Shown piece by piece: positions 1 through 64,000 of a stretch of 64,000 nucleotides of DNA (its first letter is position 1; every line of letters begins with the position of its first letter). The position numbers and the translations under genes are program-made. Origin of the DNA: an uncultured Gemmatimonadaceae bacterium (GTDB lineage Bacteria; Gemmatimonadota; Gemmatimonadetes; Gemmatimonadales; Gemmatimonadaceae). The stretch covers positions 32,001 to 96,000 of the forward strand of contig CAWGJO010000027.1 in NCBI GenBank assembly GCA_963822945.1, given 5' to 3'. The notes beneath the pieces were generated by a model. The model had not been told where the DNA came from and made no database searches. It saw only the letters and a list, made by a program, of their open reading frames with translations.

Positions 1-142
1 CCCGTGCTATGGTGAACCGCGATGGGTCTCCCGGTGGTCCAGAAAGCCCCTGAGGGACTGCGCACCGAATATGTCACGAAAGGCGGTGCGTGCCTATGGG
101 GAAGTGCGGATTTTTCGCCGGGAGCCGGGGTATACTCCGAAC

Positions 143-577
143 ATGACTTCCGCATCCCCCATGCTCTCGCGCGCCGGCCGAGTAGCGACCGTGACGCTCT
201 GCCTCACGGTGGTCGCCGCCGCGGCCTGCCCCACGGCCGTCCCGGATCGAGTTCCCCCGGGCAACTGGGGCGGATTGCACGCGGGGATGGTCGTCTCCGA
301 CACCGGCGCCGAGGTGCAGTACGACTGCGCCGCGGGGCGGGTCACGGCCCCCATGCTGCTCGACGCGCACGGGGACTTCGACCTGCCCGGCCTGTATATC
401 CGCACGGGGCCCGGTCCGGTTCCCGCGAACGACTCCCTGGTCCCGAAGTTCCCGGTCCGCTACACCGGACACACCGACGGCAAGACGATGACGTTCACGG
501 TGAGCGGCGACTCCGTGCCGGCGCAGCGCTTCGACATGACGTACGGCGGGAATCCGAACGTCATGAAGTGCGTGTAA
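143..577 (+). CDS. Hypothetical lipoprotein
   Basis: Hydrophobic signal ending in AAAC lipobox-like motif, followed by a beta-rich domain (WGG..AGMVV..GAEVQYDCA.G). Start is ATG 143 or 161. Confidence 0.7.
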   Translation: MTSASPMLSRAGRVATVTLCLTVVAAAACPTAVPDRVPPGNWGGLHAGMVVSDTGAEVQYDCAAGRVTAPMLLDAHGDFDLPGLYIRTGPGPVPANDSLVPKFPVRYTGHTDGKTMTFTVSGDSVPAQRFDMTYGGNPNVMKCV

Positions 578-643
578 TCGGCGACTGCCACCCGTAAGCC
601 GGGAGTGGCCGGTGGTCAGCGACCAGCCGCCGGGTACCGCGGC

Positions 644-1783
644 TCAGCGTCCGTACTTCTTCAGGATCATCCGCACGCTGTCGATCGGCACCGGATTCAC
701 CGTCCGCCCGCCATTCGTCACCGCGGTCGCCATGAAGAGTGAGTTGTAGATGGCCTCTTCCGTCGCCTCGACCACGCCTTCGAACAATCCCGACATCTCG
801 TCGTTGGTCAGCTCGGTGACGTCGGGGCGGCGCTGATCGGCCCCGCGCACCAGTGCCGGATTCGCCGAGAACGCGATCACGTAGTCGCCCGAGCCGTTGG
901 ACGCGAACGACCCCGTGCGCGCGAGCCCCATGATGGCGCGCTTGGCCAGCCGGCGCAGATTGCGGTCGAGAATGGGTGCGTCGGTGGCGACGACGATCAT
1001 GCACGACCCGTCGCCGTGCGGATTCTGCATGTTGCGCCTGAACGAATACTGCCCGAGTTCCCTTCCCACCGGCGCACCGTCCACCTGCAGAATCCCGCCG
1101 TAGTTGGTCTGCACGAGTACGCCGACGGTCCACCCGCCCAGCGACTTTGGTAGCACGCGCGACGACGTACCGATGCCACCCTTCCACCCGAAGGCGATGG
1201 TGCCGCGTCCCGCCCCCACGCTTCCCTCCGCCACCGGCCCGCTGCGGGCCGACTCGATGGCGTGCACCACCTCATCGGGCGTGATGGGCCGCGAGCGGAT
1301 GGCGTTGAGCGTCCCGTCGTTGGTTTCCCCGACCACCGGGTTGATGGACCGCACGTTCTCCATGCCCGGCTGGGCGAGCAGCCACGCCACCATCGCATCC
1401 GCGGCCCGCCACACGCACAGCGTGCAGGTGAGCAGGATCGGCGTCTCGATCTCACCAAGTTCCGCCACCTGCGTGACGCCGAGGAGCTTGCCGAAGCCGT
1501 TGCCCACGTAGATCGCCGCCGGCACGCGCTGCAGGAACATGTTGCCGGCATGCGGCAGGATCGCGGTGATGCCGGTGTGAATCGAATCGCCGTCGTCCAC
1601 CGTAGTCTGTCCCACGAGCACGCCGTTCACGTCGGTGATGGCGTTGTCGGGGCCGGGGGCGAAGATGCCGGGCGCGACGCCGAGCTGACGCGCACGCACG
1701 GGCGTCTGGGTCTGCGCCTGCAACGCGGTGGAGGCCAGCGCCAGGAGCGCGCCGGCGCGGACGAACCGTCGTGCTGTCGACAT
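644..1783 (-). CDS. dmpA: P1/S58 family aminopeptidase (DmpA-like), secreted
   Basis: NAITDVNGVLVG, GNGFGKLLG, PVVGETNDG, EGSVGAG, KGGIGTSSR and the autocleavage motif SNGSGD; signal peptide; GGAGG RBS upstream of ATG 1783. Confidence 0.9.
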   Translation of the reverse strand: MSTARRFVRAGALLALASTALQAQTQTPVRARQLGVAPGIFAPGPDNAITDVNGVLVGQTTVDDGDSIHTGITAILPHAGNMFLQRVPAAIYVGNGFGKLLGVTQVAELGEIETPILLTCTLCVWRAADAMVAWLLAQPGMENVRSINPVVGETNDGTLNAIRSRPITPDEVVHAIESARSGPVAEGSVGAGRGTIAFGWKGGIGTSSRVLPKSLGGWTVGVLVQTNYGGILQVDGAPVGRELGQYSFRRNMQNPHGDGSCMIVVATDAPILDRNLRRLAKRAIMGLARTGSFASNGSGDYVIAFSANPALVRGADQRRPDVTELTNDEMSGLFEGVVEATEEAIYNSLFMATAVTNGGRTVNPVPIDSVRMILKKYGR

Positions 1784-1883
1784 CACCTGCCTCCACTCTA
1801 GGGGTCGTGCGGCGGTGCGTGCCGCGCGGGTCCAATGTACCTTGCAGCAGCGCGTCGCAGAACGCCGGCGTCCCGTCCCCGTC

Positions 1884-3515
1884 ATGGATCCTACCGAACA
1901 CTCCCCCACAGCCGCCGGCTCGCCGTCTCCGATCGTGGCATTCCTGGCCGTACTCGTGCTCGGCGCTGGTGCCCTGGCTGTGGGACTGGTTTCGGCCCCG
2001 TACAAGAGCTTCGATCTCGACCGGTTCTTCGTCCCGAAGGAACTGGTGCTGCACGTCACGGCGCTGCTCGTGGCGCTCCCGCTCGTGCTCCGGCGGCGGC
2101 GCATCGGGCTCTCCGGCGTCGACCTGCTGCTGGCGCTCTTCCTGGGGCTGAGCGTGCTCTCGGCGCTGTTCGCTGCCAACTACTGGCTCGCGGCTCGCGC
2201 CCTGGCGGTGACCTGGTCGAGCCTCGTGCTCTTCTGGGCCACGACGGCAATCGCCGCGGGCCGCCCCCGGCGCGAACGGACCATCGTGGCGGTGTTGGTG
2301 CTGGCGGTGCTGGCCACGGTCGGCACGGCGCTCGTCCAGGCGTACGGCATCGACTCCGTGCACTTCAGCCTCAATCGGGCGCCCGGCGGGACGCTGGGCA
2401 ACCGGAACTTCGCTGCCCACCTGGCGGCGATTGCCACGCCGTTGCTCGTGGTCGCGGCGGTGGGCGCCCGCCGCCGCTTCTCGTCGTTGGTGGCCACGGT
2501 GGCGCTGGCGGTCGTCTCGGCCGTGCTCGTGCTGTCGCGCACGCGAGCCGCGTGGGTGGCCCTCGCCGCGTGCGTCGTGGTGCTCCTGCCCGCCGTGTGG
2601 AGGGCGCGTGTCCGCTGGCAGGTGGTGGGCATGCGACGGCGTCTCCTGCTCAACCTGCTGGTGGTGGCGGTCACGGTCGCCGGGGCCGTGTTCCTTCCCA
2701 ACTCGCTCGACTGGCGGAGTGCGTCGCCCTATCTGGACTCCGTAAAGAGCATCACGGACTACAAGGCGGGGAGCGGCCACGGCCGGCTGGTGCAGTACAC
2801 GAACTCGTTGCGGCTGGCCCTGCGGCATCCGGTGCTCGGCGTGGGGCCGGGCAACTGGTCGGTGGAGTACCCGGCGATCGTGAAGCGCGACGATCCCTCG
2901 CTCAGCCAGGACACCGGCATGACCGACAATCCATGGCCGAGCAGCGACTGGATGGCGTTCGTCTCGGAGCGTGGCCCGCTGGCGGCGATCGTGCTGGCGC
3001 TGGCCTGGCTGCTGCTCATTGCCGATGCGGGACGACAGATGCTCGTGGCCGAGGAGTTGGACGCGTATCTGCGGGGGCTGGCGCTGGCCGGCGTGGTGAT
3101 CGCCACCGCGATCGTCGGGATGTTCGACGCCGTGCTGCTGCTGCCGGCGCCGGCCCTCATCGTCTTCTCGGCGCTCGGCGCACTGCGCAGTCCGCCGCGG
3201 CGGCGGGCCCTCGAACTCGGAGGGCGCGCCCGCGTGGCGTTGGTTGGGTCGGTGGTGGTGCTCGGCGCGCTGGCGAGCGCGCGGAGCGCGCTCATGCTCG
3301 ACGCCATGCGGCGGTACGAACACGGCGCCGTGGCCACGGCGGCGCGCGAGGATCCGGGCAACTATCGCATTCAGATGCGATTGGCCGAGGCGGCGCAGTC
3401 GCGCGGGCGATGCGACCTGGTGAAGGCGCATGCCGGCGCCGCCCGGTCGCTCTTCCCACACGCCCTGCAGCCGCGCCGACTACTCGCGGCGTGCGCGCGC
3501 TCAGCGAGCCGGTGA
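1884..3515 (+). CDS. O-antigen ligase (Wzy_C) family membrane protein
   Basis: Many TM helices; RAPGGTLGNRNFAA, LVLSRTRAAWVAL, HPVLGVGPGNW motifs; C-terminal TPR-like helices. Confidence 0.8.
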   Translation: MDPTEHSPTAAGSPSPIVAFLAVLVLGAGALAVGLVSAPYKSFDLDRFFVPKELVLHVTALLVALPLVLRRRRIGLSGVDLLLALFLGLSVLSALFAANYWLAARALAVTWSSLVLFWATTAIAAGRPRRERTIVAVLVLAVLATVGTALVQAYGIDSVHFSLNRAPGGTLGNRNFAAHLAAIATPLLVVAAVGARRRFSSLVATVALAVVSAVLVLSRTRAAWVALAACVVVLLPAVWRARVRWQVVGMRRRLLLNLLVVAVTVAGAVFLPNSLDWRSASPYLDSVKSITDYKAGSGHGRLVQYTNSLRLALRHPVLGVGPGNWSVEYPAIVKRDDPSLSQDTGMTDNPWPSSDWMAFVSERGPLAAIVLALAWLLLIADAGRQMLVAEELDAYLRGLALAGVVIATAIVGMFDAVLLLPAPALIVFSALGALRSPPRRRALELGGRARVALVGSVVVLGALASARSALMLDAMRRYEHGAVATAAREDPGNYRIQMRLAEAAQSRGRCDLVKAHAGAARSLFPHALQPRRLLAACARSASR

Positions 3516-5078
3516 GTTCGCCCGCCCGGGAGGCGCGGCGTTCACGCCGAACACGTATAGATCCTGCGTACTGTCCACCGGCACGAGCCGCGGTCCCGCC
3601 GCCGTGTCGGCCGCCAACGTGCGGGCCGCGTCCAGTTCGTCGGTGGCCTGCACCACCAGGTAGCGCGCGCCCGTGGCCTCCAGTATCCGCCGCAGGTCGT
3701 CGGCGTTCTCGCGCGGTGTGCGGGGCCGCAGATACTGCACCGCCGTGAACGCCGCCGACGGAACGGCCTGCCGCTCGGCGTACAGATAGAGCATCGGCTC
3801 TCCAGCACCCGCCACGACGTCGTCGCGCTGGACGTGCGCGCGTACCCAGCGAATGACCGGCTCCGCCTGGCTGGTCGTGGAGCGTGGGATGCTCTCCCAC
3901 CAACTGCCGCGATACCCGCGCACGTTGTACCGCAGGAGGCCGGGCACCAGTAGCAGCGCGACGACCGCGACGGCGATTCGCAGCGCGGATGGGTGTTCGG
4001 CACGAGCCTGCAGCACTTCGAGCGGCACCAACAGCAGCGCCATCAGTACCGGCCAGATGCCCCAGACGAAGCGAAGCGGCTGGTTGGGCCACACGATCAC
4101 CAGCCCGAGATAGAGCGCCAGGAAGAGGAGCGTCACCGGCGCCCGGCCGCGGGCGCGCCACACCCCGTAGCCCAGCATGAGCCCGAGCGCCAGCGCCGTG
4201 CCCGCCGCGACGAACGGCATCGATGCGTACTGGAACGACGTGGCGACGCCCAACAGCAGCGTGTGAACGTTCACACGCGCGGTCGCGATCACGAACGGCA
4301 GGCCGCCGGTGTGCACCCCGCCCAGAAACCACCCCAGATAGCTGCCATACGAGCCGCGGAGCACCGGCGCCACGTCGCCGGCGTGCACCGACGACCAGAG
4401 CAGCCAGGGAGAGGCGACGAGCAGCGCCGCGCCCAGATACCAGGCGGCCGCACGCCAGTGCCGCCGCACCAGCCACACCACCAGCACCGCAACCACGAGC
4501 AAGACGCCGATGCTGCGCACCAGCATCACCGCCGCGCTCAGCGCGCCCAACACCGCGGCGCCTCGCCGCGTGGGCGGCGGCTGCCGCGTCATGCGCTCGG
4601 CCAGCAACAACGCCGGCAGCAGCAGCGCCAGGAACAACGGCTCCGACAGCACCAGCGTGGCGAGCACGAGCATCGGGATCGTGATCGTGCCGAGCAGCGC
4701 AGCCAGCATCGCGACCGCCGGCGAGAGCAGGAGGACGCGCACCGCGAACCGGCAGGTCATCCAGGCGATGACGCTGAGCAGCAGCACGTTCAGCAGCTTG
4801 AACCAGAGTACGTTGGCGGGGAACGCCGGCCCGAGCTTCCAGATCACGGCCAGGAGCAACGGATAGCCGGGCGGGTAGTGCACGGCCGCCGGCGTGCCCG
4901 GCAGATTGAGGAATCGATAGCCCTGTCCCGTAGCCAGCGACTTTGCGAGAATCGTGTAGAGGCCGTCGTCGTAGAAGCCGCCCACCGGCAGGTAGTTCAG
5001 CGCGATCAGCCCCACGATGGCCGCGATGATGGCCACCGTGGTCTCGGCGGGAATCACGATGCGATCCGAATCGCTCAT
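3501..5078 (-). CDS. GT-C fold (PMT/ArnT-like) membrane glycosyltransferase
   Basis: DD motif after TM1 (FYDDGLYTILAKSLATGQGY), YPPGYPLLLA, LSEPLF, multiple TMs and a C-terminal periplasmic domain. Confidence 0.7.
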   Translation of the reverse strand: MSDSDRIVIPAETTVAIIAAIVGLIALNYLPVGGFYDDGLYTILAKSLATGQGYRFLNLPGTPAAVHYPPGYPLLLAVIWKLGPAFPANVLWFKLLNVLLLSVIAWMTCRFAVRVLLLSPAVAMLAALLGTITIPMLVLATLVLSEPLFLALLLPALLLAERMTRQPPPTRRGAAVLGALSAAVMLVRSIGVLLVVAVLVVWLVRRHWRAAAWYLGAALLVASPWLLWSSVHAGDVAPVLRGSYGSYLGWFLGGVHTGGLPFVIATARVNVHTLLLGVATSFQYASMPFVAAGTALALGLMLGYGVWRARGRAPVTLLFLALYLGLVIVWPNQPLRFVWGIWPVLMALLLVPLEVLQARAEHPSALRIAVAVVALLLVPGLLRYNVRGYRGSWWESIPRSTTSQAEPVIRWVRAHVQRDDVVAGAGEPMLYLYAERQAVPSAAFTAVQYLRPRTPRENADDLRRILEATGARYLVVQATDELDAARTLAADTAAGPRLVPVDSTQDLYVFGVNAAPPGRANSPAR

Positions 5079-5713
5079 GAGGCCCGGTACCGGAAGCAGG
5101 TCACGAGATGGTCGTTCACCAGACCCACGGCCTGCATGAACGCATAGCAGATGGTGGTGCCGACGAAGCGGAAGCCGCGCGTCTTGAGGTCGCGGCTCAG
5201 CGCATCCGACTCCCGAGTACTCGCCGGCACGCTGCCCGGCGACCGGCGGCGGTTGACCAGCGGCGCGCCGTCCACGAACCGCCAGACGTACGCGTCGAAG
5301 CTGCCGAACTCCCGTTGCACGTCCAGAAACGCGCGGGCGTTGGTGATCGCACTCGCCACCTTGAGCCGGTTGCGCACGATGCCCGGATTGGCGAGCAGTT
5401 GCTTCTCACGCACCGGGGAGAACCGCGCCACCGCTACCGGGTCGAATCCCGCAAACGCCTTCCGGTACGCATCCCGCTTGCGGAGAATCGTCTCCCAACT
5501 CAGCCCGGCCTGCGCGCCCTCGAGCGTGAGGAATTCAAAGAACACCTGGTCGTCGTGGACGGGGACGCCCCACTCGGTATCATGGTAGGCGATGCCCCGT
5601 GGTGACGTGGCCCAACTGCACCGCACGGGCGCGTCGCGCCGCGACGCGGCGGCCTCCGGTTCTGGCGCCGGAGGGGACGCGGATGGCGATCGGCGCGGCC
5701 GGGTGTTGGACAT
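5075..5713 (-). CDS. tag: DNA-3-methyladenine glycosylase I
   Basis: RCSW, YHDTEWGVP, LEGAQAGLSW, FRFVGTT, QAVGLVNDHLVTC. Confidence 0.95.
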   Translation of the reverse strand: MSNTRPRRSPSASPPAPEPEAAASRRDAPVRCSWATSPRGIAYHDTEWGVPVHDDQVFFEFLTLEGAQAGLSWETILRKRDAYRKAFAGFDPVAVARFSPVREKQLLANPGIVRNRLKVASAITNARAFLDVQREFGSFDAYVWRFVDGAPLVNRRRSPGSVPASTRESDALSRDLKTRGFRFVGTTICYAFMQAVGLVNDHLVTCFRYRAS

Positions 5714-5757
5714 TGGCTAACAACCTGCGCCCGCCGCGTCGGAAAGTAAACGGGCCG

Positions 5758-6990
5758 CTACTCGTGCCGGATGGCCTCGATGGGCGACAGGCGGGCCGCC
5801 TTGATGGCCGGGTACAACCCGAACCCAATGCCCACCGCCAACGACGCTCCGGCCGCCACGAGCAGCGTGCTCACGGACAAGCCGGCGTATATCGTGGCCC
5901 GCGTCCGCATGCGCATGAGCGCCGTGACGGCATACGCCGCCCCCACGCCGAAGCCGGCGCCGAGGACGGCGCCCACTCCCGAAATCGCAACCGACTCGGC
6001 GAGGAACTGCATCATGATCTCACGCTTGCGGGCGCCGGTCGCACGGCGAATGCCGATCTCGCGGGTCCGCTCGGCCACGCTGGCCAGGAGCACGTTCATG
6101 ATCCCGATGCCGCCCACGACGAGTGAGATGCCGGTGAGCGCTCCCATCAGGAGCTTGAACAGCAGCAGCCCCTGCTGCACCTGCGCGATCCGGTACTGGT
6201 TGGTCGCCACGCTCACGCGGCTCTTCCACGCCGTGTCGCCGGCGGCCAGCCAGCGTTCCACGGCGGCGCGCGCCGCCTCCACCTGGTTCACACTGTCCAC
6301 GTGCACCAGCATCGCCGGCACGCGACCCGAGGCGCTCGCCGTCATGGCGTTCTCGGCGCCGGTGAGCGGCACGAACGCCTGCAGGGCCGTGGAGTCGGCG
6401 CCCGCCGCGACGATTCCGATCACCCGGCGGTCGCCGCCCTCGATCGTGACCGTGGAGTCGCGCAACGACGTCACCGGCGCGTCACCGGCCAGGGCGCGCG
6501 CCAGCCCGTACGAGAGCACCACGACCGGACTCCCGTCACGCGCTTCCTGCGCGTTGAGGAACCGGCCCGCCTCCAGCTTCAGATCGCGCATTGCGGCCAG
6601 CGCGGGCACGGTGCCCATCACGGCGGCGCCGCGCGCCGGCATGGCGCCGCGACGCACGAGCGCGCTTCCGTTCAGCAGCAACCCCACCTGCGCGGGCACC
6701 GGCAGCATCCGCTGCAGGCTGTCGGCGTCGGCGATCGTGAATACGCGGACGTCGCGGCGCGGGAACGACTGGCCGTCGACCTCCCGCGTGGTGAGCGCGC
6801 GCACCTGGACGTACTGCAGCGACGACGTCTGATCGATCTGCGCGCGCGCGAAGTGTTCCATGCCGTCGCCGAGCGACAGCACGGACACCAGGGCCGCCAC
6901 GCCCATGACCACGCCCAGCGTCGAGAGCAGGGTACGGAGCGGGTTGGCGCGGAGCGCGGTGAATCCGACCTTCAGCGAAGCCGTGGTCAT
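5758..6990 (-). CDS. MacB/FtsX-like ABC transporter permease
   Basis: RTLLSTLGVVMGV; ISLVVGGIGIMNVLLASVAERTREIGIR; PAIKAARLSPIEAIRHE. Confidence 0.92.
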   Translation of the reverse strand: MTTASLKVGFTALRANPLRTLLSTLGVVMGVAALVSVLSLGDGMEHFARAQIDQTSSLQYVQVRALTTREVDGQSFPRRDVRVFTIADADSLQRMLPVPAQVGLLLNGSALVRRGAMPARGAAVMGTVPALAAMRDLKLEAGRFLNAQEARDGSPVVVLSYGLARALAGDAPVTSLRDSTVTIEGGDRRVIGIVAAGADSTALQAFVPLTGAENAMTASASGRVPAMLVHVDSVNQVEAARAAVERWLAAGDTAWKSRVSVATNQYRIAQVQQGLLLFKLLMGALTGISLVVGGIGIMNVLLASVAERTREIGIRRATGARKREIMMQFLAESVAISGVGAVLGAGFGVGAAYAVTALMRMRTRATIYAGLSVSTLLVAAGASLAVGIGFGLYPAIKAARLSPIEAIRHE

Positions 6991-7044
6991 TGAGCGCGGG
7001 AAGGGGATGAGTGCGGCGTGGCCGGCCTCAGCGTCCTACGACGA

Positions 7045-9405
7045 TCAGAAGCGCGCCGTCAAGTAGAGGTCTGCCCGCCACTGCTTGCGCGGATAGAGTC
7101 CGCGCGCGAGGTCGAATCGGATGAGCCCGTCCAGGATGCCCAGTCCAACTCCGACCCCGCTCATCGGACGCCCCACGTCGCGCATCCGCGTGCGGTCGCC
7201 GGTCCAGCCCAGATCGCCGAACAGGGACGGCTGCACACCATCGTGGTTGAGGCCCAGTTCGGCGCGCGTGAACCAGTAGGCATTGCCGCGCTGCAGCGTG
7301 TCGGGCTGCTGGCCGCGAATGGTATGGGCCCCGCCCAGATACCACAGCCGCTGCGCCGGCACCGCACCCACCGAACTCCCGCCCGACAGCGTGATCGTGC
7401 CGGCCAGCGGGCCGGCCGCGTCGGCGAAGCTGAGTTCCAGCGAGCCGCGACCGTACGCGGAGTCGCCGGTAGCCGCTTCGAGCCGCAGATCGGAGAGCAC
7501 GCGGAATCCCTGGGGATCCTCGCCGTGGCTCCCGCGCACCCGCAGCGCGCCGCCGGCATAGTTGCCACGCCGCGCCGTGATGTTCGGGATGAACGGTGCG
7601 CCCAGCGACCAGTGGTTCTTCACCGCCGCACTGCGCTCCTGTTCGGCGAACAGCCGCCAGTCGTAGTCGAGACCGCGCGTGTTGGTGCCCGTGAGTTCCA
7701 CGCCGGAGCTGCGGTAGTAGAAGCCCTCGTCGCGCCCGAACAGCAGGGCGGAGAGGGAACTGCCGAAGCTCAGCGGGTCTCCCCAGTCGCCCACGGCGTT
7801 GAGCCGGTTGTAGCCGGTGAGGCCGATGGTCGTGGCGCCGTTGCTCCGGTTCACGTTCAGTTCCGCATTCGGCTCCAGGTCGGCGATGCCGAGCCGCGCC
7901 GTGAGCGATCCCGCGTACCCGGCCCCGAACTGTTCATCTACCCGCGCCCCTACCGACAAGCCCTCGATGCGGTTGAAGCGCAGCATGTCGAGGCCGTAGT
8001 GCAGCGTGGGGGGCATCGGCGAGAAGTGCGCCTGGGCGGAGAGCGAGAGTGCCTGGGAAATGAGCGCGTCGCGTTCGGCGGTGCCGGCGAGATCCTCGCC
8101 CGGCTCGTAGATCGACTTGGGGAGCAGCGGCGAGGTGGCGAGCTGGGACTGGTCGCAGGGCACCTGGTAGGCCACGCGGAGCAGGCCGTCGTGCTCCAGG
8201 CGCGTCCGGGTGACGAACTTCGCCGTGTCGCACTGCGACACCGGTTTCGGCTTCAGGCCTTTGCGGATCGAGTCGCGTTGCGCGCGCTCCTCCGCCCGTC
8301 GCTCCCTGCGAAGGCTGTCCTTCACCGCCTCGGGCAGCGAATCCGGAATTGCGGGACGTTGCAGGGCGATCTGCGGCAACGAGTCGCGGCCATTCACCGA
8401 CGAATACTGGTAGCTCTGCTCCATCTTGAACGGGACGTGCATGAAGCTGACCTGGGCGTCGCCCTGCGCGCTCTGCAGCCTCGGCAGCCAGAACCGCCCG
8501 TTGTAGAGTCCGTACTCGATGGCGACGGCGGTCACCTGCGCGCGCATCGGCGACATCATGGCCTTCACCCAACCCGGGACGTCGTCCTCGTTGTCGTTGG
8601 CCTTGGCCTCCTCGTCGACCACCGCCCAGATGTCCATCGGAATCGACATTCGGAACGCGGCCCGCACGAGCTGCCCACTGGAGACGTCGAACCAGAGCGA
8701 CCCGACGACGACGTTCCACTTCGGGTGCCGCGGGCGCACTTTGAGTTCGCGCAGCTGGATGACTTTGCCGTCGGGCAGCCGGAAGCTCATCGAGTCGCCT
8801 GTGGCGTACGTGTAGTAGGCCTCGGCCCCGCCGGCCAGCGGGTGCACGATCTCGCGCTCGTCCACCTGCGCCTTGGCCACGCCGCCGCCGATCCAGAGCG
8901 ATTCGTAGCCCGGATAGTACGGAATGGTGCCCATGTCATCTTCGTTCATGCCGGCGTTGGCGGAGTCCTGCGCCTCGGAGGGGGCGATCGGGATGGCGGT
9001 GCGGGAGCCCTTCAGTTCCACCCAGGCGCCGACGCCGCGCTGCCAGCGCACACGTGTGGCGTCCTCGTGGCGGAACATCAGGCGATCGCGGCCGATGCTG
9101 CCGATGCCCAGGCCGGCGGAGATGCGCTGGTACGTGGTCGCGTCGTAGGAAACGAGCGCGGAGTCCTGCTGCATCCGGGCCGCGCGCGCCCTGAGCAACA
9201 GCGTCCGCGCCGCCGAATCCTTGAAGGCGGTGCGCAGCAACTCCGGGGTCAGGGGGATCCGGCGCGGGAGGTCCTTCTCACGCCGGGTCGTGTCGGTGCC
9301 CCCGATCGAAATCGAGACGGAGGCCGAGTGCTTCTTGCTGGAATCACGGCCCGCGTGGACCTGCACCTGCATGGCGAGCGCGGCGGCGGCAACGAGTGCG
9401 AACAT
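7045..9405 (-). CDS. Outer-membrane protein with large N-terminal domain and C-terminal beta-barrel
   Basis: Signal peptide; RFNRIEGLSVG at barrel start; amphipathic strands; C-terminal LYLTARF (BAM signal). Confidence 0.7.
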   Translation of the reverse strand: MFALVAAAALAMQVQVHAGRDSSKKHSASVSISIGGTDTTRREKDLPRRIPLTPELLRTAFKDSAARTLLLRARAARMQQDSALVSYDATTYQRISAGLGIGSIGRDRLMFRHEDATRVRWQRGVGAWVELKGSRTAIPIAPSEAQDSANAGMNEDDMGTIPYYPGYESLWIGGGVAKAQVDEREIVHPLAGGAEAYYTYATGDSMSFRLPDGKVIQLRELKVRPRHPKWNVVVGSLWFDVSSGQLVRAAFRMSIPMDIWAVVDEEAKANDNEDDVPGWVKAMMSPMRAQVTAVAIEYGLYNGRFWLPRLQSAQGDAQVSFMHVPFKMEQSYQYSSVNGRDSLPQIALQRPAIPDSLPEAVKDSLRRERRAEERAQRDSIRKGLKPKPVSQCDTAKFVTRTRLEHDGLLRVAYQVPCDQSQLATSPLLPKSIYEPGEDLAGTAERDALISQALSLSAQAHFSPMPPTLHYGLDMLRFNRIEGLSVGARVDEQFGAGYAGSLTARLGIADLEPNAELNVNRSNGATTIGLTGYNRLNAVGDWGDPLSFGSSLSALLFGRDEGFYYRSSGVELTGTNTRGLDYDWRLFAEQERSAAVKNHWSLGAPFIPNITARRGNYAGGALRVRGSHGEDPQGFRVLSDLRLEAATGDSAYGRGSLELSFADAAGPLAGTITLSGGSSVGAVPAQRLWYLGGAHTIRGQQPDTLQRGNAYWFTRAELGLNHDGVQPSLFGDLGWTGDRTRMRDVGRPMSGVGVGLGILDGLIRFDLARGLYPRKQWRADLYLTARF

Positions 9406-9433
9406 CGTGGTGGGCTTGAGGTTCGCGGTTCCC

Positions 9434-9460
9434 TACGCCCGGGGCCGGGCCGGTGTTTCA
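9434..9460 (-). promoter_or_regulatory. Candidate ECF sigma promoter TGAAAC-N17-CGTA
   Basis: Minus strand reads tgaaac accggcccggccccggg cgta, about 30 nt upstream of the 9405 start. Confidence 0.5.
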
Positions 9461-9526
9461 GCGGCCGGGCCAGCCGGGAGGTGTTCGAAATCCCGACGCG
9501 ACCGAGCCTCCGGCTTCGGACATCCG

Positions 9527-9976
9527 CTATTTGCGGGTGTAAGTACGCGCTCCGTCGCCGATCGACAGGAAGAGCGTGTTCCAGCCGCCAAGCGACATTG
9601 TTCCCGTTCGTCCGCTGCCGGGGAACGAGAGGGTCCAGGATCCCGTTGCCAGGAGCTTGAATGTGCCCTGGTCTCTCGCCGTGAACGGGGTGCCGGTCGG
9701 GGTCCAGTAATAGGGGGCCGAGAAGACTCCGCTCGACGTAAAGGTGCCGGACTCAACGAGCGTCCCGTCGTTGTTGACGGTGAGCTCGTCGTTCACCACG
9801 ATCCCCATCGTATCGCCCCAAAACGGGGTGATTCTGACCGGCGGCTGCAGCCCGTCGAGACGGATCAGCGTCCAGGACCCGACTGGCGTGTTGCCCACTG
9901 GATCAGCGGGACTGCTGCCCCCACCGCACCCCACGACGAGAAGGAGCGCCACGAAGGCGAATCGATAGCCTTTCAC
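9527..9976 (-). CDS. Hypothetical lipoprotein, lipocalin-like
   Basis: GTG start; LLVVGC lipobox; PVGSWTL motif; codon usage less GC-biased than neighbours. Confidence 0.6.
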   Translation of the reverse strand: MKGYRFAFVALLLVVGCGGGSSPADPVGNTPVGSWTLIRLDGLQPPVRITPFWGDTMGIVVNDELTVNNDGTLVESGTFTSSGVFSAPYYWTPTGTPFTARDQGTFKLLATGSWTLSFPGSGRTGTMSLGGWNTLFLSIGDGARTYTRK

Positions 9977-10178
9977 AACGGCCTCCAGAGAGGGGTTCAC
10001 AACGCGCGACAATCTTGCGTTGGCGACCCGGCAATCCGCTAGCCGCGACACAAATTAAAGATTTCTAACGAGAATCGCCGTGGAATCGGCGGGCCGGATT
10101 GCGCGACGCTTCCCTCCCGCGGACGCTCGCGACACGATGCCACCGGGGCCGCTCGCGGCTTCCGGCGGCGCCGGGTGG

Positions 10179-10826
10179 TCAATCCGACTCCAACACCTCG
10201 ACCGTCCGCTCCTCGACGTGGCGCCGCCGCGCCACCAGGTACACGATCACGCCGACCACCACCACGGCTACCATGAACGCGACATGGTACTTCTTGGGGT
10301 GCCAGCCGAGCGCGCGGCCGGTGCGGCCTACGAGCCACCCACCGGTGGTGAACACCAGCGCCCAGAGAATCGAGCTGATGGCGCTCCCGATGAGATAGAG
10401 CGCCAGCGGCAGCCGCGCGGCGCCGCAGGCGACGGGAAGGGTGAAGCGGAGACCGTACGCCCAGCGGACGGCCAGCGAGGATCGCCACGGATGGCGCCGG
10501 ACCACGCGCAGCGACCGGAGAATCACCCCGCGCAACACGGGCCAGCGCTCGCGGACCCATCGCCCGCGCCACCGCCCCAGGTAGTACAGCACGAGATCGG
10601 CGCTCCAGACCCCTGCGGCCACCCACAGGACGACGAGCGTGAACTGCAGGTCGTGGTTGTGCGCCGCCAGCCCGCCGACCATCGGCGAGGTCTCCTCGGT
10701 GATGATCCCGGTGGCGGCCAGGGTGACGTACGCCCACAGCCGCTCCAGGTGAGTGGAGGACTCGCTCAGGTGGGATAGCGTCTGCAGCAGCAGAGGGTGG
10801 ATCGTCGGATCTCCGGCTCGGGGCAC
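10179..10826 (-). CDS. DedA/VTT family membrane protein
   Basis: ADLVLYYLGRWRG; RWAYGLRFTLPVACG; SAISSILW. Confidence 0.85.
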   Translation of the reverse strand: MPRAGDPTIHPLLLQTLSHLSESSTHLERLWAYVTLAATGIITEETSPMVGGLAAHNHDLQFTLVVLWVAAGVWSADLVLYYLGRWRGRWVRERWPVLRGVILRSLRVVRRHPWRSSLAVRWAYGLRFTLPVACGAARLPLALYLIGSAISSILWALVFTTGGWLVGRTGRALGWHPKKYHVAFMVAVVVVGVIVYLVARRRHVEERTVEVLESD

Positions 10827-10910
10827 AGGGCCGGCGGGCCACCCGCCGGACCCGCAATTTAGCCTCCCGAACGCCGGGGTGGCGTCGGGAGAACCCGGCC
10901 CCGCGTCTCG

Positions 10911-13900
10911 TCAGTCGTCGCCCATGGCCGGCTGGCCCGCCACGCCCGGCGGAAGCTGGTGTTCGGCCGTGTGCGGCGGGTTCAACCCGAACTTCCGGGC
11001 CATGCCCGATCGCCATCCGTCCATGATCTCATAGAACGTCGGGATGACCAGCAGGGTGAGCAGGGTGGACGTGATCACTCCTCCGATCACCGCCACGCCC
11101 AGGGGGGCGCGGAATTGCGCCCCTTCCCCGCGGCCGAGCGCCACCGGGATCATGCCCGCGATGAGCGCGAACGTGGTCATCAGGATCGGCCGCAACCGGA
11201 TGGCGCCGGCCTCGATGAGCGCCTCGCGCAGCGGCGTGCCCTGTTCCTCACGCGACCACTTGGCGAAGTCGATGAGCAGGATGGCGTTCTTGGCCACGAT
11301 CCCCATGAGCAGGATCACGCCGATGAGCGACATGATGTTCACGGTGTTGTGCGTGAGGGCCAGCGCCAGCATCACGCCGATGAGCGACAGCGGCAGCGAG
11401 ATCATGATCGCCAGGGGATCCAGGAACGACCCGAACTGGACGACCAGGATCAGGTACATGAGCCCCACGGCGATGCCGAGCGCCGTGAAGATCTGTCCGT
11501 AGACCTCGGTCTGGTTCTGCGTGTCGCCGCCGTACGTCAACTCGACGCCCGGTGGAAGCTTGAACTTGGCCAGCCGCGCCTGGATGTCGGCCGAGACGTC
11601 GCCCGACGCGCGCCCCGAGGTATTCAGCTCCACGTTCACCACGCGCTGCCGGTCCAGGTGGTCGATGATCGCCGGCCCCACGCTGTCGCGGATCGTAGCC
11701 ACCTGTCCCAGCGGCAGCGTGGTGGGCAGCCCGTTGGCGCCCACTACCACCAGCGGCAGGTTGCGCAGGTCGGCCGCGCGCCGGCGGGCGTCGGGGGCGA
11801 GCCGGACCTCGACGTCGCGCGGCTCGCCGCTCGGGTCGATCCAGTCTCCGGCCTTGAGGCCCGCGAACGCGGGGCGCAGCGACTGCGCGATCTGTCCCAC
11901 GGTGATGCCGAGCGAGCCGGCGATGCCGCGGTTGAGTTCGATGTTGAGTTCCGGCTTCTCACCCTTGGTCGACAGCCCGACGTCCACGGCGCCCGGCACC
12001 TGCTTCACGATCCGCTCTACGGTATCCGCGGTCGCGTTGATCGTCGCCAGGTTGTCGCCGCGAATCTGCAGTTGCAGCAGCTTGCGGCCGCCGCTGAAGT
12101 CGTCGGTGAACACCGACAGGGTGACGCCCGCCACGTGCTTGGTCTCGTCGCGCAGCATCGCGGCGTACTGGGTGACGCTCACCGATCGATCCTCGCGCGG
12201 CACCATCTTCACGTAGATGTCGCCCTGGTCTACCTCGCCGGTGGTCTGCGTGCCGAGCGTGGAGTACGTGTGCCGCACGAGGGCGGTGTCGTCGCGGATG
12301 TAGCGGGCCACTTCCTCCGCCTTCAACCGCGTGTACTCCAGGTTCGAGCCCGGCGGCGTCTCGATATGCACCGTCAACTCGGCGCGATCGTCCTCGGGCA
12401 TGAACCCCAGCCCGACCGCCCCCATGGGAGGCACGAGGCGCGGCAGGAAGATGAACCCGGCGAGTCCGGCCAGTCCGATCACCGCGCGGGCCGCACCCGG
12501 CAGCCGCTTGCTGCCCAGCGCGTAGACCACGAGCGCCAGCCCCACCATCGCCGCGCCGAGTCCGCTCAACCCGCGGCTCGGCAGCAGGAACGCGGCGAAG
12601 AAGGTCCCGACGGCAATGGCCACCATGGCCGTGCGGTGGTCGAGCGCCCAGGCGACCACCTGCTTGTAGTTCTGCGCCTGCTCGTTGAACCAGTGGTTGA
12701 ACTTGAGCAGCTGCCGCGAGATCCAGGCGCGCTCGTGCGGCTCGCTTGTGCGGGTCGGCCCAGTACGCCGAAAGCATGGGGTCGAGCGAGAACGAGACGA
12801 ACAGCGAAACGGCGACCGCGCACGCGATGGTGAGCGCGAACGGTTTGAACCACTGCCCGCCGATGCCCGGCATGAACCCGATGGGCACGAACACGGCGAG
12901 GATCGAGAAGGTCGTGGCCGCCACGGCCAGCCCGATCTCGTCGGTGCCGTCGTGCGACGCGGTGTAGTGATCCTTCCCCATCTCCACGTGGCGCACGATG
13001 TTCTCGCGCACCACGATCGCGTCGTCGATCAGGATGCCGATGGCCAGCGACAATCCGAGCAGCGACATCGTCTCGAGCTTGAAGCCCATGGCCCACACGG
13101 CAATGAACGACGCCACCACCGACACCGGCAGCGCGAGCCCCGTGATGACCGTGGACCGCCACGAATTCAGGAACAGGAACACCACGAGCACGGTGAGCAG
13201 CGCGCCCTCGAGCAGCGCCTCCTCCACGTTCTTCACCGCCGCCGTGACGCGGACGCCCGAATCCTTGACGACCTCCATTCGCGTGCCGGAGGGCAGCGTC
13301 TTCTCGATTCGGGCCACCTGCTCTCGGATCTTGTCGCTCACGTCGGTGGTGCTGTACCCCTGGGCCTTCTTGATGTCGATGCCCACCGCCTGGCGCCCGT
13401 CGTAGAGCGCCATCGTGCGCGCCTCGGCGGTGCCGTCCTTGATGTCGGCCACGTCGCCAAGCCGAATCACCCGGCCGCCGCGCTCGGCGACGATGAGCTG
13501 CTTGAACTCATCCGGCGTCTGCAGGCGTCCCTTGAGCCGGATCGATCGCTCGTCGAGCGAGCCGATGACGCGCCCCACGGGCGCCGCCAGATTCTGCGCC
13601 TGCAGCGCCGCCACCACCTGCGCCACGCTCACCCCCGCGGCCTGCATGGCCGTGGGTTGCACCTCGACCGTCAGTTCCCGATCGACGTTGCCGAACACCT
13701 CCACGTCCGCCACGCCGGGGATGGCGCGGAGCTGCCGCGTGATGTCGGGGTCGGCCAGCCGCGTCAGTTCGGCGGGCGAAAGTACGGTGGACGAGAGGGC
13801 CAGCGACACGATGGGCCGGTCGGTGTCGTTGAACTTCTTGATCACCGGTTCCTTCATCTCGTCGGGCAGATCGGAGCGGATGGACGAGATCGCGTCGCGC

Positions 13901-14223
13901 GCCTCCTGCGTGGCGACGTTCAGGTCCTTGCCGAAGTAGAACTCGATCAGCACGCTCGCGTAGCCGTCGTACGCCTGCCCGGTGACCGTCTTCACCCCGT
14001 TGATGGCCGAGATCTGGTCCTCGACGGGCTTGAGGACCTGCTTCTCGACCACGTCGGGCGAGGCGCCCGGGTACGGAATGCCCACCGAGACGTAGGGCGG
14101 CGCGACGTCGGGAAACTCGTCGGTCTTGAGCTTGAACAGCGACACCAGCCCGAACACCGCCAGCGCCACCATGGTGACGACGGTGATCAGCGGCCGCTTG
14201 ATGGCAAAATCGGAAATGACCAT
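10911..14223 (-). CDS. RND efflux permease (AcrB family), frameshift near 12741
   Basis: ISDFAIKRP start; GILIDDAIVVRENI; GIVAKNAILL; RLRPILMTT. Two ORFs (14223..~12742 and ~12740..10911) join by removing one base. Confidence 0.92.
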
Positions 14224-14233
14224 GAGTCGCTCG

Positions 14234-15355
14234 CTACTCCTTGACGTCGGTGGGCGCGCTCACGTTCACCGGCGTGCCCGGCGAGATGCCGCGCGCGGCC
14301 CCCACGAGAATCGTGTCCCCGGCCGCGAGGCCGCTTCGGATCTCCACGGTCTCGGCCACGTTGTCCCGAATGCCGAGTTCCACGGCCACCGGCGTGGCCT
14401 TGCCCTGCCGCAACGCCGTCACCGTGGGGCGGATGCCCTTCTGGTCCACCGCCGACAGCGGAATCACGGTGGACTTCCGGCTCTGCGTGGACACGCGCCC
14501 CTCGGCGAACAACCCGCCCACCAGCGAATGGCCGTCATTCGGAATGCGGGCCACGAGTGACACCTGGCGCGTGGCCGGGTCGGCGGTGGGATTCACCCGC
14601 GTGATGCGGCCGGAGAAGCTGCGGCCCGGATAGCCGGTCACCTCGAAGCGCACCGGCAAGCCGACCTTCACCTCACCCATCTCGTTGGCCGGCACCGATG
14701 CCTCCAGGCGCATCGTGGCCGGGTTGACCAGCGAGAACATCGCGCCTCCGGGCGACATGTAGTCGCCGCCGCTCACGTTGCGCGCGCTCACCACGCCGTC
14801 GAAGGGCGCGGTCACCCGCGTCTTGTCGAGCGTCTTCTGCGCGTTCACGTACACGGCCTTCGCGTTGTCGAGCTGCGTCTGCGCCGCCATTGCCGCATTG
14901 CGCGCATTCTCCAGATCGCGGTCGGCGATGGCGCCGACCTTGATGAGCGCTTCGCTCCGCTGGAGGTTGCGCTGCGCGATCTCGTTGGCGTTCTGCGCCG
15001 TGGCCACAGCCGACTTGGCCGAGAGCGCCTGATCGCGGAATGCCGTGTCGTCGAGCCGGGCCAGCAGCTGGCCCTGGTGCACGCGCTGTCCCGCTTCGGC
15101 GTACGTCTCGAGCACGGCGCCCGCCACCTCGGCGCGCACCACCGCCTGCTGGTCGGGCTCGAGCGACCCCGAGATCACCGGGCCGGTCTCGATGGTGTGC
15201 AGCGCGACGACGACGATGTTCTCGGGTCCGATCGTCACGCCGGTGTCTGCCGGCTCGGCGTCCGCTGCCTTCCGACTGCATCCCGCCGCGCCGAGGACGA
15301 TGGCCGAGGCGAGCGCCAGGACGGCGGCTCGCGTGGTCTGGACCTTCACGTTCAT
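14234..15355 (-). CDS. RND periplasmic adaptor (MFP), lipoprotein
   Basis: LGAAGC lipobox; VRAEVAGAV..GQRVHQGQLLARLD; VTAPFDGVV. Confidence 0.9.
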   Translation of the reverse strand: MNVKVQTTRAAVLALASAIVLGAAGCSRKAADAEPADTGVTIGPENIVVVALHTIETGPVISGSLEPDQQAVVRAEVAGAVLETYAEAGQRVHQGQLLARLDDTAFRDQALSAKSAVATAQNANEIAQRNLQRSEALIKVGAIADRDLENARNAAMAAQTQLDNAKAVYVNAQKTLDKTRVTAPFDGVVSARNVSGGDYMSPGGAMFSLVNPATMRLEASVPANEMGEVKVGLPVRFEVTGYPGRSFSGRITRVNPTADPATRQVSLVARIPNDGHSLVGGLFAEGRVSTQSRKSTVIPLSAVDQKGIRPTVTALRQGKATPVAVELGIRDNVAETVEIRSGLAAGDTILVGAARGISPGTPVNVSAPTDVKE

Positions 15356-16993
15356 GGAGTGTTGCCCCCGGATTGCCCCGCCGTGCCGGCGGTGGACGGT
15401 ATGGTGCCCTGCGTCGCTGCCGCGCCCTGGCCCGGCGCGGTCGTCGTCATCGTCTGTGTGTTCTGTTGTGCGCCCGCGCCGCTCGCCGCCGACGCCCCCT
15501 GCTGCAGCGGCAGGTCGCGCAGCAGCGCCAGCCGCACGCGCGCCACGGCCATGTCCCGCGCCGCCTGCGCGCGATTGGCCGATGCCTGCTGCAGGAGCAG
15601 CCGCGACTGCGCCAGATCCGTCTGCGTGGACAGGCCCTCGCGGTACCGCACCTCGTCGATGGAGTACGCCTTCTGCGCCTGCTCCGACGTGCCGGCGCTC
15701 GCCTGCCACGCCGCCTCGGCCTGTTGCAGCTGGCGGAGCGCCACCCGCGCGTCGAGCGACGCGTAGCGCCGCGTCTGATCGAGCTGCGCGCGCGCCTGCT
15801 CCACGTTCGCCTGCGCGATCATCTCGTCGCCCCGCGTGCGCCCACCGCTGAACAGCGAGACCTGCGCGCTCACGCCCTACCGTCCAGTTCTCGCGGTAGT
15901 CGCTCCACGTGGGGAACGCGTTCTGCGGGAAATACAGCCGCTGGTAGCCCGAGGTGAGCGCGATGGCCGGATACCGCTCGGCCCGCGCCACCCGGAGCAG
16001 CCCCTGCTGGGCGCGCACGTTCTGCTCCGCTTCGCGCACCGCGGCCCGCCGGGCGGCCGCGGTGTCGGGCATGCTCGCGGTCGCGATTCCCGTGAGCGAC
16101 GGCACCGGCGCGTCCTCGATGGGCGTCGTCAATTCGATCGAATCGTCGAGCGGCAGCGCCAGCATCCGCTTGAGATTCAGCAGCGCCACGTCACGGTTCG
16201 TCTCTGCCTGCAGCAGCTGCGGCCGCTGGTTGTCGCGCGTCACCTGCGCCTTGAGCAGATCGAACTCGGAGGCGTTGCCCACCTGCCGCGCCACCTGCGT
16301 CTGGCGCAGCAGTTCGTTGGTCTGTGCCAGCGACGAGTCGGCGATCGCCACCAACTGCTGCGCGAGCACGGCGTCGTAGTAGGCCTGCGTCACATCGAGC
16401 GCGAGCTGGGCGCGCTGCGCGGTGAGCTCGATCTCGGCCACCCGCTGCCCCGCCTCGGCCGCCGTGCGCTGCCCCGTGAGCTTGCCCCACGTGAACAGAT
16501 TCTGCGACACCGAGAGCCCCAGCACGTACTGGTTCAGGGCGCCGAAGCCCACCTTCTGGAAGCTCGAGAGTCCGCTGCTCGACGACTGGCAGGTGACGGC
16601 CTGGGCCAGCGCCGCGTTGCGTTCGGCCGCGGTGGCGTTGGCGCCGATCTGCGGGGCGCAGAGCGCCGCGTTGGTGTTGGTCGTGGTATCCGCCCCACCG
16701 CCGATGTTGAACCCCGAGAACTGCGACCGCAGGGTGCGCGTGTACCCGGCGGTCGCATTGAGCTGCGGCAGGAACTGGCTGCGCGCCTGGTAGAACTGCC
16801 CCGTGGCGCGCGTGACGCCGGCGCGGGCAACGCCGATCACGCCGCTCTGCTGTTCGGCGGTGTGAATCGCGTCCTCGAGCGACAGCTTCCGCGGGCCGGG
16901 TGCCGTTCCCTGCGCGGCGAGCGGGGAGGCGCTCAGGGCCAGGGCGCCGAGCAGCGCGAACAGGCGCGCGCGTCTGGCGATCGGTTGTGGCAT
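15352..16993 (-). CDS. TolC family outer-membrane factor, frameshift near 15875
   Basis: Signal peptide; LSLEDAI; ARSQFLPQL; RYREGLSTQTDL. Frame changes at NWTVG/VSAQ. Confidence 0.88.
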
Positions 16994-17028
16994 GAGATCG
17001 GGAGTTGAAGGGTGGTGAAACACGCGCA

Positions 17029-17636
17029 TCAGGCCGCGGTGGCGTTCGACGTCCGGCTCGCGCGCCGTGGAACACCGACGGCACGCAGAAAGCAGCTGCG
17101 CGTAGCGCGCCGGGGCTTCCTCCGCGGGTTCCGGGAACGCGCCCGGCATCATCTCGCGACACATCGCGTCGCCGAACAGCGACGACATGAACATCGAGAT
17201 GGCCGTGTCCGTCTCGCCTTCCGGTTGCGCGAGGCTGGTGCGCCTTGAGGGCCTCGACGTAGCGGGCGAGCGCATCGCCCGCGCAGTGCGGCCCCCGGCA
17301 CGCCGCCTCGGCGGCGAGCGGACGCTCCTCCATTTCGCTCATCGATTTACGGAGGAAGGAGCGGTGTTGTGTCAGGTAGTCGAGCACCGACCGGCACCAT
17401 TCGGTGAGTTCGCGCGCGGGATCGACCGGGGCCGAGGGCAGTTCGGGCACCACGGCGGCGTCCGCCTGGCCGCGGGTCAGTTCCTCGAACAGCGCGTCCT
17501 TGGACCCGAACGTGCGGAACAGCGTGACTTCGTTGACACCGGCTTCGTTGGCAATGAGCCGGGTGGTGGCGCCGCGGTAGCCATGGAGGGCATACACCCG
17601 TGCGGCGGCCTCGAGAATTCGGTCGCGGATTTCCAT
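17029..17636 (-). CDS. TetR/AcrR regulator, frameshifts near 17240 and 17092
   Basis: RDRILEAAARVYALHGYRGATTRLIANEAGVNEVTLFRTFGSKDAL HTH; C-terminus recoverable in shifted frames (..FGDAMCREMMP..YAQLFLRAVG). Confidence 0.85.
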
Positions 17637-17646
17637 AAGGACCCGG

Positions 17647-17687
17647 AGGCTAGCGAGTCCATATTCCGAATGCAAGTGGGTACTTGC
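17647..17687 (-). promoter_or_regulatory. Sigma70 promoter (TTGCAT-N17-TAGCCT) overlapped by palindromic operator GCAAGT-N4-ACTTGC
   Basis: -35 at 17670-75, -10 at 17647-52, ATG 10 nt downstream; palindrome at 17672-17687. Confidence 0.6.
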
Positions 17688-17702
17688 TTTCGGCCTACCG
17701 GC

Positions 17703-18225
17703 TCATCGCTTCACGATGTCGACCACCGGTCGCGAGGTGGACACCAATCGGAATTCCCGCCACACGGCCCAGATGACCACCAGGTCCGCCACCGTCAGCG
17801 CCGCCATCGCCAGCGAGTGCGCCGAGGGCGAATCGATACGACTGATAGACGACGAACGCGCCCAGCACCACCAGCGCCGTGGGAAACGCCCAGTGCTTCC
17901 GACGGAGCAACCCTGCCACCAGCATCAGTTTCACGAGTCCGTGGGCCACGAGGTAGATGGCGGCGAATGCGGCGATGTCGCTGGTGAGATGCGCGGCCGC
18001 GCGGCGGAGCGCGTTGGCCACGACGTCCGATGGATCCTCCGAGATCTCGTTGGCGGTGAGAAAGCGTACCGCGGCGTTCAACGTGCGGGGATCGACGCTC
18101 AGGAACAGGAGGCCGCCGGCAATCTCGAGCAGGCCGTCGACCCCCTTGAGGATCACACTGACCGTGAAGACGCGATCGATGACGCGGGGCCGCGAGCCGC
18201 CGCTCCGCACGGGTCGATCGCTCAC
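17703..18225 (-). CDS. DUF2127 family membrane protein, frameshift near 17820
   Basis: FTVSVILKGVDGLLEIAGG; YLVAHGLVKLMLVAGLLR; shifted tail HSLAMAALTVADLVVIWAVWREF. Confidence 0.8.
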
Positions 18226-19169
18226 CCGCCGCGTCCCCGTCCGGGTCCGCGCCCGCGGCCCCCGCGTCTTCCACGCCGCGATGGCTGGAGGCCGTCATGT
18301 ACCTCCTGCAGCGTGCCCGCGGCCACGCGGCCGGTGAAGCAGCCGAGCGTGTAGGGATACTCGCGCGTGAGGTGGTAGGCGTAGGCATACGTGCGCCCGT
18401 CCACCGTGACGCGTTCGGCGCGTCCGTGGCAGGCGTCGAGTTCGGCGTTGGTGATCCAGGCACCGGCGGCATCCTTCATCCCGAGAATCGGGAAGCCGTC
18501 CAGCGCCCATCCGACCACGCTGTCGGTGTGGACATGCGGAATGCACGGCGACGCGTTGTGGTAGTGGTACTGCGCGTTGGCCTGCGGATGGCCGTCGCAG
18601 TCGTCCTGCACCTCATGCGCGGCCGCATCGCGCCCCGCATCGTCGAGCGCGTTGTAGAACGCCACGCCGGACACGGTGAACCCGATCATCCCCATGGGGA
18701 GACACTCCGGTTCGGCGGCCACCGTGGGACTCGCGGGGATCTCGAAGTTCAGATGCTGGGGCGCGATATGGTTGGGGTTGGTATCGTAGCGATACGCGCT
18801 GTCGGTGGGTGCGATCGGGAACAGCCCGGTTGGCTCCTCGACGGGAAGCCCGTTGCCCTGGAAGCGCAGGTCCGTGCCCTGCCGAGTCAGCGTGAACGCG
18901 GCGTCCGGCCAGAACACGCGTCCCGAAACGTGGGGCTTCTCCAACGGGTTCCAGGTGTCGCCGTGGAACCAGGCACCCGCATGCCGCGCGCCGCCGGCGC
19001 GAAAGGTGGAGCGGCAGGAATACACATTGCCGACGGCGGGATGGTCTGTCACGTGGCCGTCGCCCAGCGGAAGGCTCTGCGCGTGCGCGGCGGGTGGAAC
19101 GACGGCAATCGTCATCGCGACGAACAGGACTCGGGCCCGGCGTCCCGGCCGGGGGAATGGTTCGTTCAT
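18222..19169 (-). CDS. YHYH domain protein, secreted
   Basis: GMIGFTVSGVAFYN; DDCDGH; QYHYH; GWALDGFPI; LDACHG; YAYHLTREYPY. Confidence 0.88.
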   Translation of the reverse strand: MNEPFPRPGRRARVLFVAMTIAVVPPAAHAQSLPLGDGHVTDHPAVGNVYSCRSTFRAGGARHAGAWFHGDTWNPLEKPHVSGRVFWPDAAFTLTRQGTDLRFQGNGLPVEEPTGLFPIAPTDSAYRYDTNPNHIAPQHLNFEIPASPTVAAEPECLPMGMIGFTVSGVAFYNALDDAGRDAAAHEVQDDCDGHPQANAQYHYHNASPCIPHVHTDSVVGWALDGFPILGMKDAAGAWITNAELDACHGRAERVTVDGRTYAYAYHLTREYPYTLGCFTGRVAAGTLQEVHDGLQPSRRGRRGGRGRGPGRGRGG

Positions 19170-19241
19170 GGCGTCGGAGGATGGAGTGGGAGGGCGCGCG
19201 CAAGCGTGGAGTATCCGGCAGACGCGATCCGAGGCGCCGCG

Positions 19242-19628
19242 TTAATGCGGTCTTCGGGTCGCGTCGAATTCGGCAACCAATCGCTTGGGCGCGACGAGGC
19301 GCCACGCATCTTCGAGGATCTGGGGAAGGTGCCGGCGTTCCACGACCGGGAGCCTGAGGAGCACGTACGGATAGTCACGGTAGTGCTCGGTGAGACACCA
19401 CAACTCCGGATTCGATCGAAGCACGTACTCCCGACTCACCAGATCCATGCGCAGCACGAGTGTCTCGCCGTCCTCCCGCAGGCGGGCAATCAGCTTGCCC
19501 CTGACCTTGAGCGCCGGGGTGCCGTACGAGGTCGCCTCGACCACGCCGGGAAGCAACTCCTGCGCGACGGCGCTCACGGTCTCGAACGTGACGCTGGAAT
19601 CAGCCGGCGGTCGCCGTCGAGCGGGCAT
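19242..19628 (-). CDS. MmcQ/YjbR family protein
   Basis: LPGVVEATSYGTPALKVRGK; TEHYRDYPYVLLRL; AWRLVAPKRL. Confidence 0.85.
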   Translation of the reverse strand: MPARRRPPADSSVTFETVSAVAQELLPGVVEATSYGTPALKVRGKLIARLREDGETLVLRMDLVSREYVLRSNPELWCLTEHYRDYPYVLLRLPVVERRHLPQILEDAWRLVAPKRLVAEFDATRRPH

Positions 19629-20059
19629 CAGAGGAGCTTGGGCACGAACGCCTTCGTCGTGCGCACGTATTCGGCGTAGTCGGGAAAGCGCGCCTTCAGC
19701 AGCGCGTCCTCTTCGTGCACGCGCACGCGGAGCAGAAGGGTCAGTCCGATGCCGATGGCAAGATTCAACGCCGTGGGACGATCGGCGATGGCGGCCCAGA
19801 AGAAGAGAAACGCCGCCGAATACATCGGATGCCGGACGTACCGGTACGGGCCGCGCCGCATGAACGTCTCTCCGCCGGGCACCGGGCCCACGCGGAAGGT
19901 CTTGGCCGGGAAGGACGCCCGGGCCCACAGATTGAACGCCAGCGCCATCACCTGAAGGGCGAAGAACACCGGCGAACGCGCAATGAGCGATCCGGTGACT
20001 GCCATCGCGACGAGGGCTGCCACCAGCCCGATGGGCGCGAGGCGGGAGACGGTTTTCAT
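19628..20059 (-). CDS. Isoprenylcysteine carboxyl methyltransferase family protein
   Basis: GPYRYVRHPMY; EEDALLKARFPDYAEY. Confidence 0.88.
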   Translation of the reverse strand: MKTVSRLAPIGLVAALVAMAVTGSLIARSPVFFALQVMALAFNLWARASFPAKTFRVGPVPGGETFMRRGPYRYVRHPMYSAAFLFFWAAIADRPTALNLAIGIGLTLLLRVRVHEEDALLKARFPDYAEYVRTTKAFVPKLL

Positions 20060-20092
20060 GCGGTTGCGCTCCGATTGGGGGTTGGAACGGGG

Positions 20093-22600
20093 TCAGCCTC
20101 CGTGCGACTTCACCATGCGCACACCGAACACCGGCGCGATGCGGCCTCTCTCACCGGCGTCGAATTTCACCGTCACGCGCGTTCTGCCGTTCGTCGCCGC
20201 GGGTGGGACCGGATATCGCGCGTCGTAGAATCCCTTCGCAGCGGCGTCGGGGGTGAAGCTGGCCACCGCCGTATCGTCGACGAGGATCCGGAAGTCGCCT
20301 GTGGTCGGGGTGAGCCCGGGATCGTTGTAGTACGTGACCACCAGCGCCATGGCGGCCGACGGATCGACGGCCACGTTGTACGAGAACCACCCCGCCCCGC
20401 CGCGCGCCGTGCGTCCTTCGGTGCGTACCGTCTGCCGGGCCGGAGGCTCGCTGCGGTACGCGTACTTCGCGTCGTCGCCGCTGTTCCCAGGCCGCACGAA
20501 CGACACCGTGGCCGCTTCGAGTTGCCGTTGGCGCTCCGCGGCCGCGGCCAGATCGGCCACGCGCTCGTCGAATTCGGCTGGTGTCCAGAGGTCGAAGTAC
20601 ACGCTGTAATTGCGCTCGTAGGTCCGGTAGAAGGGCTTGAGTTCCAGATCGGCGGGCGGCGCCGGCTGCTCGGCCGCCCGCGCCACCGCGTGCGCCGTGA
20701 AGTTGCCGCGCGCCGCGGCGGGTTGCATCCACTCGTCGATCGGGCGGCCGGCCGCAACCAGCGCCGGCACCGGCTTGCGGTCGGTGTACGCCGCGCGCCC
20801 CTCCAGCCGCGGCCCGTGATCGGCCGCGAGCGCGAGCGGCCCCCACATGATCGCCGTGACCTTCGGATCGTCCGGCGTGAATTCGAAGCGCAGCGACTTC
20901 GGGAGCGCGAGCTCCACCGTGTCCCCCGACTGCCACGTGCGGGTGAGTTCCACGAAGGTGCTCGGCGGCAGCACGCGCGGATCCTGGCTCACCAGGCGCC
21001 CGCCGGCGCGGCCGGGCTGCAGGCTGGCGAGCGGGGGCTGGGGGACGTCGCGCCCGTTCACTTTCACGGCGAAGCCGTCGCCCGCCCAACTCGGCCGCCG
21101 GACGGCGAGCGTGAATGCCTTCGACGCCGGCATCGTGAGGGTGAGCGTGGCCTGATCGCCATCGGGGAAGCTCGTCTCCTGCGCCACCGCCACGCCGAGC
21201 CCGGGCACTCGCGCCGTGGACGGCGCGAAGATGTTCACGTACAACGTATCGGGGGTCTCGTAGTAGATGCCGTAGCCGTGCAGCGCATGGTTCTCCATGC
21301 CCGTGCCCACGCAGCAGGTGAAGTCGCGGTACATGTCCTGATATTCCTGCTGCTCGCCACGCCCGATGGGCACCATGTACGACATGTCGCCGTTGGTGGG
21401 ATCGATGGACGAGAGCGCGTGGTTGAACAGCGCGCGTTCCTGGAAGTCGGCGTAGAAGGGATCGGGCCGCAGCGCGAACAGCCGCCGCGTGAGCTTGAGC
21501 ATGTTGTACACGTTGCACGACTCGCAGGTGCGGCCGTCGATGCGCGTGCTCCACCGGTCGGCGGGGCCGAAGTACTCGGACAGTCCGTGCCCGCCGCTGG
21601 CGTAGGTGTGGTGCTGCACCACCGTGTCCCAGAAGAACGACGCCGCCAGCAGATCGCCCGCGTCGCCCGTGTAGCCGAACCGCTCCGCCGAGCCCACGAG
21701 TTTGGGGATCTGGCAGTTGCCGTGCTTGCCGTCGAGGTTGTCCTGCCCGCGCTTGAGCGCGTCGGTGAACGCGTGGTGCTCGAACCGGAGCGACAGCTTG
21801 AGCCAGCGCGCGTCGCCGGTGTCGGCCCACAGGTCGGCGAGCACCTCGTTCATGCCGCCCTGCTCGGTGTTGAGCATCTCGGCGAGCTGCGCCGCGTCGA
21901 GCGGCGCGAGGATGCCCTCCGCCCAGGCGGCGAACTTCGTCTCGACCTCGAGCGCCGTCGCGTTGCCGGTGTGGCGGTAGGCGTCGCGCAACCCGGCGAA
22001 CGTCTTGTGCACCGTGTACCAGGGCGACCAGAGCCCGTTGAGGTCGAACGGCTGCGACCGGATGATGCCGTCGTGCAGCTCACCGAACGCCTTGCGACCG
22101 TTCTCGAGCGCGCAGAGATAACCGTCGCCGTTCTTGTCCTGCACTTCCTTGAGGCCGGCCACGAGGTAGTCGGCGCGCTGCTTGAACCGGTCGTCACCCG
22201 TGGCCTGGTACATGAGGCTCACCGCCGACAGGTGATGTCCCGCGATGTGCCCGGTGAGGTTGCGGCCGCCACCGTCCCAGCCGGTGTACCCCGGCGCCTT
22301 GGGCGTGAGCCCGGCGCGAATGCGGTAGTAGGCGAGCATCCGGTCGGGATCGAGCGAGAGCAGGTACTTCATGTCCTGTTCCTGCGCGTTCTTCAGCGGG
22401 CCGCCGGTGAGCCGCACATCGGCCAGCGGCACCGGGCGCGCGCGGATCATCTTCTCCGGAATCACGCCGTTGGCGAGCGCGGTGCGCCGGGCCTCGGCGG
22501 TGAGCGTGCCGGCGGACGCAGTCCCGGGACGGATGCCAAGGCCGAGCGCCGCGGCGGCAGAAGCGGAGAGGGCGAGAAAATCGCGTCTGGACGAAGGCAT
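20093..22600 (-). CDS. GH127 beta-L-arabinofuranosidase-like glycoside hydrolase, Tat-exported
   Basis: SRRDFL Tat signal; GHIAGHHLSA; WSPWYTVHK; EQGGMNE; CESCNVYNMLKL; FTCCVGTGME. Confidence 0.92.
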   Translation of the reverse strand: MPSSRRDFLALSASAAAALGLGIRPGTASAGTLTAEARRTALANGVIPEKMIRARPVPLADVRLTGGPLKNAQEQDMKYLLSLDPDRMLAYYRIRAGLTPKAPGYTGWDGGGRNLTGHIAGHHLSAVSLMYQATGDDRFKQRADYLVAGLKEVQDKNGDGYLCALENGRKAFGELHDGIIRSQPFDLNGLWSPWYTVHKTFAGLRDAYRHTGNATALEVETKFAAWAEGILAPLDAAQLAEMLNTEQGGMNEVLADLWADTGDARWLKLSLRFEHHAFTDALKRGQDNLDGKHGNCQIPKLVGSAERFGYTGDAGDLLAASFFWDTVVQHHTYASGGHGLSEYFGPADRWSTRIDGRTCESCNVYNMLKLTRRLFALRPDPFYADFQERALFNHALSSIDPTNGDMSYMVPIGRGEQQEYQDMYRDFTCCVGTGMENHALHGYGIYYETPDTLYVNIFAPSTARVPGLGVAVAQETSFPDGDQATLTLTMPASKAFTLAVRRPSWAGDGFAVKVNGRDVPQPPLASLQPGRAGGRLVSQDPRVLPPSTFVELTRTWQSGDTVELALPKSLRFEFTPDDPKVTAIMWGPLALAADHGPRLEGRAAYTDRKPVPALVAAGRPIDEWMQPAAARGNFTAHAVARAAEQPAPPADLELKPFYRTYERNYSVYFDLWTPAEFDERVADLAAAAERQRQLEAATVSFVRPGNSGDDAKYAYRSEPPARQTVRTEGRTARGGAGWFSYNVAVDPSAAMALVVTYYNDPGLTPTTGDFRILVDDTAVASFTPDAAAKGFYDARYPVPPAATNGRTRVTVKFDAGERGRIAPVFGVRMVKSHGG

Positions 22601-22723
22601 GGCGACCGCGGGGTGAGAGACTACGGTGGCGCCACCGACTCCGGCATGGCCGGCGTGCAGTGGCGCTCAATCATATCGACTCCCGCTGGGGGTCGCGAGC
22701 GGCGGCGCGCGACCCGCGGCACG

Positions 22724-23068
22724 TCACCCCGCCGCGGCCGCCGCGGCGGCGGCTGCCTCGCGGTGTTGCTGCTCGGCGATCGTCTCGTACGGCGTCGACG
22801 GTTCCGCGCGTTGGGTCGACGCCAGGCTCACCAACCCGAGCCCGAGTCCCTTCATGGGATTCTGCCAGATCGTGGCCCCGGTGCCCGGATCGAGGCGGAA
22901 GACCTCTCCCTGGCTCGCGGCGAACAGCGCCTCGCCGTCCCAGAGCACGCTCACGAAGCTCGAGCCCTTGAGTTTGGTGCGCCAGACTTCCCGGCCGTCG
23001 CGTGGATCCAGGGCGACCACGGAGTGTTTGATGCCCACGAAGAGCAGATCCTGCCGCAGACGAGTCAT
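22724..23068 (-). CDS. Small PQQ-like beta-propeller repeat protein
   Basis: Two blades (VVALDPRDGREVW; VFRLDPGTGATIW) and a poly-Ala tail. Confidence 0.75.
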   Translation of the reverse strand: MTRLRQDLLFVGIKHSVVALDPRDGREVWRTKLKGSSFVSVLWDGEALFAASQGEVFRLDPGTGATIWQNPMKGLGLGLVSLASTQRAEPSTPYETIAEQQHREAAAAAAAAAG

Positions 23069-23190
23069 GGGAGTTCCTCGCGCTCGTTTTGGGTCGTGGC
23101 CGCGTGGCCGTGAACCGACACCCCGCAATGTAGGGAGGAATGGCGGGGCCCACCCCGACCGGCCAATCCCGTGGAAGTCGAAATGGCCTA

Positions 23191-23218
23191 TTGCATACAA
23201 TCATGTCGACATTATTTT
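23191..23218 (+). promoter_or_regulatory. Candidate promoter TTGCAT-N16-TATTTT with ATGTCGACAT palindrome in the spacer
   Basis: AT-rich island upstream of an ADOP permease; perfect 10-bp palindrome at 23203-23212. Confidence 0.45.
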
Positions 23219-23260
23219 GGGCCTGTCGGGTCGTCCCAGCGCTCCTCTTCGCCAACACCC

Positions 23261-25741
23261 ATGCTCTCTCCCACCTCGCTCCATCACGCCGCCCGCCGCC
23301 TGTTGCGCGCACCGGCATTCGCCGTCGCCGCCGTCATCACGCTCGCTCTGGGCATCGGCGGCACGATCGCCGTCTTCACCGTGGTCAACGGCGTACTCCT
23401 CCAGCCGCTCCCGTATCCTCACGCCGACCGGTTGGTGGACCTCTCGCACACGCTCGCACTCGCCGGCCTCACGCGCGTGGACCAGTCCGACGCCACGTTC
23501 CTGCTGTACCGCCGCGACAATCGCGTCTTCACCGACATGGGCGTGTACCGCGCCACCGCCGTCAACATGCGGGTGATGGGCGCCGCACCGGGCAGCGGTG
23601 CGACCGCGGAGCGCGTGTCGGCCGCGCGCGTGACGTCGAGCGTGTTCCGAGTGCTCGACGCAACCGCCGCGCGCGGGCGCGCCCTCACGGAAGCCGACGC
23701 GGCCCCCGGCGCACCGGCCGTGGTCGTCATCTCGCAGGGGCTGTGGCAGCGGGACTTCGGCGCCGAACCGGCCGCCGTCGGCCGCCACCTGTCCATCGAC
23801 GGCGTGGACCACGAGATCGTGGGCGTGATGCCCGCCCGGTTCACCTTTCCCAATGCGCAGGCGGCGTTCTGGGTTCCGCTGCAGTTCGATCCGGCCCACA
23901 CGAAGTCGGCGGCCTTCGACTACCGTGGCATCGCGCGCCTGCGCGACGGTGTGTCGCTCGCCATGGCAACGGCCGACCTGCAACGCCTGCTGCCGCAGGT
24001 GCCGGTGGCCTTTCCCGGACGCCTCACGGCCGCGGCGATACGCGTGATGCACATGACCGTGGCCGTGCGCCCGCTCCGCGACGTCATGGTGAGCGGGGTG
24101 TCGCGCATCTTGTGGATCGTGCTCGGGTCGGTGGGGGTGCTCCTGCTCATCGCGTGCGCCAACGTGGCCAATCTGTTCCTGGCCCGTGCCGAGGGACGCC
24201 AGCGCGAGTTCGCGGTCCGGCGAGCGCTCGGCGCGGGACGCGTGGCGTTGATCGACGACTGCGTGGCCGAAGCGGTGTTGCTCTCCGCGCTGGGCGGGCT
24301 GCTCGGCCTCGCGCTGGCGAACGCCGGTGTGGGGCTGCTCCTGCGTCTGCCGGTGAGCGTGAGCATTCCGCGCCTCGCCGAGGTGCGCGTGGATGGCGCC
24401 GTGGTGGGGTTCGCGTCGGGCGTGACGCTCCTCGCGGCCCTGGTGGTGAGCGCCATGCCCGCGCTCCGTGCGGGGCGCGTACCGCTCGCGGCGGTGCTCG
24501 CCGCGGAGGGGCGCACATCCACCGGCGGACGGCAGCGCGCTCGCCGGATGCTCGTGGTCTCGCAGGTAGCGCTGGCGTTGGTGCTCCTGGCCGGCGCCGG
24601 CTTGTTCGCGCGGAGCTTCCAGCGGCTCCGCGCCGTGAATCCCGGATTCGACGCCGACCGGGCGCTCTCCTTCCGCCTCGCGCTGCCTGCAGCCGAGTAT
24701 CCCCGCGCCCGCGACGCCGCGCGGACGCTGGTCGAAACACTGCATTCATTGCGCGCGCTGCCCGGCGTTCGGGACGCGGGCCTGGCCACCCGCCTGCCGC
24801 TGGATCAGGAAGCCGCGCAGGACAGCGCCGTGTTCATCGAGGACCATCCCACGCCGCCCGGCAAGATTCCCGGCATCCACCCGATGGTGTTCGCCACGCC
24901 GGGATACTTTGCCGCCATGAAGATTCCGGTGCTCGCCGGGCGGCTGTACGCACCACCCGACGCGTCGTCGGACCCCGCGCATTTGCCGCGCGAGGTGGTG
25001 GTCAGTGCGGCGTTCGCCGACCGCTACTGGAGCGCGGCAACGGCCGTCGGCAAGCGTATTCGCATGAATCCCGCCAGCCCCTGGTCCACCATCGTCGGGG
25101 TGGTCGGCAGCACGCGCGACGACGGGCTGGAGCGGCCGCCGGCGCAGACGGTATACAGTCCGCTCGTGACCAGCACGGCGAGTGGCGCGCCGTGGACGCC
25201 GCGCAACGTCGCGTTCGTGGTCCGCGCGGGCACGGACGCCAACGCCCTGGGAGCGGCGGTTCGCAACGCGGTGCGTACGACGGTGCCCGGCGTGCCGTCC
25301 TATCGCATGCTGCCGCTCGGCGAACTGTTGTCGGATGCCACATCGCGCACCACGTTCACGCTGCTGCTCATCGGGATCGCGGCACTGGTGGCAACCGCCG
25401 TCGGCGCGGCGGGCATCTACGGCGTGATTGCGTACCTGGTGGCACTCCGCACCCGCGAGATCGGCGTCCGCCTGGCACTCGGGGCGCGGCCGGCCGACGT
25501 GCGGCGCATGGTGGTGCGCCGGGCCGTGGGCGATGCCGCCAGCGGGGTGATCGCGGGACTGATCGGCGCCGTGGTCACCACCCGCGCCCTGGCGAGCCTG
25601 CTGTTCGGCGTGAGCCCCACCGATCCGGTGGCGCTGGCCGGCGCCGCGGCGGTGCTGCTGGTCACGGCGGTGGCCGCCAGTTGGCTGCCGGCGCGTCGCG
25701 CCGCACGGCTGGACCCGGCCATCGCGCTCCGAGGCGACTGA
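23261..25741 (+). CDS. Duplicated orphan ABC permease (ADOP; 2x MacB_PCD-FtsX)
   Basis: ITLALGIGGTIAVFTVVNGVLL; LLIACANVANLFLARAEGRQREFAVRRALGA; WLPARRAARLDP. Confidence 0.92.
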   Translation: MLSPTSLHHAARRLLRAPAFAVAAVITLALGIGGTIAVFTVVNGVLLQPLPYPHADRLVDLSHTLALAGLTRVDQSDATFLLYRRDNRVFTDMGVYRATAVNMRVMGAAPGSGATAERVSAARVTSSVFRVLDATAARGRALTEADAAPGAPAVVVISQGLWQRDFGAEPAAVGRHLSIDGVDHEIVGVMPARFTFPNAQAAFWVPLQFDPAHTKSAAFDYRGIARLRDGVSLAMATADLQRLLPQVPVAFPGRLTAAAIRVMHMTVAVRPLRDVMVSGVSRILWIVLGSVGVLLLIACANVANLFLARAEGRQREFAVRRALGAGRVALIDDCVAEAVLLSALGGLLGLALANAGVGLLLRLPVSVSIPRLAEVRVDGAVVGFASGVTLLAALVVSAMPALRAGRVPLAAVLAAEGRTSTGGRQRARRMLVVSQVALALVLLAGAGLFARSFQRLRAVNPGFDADRALSFRLALPAAEYPRARDAARTLVETLHSLRALPGVRDAGLATRLPLDQEAAQDSAVFIEDHPTPPGKIPGIHPMVFATPGYFAAMKIPVLAGRLYAPPDASSDPAHLPREVVVSAAFADRYWSAATAVGKRIRMNPASPWSTIVGVVGSTRDDGLERPPAQTVYSPLVTSTASGAPWTPRNVAFVVRAGTDANALGAAVRNAVRTTVPGVPSYRMLPLGELLSDATSRTTFTLLLIGIAALVATAVGAAGIYGVIAYLVALRTREIGVRLALGARPADVRRMVVRRAVGDAASGVIAGLIGAVVTTRALASLLFGVSPTDPVALAGAAAVLLVTAVAASWLPARRAARLDPAIALRGD

Positions 25742-25753
25742 CCGCGCTGCGGG

Positions 25754-26140
25754 TCAGCCGCCGCCGCTACCCACCGGACGCACCGTCGTGCCGGCAGGCA
25801 TGAACACCTCTACCGAGACTTCGAACGACCGGCGCTCGTTGGGCTGCATGGCGCCCACGCCCACCACGTGGCGCGACACTTCCTGGCCGCGTTCGTCACG
25901 CACCGAGACCATGACCGAGTACTCCCACGGCTCGCCGACTTCCGGGTGCTGGATCGTTGCTTCCACGCGCAACGGGGAGACGGCGGCCGCCTCCGTCCCC
26001 GTCCCCGCCGTGGTGCGGGTGCCTACCCGCAGATGGTGGCGGCAGACGGGGCAAACCGTCGCACTCTCGAGAATCGTCTGCCGGCAGTGCGGGCAGACAC
26101 GGGTAGCACCGGGCGCGCCCTGACGCGCCGTGGTCATCAC
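25754..26140 (-). CDS. Zinc-ribbon hypothetical protein
   Basis: CPHC-x10-CPVC followed by a beta-sandwich-like domain; start overlaps the bactofilin stop. Confidence 0.7.
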   Translation of the reverse strand: MMTTARQGAPGATRVCPHCRQTILESATVCPVCRHHLRVGTRTTAGTGTEAAAVSPLRVEATIQHPEVGEPWEYSVMVSVRDERGQEVSRHVVGVGAMQPNERRSFEVSVEVFMPAGTTVRPVGSGGG

Positions 26141-26678
26141 GCGGAGCCGCTCTCCATCCTCAATGTGGACTTCTTGGATGACGAATCCGCTTCATCGCCC
26201 CAGCCGAACTCCACCCGGCCGCGCATGCGCGAACCGGCCGCCACGGTGAGCGAGCCGGCCTTGAGATCGCCGGTAAGGACGCCGGTCTCGAGCAGCTCCA
26301 CGCGCGCCGCGCTGCTGATGTTGCCGTCCAACTCGCCGCCGACCGACACCGTCTCCGCCGTCACCCCACCGACCACCTTGGCGCCCGGCTCGATGGCCAG
26401 ATTGCCCTTCACGTTCACGTCGCCCTGAAAGCGTCCGGCAATCCGGATGTGGCCCGACCCCTCGATCTTGCCCTCGATGGTCAGCCCCGCGGTGAGCAGC
26501 GATTCCTTGAGGTTGGGGTCCGGTGCGTCGGCGCGGCGGTGCATACGCCGGTGACGAAGACGCGCCGGTGGCGCGGCGCGAGATCGAGCCGCTGATCCGG
26601 TTCGCGACGAGGCGACGGCTCGGCGGGCGTGGCGACGTCGTCCTTCTTGTGCGCGGTGGGTTCCTTCCAGATGGCCAT
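26137..26678 (-). CDS. Polymer-forming cytoskeletal protein (bactofilin), frameshift near 26545-26580
   Basis: ESLLTAGLTIEGKIEGSGHIRIAGRFQGDV..VVGGVTAETVSVGGELDGNI..GDLKAGSLTV; N-terminus MAIWK lies in another frame. Confidence 0.88.
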
Positions 26679-27026
26679 GATACGGAGATCCTGGTGGGGG
26701 TGGGATGCGCGCGTCGGTGCGCGCGCGCGGTGGGGCGGTCGGAGGTCGTTACCCCACACGATTGGTCGAGTGCCCAACTGCCGATTCCGGGGGTCGGGCA
26801 CTCGACGCGTCCCGTCACCGGCATCTCCATGGCCGACGCACGCCGAGGGTCGGGACTTTACCCGATTCCGGACCTTATTGCTCGGCGTCGAGTATGGTTC
26901 GGCGATGTCCATGATCCGTTCAGGACCCGAGTCGGCAGGCGATTGGACGCTCCACGCGCTGCAGCGGCCACGGGGACCCACTGCCCGCGTTTCCGGGTCG
27001 TTCGGCGACGGCGCCTCGGGGTACGC

Positions 27027-29294
27027 ATGACACCGGCGTCGATCCGGATGCTGCTGGTCGAGGACTCCGAGGCCGACGCGGAGCTGCTGGTGCAGCTGCT
27101 GAGCCAGAGCGGCTACGCCGTGCACTCCCGGCGGGTCGATAGTGAGGCCACGCTGCACGAGGCCCTCGACGAATCCGCCTGGGATCTGGTGATCGCCGAC
27201 TTCTCCATGCCGTCGTTCAACGGCCACCGCGCGCTCGAGCTCGTGCGCAGCCGCGGATTCGAGATGCCGTTCATCTTCGTCTCCGGGACGATCGGCGAGG
27301 AGGCCGCCGTGAACGCCATGCGGGCCGGCGCCCAGGACTACGTCCCCAAGCACGATCTCCGGCGCCTGGTCCCCGCCATTGAGCGGGAACTGCGCGAGGC
27401 GGTTGCGCGGCAGGAACGCCGGCGCGCGAGGGCGGCACTCCGGCGCAGCGAGGACCGGATGCGCCGCCTGCTCGATTCCAACGTCATCGGCGTGTTGTTC
27501 TGGGGCCGGCACGGAGAGGTATTCGACGCCAACGATGCATTCCTGACCATGCTCGGCTTCATCCGCGACGATCTGGAAGCGGGGCGCATCGACTGGCGCC
27601 GCCTCACCCCGCCGGAGTTCACCGACCTCACCGAAACCCGCATCACCGAGATCCTGACCACCGGTTCCTGCCGGCCGTTCGAGAAGGAATTCTTCCACGC
27701 CGACGGACACCGGGTGCCCGTGTTGATCGGCGGCGCGCGACTGGACGACGACACCAGCGATGCCGTCTCCGTGATCCACGATCTGTCGGAGATCCGCCGG
27801 GTCACACGGGCGCTGCGCGAGGAATCCGAGATGCGGCGCAGCATCCTCGACGCCACGCCGCTGCCGGTGATCGTGCTCGACCCCGACGGCCTCGTGCGGG
27901 TCTGGAATCCCGCCGCCGAGCGTGTGTTCGGGTGGAAGGCCGAAGAAGTGCTCGGTCGGCCGAACCCGGCACTGCCTCCCGGTGGCGTACCCGAAGCCCG
28001 CGCCCGCGTCGACCAGGCGCTCACCAGCGAATCGTGGATCGGACTCGATGCGCGGCGGCTGGCCCGCGACGGGTCGTGGGTGGACGTGCGTGAGTTCACC
28101 GCGCCCACCCGTGACGCGAGCGGGGCCATCGTGGGAGTGGTCAAGGTGCTCGAGGACGTGCGGGAATCGCTGCGACTCGAGGCGCAGTTGCGGCACGCCC
28201 AGCGCATGGAAGCCGTGGGGTTGCTCGCCGGTGGAATTGCACACGACTTCAACAACCTGCTGACCGTGATCCTGGGCGAAGTGGAGTTCGTCGAGATGGC
28301 CGAGCGACTCGACGAATCCGCGGAGAGCCTGGCCGCCATCCGCAACGCCGCGCAGCGGGCATCGCTCCTCACGCGCCAGCTGCTCGCATTCTCGCGGCGT
28401 CAACTGATCGACCCCAAGCCGGTGGACGTGAATCGCATCATCGACGGCCTGCATCAGATGATCGTCCGGTTGATCGGTGAAGATATCGAGGTGCAACTCG
28501 CGTTGGATGCACAGGTGCCCCCGGTCGTGGCCGATGCCGGCCAGGTGGAGCAGGTCGTGATGAACCTCGTGATCAACGCCCGCGACGCGATGCCGGATGG
28601 CGGGACGCTCGTGATCGAGACCGCCGCGGCGCGGAGCGAGGAGCCGACGCCGGGGGACTACGTGGTGCTCACGGTCCGTGACACGGGCGTCGGCATGAGC
28701 CCGGAGATCCAGACGCACATCTTCGATGCGTTCTTCACCACCAAGAGCGCCGGCAGGGGTACCGGCCTCGGACTCGCCACCTGCCGCGACATCGTGGCGC
28801 GCGCTGGGGGACGCATGGAAGTCGAGAGCGTCATCGGACGGGGCACGGCGATGCGTGTCTATCTGCCGCGCTCTGCGGAGGCCGCTTCGGCCGTGCCCGA
28901 CCGCAACGCCAGCATCCCGCGCGGACACGAGACCATCCTGCTGGCCGAGGATGATGACGGCGTGCGCACCGTGACCATGCGCATGCTGGCGCCGCTCGGC
29001 TATACGGTGATCGCGACGGAGAATGGCGATCAGGCGTTGGCGATGCTCGAGCGGCACGGGCGAACGATCGGTCTGCTGCTCACCGATCTCGTCCTGCCCG
29101 GCATGAGCGGCCGCGTGCTGGCCGAGCGGGCCCGCCAACTGTTGCCCGGTCTGCGGGTGCTGTTTTCGTCCGGATACACGGACGACGTGATCGTGCAGCG
29201 GCAGCTGCTGGAGCACGGCGCCTCGTTTCTGCAGAAGCCGTTCACGCCGCGCGCGCTCGGCGAGAAGGTACGGGAAGTGTTGGATGGCCCATAG
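27027..29294 (+). CDS. Hybrid sensor kinase REC-PAS-PAS-HisKA-HATPase-REC
   Basis: LLVEDSEADAEL; GGIAHDFNNLL; NLVINARDAMP; FFTTK..GTGLGL; C-terminal receiver (LLLTDLVLPG, FLQKPF). Confidence 0.93.
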   Translation: MTPASIRMLLVEDSEADAELLVQLLSQSGYAVHSRRVDSEATLHEALDESAWDLVIADFSMPSFNGHRALELVRSRGFEMPFIFVSGTIGEEAAVNAMRAGAQDYVPKHDLRRLVPAIERELREAVARQERRRARAALRRSEDRMRRLLDSNVIGVLFWGRHGEVFDANDAFLTMLGFIRDDLEAGRIDWRRLTPPEFTDLTETRITEILTTGSCRPFEKEFFHADGHRVPVLIGGARLDDDTSDAVSVIHDLSEIRRVTRALREESEMRRSILDATPLPVIVLDPDGLVRVWNPAAERVFGWKAEEVLGRPNPALPPGGVPEARARVDQALTSESWIGLDARRLARDGSWVDVREFTAPTRDASGAIVGVVKVLEDVRESLRLEAQLRHAQRMEAVGLLAGGIAHDFNNLLTVILGEVEFVEMAERLDESAESLAAIRNAAQRASLLTRQLLAFSRRQLIDPKPVDVNRIIDGLHQMIVRLIGEDIEVQLALDAQVPPVVADAGQVEQVVMNLVINARDAMPDGGTLVIETAAARSEEPTPGDYVVLTVRDTGVGMSPEIQTHIFDAFFTTKSAGRGTGLGLATCRDIVARAGGRMEVESVIGRGTAMRVYLPRSAEAASAVPDRNASIPRGHETILLAEDDDGVRTVTMRMLAPLGYTVIATENGDQALAMLERHGRTIGLLLTDLVLPGMSGRVLAERARQLLPGLRVLFSSGYTDDVIVQRQLLEHGASFLQKPFTPRALGEKVREVLDGP

Positions 29295-29387
29295 GCACCC
29301 TACCGGCTGCCGGTGCATGTGACGAACTTTCGCCATTCCCGGCGTGCCCCCACGCGCATCACGCACTCAATCGAGGACCGTGCCGAC

Positions 29388-31314
29388 ATGACCCATCATG
29401 AATCGCGGCGCCGGTGGCAGCCCGGCGTTCGCCTGTCCCTGTTGACGCTGACGCTCGCCGCGCTGGGCCTGGCCCCGGCATCGGCGGCCGCCCAGTCGTC
29501 GCTGTACATGCCCCGCGCCATCACCCAGACCTACCGGAACGGCACGCGGTCCATGGACGGCCTGCCCGGCGCCAAGTACTGGCAGAATCGCGGCCGGTAC
29601 GCGATCACGATCTCCACCGATGCCCCCGGATCGCCGGGTGTCGGGCACCGAGCAGATCGTTTACGTGAACAACAGCCCCGACACACTCCGGGTGCTCGTG
29701 ATCAAGCTGTTCCCCAACTATCACAGGCCCGGCGCTCCTCGCGACGGCGGCGCGTCTGGAGACTTCCTCACCTCCGGCGTCCACATCCGCTCGTTCGCGG
29801 TGAACGGCACGGCGACGACAGTGGGACGACGATCCCGCGCTACTTCACCTGGCAGCCGGTGAGGCTGCCCACCGCGCTGGCCCCGCACGACTCCGTGCGC
29901 CTGGCCTTCGCTGGTACTACGACCTCTCCAAGCGGCCGGGCCGCGAAGGTGTCATCGATTCCACCAGGTTCTACATCGCGTACTTCTATCCCCGCGTCGC
30001 CGTCTACGACGACTACAACGGGTGGGATACGATGGACCACCGGGCCACGAGTTCTACAGCGACTTCAACGACTACGACGTCTCGGTCAACGTGCCGAAGA
30101 ACTTCGTGGTCTGGGGTACCGGCACGCTCACCAACGCCGAGCAGCTGCTGCAGCCCGGCCCGCTGGCCCGCTTCAACGGCGTCGTTCAGCATCGATTCGA
30201 CAGTGCACGTGGCCACCGGTACCCAGATCCACGACGGAAAGATCACCGCGCAGGCGGCGATGAACAGCTGGCACTTCACGGCGAACGACATCCCCGACAT
30301 GGCGTTCGGACTGAGCGACCACTACGACTGGGATGCAGCGAGCGTGGTGGTGGACGACGCCGCGCATCGGCGTGCCAGCATCCAGGCGGCGTATAAGGAT
30401 GCCGCCTAGGATTTCCACTAGATGGTGAAGTTCGGCCGGCACTCGCTGGATTACCTGTCGCACGACTGGCCGGGCGTGCCCTATCCCTACGAGAAGACCA
30501 CCGAGTTCCAGGGGGGGGCCGACATGGAATACCCGATGATGGTGAACGACAAGTCTACCCCGACCCGGCGTTCTCGAATTCGTCGCCGCGCACGAGATCG
30601 CGCACACCTACATGCCGTTCTACATGGGCATCAACGAAACCCGGTACGGGTTCATGGATGAGGGATGGGCCACGACCTTCGAATACCTGATCAACCAGCG
30701 GGACATGGGGCCGGCACAGGCAGCGACGCTCTTCAAGCAGTTCCGCGTCAATGGCTGGACCCGCGATCCCTCGCCGCTGGAGGATCTGCCGATCGTCACG
30801 CCAGGAGACATCCTCAAGGGTGCGGCGCTACGGCAACAACGCCTACGGCAAGCCCGCCCTCGGCTACCTCGCGATGAAGGACCTGCTCGGCGACGACATG
30901 TTCCGGGAGTGCCTCCACGCCTTCATGGACCGGTGGCATGGGAAGCATCCCATCCCGTGGGACTTCTTCTACACTTTCAACGATGTCTCAGGGCGGAACC
31001 TCGACTGGTTCTGGAGCAACTGGTTCTTCAGCAACAACTACATCGATCTCGCCGTCAAGGGCGTCAAGAAGTCGGGCAGCGGCTACGCAGTGACGGTCGA
31101 GAACATCGGTGGCATGGTGGCGCCCTTCGACGTGGTGCTCCACTTCACCGACGGGAGCACGCAGCGGACACACGAGACGCCGGCCGTGTGGGAGCGCAAT
31201 CAGAAGCGGACCACGGTGTCCGTCCACTCCGGCAAGAAGCTGCAGTCGGTGGTGCTGGACGGCGGCATCTGGGTGGATGCCAATGCGGCGAACAACACCT
31301 GGACCGTGAAGTAG
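29388..31314 (+). pseudogene. M1 family metallopeptidase with many frameshifts and two in-frame TAGs (pseudogene or assembly error)
   Basis: PGAKYWQN; NNSPDTL; FYSDFNDYDV; MEYPMMVND; HEIAH-x18-E at 30591; NNAYGKPAL; spread over at least 7 frame segments. Confidence 0.8.
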
Positions 31315-31406
31315 CGAACGCATGCCGGCATCGAGGCACGGCGAGACGGCGCTCAGGCCGTCCGCCGCGCTTCGGTGCGCGATGGTGCAACGGCCGGGTG
31401 TGCAGG

Positions 31407-31739
31407 CTACGACGAGGAACTTCCGGCACGCCGAACTTCGCGCACGACGCCGTACCCCAGACCCACCAGGAATCCGGCCGGCCCGGTAATGAAGATGCCG
31501 AGCAGCGGACCCTGGTTGGCCTCGGGCGCCAGGAGCATCGGACCGAGGAACCCGGCGGCGAACGCAATGCCGCCCACCACGACCGCCGGACCCAGCGCCC
31601 GTCGCACGACCCCACGCCAACGCTCGCCGAAGGCGCCGTAGTTGAGCAGAACGGCCAGGGTCAGCAAGGCGAGGAATGCGATTCCCATGACACCCTCCGG
31701 ATTGGCGGCCGGCTGCATGAGGAAGCCGACCGCCATCAT
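31407..31739 (-). CDS. Small membrane protein
   Basis: Three TMs; ANQGPLLGIFITGPAGFLVG; begins 20 nt after the mddA stop. Confidence 0.65.
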   Translation of the reverse strand: MMAVGFLMQPAANPEGVMGIAFLALLTLAVLLNYGAFGERWRGVVRRALGPAVVVGGIAFAAGFLGPMLLAPEANQGPLLGIFITGPAGFLVGLGYGVVREVRRAGSSSS

Positions 31740-31759
31740 GCACCGGAGGGCGGATCACG

Positions 31760-32533
31760 TCAATGCGCCTGGTCGGGCATCGAGCGTGCGGACCTCGGGG
31801 CCGGCGCCGGTGCGCGCGGTATGCCCACCAACATGGGGGTGCGCGCCTTGTATTCGCTGTACGCCGAACCCAGGTAGTACGCGTGGTCGCGCTCCTCGAG
31901 CATGACCCCGATCAGGATGTACGCGGTGGTTGCGACGGCGAACGCGAATCGCGCCGCTCCCATCGTCGGCGCCGCCCAGAACGCAATGATGAATCCGAGC
32001 ATCAATGGATTCCGGCTGTACCGGTAATACATCCGGGTCACGAACGGCGGGTGCGTGTACTTGCGGCCCCGGAAGTTGAGCCACACCTGCCGCAGGCCGA
32101 ACAGATCGAAGTGGTCGATCATGAAGGTGCCGGTGAGCAGGAACAGCCACCCGAACGCGAACAGGACCCACAGCACGTCGCGTCCCGCCGCCGACTGCAC
32201 GTTCCACACGGTGCCGGGAATCGGACGCCACTGCCAGAACAGGAGATCGAGCAGCAGGCTGGCGATCAGCACATAGGTTGATCGCTCGGCGGCCACCGGA
32301 ACGATCTTCGTCCACCACTGTTTGAACCACCGCCGGGCCATGATGCTGTGCTGCACGGCGAAGGCGGCGAGCAGCAGAGCGTCGATGACGAGCGCCTGGG
32401 CCAGCGGCGTCGTGGCCGCGCCGTCCACGCATTTGGGCACACCGACGCACCCGACGAAGCCGATGGCATAGAGGAAGGTGAGGAAGAACACGGCGTACGC
32501 GAGCGTTCCGTACAACAAGAGAACGGATCCCAT
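31760..32533 (-). CDS. mddA: Methanethiol S-methyltransferase (MddA-like)
   Basis: YAVFFLTFLYAIGFVG; FAVQHSIMAR..FK.WW; ERSTYVL; LFWQWRP; HFDLFGLRQV; AFWAAPTM; TTAYILIG..LEERD. Confidence 0.82.
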   Translation of the reverse strand: MGSVLLLYGTLAYAVFFLTFLYAIGFVGCVGVPKCVDGAATTPLAQALVIDALLLAAFAVQHSIMARRWFKQWWTKIVPVAAERSTYVLIASLLLDLLFWQWRPIPGTVWNVQSAAGRDVLWVLFAFGWLFLLTGTFMIDHFDLFGLRQVWLNFRGRKYTHPPFVTRMYYRYSRNPLMLGFIIAFWAAPTMGAARFAFAVATTAYILIGVMLEERDHAYYLGSAYSEYKARTPMLVGIPRAPAPAPRSARSMPDQAH

Positions 32534-32584
32534 CGGGGCCTCCCGGTGTCTGGGTTCACTGCATCTATTCGAAACGCGCGAAGG

Positions 32585-33178
32585 TCAGCGTTTCGCTTCG
32601 AGCAGGAGGCGGTCGAGCGCGTGTCGCGCCCGCCGCTCCGCCTTGGGATCGTGGAACAGCCGATCGGCGTGGTTGTAGCCGAGGGTAATCGCGTGGAAGT
32701 CGTGCGCGAACTGCTCGCAGTCGAGGTGCTTGCGGAAATCGCCGTCGGCAACCGCCCGCCTGGCGGCGTCTTCGATGATCGCATACCACTGTCGATACGC
32801 GGCGACGAGTTCGTCGCGCACCGGCCCCGGCCGATCGTCGAACTCCACCGCCGCCGTGACGAACAGGCATCCGCCGTCGAGCTTGTCGTGCGACCAGCGA
32901 ACCCATCCCCGAAAAAGCGCGCGCAACACGTCGACCCCGCGCCGGCGGCGCTGCGCGTCGGCGACGACGACCTCGCTGAAGGTGCGGATGCCCCGGCGGA
33001 GGATGGCTATCTGGAGCGCTTCCTTCGAACCGAAATGCGCGTAGAGCCCGCTCTTCGAGAGTTGCATGCGCTCGGCGAGATCGCCGATCGAGAGGGCGTC
33101 GAGCCCGACCACGCTGGCCATCTGGATGGCCTGTTCGAGGATCAGTCCGCGGGTGCGGTCACCTTTGGCGAGTTTCAC
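32585..33178 (-). CDS. TetR family regulator
   Basis: KGDRTRGLILEQAIQMASVVGLDALSIGDLA..SKSGLYAHFGSKEALQ; GGCLFVTAAVEFDDRPGPVRD. Confidence 0.92.
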   Translation of the reverse strand: MKLAKGDRTRGLILEQAIQMASVVGLDALSIGDLAERMQLSKSGLYAHFGSKEALQIAILRRGIRTFSEVVVADAQRRRRGVDVLRALFRGWVRWSHDKLDGGCLFVTAAVEFDDRPGPVRDELVAAYRQWYAIIEDAARRAVADGDFRKHLDCEQFAHDFHAITLGYNHADRLFHDPKAERRARHALDRLLLEAKR

Positions 33179-33185
33179 GACGCCA

Positions 33186-33214
33186 GAAATAGCACGAACG
33201 ATCGTTTTTGTCAA
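33186..33214 (-). promoter_or_regulatory. Sigma70 promoter TTGACA-N17-TATTTC with ACGATCGTTCGT operator; leaderless transcript
   Basis: Perfect -35, TG-extended -10, GTG start 7 nt downstream; quasi-palindrome in the spacer. Confidence 0.7.
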
Positions 33215-33242
33215 ACACGCACGCGGGCCCGTCGACGCCGGC

Positions 33243-33479
33243 TCACCCCGCGCCCGGCTCGCCGGGCGTCCACGCCGCCAGTTCTTCCGGCGCCGCGAGA
33301 TCGCTGCGGCTGTCCCACGCGGCCCAGCCGGTGCGGCGCTCCCGAACCGTCTCCGCGGCGGCCGCGGGAGAGTGAAAAGTCGCGAGAGGCGTGCCGTCGA
33401 TTCCCAACCGCACCCGATCCGGAAATTCGGCGTGCGGCCGAATCCAGAACGTGCCCACCGTGGTCTTGAAGTAGAACAT
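33243..33479 (-). CDS. Hypothetical protein, 78 aa
   Basis: MFYFKTTVGTFWIRP..; GGAGG RBS; GC3-rich codons. Confidence 0.65.
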   Translation of the reverse strand: MFYFKTTVGTFWIRPHAEFPDRVRLGIDGTPLATFHSPAAAAETVRERRTGWAAWDSRSDLAAPEELAAWTPGEPGAG

Positions 33480-33754
33480 CCTCCGCTTCCCCTCCACCTT
33501 GGATCGGTCTTCGTCTGGTCGCGTCACCGTGCGGGGACCTCGACATGCGCCCGGGCCGGCATCAAGCCCTATTATCGCGGTGAACTCTCGGCGCCCGCAA
33601 GCACGCGCCGCACGCGGCCCCCGATCGGCGACCGGTCCGACGGCAATGCGCCCGGCGCGAGCGCCGCTCGGGGGCTGGCCAAGCGGACGTTCCGGCGCGA
33701 TTCTGTGAACGCGTCAATCACCCGCCCATGCCCAACCGCTTCCGGAGAATCACT

Positions 33755-35614
33755 GTGAGCAATCCCGAAGATCTCCTCGAACAGACACAGGCCGACCTCG
33801 AAGCCACCGACTTCGACGAGGAGGCGTTCGGCATCGACCGCCGGCATTTCGTCTTCCTCTCCCTCGCCGCCGCGGCCGCCTCCACGCTCGGCGCCCCCGC
33901 CGCCGCCCTCGCCCAGGGTCGCGGACGCGCCGGCGCCGCCGCCACGGGACGGCAGGCACTCCAGCAACAGGAGCCGCCGGCGCCCCTCGGCAACGGCGAA
34001 CCGCCGGCCCTCCAGTTCCAGCCGTATCCGGGCGGCACCGGCGCGCTGATGGAGAAGCTCGTCCGCGAGCGCGGTGCCACGGCATTCGATCGCGGCCACT
34101 ACGAACCGGAACCGTGGACGGGCGCCGTCCCGTCGTCGGACGAGGAGATCGCCTTTCTCCCCGCGCACCGGCTGTCCGCCATGCTCAAGGCGCGCCGCAT
34201 CACCTCGGCGCGGCTCACCGACATCTACCTCGCGCGCCTCAAGCGCCTGAACCCCACACTGCTCTGCGCCGTGACGATCATGGAGGCGCAGGCGCGCGCC
34301 GAAGCGGCGCAGGCCGACCGGGAGATCGCGGCGGGCAACTATCGTGGCCCGCTGCACGGCCTGCCCTACGGCGTCAAGGACCTGTTCGCCACCAAGGGCG
34401 TGCCGACCACGTGGGGCGCCAAGGACTTCGAGCACCGCATCATCGACGAGGACGCCGAGGTCGTGGTTCGCCTGCGCAACGCCGGCGCCGTGCTCATCGC
34501 CAAGCTCGCCACCGGCCTCTTCGCGCAGAACGACCAGTGGTTCCGCGGACGCACCAACAACCCGTGGAATCTCTCGCAGGGGTCGAGCGGGTCGTCGGCC
34601 GGCCCGGCGTCGGCCACGGCGGCCGGGTGCGTGGCGTTCGGGATCGGCACGGAGACGTCGGGCTCGATCGTCTCGCCCACCATCCGCTGCGGCCTGAGCG
34701 CGCTGCGTCCCACGTTCGGCAGCGTGAGCCGGTACGGCGGCATGGTGCTCGCCTGGTCGCAGGACCGCGTGGGGCCCATCGTCCGCACCAGCGAGGACGC
34801 GGCGATGGTGTTCAACGTCATCCACGGCGTGGACGAGAAGGATCCCTCCACGGTGACCATGCCCTTCCAGTTCAACCGCAACATCGATCTCGCCACGCTG
34901 CGCATCGGCGTGGACGACCAGGCCCCGCCCGAGTTGGTGAACAAACTCAAGGAGCTGGGCATGAAGCCGGTGACCATCGGCGCGCGTCCCACCGTGCCCG
35001 GCATCAGCGGCACCTCGGGGGGACTCAACACGGAGTATGCCTCCGCCTTCGACACGTACGTGCAGCGGAAGGCGAAAGAGATCGGACTCGACCTCAACGA
35101 TCTGCCGGCGGTTCCCCCGCGCCCGGCGTCGGGACGAGGGATGCTGCCGTACGGTACGCCGAATGGCAGCCCACCGCCCACCGACCCCCAGGCGCCGGCC
35201 GACTGGAATCCGCGCTTCGTGTACGGGCGGACGATTCCAGGATACGAGTTCCTGAACACCGAGCGCCGGCGCTACATCCTGATCAGCAAGTGGGCCGAGT
35301 ACCTCAAGGACGTGGACATGTACATCGGCAGCCCGTTCGCCGACGTCGGCGAGTGCGCGCAGACCGGCTATCCGAGTGCGGTGCTGCCGTTCAAGTTCGG
35401 CGTCCCATCGGTGTTCGGTCGTGGCCGCGGCCGGGGCCGGGGCGGCCGGGGTGGCGCCGCGGAATCGGCGGCCGCCGCGCCCGAACCGAAGCTCAACCCG
35501 CAACCGATCTGCGGGCAGATCATCGGCACGCTGTACAACGACGACCTCATCCTGTCGGTGGCGCACAAGTTCCAGACGCACGACGACACGGTGAACAAGC
35601 ACCCGGCGCTCTAG
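33755..35614 (+). CDS. Amidase signature family protein, Tat-like signal
   Basis: IDRRHFVFLSLAAAAA; GPLHGLPYGVKD; GSSGSSAG; GTETSGSI. Confidence 0.92.
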   Translation: MSNPEDLLEQTQADLEATDFDEEAFGIDRRHFVFLSLAAAAASTLGAPAAALAQGRGRAGAAATGRQALQQQEPPAPLGNGEPPALQFQPYPGGTGALMEKLVRERGATAFDRGHYEPEPWTGAVPSSDEEIAFLPAHRLSAMLKARRITSARLTDIYLARLKRLNPTLLCAVTIMEAQARAEAAQADREIAAGNYRGPLHGLPYGVKDLFATKGVPTTWGAKDFEHRIIDEDAEVVVRLRNAGAVLIAKLATGLFAQNDQWFRGRTNNPWNLSQGSSGSSAGPASATAAGCVAFGIGTETSGSIVSPTIRCGLSALRPTFGSVSRYGGMVLAWSQDRVGPIVRTSEDAAMVFNVIHGVDEKDPSTVTMPFQFNRNIDLATLRIGVDDQAPPELVNKLKELGMKPVTIGARPTVPGISGTSGGLNTEYASAFDTYVQRKAKEIGLDLNDLPAVPPRPASGRGMLPYGTPNGSPPPTDPQAPADWNPRFVYGRTIPGYEFLNTERRRYILISKWAEYLKDVDMYIGSPFADVGECAQTGYPSAVLPFKFGVPSVFGRGRGRGRGGRGGAAESAAAAPEPKLNPQPICGQIIGTLYNDDLILSVAHKFQTHDDTVNKHPAL

Positions 35615-35631
35615 CGCGCGCGACCGGCAAG

Positions 35632-35664
35632 CCCCGGCCGCGGCGGAATCTTGCCGCGCCGGGG
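35632..35664. terminator. GC-rich hairpin between convergent genes
   Basis: CCCCGG.CGCGGCGG aatc TTGCCGCG CCGGGG. Confidence 0.5.
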
Positions 35665-38055
35665 TTACTCGCGGCTCAGCACTTCCATTGGCGCCACGCC
35701 ACTCGCCTGCCGCGCCGGCAGATAGCTGGCCACCAGCGCCACCACGACCAGGAGCGCGGGCACGGCGGCGAACGTGGCGGCGTCGGTGGGCTGCACCTGG
35801 AACAGCAAGCCGCGCATGAGGTGGCCGGCACCCCACCCACCGGCCAGACCGAATACGACGCCGATAGTGGCCAGTCGCATCGCACCACCCACGAATGCAC
35901 GGACGATGCTGCCGGGCGCCGCGCCCATTGCCATGCGAATGCCGATCTCACGCCGGCGCTGCGCCACGTTGAACGCCATCACCGCCGAGATCCCACTGGC
36001 GGCGAGCAGCAGCGCCAGCGCCGCGAAGCTGGCCATCAACAGCAGGTTGAATCGGGGCGCGGCCATCGCGTCGCGCCGGTTGCGCGCCAGGGGATGGACG
36101 TCGGCCACCGGAAGCACCGGATCGAGCGTGTGGATGGCTCCGCGCACGGAGGCCGCGAGCAAGGCGGGATCTCCGCCCGCGCTGCGCACCACCAGCGTCA
36201 TGGCCGACATCGGCACCTGATTGTACGGGACGTACAACATGGGCTCCGCGTCGGTTTGCGGCGCCACGTCCCGCACGTCGCCCACGACGCCGATCACGGT
36301 GCGGGGCGTGCCGCTGGTGCCGCCCCAGAACAGCTGCTTGCCGACGGCGTTTTGCCCCGGCCACAGCCGGGCCGCCAGGCTCCGCGAGATGACGACGATC
36401 GGCGGTCCGTTCGACGCATCCGACGAGGTGAACACGCGTCCGCGCGTGACCGGGATGCCCATGGCCGCGAAGAACTCCGGCGTCACGCTGCGCCACCCGG
36501 CCTGCATGAATCCGCTGGAGGGCGCCGAAGCCGCGCGGTCCTGCGGCGTCACGTCGTTCACGTAGTTCCACCCGCTGAACGGGTCGACGGCGCTCGCCCC
36601 GGCGGCACGGACGCCCGGCAGTCCGCGCAGATGAGCCGTTAGCCGGCTGAAGAAGATGGCGCGCGCCTCGTCGTCGTAGCGCTGGGGCGGGAGATTCAGA
36701 TTCACGGCGAGCACGTGCTGGGCGTCGAAGCCGGTGTCCACCGCGCTCAACCGTCCGAAGCTGCGCAGCATGAGGCCGGCACCGGTGAGCAGCACGATGG
36801 AAAGTGCCACCTGAAACACCACGAGCACATCGCGCTGGCGCCGATGACTCCGGGATATGCCTCCGCGCGCCCCCTCGCCCAGCACGGCCGCCGGATCCAC
36901 GCGCGACGCGCGCAACGCCGGCAGCAGGCCACACGCGAACGTGGTCAGCACACTGAGCAACAGCGCCACACCGATGGCGCGGCCGTCCACGCCCACCTCT
37001 TCCAGCCGCGGAATGCGACCGGCGCCGAACGTGCGCGCCGCGGTCATTCCCCATGTGGCCGCGATCACGCCGGCTACCGTGGCGCCTCCGGCCAGCAGGC
37101 CGCTCTCGACCAACATCTGCCGCACGAGCCGAGACCTGGTGCCCCCCAGGGCGGTCCGCACGCCCATCTCCACCTGGCGCGTGCTGGCCCTGGCGAGCAA
37201 GAGATTGGCCACGTTGGCGCAGGCGAGAATGAGCAGCAATCCGGTGGCGGCGAGCAGCACCCACCCGGCACGACGGAAGTTGTCGTCGACGAGCGCGTGC
37301 GACAGGGGCTCGAGGCGTGTTCCCCATCCCTTGCTCGTCGGGTAGATCGCATCGATTCCGGCGGTGATGCGATCGAAGTCCGCCTGCGACTGCTCGAGCG
37401 TCACACCGGGTTTGAGCCGGCCCACCAGCGACAACCAGTGATCGTCGCGATCCGAGCGCGCGTTCGCGTGCAACGGTACGTAGACGTCCGCTTCGGGAAA
37501 GTGTGCCGCCGCCGGCATCACTCCCACCACCGTGTAGGACCGGGTGTTGAGCGTCACCGTGCTTCCCAAGATGGACGTGTCGGAGCCGAATCGGCCGCTC
37601 CAGAGCGCGTGGCTCAGAATCACGACGCGCGCGGAATCGCCGGCGGCATCTTCGTCCGGGCGGAAGGTGCGGCCCAACGCGGGCTGCACACCGAGCACCG
37701 CGAACAGCGTGTGGCTGGTCGCCATGCCGTGCAATTGCTGGGGATCGCCGGTGCCCGTGAGCGCCAGGTCGGCCCGCTTGTACGCCGCCAGGCCCGTCAG
37801 CGAGTGGTTCTGGGTGCTGAAGTCGAGAAAGTCGGGATCCGAAGCAACGAAGTCGGCGCCCTGCGGCGAGGTCTCCCAGACCTGTACCAACCGGTCGGGT
37901 GCCGCGAACGGAAGAGGCCGGATGATGACGGCGTCGACCACACCGAAGATCGTCGTCGTCGCCCCGATGGCGAGGGCAAGCGTGAGGACGGCCGCGACCG
38001 TGAATCCGGGGCGTGTGCGTAGCGTGCGGATCGCATGTCGGACTTCCTGGAGCAT
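35665..38055 (-). CDS. Duplicated orphan ABC permease (ADOP)
   Basis: PGFTVAAVLTLALAIGATT; LILACANVANLLLARA; QRRREIGIRMAMGA; SYLPARQAS. Confidence 0.92.
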   Translation of the reverse strand: MLQEVRHAIRTLRTRPGFTVAAVLTLALAIGATTTIFGVVDAVIIRPLPFAAPDRLVQVWETSPQGADFVASDPDFLDFSTQNHSLTGLAAYKRADLALTGTGDPQQLHGMATSHTLFAVLGVQPALGRTFRPDEDAAGDSARVVILSHALWSGRFGSDTSILGSTVTLNTRSYTVVGVMPAAAHFPEADVYVPLHANARSDRDDHWLSLVGRLKPGVTLEQSQADFDRITAGIDAIYPTSKGWGTRLEPLSHALVDDNFRRAGWVLLAATGLLLILACANVANLLLARASTRQVEMGVRTALGGTRSRLVRQMLVESGLLAGGATVAGVIAATWGMTAARTFGAGRIPRLEEVGVDGRAIGVALLLSVLTTFACGLLPALRASRVDPAAVLGEGARGGISRSHRRQRDVLVVFQVALSIVLLTGAGLMLRSFGRLSAVDTGFDAQHVLAVNLNLPPQRYDDEARAIFFSRLTAHLRGLPGVRAAGASAVDPFSGWNYVNDVTPQDRAASAPSSGFMQAGWRSVTPEFFAAMGIPVTRGRVFTSSDASNGPPIVVISRSLAARLWPGQNAVGKQLFWGGTSGTPRTVIGVVGDVRDVAPQTDAEPMLYVPYNQVPMSAMTLVVRSAGGDPALLAASVRGAIHTLDPVLPVADVHPLARNRRDAMAAPRFNLLLMASFAALALLLAASGISAVMAFNVAQRRREIGIRMAMGAAPGSIVRAFVGGAMRLATIGVVFGLAGGWGAGHLMRGLLFQVQPTDAATFAAVPALLVVVALVASYLPARQASGVAPMEVLSRE

Positions 38056-38124
38056 CACCCGAACCTCACGAAGAGTGGAGCGGACGGAACCGTCGACGCA
38101 AAGCATCCGTCACGCTCCAACCGG

Positions 38125-38240
38125 GCAATACCCGTGCCACCACGCGCCGGGGCTACGCCACGGGAAATCAACGAGTTGGCGTCGGCTGCCGGCAGCCGGA
38201 TGTGTTCGCAAATGGGACGGAGTGTCCGGGGCCGGACACT
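38125..38240 (-). promoter_or_regulatory. Sigma54 promoter with IHF site and palindromic upstream activator sites
   Basis: TGGCAC-N5-TTGC (38139-38125); AATCAACGAGTTG matches WATCAA-N4-TTR (38166-78); AGTGTCCGG-GG-CCGGACACT (38221-40) plus a degenerate copy near 38202-19. Confidence 0.8.
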
Positions 38241-38250
38241 CCGTCCCTCC

Positions 38251-39915
38251 TCAGAACCGGTAGCTCACCGACATGAAGTTCTGCGAGTTGTGGAATGCGC
38301 CGCCCATCTCGCGATACACCGACAGCATCAGGTACACGTTCCGCCCCACGGCCCAGTCGGCGTCGAAGCTGCTCCAGGTGGTGCGCGTCGAACCCAGTCC
38401 CATGCCGAGCATCGTGGCGTTGGACGTCCGGAGCCCGCCGGTGGCCTCGAGGTGCACGAGATTGAACGGGTTGATCTCAAGCGAGGCCGACTGCAGGTCG
38501 CCGCTGGAGAGCTGGCCGGTGTAGTGCGTGTCGCGGAGATGGGCGCCGAGGTCGATGGCGGTGAGCCGCATGAGGCTCACGGAGCCGGTGTACGACTGGG
38601 CGGTGCCGGCCGGGCCGCCGCTCGTGGTGCGCGCCTCGCCACTCAGCCGGAAGCGTCCCCGCAGGTTGAGGGTCGCGCCGCCCCACATGCCCTGCCGGAA
38701 GCTGTTGTCGAACACCGTCTCGGGATTCACGAAGTCGCGGTACAGGAGCACGTTCCGCCGGTTGTCGACCCCGCCGTTGAGACTGAGCGCGTCGGTGATC
38801 GTGAACTGGAAGTTGGCGAACGTCGACGTGGGCGTGGCCGCGGCGTGTTCCTGCGCCGCCTTCCACCCGCGATTGATGTCCAGTTCCTGCGTGACGTACG
38901 CCGTGAACCGCGACGATATCACCATCGCCGTGGCGTACGTGAATTCGCGGTCGATCTGGCCCAGAGTGTACGCGCCGACCCCGCCCACGGTGAACGACCA
39001 CACGGGCAGGTGCATCGACACGTTGTGCCACTGCACGTATGCCCCGTACTCGCGCGTGGAGTCGGTGAACCCGAAGTTGTACCAGCTCGGCTGCAGTCCG
39101 CCGAATGCGCCGACGCTCCAGCGCGGGTGGGCGACGTCGACCGCCACGCCGTCGAACAGCCCCACCGAACTGCTGGTGGTGGAGAACTGGCGGCCGATGG
39201 TGACCGTCGTCGCGCTCCCCAGGGGATTCCACTGCAGCGCCGCCTTGTACACCCGCGTCACGTTGAGCGGGTAGGTGGGAGCAGGATGGAGGCTGTCCGG
39301 CGGCTGCATGATCGAGCGCTGGGCGCGGACGTCGACCGCGATCCCCACCGGCGAGTCGCCCAGGTGCGTGCCGTCGAGGCGCAGGTCGAGCGCCGGCTGC
39401 GTGACCACGCCGGCCGGCCCGGTGCCGGGATCGACCATCAGGTAGCGGACCCCGAGGCGGCCGCGAAGCCGGTTGGCCGGTCGTCGGGTGAGGCCGGCGC
39501 TCGAGCGCTCGGGAAGCGTCGCCGTCGGCGTGGCCGCGACGGCCTCCACCACCGGCGCGAAGCGGGCCGAGTCGCCGGTGGCGACGGTGAGCGACGACGC
39601 GCGCACGATCGTGCACGCGGCACTGCTCGACGAGATGTACTGGACGGCCAGCTCGGCGACGAACGTCGTGTCGCGCAGCACCGTCAGATGCGCGCCCTGT
39701 TTGAGGCCGGCGCGCGTACCGGCGTCGAGGTACACCGTCGGGCCGCTGATGTAGGTCACGTGCGCCCAGGCGGTGGTCGAGTCGGCCCCGGGCGCCGCCG
39801 CCGGCGTCCGCGCGGCCGCTGGCCCGGTGACCGCCTTCTGGGCAGCCGCGGGAACACTCGCGCTGACGATGGCGAATGCCATCACAGCCAGCGGTACTCG
39901 GCGCATGGTCATCAT
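38251..39915 (-). CDS. Outer-membrane beta-barrel (putative cytochrome-associated porin) with small N-terminal beta domain
   Basis: Signal peptide; alternating amphipathic strands; C-terminal FMSVSYRF; ATGA overlap with the cytochrome gene. Confidence 0.8.
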   Translation of the reverse strand: MMTMRRVPLAVMAFAIVSASVPAAAQKAVTGPAAARTPAAAPGADSTTAWAHVTYISGPTVYLDAGTRAGLKQGAHLTVLRDTTFVAELAVQYISSSSAACTIVRASSLTVATGDSARFAPVVEAVAATPTATLPERSSAGLTRRPANRLRGRLGVRYLMVDPGTGPAGVVTQPALDLRLDGTHLGDSPVGIAVDVRAQRSIMQPPDSLHPAPTYPLNVTRVYKAALQWNPLGSATTVTIGRQFSTTSSSVGLFDGVAVDVAHPRWSVGAFGGLQPSWYNFGFTDSTREYGAYVQWHNVSMHLPVWSFTVGGVGAYTLGQIDREFTYATAMVISSRFTAYVTQELDINRGWKAAQEHAAATPTSTFANFQFTITDALSLNGGVDNRRNVLLYRDFVNPETVFDNSFRQGMWGGATLNLRGRFRLSGEARTTSGGPAGTAQSYTGSVSLMRLTAIDLGAHLRDTHYTGQLSSGDLQSASLEINPFNLVHLEATGGLRTSNATMLGMGLGSTRTTWSSFDADWAVGRNVYLMLSVYREMGGAFHNSQNFMSVSYRF

Positions 39916-41618
39916 CCCGACCTCCCTCTCGGGTGGCACGAATAGCAGTGGGCCGCATCGTACACGTAGCCGGACACGCCGCCATGATGCGAGTCGGTCG
40001 TGCTCTTGCCGTGGCAGCCGCCGCTCATGCAGGTGAACGCCGCGTAGTTCGACGGCGAGGTGTGGCAATCGGAGCACTGGTTCCAACGACCCTTGTGGGT
40101 GCCGGAGTAGATCGGGAAGAAGCTGTTGTCGTGGTCGAAGGTGGCTCCTGCCCAGGTGGTCGTCGTATGGCACTGTTCGCACGTCTGTCCGAATCCGGCG
40201 GCGGCGTGCGCCGGATTGTTCGTGCCGTTGTAGTCGGCCAGGTGGCAGGACACGCAGGTAGTCGGCTTGCCCTTGTACACGCCGTCACCGTGGCAGGCGG
40301 CGCAGGCAACGCTCACATGCGCGCCCGTGAGCGGGAACGCCGTGTTGTTGTGGTTGAACGTCGCGCTCGTCCAGTTCGTCGTGCTGTGGCACGTTTCGCA
40401 CGTGGTCGGGAAACCGGCCGCCACGTGGCCCGGGTTGGTCGTGGCGTTGTACTCGGTCTGATGGCACGATACGCAGAGCGTGGACTTGCCCTTGTACACG
40501 CCGTCGCCGTGGCAGGCGTTGCAGGCCACGGCCTGGTGCGCCCCGGTGAGCGGGAAGCTGGTCGTGCTGTGGTTGAACGTCGCGCTCGTCCAGTTGGTCG
40601 TGCTATGGCAGGTCTCGCAGGTGGTGGCGAAGCCGGCTGCCGCGTGGGGCGGGTCGTTGGTGTTGTTGAAGTCGGTCTGGTGGCACGACACGCAGAGCGT
40701 GGACTTGCCCTTGTACACGCCGTCGCCGTGGCAACTCTGACAGCTCGTGGTCGCGTGCACGCCGGTGAGCGGAAAGTTCGTGGCGTTGTGATCGAACGTC
40801 GCGCTCGTCCAGTTGGTCGTGCTGTGGCAGGTCTCGCACGTGGTCGGGAATCCCGAGGCGGCGTGCGGCGGGTTCGTGGTCCCGTTGTACTCCGGCTGGT
40901 GGCACGACACGCACAACTTCGACTTGCCCTTGTAGACGCCGTCGCCGTGGCAGGCGGCGCACGCGGTGGCCAGGTGGGCTCCGGTGAGCGGGAACCCGGT
41001 CAGGTTGTGATCGAAGCTCGCCCCGTGCCAGTTGGTCTCGCTGTGGCACTCGGTGCACACCTGCGGAAAGCCGCCGCCCACGTGGTCGGGGTTCTTCGCG
41101 TTCCGATAGTCGGTGGCGTGGCACCCGAAGCACATCGTTGGGCGGTTGGCGTACTGCGTCTGGCCGGGCGCCGACGGCAGATGGCAGTCCTCGCATGCGG
41201 CAATGGCGTGCGCACCGCGCAGTGGGAAGCGGGTGAGGTCGTGCATCCGGCGCATCGCGGCCGGGTCGACGAAGCTGCGTGTCGTGTGGCAGCGCGAGCA
41301 CTGGTTGCCGAACTCGCCGTGGTGCACGTCGGTGTGGCACGACGCGCAGGCCGTGGACGTGTTGGCGAAGTCGAGCGTGCGATGGCACGACGTGCACGGC
41401 GCCTTCTGATGCGCTCCCTCGAGCGGGAACACCCCCGGCGCGTGGCGGAAGTCCTTGCTGATCGCCACGGGCTTCCAGCCGTCGGCCCGGTGGCACATGC
41501 TGCAGGCGCCGATCGTGGGGCCGTGCGGGTTGTCGCCGCTCTGGGCGGCGGCGGCCGGCGCGGAGAGCGCCAACACGGCCAGCGCCAGCAGCCAGCGGGA
41601 AGCAGGGGGGAGCTTCAT
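39912..41618 (-). CDS. Multiheme cytochrome c: 21 CxxCH plus one Cx4CH
   Basis: Motifs counted by hand; Sec signal (..APAAAA|Q); repeated FDH..FPLTGAH triheme units. Confidence 0.95.
   Translation of the reverse strand: MKLPPASRWLLALAVLALSAPAAAAQSGDNPHGPTIGACSMCHRADGWKPVAISKDFRHAPGVFPLEGAHQKAPCTSCHRTLDFANTSTACASCHTDVHHGEFGNQCSRCHTTRSFVDPAAMRRMHDLTRFPLRGAHAIAACEDCHLPSAPGQTQYANRPTMCFGCHATDYRNAKNPDHVGGGFPQVCTECHSETNWHGASFDHNLTGFPLTGAHLATACAACHGDGVYKGKSKLCVSCHQPEYNGTTNPPHAASGFPTTCETCHSTTNWTSATFDHNATNFPLTGVHATTSCQSCHGDGVYKGKSTLCVSCHQTDFNNTNDPPHAAAGFATTCETCHSTTNWTSATFNHSTTSFPLTGAHQAVACNACHGDGVYKGKSTLCVSCHQTEYNATTNPGHVAAGFPTTCETCHSTTNWTSATFNHNNTAFPLTGAHVSVACAACHGDGVYKGKPTTCVSCHLADYNGTNNPAHAAAGFGQTCEQCHTTTTWAGATFDHDNSFFPIYSGTHKGRWNQCSDCHTSPSNYAAFTCMSGGCHGKSTTDSHHGGVSGYVYDAAHCYSCHPRGRSG
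40140..41015 (-). repeat. Four in-frame 219-bp (73-aa) tandem repeats
   Basis: cttgta(c/g)acgccgtc recurs at 40272, 40491, 40710 and 40929 (period 219). Confidence 0.95.
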
Positions 41619-43621
41619 GGGATTCTCCTCGGCGTGGTACCGCCATGACAGCTGGCGCAGGCGGCGGACAGCGGCCGGTAGATGACGCGGGTCTTGCCGT
41701 TGGCGACGGTCTGCGTCTTATGGCATGCCGCGCAAGCGACCTTGGCGTGGGCGCCCTTGAGCGGGAACGAGGTATCGCGGTCGTGATCGAACTTCGAGGC
41801 CGGCGTGAACGACGCGACGCCGTGGCAGGTGCCGCAGGCGTCCCCTCCCTTGCGGCCGGCGAATTGATCGCCGTGGGGATCGTCCGCCTTGTGGCACGAC
41901 TCGCAGTCGGTGGCGCGTTTCTGCGTGAACGGCAGCTTGGCCACGCCCTTCGGCGCTGCGATGAGCGTCGAGGCGGCGGCGGGACCGCGCATCTCCTCGT
42001 GACAGGCCACGCACGGCGTGGCCCGGTGGGCGCCGTCGAGCGCGAAGCTGAACTGCGCGTGCCGATCGACGTCCACCGTGGACGGGCGGAACGCGCGGGC
42101 GTTGTGGCAGGCGCCGCAGCCATCCTTCATCGGCATCGCCCCGCCCTTGAGGTAGCGCCCGCCGTGGGGATCCACGTGGCAGTCCTGGCACGCGGTCTCC
42201 GGCACCTGCAGCACCACCTTCGCCGGGCCGTACGACGCGGCGCGCTTTGGCAGCGCGGGCAGGCCGGGCCGCGTGAGCCCGTGGCATGCGGCGCACTTGA
42301 TCTTCGCGTGGCGGCCGTCGAGCGGCAGCCGCAGCTTGGCGTGCGCGGCCAGGGAGAAGGTGCTGGGCGTCCAGCCGGCATCGGTGTGGCAGGCCTCGCA
42401 GCTCCCCTTGTCGGGGCGCGACGCGAGCTGGCCGCCGTGCTGGTCGGCATGGCAGTCGGCGCACTTGGCGAACGGCATGGTCAGGCGCGTCACCGTGCCG
42501 GTGGTGGTGTGGCACGAGGCGCATTTCACGCTCGCGTGCTTGCCGGTGAGCGGATACCGGGTGGCGGCGTGCTGCGCGAGCGTGAACGTGGAGGGCGCGA
42601 ATCCCTGCACGCGGTGACAGGCGGCGCAGTCGGCGGGCTTGCCGTTGAGCACGGCCTGCCCGGCGTGCGGGTCCTTGTGGCACGACGCGCAGGTCGCGAA
42701 CGGCGGATCCTTGATCTTGAGGTTCGGTCCGTGGCAGGCGTCGCACTTCACGGTCGCGTGCTTGCCGACCAGCGGATAGCGCGTGGCCGAGTGGTCGAAG
42801 TGCGTCTGCTCGATCACGTGCCAGCCGCGCGTGGTATGGCAGTCGCTGCAGCGGCCGGCCATCCGCGTGCCGTGCGGATTGGCGTGACAGTCGGTGCAGA
42901 GCTTGAACGGCAGCGGCTTGAAGCGGGGGATCAGCTTGCCCTTGGCGTCGGGAACGATGCCGAGCGACTTCGCGAGGTGACACTCGTCGCACTTCACATC
43001 CACGTGCTTGCCGGTGAGCGGGAAGGCGCTGCTGTCGTGCACGAACTTCGGCGCCGGCTTCCACCCCTTCGAGTCGTGGCAGCGGTCGCAACTCTCGCCC
43101 AGCGAACCCTTGTGCACGTCGTCGGCGCGGTGGCAGGAGACGCACGTCGTCTCGAGCCCCACCCACCCGGCGGAACCCGTGCGCTTGGACAGCGCGGCAG
43201 CCTGACCCGTGCGGAACTTCAGCGTATGACAGTCCTCACACTTCGCCTCCGCATGCTTGCCTTCCAGCGCCCATCCGGCGAGCTGATGGTCGAACTTGTC
43301 GCGCGACCCGCCCGGCCAGGCGATGAGCTTGAAGTCCGTGCCCGCGTGGTCCGGATGGCAGCTCGCGCAGTCCTTCTTCTCCACCGTCACGACGCGCGCG
43401 TGATAGCCCCGGTTCTGGTTCAGGAGCCAGCCGATCTCCTTGTGACAGGCGAGGCACATCTGGTTCATCGGCTCGCGGTGCAGGCCGTGGCATTGGGCGC
43501 AGTTCGTCGGCCCTTCCAGGTCGTGATGCGCTCGCGCCAGCGGCCCGGGCGAGATCTGAGCACGCGCTCGCGCCGGCAGGGCCAACAGCAGCAGTCCGCA
43601 CATGAGGAGACATTTCCGCAT
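41615..43621 (-). CDS. Multiheme cytochrome c: 23 CxxCH
   Basis: Motifs counted by hand; signal peptide then QISPGPLARAH; FxH..F/YPLxGKH triheme units. Confidence 0.95.
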   Translation of the reverse strand: MRKCLLMCGLLLLALPARARAQISPGPLARAHHDLEGPTNCAQCHGLHREPMNQMCLACHKEIGWLLNQNRGYHARVVTVEKKDCASCHPDHAGTDFKLIAWPGGSRDKFDHQLAGWALEGKHAEAKCEDCHTLKFRTGQAAALSKRTGSAGWVGLETTCVSCHRADDVHKGSLGESCDRCHDSKGWKPAPKFVHDSSAFPLTGKHVDVKCDECHLAKSLGIVPDAKGKLIPRFKPLPFKLCTDCHANPHGTRMAGRCSDCHTTRGWHVIEQTHFDHSATRYPLVGKHATVKCDACHGPNLKIKDPPFATCASCHKDPHAGQAVLNGKPADCAACHRVQGFAPSTFTLAQHAATRYPLTGKHASVKCASCHTTTGTVTRLTMPFAKCADCHADQHGGQLASRPDKGSCEACHTDAGWTPSTFSLAAHAKLRLPLDGRHAKIKCAACHGLTRPGLPALPKRAASYGPAKVVLQVPETACQDCHVDPHGGRYLKGGAMPMKDGCGACHNARAFRPSTVDVDRHAQFSFALDGAHRATPCVACHEEMRGPAAASTLIAAPKGVAKLPFTQKRATDCESCHKADDPHGDQFAGRKGGDACGTCHGVASFTPASKFDHDRDTSFPLKGAHAKVACAACHKTQTVANGKTRVIYRPLSAACASCHGGTTPRRIP

Positions 43622-45050
43622 TCACCCCGCCCGCGCCTGCGATTGGGGAATCGGCACGTCCTTCTCGACGATGCGGATGCCAAGGCGTTCGAGGAACGCG
43701 TAGGGCGCCTCACCGCCGATGCGAACCACCACATAGTCGGCCGGCAGGATGCGCGACTGCCCCTCGTGCGTGAGCACCGCGACGTCGTCGCGGATCTCCT
43801 GGATCTGGCTCTTGAAGTACGGCGTCACCTTCCCGGACGCGATCGCCCGCTCGATCTTCTCGCGGTTCCGCTCGGCGATGCGCTGGAACGCGTCGCCGCG
43901 GTAGGAGAGCGCCACCGTCGTGCCTTTCTGGTTGGCGAGTCCCAGCGCCGACTCCACGGCGCTGTCGCCCCCGCCCACCACCACCATGCGCTTCCCGGCG
44001 AACGCTTCCATCTCCACGATGTCGTAGAACACGTGGTCCTTTCCCTCACCGGGCACCCCGAGCCGTCGCGGGCTGCCACGCCGCCCCATGGCGAGCACCA
44101 CGCGGCGCGCCAGATACGCGCTGTTCGCCGTCTCCACCCGGAACACGAGCCCCTCGCGCTTCACCTGCTGCACCTTCTCGCCGGTGCGCACGTCGAGGCC
44201 CGTGTCGGCGACGATGGTCTCCCACACCTGGAGCAGCGTTTCCTTGGAGCCGTCGGCCACCCACAGGTCGCCGTACATCGGGATGCGCACCGGCTCGGCC
44301 AGCAGCAGCTTGTGCCGCGGATACTTGCGCACGGTGTCGGACAGCGACCCCTGCTCCAGCACCACGTAGCTGAGGCCGGCGCGCAGCGCTTCGAGCCCGG
44401 CGCTCAGCCCCGCCGGGCCGGAACCGACGATCACCACGTCCACCGCGGCGGCCACCCCGTCGGCGCGCCGGCTCCCGGGCCGCAGCGATCGGGCCACGTG
44501 CTCCATGGCCATCTTGCCTTCGTTGACCGCGTTCTTGATCAGCCCGCGGCCGCCGAGTTCGCCCACGATGTACAGGCCCGGCACGTTGGTCTGGAAGTTC
44601 TCGTCGAGCAACGGCACGGTCACGCGGTTGACCGCGGCGCCGCGTGTCACGAGGATCGCCCCCACCGGGCATCCGCGCACGCACTCCCCATGTCCCTTGC
44701 ACAGCGCGTCGTCCACCACGGCCAGCTTGCCGCGCAGCGTGATGGCGCCCGGTTCCGGACAGGCGCCCACGCAGGTGCCGCATCCCACGCACATGTCGGC
44801 GCGCACGAGCGCCTTGGGGTCGCCGGTCGCCTCCGCCGCCGCTTTCGCCACGGGCGCCCGCACCATCTCGAACACCTGCATCGGCGCGCCGCACTTGGGA
44901 CAGGAGGCCGCGTCGGCGAGAACGGGGGCCCGGCAGCGCGGGCAGGGCACGCGGCCGCGGCTTGGCCGACGCCGGCGGCTTGGTCGCCCGCAGGTGCCAG
45001 AGAATGGCCAGCAGCGTGATGCCGAAAAAGGCGATCGTGGTCGTCGACAT
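43622..45050 (-). CDS. Membrane-anchored Zn-ribbon / 2x[Fe-S] / FAD-NAD(P)H oxidoreductase, frameshift near 44955
   Basis: N-terminal TM; CPRC-x10-CPKC; CVGCGTCVGACP; CKGHGECVRGCP; TNVPGLYIVGE; VIVGSGPAG; LAMGRRG; VVGGGDSAVE; SYRG. Confidence 0.9.
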
Positions 45051-45055
45051 GCGCG

Positions 45056-45943
45056 CTATCGGAACCAGGTGGCGCCCACGGCGACCACGACCACGACGTG
45101 GATCACCACCGCGACCAACGCGGTCAGGGCAAAGGGACGGTGGGCCACGTGCCAGTAGCGGAACACGCGGTGCGTGGCGTTGAGCATGCGCGACTGCTGC
45201 TCGAGCTTGAGTTCGAGCGTGGCCAGCCGCAGTGCTTCACGAAGCTGCTTCTCGTCGAGGCGGTGGTTACGGGGAGTCAGCGCCACCCAGCGCGCCCGCA
45301 GCTGCCGCATCCGGCGCCACCGGAAGAGATCGGCCGCGACGAGCTGCGCCAACACCCGCAGGGGATTGCCGTCGGCGTCCGAAGTCTGTCCGCCATGCAG
45401 CGTGCTCTCGAGCACCTGGGGTGTGAGCCCGGTGGCCGCCGCCAGCTTCTGGATCAGTTCGCGACGCTGGCCCGCCACCTCGTCGCGCGTCAGCTCGATG
45501 CCGCTCCGCGCGCGGGGGATGCGGGTGTAGAGATAGCGGCCCACGATGCCGCTGGCGATCACGATCATCATGGCCAGCAGGCCGAGGCCGATCACGCCGT
45601 CGGAGCGCCAGGCCGCGTGAATGGCGAGCAGCAGAGGGAGTGCGAGCGCCGTGGTCACGTGCACATCCAGCCACTTGCCGATGGATCCGGTCCACCGCAA
45701 CGCCTTCCACTTCTTCCGGAGCGGATACAGCCAGAGGAAGACGAAGATCACGAACGCGGCGATGCCGGCGGACTGACCGATGTACCCCGACGGTTGGAGC
45801 CAAGCGCGCCACGGATGGCGGGCCCGGACTTCGAGCGGTGCCGTGTAGAACGGCGCGCCGACGATGTTGATGGCGAGCAACGGCAGGCAGATCACGATCA
45901 GCGCGATCGTGCTCTTCCGAAGTCCCGAACTGGCGTCTTTCAT
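45056..45943 (-). CDS. Ferric-reductase/NOX-like di-heme b membrane protein
   Basis: About 5 TMs; two H-x13-H pairs (WLDVH..AIH; WHVAH..VIH); YPLRKK; SGIVGRYLY. Confidence 0.75.
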   Translation of the reverse strand: MKDASSGLRKSTIALIVICLPLLAINIVGAPFYTAPLEVRARHPWRAWLQPSGYIGQSAGIAAFVIFVFLWLYPLRKKWKALRWTGSIGKWLDVHVTTALALPLLLAIHAAWRSDGVIGLGLLAMMIVIASGIVGRYLYTRIPRARSGIELTRDEVAGQRRELIQKLAAATGLTPQVLESTLHGGQTSDADGNPLRVLAQLVAADLFRWRRMRQLRARWVALTPRNHRLDEKQLREALRLATLELKLEQQSRMLNATHRVFRYWHVAHRPFALTALVAVVIHVVVVVAVGATWFR

Positions 45944-46126
45944 TTGCCCGGCTGGTGGGAGCGCCGGGCGAGGAGTGCGGAGGGCATGCCTCGGGCTTGC
46001 TTTGGGGGGAGTTGGCGTGCTTTGCAAAGCGGCGGCTTCGCAGCTTCGAGAATTCAGTACACGCGTCAACCGTTCTTGCTCCAAACGCGCGAACAATCGC
46101 GCTCGCAACACCGAACAAACGCCTCA

Positions 46127-46145
46127 TGTGACGCGCATCGTCACA
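46127..46145. promoter_or_regulatory. Perfect palindrome TGTGACG-N5-CGTCACA, candidate TF site
   Basis: Lies in the divergent intergenic region upstream of the cytochrome operon. Confidence 0.45.
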
Positions 46146-46373
46146 CTGGCGGTGCGAAGCGTCACGCGGCGGCGGGCGACAGCGCCGGCGGCCTGTGCGT
46201 GTCGGGTGACTCCCGACGCGCCGGCGGTGCGCAGGCCGGTGGCGATGCAACAGTCGATGCCGGTTTTGACAACCCTCCGCCTCCGCCGTTGATTCGACTC
46301 CGGCGCTGGCGCATCCCCCACGATCCCGCATGGCCGCGACATCGCGGAGCTTCAACACCTGTCCGGTGCATCC

Positions 46374-49300
46374 GTGCTGCTCATTCTCGCCTCCGCCTTC
46401 GTCCTGTCCGGCGCCGCCGGCCTCATCTACGAAACCATCTGGACGCGGTACCTGAGCCTGTTCGTCGGCCATGCCGCCTACGCCCAGATCATCGTCCTCA
46501 TCATCTTCCTGGGCGGCATGTCGCTCGGGGCGTTCGCGGTCGGGAAGCGGTCGTCCCGTCTGCGACAACCGCTGCTCTGGTATGCCGGTGTCGAGTTCGC
46601 GGTGGGCGCCATCGCGTTCCTGTTCCACGGCATCTTCGTGGGCACCACCAACTTCGCGTACGCCCACCTCTTTCCCCACCTGGCCGGCGGCGTCGGCAGC
46701 GTCGGCGTCATGGCGGTGCAGTGGTCGCTGGCCGCGCTGCTCATCCTCCCGCAGTCGGTGCTGCTCGGCGCCACCTTTCCACTCATGAGCGCCGGCGCCG
46801 TGCGCCTCGTCCGCGCCGAACCGGGACGGGTGCTGGGCCTGCTCTACTTCACGAACAGCATCGGCGCGGCAGCCGGCGCCCTGATCGCCGGCTTCTACCT
46901 CATCGGCGCCTTCGGGCTGCCGGGCACGCTGCTGGCCGCGGGAACGCTCAACTTCCTCGTTGCCGCCGGGGTCACGGTCGCCTCACGCGCCTTCTACGCG
47001 GCCGGCGACCCGGACGCCGAACCGCTCCCGCCTCCGCTCGAACAGAGCGACACCCGGCCTGCCGGAGTGGCGGATCCTCCTCGTCGTCAGCTTCGGCACC
47101 GCGCTCGCGTCGTTCGTCTACGAGATCGCCTGGATTCGCATGCTGTCGCTGGTGCTGGGGTCCGCCACGCACTCCTTCGAACTCATGCTTTCGGCGTTCG
47201 TGCTCGGCATCGCGCTCGGGGCCTACTGGATCCGCGGGCGCGCCGACGCGATGGAACGGCCGATGTACGCACTGGGGATGGTGCAATGGATCATGGGCGC
47301 GCTGGCCGTCGCTACCCTGCCGCTGTACATGATGTCGTTCGAATGGATGGCCGCCCTGCTCCACATGTTCGGCCGCACCGACGCCGGCTACGACGGGTTC
47401 GTGGTGTCGCGCTACCTCATCTGCCTGGCGATCATGCTCCCGGCCACCTTCTGCGCCGGGATCACGCTTCCCCTCATCACCAAGGTCCTGATCCGGCGCG
47501 GCGCCGGCGAACGCGCCATCGGTGTGGTCTACGGGGTCAACACGCTCGGCTCGATTGCCGGGGTGATCGTCGCCGGCCTGATCCTGATGCCGGTGCTGGG
47601 ACTCAAGCTGCTGCTGATGAGCGGTGCGGTGGTCGACATCGCGCTCGGCGTGATGCTGCTCCACCCGAACGTGCTCGGCGACGACCAGGGGGCGCGGCGC
47701 CGGTTCGGCTACCTCTTCGCCACCGTCGCCCTGCTGCTGTTCAACGGGATCTTCGTGCGCTTCGACCGGTGGAAGCTCTCCAGCGGCGTGTTCCGGGTGG
47801 GCCTGCTGCCCACGGCCGACATGTTCTCATTCCCCTTCTATAAGGATGGGCGCACGGCCACGGTGAGCGTGCGCCGCGACCGGTCGAACGGGTACCTCAC
47901 GCTGGCCACCAACGGCAAGCCCGACGCGTCGATGGATCCGTTCTGGGAAGACTCCACGATCGACCCCGGCGGGCTCCATGCCCTGGCCGGGGATCAGGCC
48001 ACGCAGGTGCTGCTCCCGCTCATCGGCCTGGCCCACGCGCCCGACGCGCGCGAGGTCGCGGTCATCGGGCAGGGCTCGGGAATGACGTCCAACGTCCTGC
48101 TTGGCAGTCCCCACGTGAAGCAGGTGGTGACGGTGGAGATCGAGCCGCAGATGGTGAACGCCTCGCGCGCCTTCCGCCCCGCCAACCACCGCGTGTTCGA
48201 CGACCCGCGCTCGCGCATCGTGATCGACGACGCCAAAGCGTACTTCGCGTCCTCCGGCCGCAAGTTCGACCTCATCATCTCCGAGCCGTCCAACCCGTGG
48301 GTGAGCGGGGTGTCGGGACTGTTCACCACGGAGTTCTACCACCGGGTGCGAAACAGTCTCACCGCCAACGGCGTGCTCGGCCAGTGGCTGCACCTGTACG
48401 AGATCAACGATTCGCTGGTCACATCGGTGCTCGCCGCCATCGATCGGAATTTCCGGTCGTACCAGGTGTTCTTCACCTCGAACAGCGACATCCTGATTCT
48501 CGCCACCAACCGGTCGGCGCCGCTCGTGCCCGATTGGAACGTGGTGCACTACCCGGGCGTGGCGCACGACGTACGGCGCGCGCCGCCGTTGACGCCCGAA
48601 GCGCTGAACGGCATGCGTCTGGCGGGCCGGAGCCTCCTGCATCCGTACCTGCTGGAGCACGCCCGGGTGAACTCCGACTACTTCCCGGTGCTCGACCTCG
48701 GGGCGGAACGCACGCGGTTCATGCATTCGAATGCCGTGGGGTTGGAGAATCTGGGCAAGGGCACGTTCAACGTGGTGGCCGCGACTGGCGGGGCGGCGCC
48801 AGGAGCTTCGGCACCGAGCCGCTGGCGGTGGCGCCGGAGATTCCCCGCGTGTACGACCTGGCGCTGCAGGTGCGCCTGCGCCGCGTGCTGGCCATGACGC
48901 CGGCCCAGCGCGCCGGCGTGCCGCGCGATACGGCGCTCTCCCACGCCGTGTACCGGGTGTCGCGATTCTACCAGTTGATGGCCGACGGAAAGCCGCCCAC
49001 CAGCTGGCACCGGTGGATGGCGTCGTTCACCGACGCCGAGGGACTGCTGCACGCCGGATCGGCGGGCGTGGCCGACACCGGGTTCTTCCACGCGGTGTAC
49101 GCCTACCTCGACCGGGCGCACGCGCCGTCGGACGCGCGCGCCGCCGTGGATTTCACACACGGGCTGGCCGCGTGGAACTTTCCCCAGGTCTCGCAGGCGG
49201 CCGACACGTTGATCGGCGAGTTCCTGCGCGATTCGCTGCCCTGGATCGGGATCAACGACCTCCGCAACGGCACCGTGGTCGCCCGTTTGAAACTCGGCGA

Positions 49301-49433
49301 CCTGAACGGGGCGCAACGCGCCTTCAAGGCGTTGGCTCCCGCGACGGCCCGGTCCGACTTCACCGCGCAGCTGCTGGCGGCCGACCTGGTCATGCGCCGG
49401 ATCGCCCCTGCCGACACGCTGCCGCCGCCCTGA
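46374..49433 (+). CDS. Fused membrane domain / spermidine-synthase-like SAM-binding protein, frameshifts near 47055 and 48790
   Basis: SGAAGLIYETIWTRYL; LLGATFPLM; NGKPDAS; VIGQGSGMT; VEIEPQMV; DDAK; DLIISEPSNPWVSGVSGLFT. Confidence 0.88.
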
Positions 49434-52202
49434 TCAGTTGATCGGTTTGCCGGCCGCCGGAAGCTTCGACTCGTCTCCCGCCCAGACCACGAACATCCGC
49501 GAGGGATCGATGTACTTGCGGAACGCGGCGTTCACCTGGTCGAGCGTCGCCGCCTCGATGCGGGCGTCCTCGTCGGCCTGGAACCGGAAGGTGCGGCCGA
49601 GCAGCATGTCGGCCACCAACTGCTGGGCCAGCACCGCGTCCTGCGATCGGGTGAGGCGGTTGAGCTCCAGCAGCCCCGTCTTGGCCTTGGCCAGTTCGTC
49701 GGTCGTGAATCCGTCGGCGCGCGTACTGTCGATCACGCTGAAGAAGTCGTCGCGCACCTTGTTGCCGTTCTGCGGCGCGTGGATGGCGAGCCCGATGAAC
49801 TGCGCGGCCGGCACCCTGGCGTCGGCTCCGAACACCGACTGCGTGGCGTAGCTGAGCCCGTCCTTCACGCGGATCCGCTGGGTGAGTCGCGACGTGAGCG
49901 TGCCGCCGCCGAGCATGTAGTTGGCCAACTGCATCGCCGCGTAATCGGGGTCGTGATCGCTGAGCGGGAAGGTCGTGCCGGCGATGAAGAGGGCGTTCGC
50001 CTTGTCGGGCGTGTTGATCTTCTCCTGCGCCGCCTGCACCGGAAACAGCCGGGTCACCATCGGCGTGTACGGCGACTTCGACCGCCATCCGGCGAACATC
50101 GTGTCGAGCTGCGCCCGCACGCGCGTGGTATCGAAGTCGCCGACCACCGCGATCTCACCGGCGCCGGCGCCGAAGAAGTCGCCGTACGCCTTGCGCACGT
50201 CGGCCAGCGAGAGCGCCTTCAACTCGGCCTCCGTCTCGGCGATCGTGCCCACGTGCCGCGGGTCACCCTTGGGATAGCGCAGGAACTGCCGCTGCACGGC
50301 CAGAATGCCGAGCGCCGTGGGCTCCTTGGACACCGCCTCGGCCTGGGACAGCTGGGCATCGATCAGCGACGAGAACTCGGTGGAGTCGAACGCCGGGTGT
50401 CGCAACACCTCGTCGGCGAGCGAGAGCACCGCGGGGAGCGCATCGTGCGTGGTCTGGATGCTCACCGTCACGAACGGCCCGGTGCCGCTCGCCGTCATCC
50501 GCGACTTGAGCGCATTGAGGGTATCGGTGAGCTGCTGCCGCGTGTGGCGCGTGGTGCCGCGCATCAGCATCGACGCCGCCATGCTCAGCGCCTCGCCCTG
50601 TCCCTGGAGCGTCCGCTCGTTGCCGAACCGCAGCGTGATCACCGCGTGGACGCTGGCGTTCCGCGTCTTCTTGGCCAGGAACGCGGTGCGGAGCCCGGCC
50701 CGGGTCGTGAACTGCGTCGTGTGCGCCAGGATGTTGGCGGGCGACGGATCGAAAGCCTCGCCCGCGTCGGCCACCGTCTGCCCGTGGTAGCCGGCCACCA
50801 GCTTCGCGATGTCGGGCGCCGGCGGGATCTCGGCCCGATCGGGGTGCTCGGTGGGCACGAAGAAGCCGAGCGTCTGGTTCGACGTCTTGAGGTAGGCTGC
50901 GGCCACCCGTTGCACGTCGGCCGGGGTGACGCGCTTCACCTCGTCGCGATGGAGGAAGAACAGCCGCCAGTCGCCCACCCCCATCCAGTCCGACAGCGTC
51001 AGGCCGACGTTGGCCGTGTTGTCGAGGGCCAGCGCGTACTGGCTGGCGATGGCGCTCTTGGCGCGCTCCACTTCCTGCGCCGTTGGCGGTTCGCTGGTCG
51101 CGATCGCGTGGATGGCGTCGAGCATCGCCACGCGCGCGGCAGCCAGCGAATCGGTGGGCTTGAGCGACGCGACCAGCAGGATGCCGCCCGGATCGTGCAG
51201 CTGCAGCGGGAGGTCGCTCACCGACGCCGCCTTCTTCGTGGTCACGAGCGCCTTGTAGAGGCGGCCCGAAGGCGCGTCCACGAGCACGTGTTCGAGGACG
51301 TCCACGGCGGCATCGTCCGGATTCGACGCCGCGGGGGTGTGGTAGAACGCCACCACGTCCTGCTGGGCGCCAACGCGCCGCACCCACACCTCGCGCTCCC
51401 CGTCCTGCGTGGGCTCCACCGTGTAGCTCGGCACCAGCACGCGGGTCGGCCTGGGAACGGCGCCGAAGTACTTCGCCACCAGCGCGAGCGCTTTGTCCGT
51501 GTCGAATTTGCCGGCGATCATCAGCACGGCGTTGTCGGGTTGGTAGTAGCGATGGTAGAACGCCTGCAACCGGTCGATGGGCACGTTCTCGATGTCGGAG
51601 CGGGAGCCGATGGGCAGCCGCCCGTAGGCATGGAACAGGTAGGCGCTGCCGAGCACACGCTTGATCGTGACGAGGGTGGGGTTGTTCTCGCCGTTCTCGA
51701 ACTCGTTGCGAACGACCGTCATCTCCTTGTCCAGATCCGTCTTGGCGATGCGGCTGTTCACCATGCGGTCGGCTTCCATGTCCAGCGCCCAGTCGAGCAT
51801 CGAGTCGGACGCCGAGAACACCTCGAAATAGTTCGTGCGGTCGAACGACGTGCTGGCGTTGTACTGCGCGCCGCGGTCCTCGAGCTCCTTGGCGATGTCG
51901 GGATGCCGGATGGTGCCCTTGATCATCATGTGCTCGAGCAGGTGCGCCATGCCCGTCTCGCCGTAGCCTTCCTCTCGCGACCCGACCAGGTAGGTGACGT
52001 TGACCAGGGTCTGCGGCTTGGTGGCGTCGGGGTACAGCAGCACGCGCAGCCCGTTGGACGGCAACCGGTACTCGGTGATTCCCTCCACCGACGCGTCGCG
52101 CACGAGCCCGGAGGACTTGCCCTGCTGCGCGGCAGCGGGGACGGCGATCGCGAGCATCGCGATCGCGGCCAACAGCGGCCGGCGTGAATGGCGTAGCGAC
52201 AT
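49434..52202 (-). CDS. M16 (pitrilysin) family zinc peptidase, secreted
   Basis: GETGMAHLLEHM; NASTSFDRTNY; SRLTQRIRVKDGLSY; signal peptide. Confidence 0.93.
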   Translation of the reverse strand: MSLRHSRRPLLAAIAMLAIAVPAAAQQGKSSGLVRDASVEGITEYRLPSNGLRVLLYPDATKPQTLVNVTYLVGSREEGYGETGMAHLLEHMMIKGTIRHPDIAKELEDRGAQYNASTSFDRTNYFEVFSASDSMLDWALDMEADRMVNSRIAKTDLDKEMTVVRNEFENGENNPTLVTIKRVLGSAYLFHAYGRLPIGSRSDIENVPIDRLQAFYHRYYQPDNAVLMIAGKFDTDKALALVAKYFGAVPRPTRVLVPSYTVEPTQDGEREVWVRRVGAQQDVVAFYHTPAASNPDDAAVDVLEHVLVDAPSGRLYKALVTTKKAASVSDLPLQLHDPGGILLVASLKPTDSLAAARVAMLDAIHAIATSEPPTAQEVERAKSAIASQYALALDNTANVGLTLSDWMGVGDWRLFFLHRDEVKRVTPADVQRVAAAYLKTSNQTLGFFVPTEHPDRAEIPPAPDIAKLVAGYHGQTVADAGEAFDPSPANILAHTTQFTTRAGLRTAFLAKKTRNASVHAVITLRFGNERTLQGQGEALSMAASMLMRGTTRHTRQQLTDTLNALKSRMTASGTGPFVTVSIQTTHDALPAVLSLADEVLRHPAFDSTEFSSLIDAQLSQAEAVSKEPTALGILAVQRQFLRYPKGDPRHVGTIAETEAELKALSLADVRKAYGDFFGAGAGEIAVVGDFDTTRVRAQLDTMFAGWRSKSPYTPMVTRLFPVQAAQEKINTPDKANALFIAGTTFPLSDHDPDYAAMQLANYMLGGGTLTSRLTQRIRVKDGLSYATQSVFGADARVPAAQFIGLAIHAPQNGNKVRDDFFSVIDSTRADGFTTDELAKAKTGLLELNRLTRSQDAVLAQQLVADMLLGRTFRFQADEDARIEAATLDQVNAAFRKYIDPSRMFVVWAGDESKLPAAGKPIN

Positions 52203-52427
52203 CTGAAGAACTCCCGGAAGGGACGGAGGGAACGAAGCGCGGCGTTCGCCGGTTTCGCCGACGGATGCGTCCGCGGCCCTCGTCCAACTATATGAATTCT
52301 CAACCGCGGGGCCAGTCCGCCGCCGGGTGCGGGCCGGATCTTCCCGGTTGAGGATCGGGACGTGGACCCTTGAAGCCCGAATCGCAACCGTCGAGGTTGC
52401 GGAGACCGCCTCGCATAGGAGCAGCAG

Positions 52428-53009
52428 ATGCCGGAACTCACGCTCGACCCCGCCACCACGGCGCTGGTGGTCGTCGATCTCCAACGGGGGATCGCGATGA
52501 CGAACACCGTGCCGCACGCGGCGGCCGACGTCATCGCCCGCGCCGCGCAGTTGGCCCGGCGCTTCCGTGAAATCGGAGCCACGGTCGTCCTCGTGCGGGT
52601 CGACCCCGGCCCCCACTGGGAGCTGTTCCCGCGCGTCACCGCCGACCGCCCGCGCCCGATGCCCTCCGGGGCCCTGCCCGACGACTGGACCGCCATCGTC
52701 CCGAAACTCGGGCCGGAGCCGGGCGACGTGCTGGTCACCAAGCATCAACCGGGCGCGTTCTTCGGTACCGATCTCGACGTGCAGCTTCGCCGCCGAGGCA
52801 TTCGCACCATCGTGCTGGCGGGCATCTCCACCAACGTCGGCGTCGAAGCGACGGCTCGCGTGGCGTTCGAGGCGGGCTACGAGCAGGTGTTCGTGGAAGA
52901 TGCGATGGCGGCCCGGGAGGAAGACCTGCATACCCACACCGTGACTCGGCTCTTCCCGACGATCGGCCGGGTGCGCACCACCGCCGCCGTGCTCGCGGCC
53001 CTCGCCTGA
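52428..53009 (+). CDS. Isochorismatase-family cysteine hydrolase-like protein
   Basis: TALVVVDLQRG; VTKHQPGAFFGTDLD; GISTNVGVEATAR. Confidence 0.9.
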   Translation: MPELTLDPATTALVVVDLQRGIAMTNTVPHAAADVIARAAQLARRFREIGATVVLVRVDPGPHWELFPRVTADRPRPMPSGALPDDWTAIVPKLGPEPGDVLVTKHQPGAFFGTDLDVQLRRRGIRTIVLAGISTNVGVEATARVAFEAGYEQVFVEDAMAAREEDLHTHTVTRLFPTIGRVRTTAAVLAALA

Positions 53010-53027
53010 TCCGCACCGCGTCCGACC

Positions 53028-53057
53028 GCCCCCGCCCCCGCCCCCGCCCCCGTCCCC
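53028..53057. repeat. (GCCCCC)x4 plus GTCCCC hexamer tandem repeat
   Basis: Seen directly between the hydrolase and MFS genes. Confidence 0.9.
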
Positions 53058-53070
53058 GCCGCACGCGCCG

Positions 53071-54360
53071 ATGACGCCCCGACGCCTTCCGGTCATCGCC
53101 CGCGCGCTGGCCCACCGCAACTACCGGCTGTTCTTCGGTGGCCAGAGCGTTTCGCTCGTCGGCACGTGGATCACGCGCGTGGCCACGAGCTGGCTGGTGT
53201 ATCGGCTCACCGGCTCGGCCCTGCTGCTGGGGGTGGTCGGCTTCTCGGGCCAGATCCCCATGCTCGTCATGGCGCCGGTCACCGGCGTGCTCGATCGACC
53301 GGTGGGACCGCCATCGCGTGCTGGTGATCACGCAGGTGGCATCGATGCTGCAGTCGGCGGCCCTGGCCGTGCTGGCGCTCTCGGGGATCATCACGGTCGG
53401 CGAGATCATCGCGCTCCAGGTGATGCAGGGCATGATCAACGCCTTCGACACGCCGGCGCGGCAGGCGTTCGTGGTGAAGATGGTGGACGACCGCAACGAC
53501 CTGCCCAACGCCATCGCCCTCAATTCGCTGATGGTCAACGGCAGCCGCATCATCGGCCCGTCCGTCGGGGGCGTGCTCATTGCGGCGTTCGGCGAGGGTT
53601 GGTGTTTCGCAATCGACGCCGTGTCGTACGTCGCCGTGATCGCGTCGCTGTTCGCCATGCGGGTGGCCCGCGAACGGCCGATCCGCGCCGACACGCACAT
53701 TCTCGAGGAACTGCGCGAGGGGTTCCGCTACGTGTCCGGTTTCTGCCGGTGCGCGCGGTGTTGCTGCTGCTGGCCCTCACCAGCATCATGGGCATGCCAT
53801 ACAGCGTGCTGATGCCGGCCGTCGCCCGCGAGATTCTGCACGGCGGCCCGCACACCTACGGCATTCTGCTCACCGCATCCGGCATCGGCGCGATGGGCGG
53901 TGCGCTCTATCTCGCGTCGCGTGCCTCGGTGGTGGGGCTGGAGCGTGCCATCGCGTTTGCGGCGTGCACCTTCGGCGCCGGGCTCATCGCGTTCTCGCAA
54001 TCGCGGGCGCTGTGGTTGTCGCTCCTTCTGCTCCCGATCGCCGGCGCCGGCATGATGGTGGCGATGGCGTCCACCAACACCTTCGTGCAGACCGTGGTCG
54101 AGGAGCGGCTCCGCGGACGCGTGATGGCGTTCTACGCGATGGCGTTCCTGGGCGCCGCGCCCATCGGAAGCCTGCTCGCCGGCGTCGTGGCCGACCGCAT
54201 CGGGGTGCCCGCGACGATCCTCATCGGAGGATCGGTGTGCATCGCGGGTGGCAGCGCGTTCGCCCTCTGGCTCCCGCGGTTCCGGGCGCTCGTGCAGCCC
54301 ATTTACATCGCCCGCGGCATCGTTCCAGACCCCGCCCAGGACGCCGTCGCAGGGCACTAA
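53071..54360 (+). CDS. MFS transporter, frameshifts near 53297 and 53745
   Basis: ALAHRNYRLFFGGQSVSLVGTW; FDTPARQAFV; NAIALNS; RLRGRVMAFY. Confidence 0.9.
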   Translation: MTPRRLPVIARALAHRNYRLFFGGQSVSLVGTWITRVATSWLVYRLTGSALLLGVVGFSGQIPMLVMAPVTGVLDRPVGPPSRAGDHAGGIDAAVGGPGRAGALGDHHGRRDHRAPGDAGHDQRLRHAGAAGVRGEDGGRPQRPAQRHRPQFADGQRQPHHRPVRRGRAHCGVRRGLVFRNRRRVVRRRDRVAVRHAGGPRTADPRRHAHSRGTARGVPLRVRFLPVRAVLLLLALTSIMGMPYSVLMPAVAREILHGGPHTYGILLTASGIGAMGGALYLASRASVVGLERAIAFAACTFGAGLIAFSQSRALWLSLLLLPIAGAGMMVAMASTNTFVQTVVEERLRGRVMAFYAMAFLGAAPIGSLLAGVVADRIGVPATILIGGSVCIAGGSAFALWLPRFRALVQPIYIARGIVPDPAQDAVAGH

Positions 54361-54547
54361 GAAAGTGTGAGAAAACAACTTGGCTAATTTCGCTGTGACG
54401 AATCCCGGCTATACTGGGGTCTGTTGCTGTGAAGGACCGGAACACTGGTCCGAGCAGCAAACAGAACCAACAGCCTAGTCGTACTGAGCAAGTGTAGGAC
54501 AACCCGGATCCGGCGAGCGCGGGGTCAGCGTACTTTCAGGTGCGTGT

Positions 54548-55216
54548 TTGGGGGGGATTCCCGCCCGTCCGGGTCCGCGGTTCTTGCTCTGGAGCAGTGG
54601 GACGCATACGGCTAAGGCAATTCGCGGCGACGGCGATGAGTACTTCTCGCGCGATCGTCAGCAGATCGAACTCCACGAAGAACGCCAGTGGCTGACACGG
54701 ATCCGTCAAGGAGACCGTGAAGCGTACGGCTTGCTCGTGACGCGCCACCTCGACCGAGCGTTGGCGCTTGCCGTCAGGCTGCTCCATCATCGCGAAGATG
54801 CCGAAGACCTGGTGCAGGACGCGTTCCTCGCCGCTCTCGAGCATATCGACGCGTTCGACGAATCCCGACCCTTCTGGCCCTGGTTTTCGCGCATCCTCGT
54901 GAACCGCGGGCTCGACCTCGCGGCCGCCCGCGCCGTACGCGTCACCGAGCCGCTGCCCGACGAGGTATTCGACCGCCACCAGGATCCGGCCGGCGCCGCC
55001 GAGCGCGCCGAGATCTTCACGCGGTTCCGCCACGAGCTCGCCCTGCTTCCACCCCGCCGCAAGCTGATCATGCAGCTATTCGAACTCGACGGGTACTCGG
55101 TGGCCGAGATCTCGGCGCTGCTGGAGTCATCGCCGGCCACCGTCCGCTGGCACCTGCACGCCGCACGGCGCCAACTGCGCCAGTCCCTTTCTCCGTTGCG
55201 GGGAGACGGCCCATGA
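54548..55216 (+). CDS. ECF RNA polymerase sigma factor (start uncertain)
   Basis: DAEDLVQDAFL; FWPWFSRILVN; LFELDGYSVAEIS..TVRWHLHAAR. Confidence 0.9.
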   Translation: MGGIPARPGPRFLLWSSGTHTAKAIRGDGDEYFSRDRQQIELHEERQWLTRIRQGDREAYGLLVTRHLDRALALAVRLLHHREDAEDLVQDAFLAALEHIDAFDESRPFWPWFSRILVNRGLDLAAARAVRVTEPLPDEVFDRHQDPAGAAERAEIFTRFRHELALLPPRRKLIMQLFELDGYSVAEISALLESSPATVRWHLHAARRQLRQSLSPLRGDGP

Positions 55217-55605
55217 GACGCGACGATCTGCGACCCGACCACGAACTGCGCGACCTCCTGCGGCGCTTCGACTCGCCCGACGTGGCGACCGACGCCCAAC
55301 GACACGCCCTGGCGCGGCGAATTCTCATCGGTGCCGAGCCGCTGCTCGATGCGCGCCGCGGAGCACCGCCCGCCTGGTGGGAGTTCACCGCCACCTGGGC
55401 GCGCACGCTCATTCCGATCGGCGTGGCCACGGCGCTTGCGGCCGCGGCCCTCATCGTCTGGACGTCGCGTCCGGCGCGTCGCGCCGTGCTCCCCACCGTT
55501 ACGACCCAGGACTCACTGGTCGGTGCGGTGCGGCGCGATCCCACGTCGCGGCATCTGCTCGACCTGCTGGTGACACCCTCGCCGGCGCCGAGGACGGAGC
55601 GTTGA
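55213..55605 (+). CDS. Putative anti-sigma factor, single TM
   Basis: ATGA overlap with the sigma gene; one central TM. Confidence 0.65.
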   Translation: MRRDDLRPDHELRDLLRRFDSPDVATDAQRHALARRILIGAEPLLDARRGAPPAWWEFTATWARTLIPIGVATALAAAALIVWTSRPARRAVLPTVTTQDSLVGAVRRDPTSRHLLDLLVTPSPAPRTER

Positions 55606-56048
55606 CGCGCCGCCGCCGTGGCGCGGTGCGGATGCCGCCGCGCGCGCTGGCCATCGTCGTGCTGTGCGCGCTCGCCCTCGGCAGCGCTCTGGCCGGCGTG
55701 GCCGTAGACCGCATGCTCCTGCGGCCGACGCAACCGGCGGTCGCGTTTCCCGACACGTCGTTCCACCCCATCGAGTCCATTCTCCGTTCGCCAACCGACG
55801 CCGACCGCCGCGCCATCCGGCGCGAACTTACGCAACAGTTGAACCTCACCCTCGCACAGGCGGACTCCATCGACAGCATCATGAACCGCCGGTCGGGCGA
55901 ATTCCGCGCCCTGCGCGCCGAGCTCCGGCCGCGCGTGCAGGGCCTGGTGGACTCCGTCCACGAGAGCATCGAACAGGTGCTCACGCCGGCGCAGCGCGAG
56001 CTGTTCCGCCGCCTGCAGCCCACTCGCGACTCGAGCACCACACCGTGA
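55602..56048 (+). CDS. Spy/CpxP-like periplasmic helical protein
   Basis: N-terminal TM (LAGVAVDR); LNLTLAQ and VLTPAQRE (LTxxQ) motifs. Confidence 0.7.
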   Translation: MTRRRRGAVRMPPRALAIVVLCALALGSALAGVAVDRMLLRPTQPAVAFPDTSFHPIESILRSPTDADRRAIRRELTQQLNLTLAQADSIDSIMNRRSGEFRALRAELRPRVQGLVDSVHESIEQVLTPAQRELFRRLQPTRDSSTTP

Positions 56049-57535
56049 AATCCCGTGCAATCATAGGAAGCATCACTGCCCTCGCGCTCGCCGGATGCGT
56101 CAGCGCGCCACCCGCGATCGACGGCGTGGCCGCGGCACCGCCGCGGCCGAACAGCTACTGGAAACCGCCCGCGTCGGTCACGGCCCCGCCCGCACCGAAG
56201 CCCGCCCCCGCGGCGCGCACGGCGGCGGACACCGCTGCCGGCCCGCTCTCCGCACAGACGCTGCGACACCTCAGCCTGGCCGACGCCGTGGACATCGCGC
56301 TGCGCAACAACCCCGCCACACGGCTGTCGTGGGCGCAGGCGCGCGCCGCCGCCGACGTCTACGGCGCCAGTCGTGGCTCGCTGTTTCCCACGATCATCGG
56401 CAGCGCCAGCGTCACGCGCTCGCGTTCGATCGCCGTGCCCGGGCGCCTGGCCGGCGAGCGCACCCAGTACGGCCCGTCGGTCAATCTCTCGTACCTCGTA
56501 TTCGATTTCGGCGGGCGGGCGGGCGGCATCGAGGCGGCACGGCAGACTGCCATCGCCGCCGACCTGGCGCACAACGCGGCCGTCCAGAACACCGTACTCC
56601 AGGTGGAAACCTCGGTGTTCTCGTATCTCGGCACCCGGGCGCTGCGCGACGCCCAGCGCGCAACGTTCGACGAAGCGACGGCGAATCTGTCCGCCGCTAC
56701 CGACCGGCACAACGTGGGGCTCGCCACCATCGCCGACGTGCTGCAGGCCCGCACCGCCCGCTCGCAGGCCCAACTCGACCTCGAGACCCTCGACGGCCAG
56801 CTCAACGTGACGCGCGGCGCGCTTGCCGTGGCCATGGGGCTGCCGGCCAACACGAGCGTCGACCTGCCCGACGAGGCCTCGCCCGACACCTCGGCCGTCG
56901 ACGCCGTCACCGCGTCGGTGGATTCGCTCATCGAGACGGCGACCCGCAACCGCCCCGACCTGCTCCAGGCCCGGGCGCAGGCGAAGGTGGCCGAAGCGCA
57001 GCTCGCGCAGGCGCGCGCCGCGTGGCTGCCCTCACTCAACCTCACCGCGACCGGCGGTCACACGCAATCGAATCTCAGCGGATTCGCCGGCAACAGCTAC
57101 ACACTCAACCTCGGTCTTTCCGTCCCGCTGTTCACCGGGTTCAGCCGCCTGTACGACCAGCGCGCCGCCAGCGAACAGGTCACGGCCGCCAACGCGCGCA
57201 CCGAGCTCACCCGGCAGCAGATTGCCCTGCAGGTGTTCACGTCCTTCTATGCCATGCGCACGGCCGGACAGCGCGTGCGCACCTCGGCCGACCTGCTGGC
57301 CAGCGCCGACCAGTCGGAGCAGGTGGCACGCGGCCGCTACACCGAAGGCGTGGGCAGCATCATCGATCTGCTCGTCGCGCAGAGCGCGCTGGCCAGCGCC
57401 CGCGCGCAGGCGGTACAGGCGCGCTGGCAGTGGCGCACCGCGCTCGCCCAACTGGCGCACGACGCCGGCGTTCTCGGCATTCACGGAGAAGCCCTGGCGC
57501 CGCTCACGACTACCTCCTCCGGCATCAACCGATGA
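56045..57535 (+). CDS. TolC/OMF family lipoprotein
   Basis: LALAGC lipobox; LSLADAVDIALRNNP; RYTEGVGSIIDLL. Confidence 0.9.
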   Translation: MKSRAIIGSITALALAGCVSAPPAIDGVAAAPPRPNSYWKPPASVTAPPAPKPAPAARTAADTAAGPLSAQTLRHLSLADAVDIALRNNPATRLSWAQARAAADVYGASRGSLFPTIIGSASVTRSRSIAVPGRLAGERTQYGPSVNLSYLVFDFGGRAGGIEAARQTAIAADLAHNAAVQNTVLQVETSVFSYLGTRALRDAQRATFDEATANLSAATDRHNVGLATIADVLQARTARSQAQLDLETLDGQLNVTRGALAVAMGLPANTSVDLPDEASPDTSAVDAVTASVDSLIETATRNRPDLLQARAQAKVAEAQLAQARAAWLPSLNLTATGGHTQSNLSGFAGNSYTLNLGLSVPLFTGFSRLYDQRAASEQVTAANARTELTRQQIALQVFTSFYAMRTAGQRVRTSADLLASADQSEQVARGRYTEGVGSIIDLLVAQSALASARAQAVQARWQWRTALAQLAHDAGVLGIHGEALAPLTTTSSGINR

Positions 57536-58674
57536 TCCACGCGGCTCCCATGCTCCGCGCGCGTACCGCCGCGCTGCTCGCGCTTCCGCTCCTGTTCGCC
57601 GCCGCCTGCGGCAAGCCCGCCGCCGAGCGCCAACCGACGGTACCGGTCCGCGTGGCGTCGGTGCGCGCCATCGCCGCCCCGTACACGATCACGGCGAACG
57701 GCGTCGTCGAACCGCTGCAGACGGTGACCGTCGAGGCACAGGTGGGCGGCATCCTCGACGCAGTCACCTTCCAGGAGGGCGACGAGGTGAAGGCGGGGCA
57801 GGTGTTGTTCCGCATCGACCCGCGCCCCTTCCAGGCCGTGCTGCGCCAGGCACAGGCAGCCCTGGCCCGCGACGCGGCTCAGGCAGAGAATGCCCGCCGC
57901 GACGCCGACCGGTACCGCGCCCTCGTGGCCAAGGACTACGTCACCAAGTCGCAGGCCGATCAGGCCGAAGCCTCGGCGCGCGCCCTCGGCGCCACGCTGC
58001 AAGCCGACAGCGCCGCCGTCGAGACGGCGCGGCTGAACCTCGCGTACTCCGTGATCCGCGCCCCGATCGACGGCCGCACCGGCAGTCTGCTCGTGCGGCG
58101 CGGCAATCTCGTGAAGGCCAACGCGCAGCCGCTGGTCGTGATCAACCAGATCCATCCCATCCTCGTGCGCTTCCCGGTCACGCAACCCGAGTTCCTGACC
58201 CTCGAGCGCCGGTCGGCGCAGGGCTCGCCGGTGCCGGTGCGCGTGGCCACGGCCGACAGTCTGCCGCTGGACGAGTCGGGAACGCTGACCTTCATCGACA
58301 ACGCCGTGGATTCGCTCACCGGCACCGTCACGGCCAAGGCGCGATTCGCCAATGCGACGCGCGTGCTCTGGCCCGGTGAATTCGTGCGCGTCACCGTGCA
58401 GCTCGGCGTGCAGCAGAACGCGCTGGCGGTACCGTCCGCCGCGGTGGTCTCCGGCCAGGACGGGAACTACGTGTTCGTGATCGATCAGCAGCACAGCGCA
58501 CAGGTCCGTCCCGTGGTGGCGGGACGCGCCGTCGGCGCATTGACCGTGATCGACAGCGGCCTCGTGGCGGGCGAGCAGGTGGTGACCGACGGGCAGTCCC
58601 GGCTGGTGGCGGGCGCCAAGGTGGACGCGCGTCCCGCCACCGTGGAGGCCGACGGGCCGGGAGCCGGATCATGA
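57532..58674 (+). CDS. RND periplasmic adaptor (MdtA-like)
   Basis: FAAAC lipobox; FQEGDEVKAGQVLFRIDPRPF; IRAPIDGRTG; IDNAVDSLTGT; LWPGEFV. Confidence 0.92.
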   Translation: MIHAAPMLRARTAALLALPLLFAAACGKPAAERQPTVPVRVASVRAIAAPYTITANGVVEPLQTVTVEAQVGGILDAVTFQEGDEVKAGQVLFRIDPRPFQAVLRQAQAALARDAAQAENARRDADRYRALVAKDYVTKSQADQAEASARALGATLQADSAAVETARLNLAYSVIRAPIDGRTGSLLVRRGNLVKANAQPLVVINQIHPILVRFPVTQPEFLTLERRSAQGSPVPVRVATADSLPLDESGTLTFIDNAVDSLTGTVTAKARFANATRVLWPGEFVRVTVQLGVQQNALAVPSAAVVSGQDGNYVFVIDQQHSAQVRPVVAGRAVGALTVIDSGLVAGEQVVTDGQSRLVAGAKVDARPATVEADGPGAGS

Positions 58675-61600
58675 ACCTCTCGGCCCTGTTCGTGCGCCGC
58701 CCGGTCATGACGGTGCTCGTCATGATCGGCATCGTCGTGTTCGGGATCAGCGCCTACCGGCGCCTGCCGGTAAGCGACCTGCCGACGGTGGACTACCCGA
58801 CGATCTCGGTGAGCGCCAGCCTGCCCGGCGCCAGTCCCGAGACGATGGCCGCAGCGGTGGCCACGCCGCTGGAGAAGCAGTTCTCCACGATCGCCGGCAT
58901 CGACAACATGACGTCCACCAGTGCGCTCGGCTCCACGTCGATCACGCTCCAGTTCTCACTGGACCGCGACATCGACGGTGCCGCGCAGGACGTGCAATCG
59001 GCCATCGGCGCCGTGCTCCGCCGGCTGCCCCCGGGCATCATCCCGCCGTCGTACCGCAAGGTGAACCCCGCCGACCAGGCGATCATCTACTTCGCGCTCA
59101 CGTCCAAACTGCTGCCCCTGTCCAAACTCGACGACTACGCCGAGACGGTCATGGCGCAGCGCATCTCGATGGTGAACGGCGTGGCGCAGGTGCAGGTGTA
59201 CGGCGCGCAGAAGTACGCCGTGCGCGTGCAACTCGATCCCAACGCGCTCGCCTATCGCAAGATCGGCATCGACGAGGTGGCAAGCGCGATCAGCGCACAG
59301 AACGTCAACCTGCCCACCGGCATCCTGTGGGGGCCCAACCGGGCCTACACCGTGCAGGCCAACGGCCAGCTCCAGAACGCGGCGTCGTTCGCGCGCCTGG
59401 TGGTCACCTACCGCAACGGCGCGCCCGTGCGGCTGGGCGACCTGGGCCACGTGCTCGACGACGTGCAGGACAACAAGACCGCGAGCTGGTACTCCGGCAC
59501 GCGATCGGTGGTGCTCGCCATCCAGCGCCAGCCCGGCACCAACACCGTGGCCGTGGCGACGGCGGTGAAGGACCTGATGGAGCAGATGCGCCGGACCATC
59601 CCCGGCACGGTGGAGATCCACACCCTCTACGACCGGTCGCTGTCCATTCAGCAGTCGGTGCACGAAGTGAAGGTCACGCTGATGATCACGCTCGGGCTCG
59701 TGATCCTGGTGATCTTCCTCTTCCTCCGCAATCTGTCGGCCACCGTCATTCCGAGCCTGGCGCTGCCGATCTCGGTGATCGGCACGTTCGCCGTCATGTA
59801 CCTGTTGGGGTACAGTCTCGACAACCTGTCGTTGATGGCCCTCACGCTCGCGGTGGGGTTCGTGGTCGACGACGCCATCGTGATGCTCGAGAACATCGTG
59901 CGCCACATGGAGATGGGAAAGCCGCCGATGACGGCCGCCTTCGACGGGGCCCGCGAGGTGGGATTCACGATCCTGTCGATGACGCTCTCGCTCACCGCGG
60001 TGTTCATCCCGATCCTCTTCCTGGGGGGCATCGTCGGCCGTCTGTTCCACGAATTCGCCGTCACGATCGCGGTGGCGATCCTGGTATCGGGATTCGTCTC
60101 GCTCACGCTCACGCCCATGCTGTCGAGCCGGTTCCTGCGCCCGCACGGCGAGGAGCGCCACGGCCGGTTGTTCAACGCCACCGAGCGCGTCTGGCTCCGG
60201 GTGATCGGCGCCTACGAGGGTTCGCTGCACGTGGTGATGCGCCACCGCCGCGCGATGGTGGTGCTGTCGGTGCTCGTGCTGTTCGGCACGGCCGCCCTGT
60301 TCGTGCTCGTGCCCAAGGGCTTCCTCCCCGATGAGGACACGGGCCAGGTCCGCGTCACCACCGAAGCGGCGCAGGGCGTGTCGTTCGCCGACATGGTGAA
60401 GCACCAGCAGGAACTGGCGGCCATCGTCCAACGCGATACGAACGTGGCCGGCTTCATGTCGGCCGTCGGCGGCGGGGGCTTCTCGTCGTCGTCCAACCAG
60501 GGGCGGATGTTCATCAGCCTCAAGCCGCTCGGCCACCGGCTGAGCGCCGACGATTTCATCGCGGAGATGCGCCGCAAGCTGTCGCAGGTGCCAGGCATGA
60601 AGGTGTACATGTCCAATCCCCCCGCCATCCAGATCGGCGGACGCGTGGCGAAGGGACAGTACCAGTTCACCCTCACGAGTGCGGACATCCAGTCCCTCTA
60701 TCCCGCCGCCCAGCAACTTCTCGATTCGGTGAACACGCTGCCGCAGGTGCAGGACGTATCGAGCGACCTGCAGCTGGGTAACCCGCAGGCGAGCATCGAG
60801 ATCGACCGCGAGCGGGCGGCGTCGCTGGGCGTCACCGCCTCGCAGGTGGAGACGGCGTTGTACGACGCCTACGGATCACGGCAGGTGTCCACCATCTACA
60901 CGCCGAACAACGAATACTGGGTGGTGATGGAGCTCGAGCCGCAGTACCAGACCGACCTGTCGGCGCTGTCGCTGCTCTACGTGCGCTCCAATACCGGCAC
61001 GTTGGTGCCGCTGAGTGCGGTGTCCACGGTCTCCAAGACCACCGGCCCCCTCACCGTGAATCACGCCGGACAGCTGCCGGCCGTGACGGTGTCGTTCAAC
61101 CTGGCGCCGGGCTTTGCCCTCGGCGACGCGACGACGGCCGTGCAGCGCATCGCCAACGCCGTGGTGCCGTCCACCATCAGTACGGCGTTCGCCGGCACCG
61201 CGCAGGCGTTCCAGGCGGCGCAGAGCGGACTGCTGGCCTTGCTGGCCTTGGCGATCTTCGTGATCTACGTGGTGCTCGGCATACTATATGAAAGCTTCAT
61301 CCACCCGCTGACCATTCTCTCCGGGCTGCCCTTCGCCGCGTTCGGGGCGCTGCTCACCCTGCTCGTGTTCCGGGTGGATCTCAGCGTGTACGCGTTCGTG
61401 GGCATCATTCTGCTGGTGGGGCTCGTGAAGAAGAACGCGATCATGATGATCGACTTCGCCATCGACGCTGAGCGCACGCAGCACCTGCCGGCCGAGGACG
61501 CGATCATCCAGGCCTGCGTGATCCGCTTCCGTCCGATCATGATGACCACGATGGCGGCGTTGTTCGGGACGCTGCCCATCGCCCTGTCGGTGGGCTCCGG

Positions 61601-61781
61601 CGCCGAAGCGCGCCGGCCGCTGGGCATCGCGGTCGTGGGCGGCCTGTTCTTCTCGCAGTTCATCACGCTCTACATCACGCCGGTGGCCTACACCTACCTC
61701 GACGCCGTGAGCCGGCGGGCCGGCGCGCGCTTCGCCCGCCGCCGCGCGGCGCGCGGCCTGGCCCCCGTGCCGGCGGACTGA
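58671..61781 (+). CDS. RND permease (MdtB/MdtC-like)
   Basis: LPVSDLPTVDYPTI; GFVVDDAIVMLENI; GLVKKNAIMMIDFA; RFRPIMMTT. Confidence 0.95.
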   Translation: MNLSALFVRRPVMTVLVMIGIVVFGISAYRRLPVSDLPTVDYPTISVSASLPGASPETMAAAVATPLEKQFSTIAGIDNMTSTSALGSTSITLQFSLDRDIDGAAQDVQSAIGAVLRRLPPGIIPPSYRKVNPADQAIIYFALTSKLLPLSKLDDYAETVMAQRISMVNGVAQVQVYGAQKYAVRVQLDPNALAYRKIGIDEVASAISAQNVNLPTGILWGPNRAYTVQANGQLQNAASFARLVVTYRNGAPVRLGDLGHVLDDVQDNKTASWYSGTRSVVLAIQRQPGTNTVAVATAVKDLMEQMRRTIPGTVEIHTLYDRSLSIQQSVHEVKVTLMITLGLVILVIFLFLRNLSATVIPSLALPISVIGTFAVMYLLGYSLDNLSLMALTLAVGFVVDDAIVMLENIVRHMEMGKPPMTAAFDGAREVGFTILSMTLSLTAVFIPILFLGGIVGRLFHEFAVTIAVAILVSGFVSLTLTPMLSSRFLRPHGEERHGRLFNATERVWLRVIGAYEGSLHVVMRHRRAMVVLSVLVLFGTAALFVLVPKGFLPDEDTGQVRVTTEAAQGVSFADMVKHQQELAAIVQRDTNVAGFMSAVGGGGFSSSSNQGRMFISLKPLGHRLSADDFIAEMRRKLSQVPGMKVYMSNPPAIQIGGRVAKGQYQFTLTSADIQSLYPAAQQLLDSVNTLPQVQDVSSDLQLGNPQASIEIDRERAASLGVTASQVETALYDAYGSRQVSTIYTPNNEYWVVMELEPQYQTDLSALSLLYVRSNTGTLVPLSAVSTVSKTTGPLTVNHAGQLPAVTVSFNLAPGFALGDATTAVQRIANAVVPSTISTAFAGTAQAFQAAQSGLLALLALAIFVIYVVLGILYESFIHPLTILSGLPFAAFGALLTLLVFRVDLSVYAFVGIILLVGLVKKNAIMMIDFAIDAERTQHLPAEDAIIQACVIRFRPIMMTTMAALFGTLPIALSVGSGAEARRPLGIAVVGGLFFSQFITLYITPVAYTYLDAVSRRAGARFARRRAARGLAPVPAD

Positions 61782-61791
61782 GCGCGAGCCA

Positions 61792-61982
61792 GGCATCAGG
61801 AACGCAGGTTGTTGAAGAGATGATTCAGGATGACCCGGATGAGACGGATGAGCTCTGACGGGACTTGAGGGTGAGATCAGGCCCGGCCGCCGGCGCGACC
61901 TCGACGCGAAGGCCCATCAAGGGATTCGGCCGTTTCCGTCTCGTCCTGAATCATCGTGTTCACATGCTCCGATCCTGATGCC
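61792..61982. repeat. Long imperfect inverted repeat with 9-nt periodic units (REP/MITE-like)
   Basis: GGCATCAGGA/TCCTGATGCC; GATGATTCAGGA/TCCTGAATCATC; GATGAGACGGA/TCCGTCTCGTC. Confidence 0.7.
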
Positions 61983-62068
61983 CGATCGGTGCACCGAGGC
62001 CCTCCATTCCTGAAGCCCCCAACGGCTCGCTGCCGGCCCAGCCGGCCCCCCACCCCTTGTGTATCGCC

Positions 62069-62088
62069 ATATGACCAACTAGTTATAT
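62069..62088. promoter_or_regulatory. AT-rich imperfect palindrome ATATGACCAACTAGTTATAT (ArsR/SmtB-like operator candidate)
   Basis: 7 of 10 positions pair; conspicuously AT-rich; upstream of thioredoxin. Confidence 0.5.
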
Positions 62089-62153
62089 ATCGTCTCTGCG
62101 GTGGCCGGCCGGACGGCTTGCCGCCGCACTCCGCACCGATGAATGAGGCTGCC

Positions 62154-62621
62154 ATGACCCAGACCACGAATTCCCCAGCTACCCACGACCAGCAGGCGCT
62201 CGGCGTCGTGCGCTGCCCCTTCTGCGGCGCGCTCACCAGCGCCGACCTTAACGCCGGTAACCCGAACTGCTCGGGATGCGGCAAACCCGTGCTCGCCGAC
62301 CGGCCGATGCCCGTCACCGACGCCGACTTCCACCGGATCGTCGCCGACAGCAAGCTGCCGGTGCTCGTCGATTTCTACGCCGACTGGTGCGGCCCCTGCC
62401 GCATGATGGCGCCGGTGCTCGACGACATGGCTCGCGAGTTCAAGGGCCGCCTCCAGATTCTCAAGCTCGATACCGACCGGTACCCCGAAGTGTCCGCCGG
62501 CCTCGGCATTCGCGGCATCCCGACGATGATCGCGTTCAAGAACGGCAAGGAAGCCGCCCGCGTCGTGGGCGCCGCCCCGAAGCCGATGCTGCTCGATCAG
62601 CTCAAGTCGGTGCTGGGATAG
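62154..62621 (+). CDS. trxC: Thioredoxin 2 with N-terminal Zn finger
   Basis: CPFC..CSGC; VDFYADWCGPC; IRGIPT. Confidence 0.92.
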   Translation: MTQTTNSPATHDQQALGVVRCPFCGALTSADLNAGNPNCSGCGKPVLADRPMPVTDADFHRIVADSKLPVLVDFYADWCGPCRMMAPVLDDMAREFKGRLQILKLDTDRYPEVSAGLGIRGIPTMIAFKNGKEAARVVGAAPKPMLLDQLKSVLG

Positions 62622-62630
62622 CGCAAGACG

Positions 62631-62690
62631 GTCGGCAATCGGCAGTGCGCCGTCCGCCGCGCGCTGCCGGCTCCCGACTGCCGACTCCCG
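62631..62690. repeat. Inverted heptamer repeat cluster
   Basis: GTCGGCA ATCGGCA GT ... CTGCCGG CTCCCGA CTGCCGA CTCCCG. Confidence 0.6.
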
Positions 62691-62734
62691 GATCCAATAA
62701 TTCACTGTCCGTTCATATTCTCATTCCGCAATTC

Positions 62735-64000
62735 ATGAAATTCGGTACCCTCGCGCTCGCGACCCTGACGATGTTCGCCACCGCCGCCGCGCCGGCGCGC
62801 GCCCAGGCCCCGATCGATCTCCAGCACGCCCTCGCGCGCGCCGACTCGCTCGCCTACGCCAACCGCATGGCCCGCGGGTCCGCCGACGCCCGACACGCGC
62901 AGGCGATCGCGCCCCTGAAGGGCATTCTGCCGTCGCTCAGCGTCGACGGCGGCTATACGCAGACCACCGATCCTATCGGCGCCTTCGGCACCACGCTCCG
63001 GCAACGCAGCGCCACGCAGGCGTCGTTCGACCCGCACGCGCTCAACTTTCCAACACCGGCCCGCGACTACGCCGGCGGCGTGGAACTGCAGCAGCCGTTG
63101 TTCAACGCCGACGCCTGGGTCGGTCGCCGCGCCGCGACGCTCGCCGCGCAGTCTGCCGACGCCAGCGCGCAGTGGACCCGCTACACCGTTCGGGCCGACG
63201 TCGTCCGGGCCTACTACGGCGCCGCCGTGGCCGACGCCCAGGTCGTCGCCCTCGACTCCGCCGCGGCCGCCGCCCACGCGCACGTGCGCGCCGCCGAGTC
63301 GATGGAACGCAACGGGATGGTCACGCGATCCGACATGCTGCTCGCCTCGGTGCGCGCCAACGAGCTCGATGCCCAACTCGCCGCCGCCACCGGCAACGCA
63401 CGCATGGCCCGGCGCCAACTGGCCACGCTCATCGCCATGCCCGGCCAGACCGTGGACATCGAAGCGCGGATTCCGAGCGCCGCCGAATTGAGGGCCGAAG
63501 CGACGCCCGATACCGCCGTTGCCGGTCCCGCCGCACGCGCCGACCTCCGGGCCGCCACGCTCGGCGCCCGCGCAGCCGGCGTCGACGTGAATCGCGCGCG
63601 CGCCGCGTATCTGCCGCGGCTCAACGCCTTCGGACGGTACGATTGGCACTCGCTCTCCCGCCCGTACGGCGGACTGCCGAGTTGGACGGCCGGCGTCATG
63701 CTCTCGTGGTCGCCCTTTGCCGGCGGCTCCCAGCTCTCCGACACCCGCCGCGCGCAGGCCCAGCGCGCCTCGGCCGACGCCGCGGCCGACGGCGCCAGCG
63801 CCCAGGCCCAGCTCGACGAGGCGCAGACACGCACCAACCTCGTCGTCGCGCTGCAGCAGATGACCCTGGCCGAGCTGTCGGCGGCGCAGGCCGTCGAAGC
63901 GCATCGCATCGTCACCCGCAAGTACGAAGGCGGCCTTGCCACGATCGTCGAATTGCTCGACGCGGCGGCCGCCGAGGCTCGCACCGCCGTGGAACTCTCC
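62735..64000 (+). CDS. TolC family protein, runs off the window end (absent from the ORF track)
   Basis: MKFGTLALATLTMFATAAAPARA signal; GVELQQPLFNADAW; RAAYLPRLNAFG; RKYEGGLATIVELLDA. Confidence 0.88.
   Translation, partial: MKFGTLALATLTMFATAAAPARAQAPIDLQHALARADSLAYANRMARGSADARHAQAIAPLKGILPSLSVDGGYTQTTDPIGAFGTTLRQRSATQASFDPHALNFPTPARDYAGGVELQQPLFNADAWVGRRAATLAAQSADASAQWTRYTVRADVVRAYYGAAVADAQVVALDSAAAAAHAHVRAAESMERNGMVTRSDMLLASVRANELDAQLAAATGNARMARRQLATLIAMPGQTVDIEARIPSAAELRAEATPDTAVAGPAARADLRAATLGARAAGVDVNRARAAYLPRLNAFGRYDWHSLSRPYGGLPSWTAGVMLSWSPFAGGSQLSDTRRAQAQRASADAAADGASAQAQLDEAQTRTNLVVALQQMTLAELSAAQAVEAHRIVTRKYEGGLATIVELLDAAAAEARTAVELS

Follow-up and report, generated by a model that had tools for sequence, protein, structure and literature searches.

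A PCC3-like porin-cytochrome locus of Gemmatimonadaceae with a membrane-anchored iron-sulfur flavoprotein: a candidate NAD(P)H-fed electron conduit

The question raised by this locus is whether one gene cluster could carry electrons from cytoplasmic NAD(P)H to the cell surface, as proposed in the initial annotation of the window (the whole 64,000-nucleotide stretch of DNA analyzed). The locus (38251..45943) consists of five neighbouring genes, A to E, all on the minus strand. ORF reading confirmed their co-orientation and tight junctions: gene A (45056..45943) is followed after 5 nt by the ATG of gene B at 45050 (43622..45050), B abuts gene C (41615..43621) with 0 nt between them, and both C and gene D (39912..41618) and D and gene E (38251..39915, start at 39915) overlap by ATGA. 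The motif count also agreed with the annotated 23 and 22 hemes, since the 668-aa cytochrome c encoded by C has 23 CxxCH and the 568-aa cytochrome c encoded by D has 21 CxxCH plus one CxxxxCH, 45 c-type heme motifs combined.

Gene A encodes a 295-aa inner-membrane protein of the PCC3 type with five predicted helices (model pLDDT 92.9). In keeping with the di-His-pair protein first annotated, it carries W91-x3-H95-x13-H109, S131-G-x-x-G135 and W264-x3-H268-x13-H282, and a helical insert of about 110 residues, probably cytoplasmic, lies between helices 4 and 5. The four His were invariant in 106/106 aligned homologues, both WX3HX13H motifs were kept in 101/106 and SGxxG in 105/106; A is a putative di-heme b protein. 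It also shows the two His pairs, 13 residues apart on helices 3 and 5, that define the ferric reductase domain. The corresponding Pfam family (Ferric_reduct, PF01794) matched 25/106 homologues weakly and below cut-off (best E 1.5e-4). Fold matches of A were weak (Z about 8) and mixed with unrelated helix bundles, with which STEAP4 (Z 8.0) and SpNOX (Z 7.6) were tied. Foldseek gave no match at E <= 0.001, and the sequence profile found no real match among solved structures.

The protein encoded by B combines a membrane anchor, a Zn-ribbon, two Fe-S motifs and a permuted FAD/NAD(P)H domain, and is 475 aa at full length in the relative G012. The membrane-anchored Fe-S flavoprotein of the initial annotation thus holds for relatives; in the window the anchor is frameshifted off, which was overlooked, since the hydrophobic start at 45050 and the Fe-S/FAD body (43622-44950) do not share a reading frame. 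The second Fe-S motif reads C-x2-H-x2-C-x3-CP, with His for Cys in 105/112 homologues. The best solved relatives of the FAD/NAD(P)H part were 7a76 (E 3e-28) and 7a7b (E 4e-27), and homologues keep GGGDSA (107/112) and S-Y/H-R (104/112), a pattern that we take to be NADPH-type. B shows a circular permutation, in that the terminal segment of the FAD domain comes ahead of the rest, and by motif this order was found in 98/112 homologues; the permutation test gave no signal in one of five TrxR-like genome proteins (C17, frameshifted). Invariant Cys were confined to the Fe-S motifs, and B is predicted to bind FAD and Fe-S. Assignment as a thioredoxin reductase was rejected because the redox CxxC is absent and TIGR01292 scored 82 bits against a cut-off of 343, and assignment to YpdA/Bdr because TIGR04018 scored 176 bits against 340 and the domain order is permuted. 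The FAD/NAD(P)H part resembles YpdA/Bdr and the TrxR-type ferredoxin-NADP reductases, likewise without CxxC, but B differs from them in being permuted, membrane-anchored and fused to a ferredoxin.

The synteny envisaged at first was borne out as proximity of A and B, with variable gene order. B was found <=10 kb from A in 40/40 Gemmatimonadota loci (4 gene orders) and in 34/34 uncut loci of other phyla (5 gene orders), all picked for long contigs and strong scores and including kin that are not independent. Among 401 Gemmatimonadota genomes, 85 had A and B, 5 only A, 2 only B and 309 neither, so that both were present in 85/92 genomes having either gene. In a Bacteroidota sample (301 genomes, the phylum of a Bacteroidales genome) 31 had a strong A match; 30/31 of these had full-length anchored B, and all 30 genomes with full-length anchored B had A. 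The flavoprotein travels with the cluster in Gemmatimonadota, Bacteroidota/Ignavibacteria, Calditrichota, Zixibacteria, Acidobacteriota and others. All five genes were also found on plasmid pEMTOL02 of the cultured Emticicia oligotrophica DSM 17448 (EMTOL_RS21090-21110), which has its own ccsA; plasmid searches gave matches in Emticicia only. Remoter A-like proteins were fused to Fe-S domains (P0125-P0130) or adjoined other flavoproteins. Short A-like proteins with no nearby Fe-S or flavoprotein match (L079-L082, L087), and G599, which has a truncated A and neither B nor cytochromes within 9 kb, count against the NAD(P)H-fed model. Four apparent A-C or A-B fusions (P0121-P0124) read like frameshifted gene calls and were set aside. 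None of the best 80 of 592 confirmed stretches in the genome scan was titled Proteobacteria, and no search recovered a PCC3 sequence from that group; two Pseudomonadota clusters (300-320 aa, feature score 0.86-0.87) are a lead.

The protein encoded by C has a signal-peptide-like start (by eye), is basic (pI 9.0) and has 29 aa per heme; 110/121 ORFs matching its N-terminus had 17, 20 or 23 hemes. It may be a periplasm-spanning wire. D is built from 73-residue repeats with three hemes each and is rich in Thr/Ser/Ala/Gly/Asn (fraction 0.46 vs 0.35 in C), and would be a barrel-threading or surface wire. By eye it has a signal-peptide-like start and no lipobox, so that a route to the surface is unaccounted for, a point against the model. 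Other large cytochrome ORFs in related loci had 8 to 52 hemes, a range that includes frameshifted pieces and unrelated neighbours. Neither C nor D had a sequence match among solved structures.

The 554-aa E product on record was predicted to be an outer-membrane beta-barrel, as annotated, with 22 strands counted from DSSP (model pLDDT 84.3), a C-terminal Phe and a small N-terminal FlgT_C-like beta domain (E-value 4.5e-4, below cut-off); no TonB-type plug was seen in it. Its fold matches were outer-membrane barrels, including MtrB (rank 28, Z 14.9, rmsd 5.3, 323 aligned). The initial statement that the cytochromes are not MtrA-type decahemes was upheld, since with 23 and 22 hemes C and D scored 63 and 29 bits for TIGR03508 (DmsE/MtrA-type), far below the cut-off of 192. 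HMM comparison with the Mtr families gave nothing above cut-off for C, D or E, and E was not placed in the MtrB/PioB family, as there was no Pfam/NCBIfam match for E or for the 31 homologues scanned of 120 listed. With no decaheme and no such barrel match, membership of MtrCAB/MtoAB/PioAB was rejected. The locus shares with MtrCAB and OmaB-OmbB-OmcB the logic of periplasmic cytochrome, barrel and outer cytochrome, but differs in having no decahemes, 22 strands and no lipoprotein cytochrome seen; entry is through CymA, ImcH or CbcL in those systems and not here.

A closer likeness is found in PCC3, a porin-cytochrome c cluster predicted from genomes (He, Barco, Emerson and Roden 2017, PMC5566968; Hoover et al. 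2023, PMC10734462) and functionally unverified according to the accessible part of a preprint (bioRxiv 10.1101/2025.02.27.639646). PCC3 in print comprises four genes, is proteobacterial and is described as feeding the quinone pool through a quinone-active inner-membrane protein (IMP), which is defined by about 300 aa, five helices, SGxxG in helix 4 and WX3HX13H in helices 3 and 5 (PMC5566968). A agrees in size, helices, SGxxG and both WX3HX13H motifs. C fits the periplasmic cytochrome of about 21 hemes and low residue-to-heme ratio, given its probable location, D the second large cytochrome, repeat-built and Thr/Ser/Ala/Gly-rich, and E the adjacent many-stranded outer-membrane barrel. The physical order is also the same (porin, repeat-rich small-residue cytochrome, ~21-heme cytochrome, ~300-aa IMP), and PCC3 of Leptothrix cholodnii has 24 hemes, 22 hemes and 22 strands, compared with 23, 22 and 22 here. 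A, C, D and E are therefore regarded as PCC3-like by fit to the published description rather than to proteobacterial sequences, and the cluster is not categorically new, its four-gene core being already in print (He et al. 2017). The initial claim of an architecture without known characterization holds in that PCC3 is experimentally untested, but that core had not been named.

Compared by description with the four-gene proteobacterial loci, the present cluster has a fifth gene, and what is added to PCC3, judged from sequence, is a membrane-anchored, circularly permuted Fe-S flavoprotein tied to A. The five-gene form was not described in the literature searched, where coverage of subscription papers, figures and picture tables was thin, and term look-up found no flavoprotein link in the accessible portions of PMC7399161, PMC6137239, PMC4245776 and PMC6295460. 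PCC4 and porin-less clusters of IMP, multiheme cytochrome and "other redox protein" (He et al. 2017, PMC5566968, section 16, Table S6) also combine cytochromes and a redox protein with a neighbouring H-x13-H membrane protein; the redox protein is not called a flavoprotein in the text and readable supplements of that paper. Loci of a second IMP subfamily encode a 793-797-aa YpdA-like flavoprotein, matching in size the 796-805-aa entries of Table S6. PCC4 and porin-less clusters differ, however, in cytochromes of 3-10 hemes, cNMP/FHA/2Fe-2S add-ons and a flavoprotein not anchored like B.

The reading that we consider somewhat probable is an outward wire from NAD(P)H to the surface, a PCC3-type conduit with a cytoplasmic electron source. 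FAD in B would be reduced by NAD(P)H. Electrons would then pass one at a time through the two Fe-S centres of B, of which the second either has a His ligand or is a 3Fe-4S cluster, to heme b on the inner side of A (H95/H268). Having crossed the membrane, they would reach heme b on the outer side (H109/H282) and be handed to C, the periplasmic wire with 23 hemes. From C they would move to D, the 22-heme wire lodged inside or on barrel E, and D would reduce something outside the cell. The analysis shows the genes, motifs, folds and linkage; we infer heme and Fe-S binding, topology (by the positive-inside rule), contact between A and B, the location of C and D, and direction. The anatomy and the very tight cross-phylum gene linkage support the trans-envelope wire and NAD(P)H link first proposed. 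A and B would together do the work of a NOX or MsrQ-Fre, divided between two membrane-bound chains: MsrQ-Fre, SpNOX and STEAP likewise have His pairs on helices 3 and 5 and carry electrons across the membrane from NAD(P)H and flavin on the cytoplasmic side. They differ in using Fre or a fused FNR-type domain, whereas here the donor is a TrxR-fold Fe-S flavoprotein with its own anchor, and electrons would be received by a 45-heme wire and a barrel. A itself was not taken for a NOX with a fused FNR-type dehydrogenase, since it stands alone and its neighbour is TrxR-type. Because the cell interior is negative, the membrane potential draws electrons outward and is itself dissipated by their passage; the step would thus serve to export a strong reductant or to dispose of surplus NAD(P)H, and would conserve no energy. 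The Fe-S flavoprotein may permit a quinone bypass. A pmf-spending wire of about 47 hemes is costly, which counts against the model, as does the frameshift of B in this assembly.

Less probable is a quinone junction, in which the quinone pool is the redox partner of A, and B serves as a feeder of the NAD(P)H:quinone type or as a side entry; quinol could then supply outward flow, and Fe(II), humics or electrodes could supply inward flow to quinone. This is the model of He et al. 2017 (PMC5566968) for the IMP, and quinone-linked cytochromes b (superoxide oxidase, cytochrome b6, FdnI) were among the weak fold matches of A, with cytochrome b561-type Pfam matches, below cut-off, in 22/106 homologues. 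PCC3 occurs in iron oxidisers, and the accessible part of the preprint (bioRxiv 10.1101/2025.02.27.639646) reports that the IMP gene rose with iron-oxidation activity in Sideroxydans CL21. MsrQ, moreover, carries a bound quinone, a point against a quinone-free model. On the other hand, a quinone junction leaves the near-constant adjacency of A and B unaccounted for, the His spacing gives one heme per membrane face, as membrane crossing needs, and the genome has separate quinone-type modules: the five genes include no NapC/NirT, NrfD or Rieske partner, as annotated, while contig C22 encodes a cytochrome b fused to a 9-heme domain and a NapC/NirT-type 21-heme protein.

Export of reductant for a non-respiratory purpose (Fe(III)/metal mobilisation, detoxification, superoxide or envelope-protein repair), with a periplasmic or outer-membrane acceptor and the cytochromes partly a capacitor, is unlikely. 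Known ferric-reductase-family proteins have such roles, the step would conserve no energy, the host genome has heme-copper oxidases, and the cluster is carried on a plasmid of E. oligotrophica, presumably an aerobe. However, about 47 hemes per complex would be a poor route for gaining iron, no siderophore receptor, feo or msrP was found beside the cluster in the window or in the Emticicia plasmid stretch, and the variable length of D-type cytochromes suits distant solids.

It is also quite improbable that the cluster is decaying in this strain, with a genuine frameshift and B unanchored or lost. The window as assembled carries the frameshift, caused by one extra base near 44951 (44951..44952), but the frame of B is kept in 6/6 aligned relatives, one of them 95% identical. 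In runs X3 and X4, one low-depth short-read contig each is a base shorter at 44951/44952, further genes in the window and in related assemblies are likewise broken into frames, and A, C, D and E are intact. The extra base is likely an assembly error; as the contigs and relatives are from other strains, there is room for a strain-private mutation. Less probable still is an inward wire in which outside electrons reduce NAD(P)+ directly, the reverse running that the initial annotation had allowed: heme wires are reversible and TrxR-type ferredoxin-NADP reductases are among the relatives of B, but electrons bound for an acceptor at -320 mV would be opposed by the membrane potential and, from textbook values, would need a donor near -450 mV or lower, where few natural minerals lie.

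Upstream of A, on the minus strand, alignment of upstream regions placed a degenerate GTGA-N6-TCAC palindrome at approximately 46128..46141, which we take to be CRP/FNR-like. The exact element was found at the aligned place in 7/9 upstream regions (genome background about 0.01 per 400 bp), its left half being degenerate in the window and in G012. Ccm-type maturation genes, another point raised at the outset, are present on the same contig as the cluster.

To our knowledge, characterised porin-cytochrome conduits draw on the quinone pool. A conduit that draws directly on NAD(P)H would represent another mode of extracellular electron transfer and would revise the published PCC3 model; the membrane potential would help to deliver electrons far below the potentials of quinol-fed conduits, and low-potential minerals and humics could be reduced, or methanogenic partners fed. 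Its carriers would make up roughly one in five of the Gemmatimonadota genomes searched and one in ten of those in the Bacteroidota sample, and it would implicate Gemmatimonadota, Ignavibacteria, Calditrichota, Zixibacteria and Thermoanaerobaculia, abundant soil and sediment lineages among them, in metal, humic and interspecies electron exchange. That Gram-negatives widely use such quinone-independent transfer, from a split NOX-like module to a 40-80-heme wire, is a tentative suggestion. The plasmid copy in the cultured E. oligotrophica DSM 17448 makes the system directly testable. According to the accessible part of one report (PMC13013709), a Lentimicrobium genome, seen exclusively in a methanogenic culture that depends on conductive particles, encodes adjacent 61- and 20-heme cytochromes and a porin, unassigned by its authors; by heme counts, rather than by sequence, these fit the present conduit family.

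The five genes A to E lie on the minus strand of the window (45943-38251), and the junctions given in the initial annotation for these co-oriented genes were found again in the sequence. Its description of gene B (Fe-S flavoprotein, 43622..45050) did not hold entirely: in the window the hydrophobic start at 45050 does not share a frame with the Fe-S/FAD body (43622-44950). DNA alignment revealed one extra base near 44951 compared to relatives, and start and body share one frame in six of the seven relatives whose contig carried the gene B body together with a start detected by tblastn. A base at 44951/44952 was also absent from short-read contigs of two runs (depth under 5, other strains). The extra base is probably an assembly error, and the 475-aa protein of a relative (genome G012) stood in for B in the analyses. 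A peptidase-like gene (29313-31314) and a fused transporter/spermidine-synthase-like gene (46374-49433) are likewise each broken into several frames, which points to indel errors in the assembly.

Gene A (45056..45943) encodes a 295-aa protein with exactly the motifs, SGxxG and two WX3HX13H, given for the inner-membrane protein (IMP) of PCC3 by He et al. (2017; PMC5566968), who define this cluster by a porin, multiheme cytochromes outside the cell and in the periplasm, and an IMP of approximately 300 aa. None of the four histidines of A varies among 106 aligned homologues, whose identity goes as low as about 22%. The structure model of A showed five long helices, placed as predicted there, and an extra helical insert separating helices 4 and 5. 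Because the loops after helices 2 and 4 are basic, H95 and H268 would lie at the inner face of the membrane and H109 and H282 at the outer face. Family and fold matches of A were weak and pointed in the direction of the ferric-reductase/cytochrome b561 group without settling membership.

Gene C (41615..43621) encodes 23 CxxCH motifs and gene D (39912..41618) 21 CxxCH and one CxxxxCH. The C protein is basic and its heme number is constant, 110 of 121 matching ORFs having 17, 20 or 23 hemes, and D consists of three-heme repeats of 73 residues in which small residues abound; these traits agree with the published account of the periplasmic and the extracellular cytochrome of PCC3, respectively (PMC5566968). 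No Pfam or NCBIfam family was found for the barrel protein E (38251..39915). Its predicted fold, a small N-terminal beta domain and 22 strands, aligns with 22-stranded transporter barrels over about 350 residues, MtrB being one among many fold matches. Since barrels of this kind hold a plug domain in the lumen, room for a heme chain inside E is plausible. At locus L103 a single 48-heme ORF has a start resembling C and is possibly a C-D fusion, and at L057 and L069 the barrel and outer-cytochrome genes are duplicated.

The B protein carries two Fe-S motifs and an FAD/NAD(P)H domain, whose nearest relatives are YpdA/Bdr and TrxR-type ferredoxin reductases; a redox CxxC was sought in B and none was found. 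The N-terminal hydrophobic helix occurs in nearly all intact homologues inspected, and the Zn ribbon is confined to the closest clade. B is a circular permutant: in 98 of the 112 homologues, the segment usually found at the end of the FAD domain stands before the first Rossmann motif. A profile of this segment matched the C-terminal tail of four of five disulfide-reductase-family proteins of the host genome, scoring above all 40 shuffles of each protein, and a faint second alignment to YpdA is consistent with permutation. In the second cluster motif His replaces the second Cys in 105/112 homologues; in hydrogenases and nitrate reductase, His-ligated or 3Fe-4S clusters are known as sites from which electrons leave for b hemes. 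At five loci (L169-L171, L176 and L178) the same permuted flavin domain is part of a fusion protein of 830-844 aa that also has a membrane region of many helices and, at its C-terminus, a ferredoxin; neither A nor cytochromes are nearby.

The case for B working with A rests mainly on a linkage that survives repeated rearrangement; it is given here as counts, since related genomes are not independent. A search of one set of 401 Gemmatimonadota genomes gave A in 90 and B in 87, with both in 85, A alone in five and B alone in two. Among the A-only genomes, G152 does carry B next to A, with a score under the limit, three carry other A subfamilies and one has a short broken contig; both B-only matches lie close to contig ends. 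Of 301 genomes from the phylum to which a Bacteroidales genome belongs, 32 have A (31 with a strong match) and 34 have B-like proteins; 30 of the latter are the full anchored form, and A accompanies all 30. The exception, G599, has a truncated A and no partner nearby. At 40 A-positive Gemmatimonadota loci, chosen for long contigs, B was always within 10 kb of A, placed downstream at nine loci, divergent at 19, after the barrel at ten and upstream at two, and the barrel was present in 37, the three misses ending at contig edges. For other phyla (the best 80 of 592 confirmed stretches), all 34 uncut loci had B, at least 20 hemes and a barrel, and B was seen in 24 of the 46 cut ones. The A-B link is kept across phyla, with variable gene order.

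All five genes, arranged as in the window, also occur together with ccsA on plasmid pEMTOL02 of Emticicia oligotrophica DSM 17448, and their presence on a plasmid hints at horizontal spread. In this copy (L032:8866-21450; NC_018749.1) ccsA precedes the cluster, which adjoins sigma factor, Rieske, YceI and barrel genes.

The four-gene core (A, C, D and E) is already known from genomes, its likeness to PCC3 being judged from the published description, and PCC3 function is still unverified according to two sources (10.1101/2025.02.27.639646; PMC10734462). No description of the flavoprotein partner, its permuted fold or its spread across these phyla was found in the literature searched. We therefore consider the cluster a variant of the known, predicted PCC3 system rather than wholly new.

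In the most likely mechanism, electrons would pass from NAD(P)H to FAD and two Fe-S centres, all in B, cross the membrane through two b hemes of A and run along C and then D, placed in or on barrel E. The chief competing explanation, less likely but compatible with these data, is the quinone model already in print, in which B would be a side entry. MsrQ, which is reduced by Fre, has a heme potential too low for quinol donors and yet binds quinone (PMC12525009); by analogy, MsrQ/Fre is a precedent for an NAD(P)H-fed A and B. Outward electrons would be pulled by the membrane potential, leaving protons inside, so that this step would spend proton-motive force. By our estimate, reducing NAD(P)+ with electrons from outside would take a donor near -450 mV, and for both reasons the energetics favour export of a strong reductant. 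Possible roles would be redox balancing in fermentation or oxygen shortage and reduction of low-potential acceptors and partner cells.

Among more distant A-like proteins some are fused to Fe-S domains, others are paired with an NADH-oxidase-like flavoprotein and ferredoxin, and others with a 760-800-aa YpdA-like protein; for some short ones no cytoplasmic redox partner was seen at the loci inspected. He et al. list an unnamed 'other redox protein' with sizes matching the YpdA-like proteins, so the general IMP-redox protein association was glimpsed there, the partner's identity not being stated in the accessible text (PMC5566968). At loci L078 and L173-L175, clusters resembling PCC4 combine an IMP of a second subfamily and cytochromes of 3-10 hemes with a cNMP-ferredoxin protein and a YpdA-like flavoprotein to which FHA and 2Fe-2S domains are fused.

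The host genome (3.97 Mb, 88% complete), whose proteins match Gemmatimonadota entries, encodes heme-copper oxidases and has Ccm-type maturation genes, as well as quinone-type cytochrome modules separate from the A-E cluster. Two such modules lie on contig C22 (75755-85503), one with 11-heme, cytochrome b561 and 14-heme proteins, the other with a fusion of cytochrome b to 9 hemes and, after it, a 21-heme protein of NapC/NirT type. Large multiheme cytochromes occur on C26 (12861-19332; 8, 8 and 16 hemes in a row) and C21 (272964-274625 and 324944-328000; 13 and 10 hemes), several with lipoprotein-like starts. The four sequencing runs covering the region are soil and salt-marsh metagenomes. Upstream of gene A, a GTGA-N6-TCAC palindrome, degenerate in the window (46128-46141, minus strand) and exact in seven of nine upstream regions (L016-L021 and L027 among the loci), precedes by approximately 45 bases a promoter-like CGCGTTTGGA ... 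GTGTA block that is likewise conserved (about 46060-46090, minus strand), and its conservation suggests control by a CRP/FNR-family regulator.
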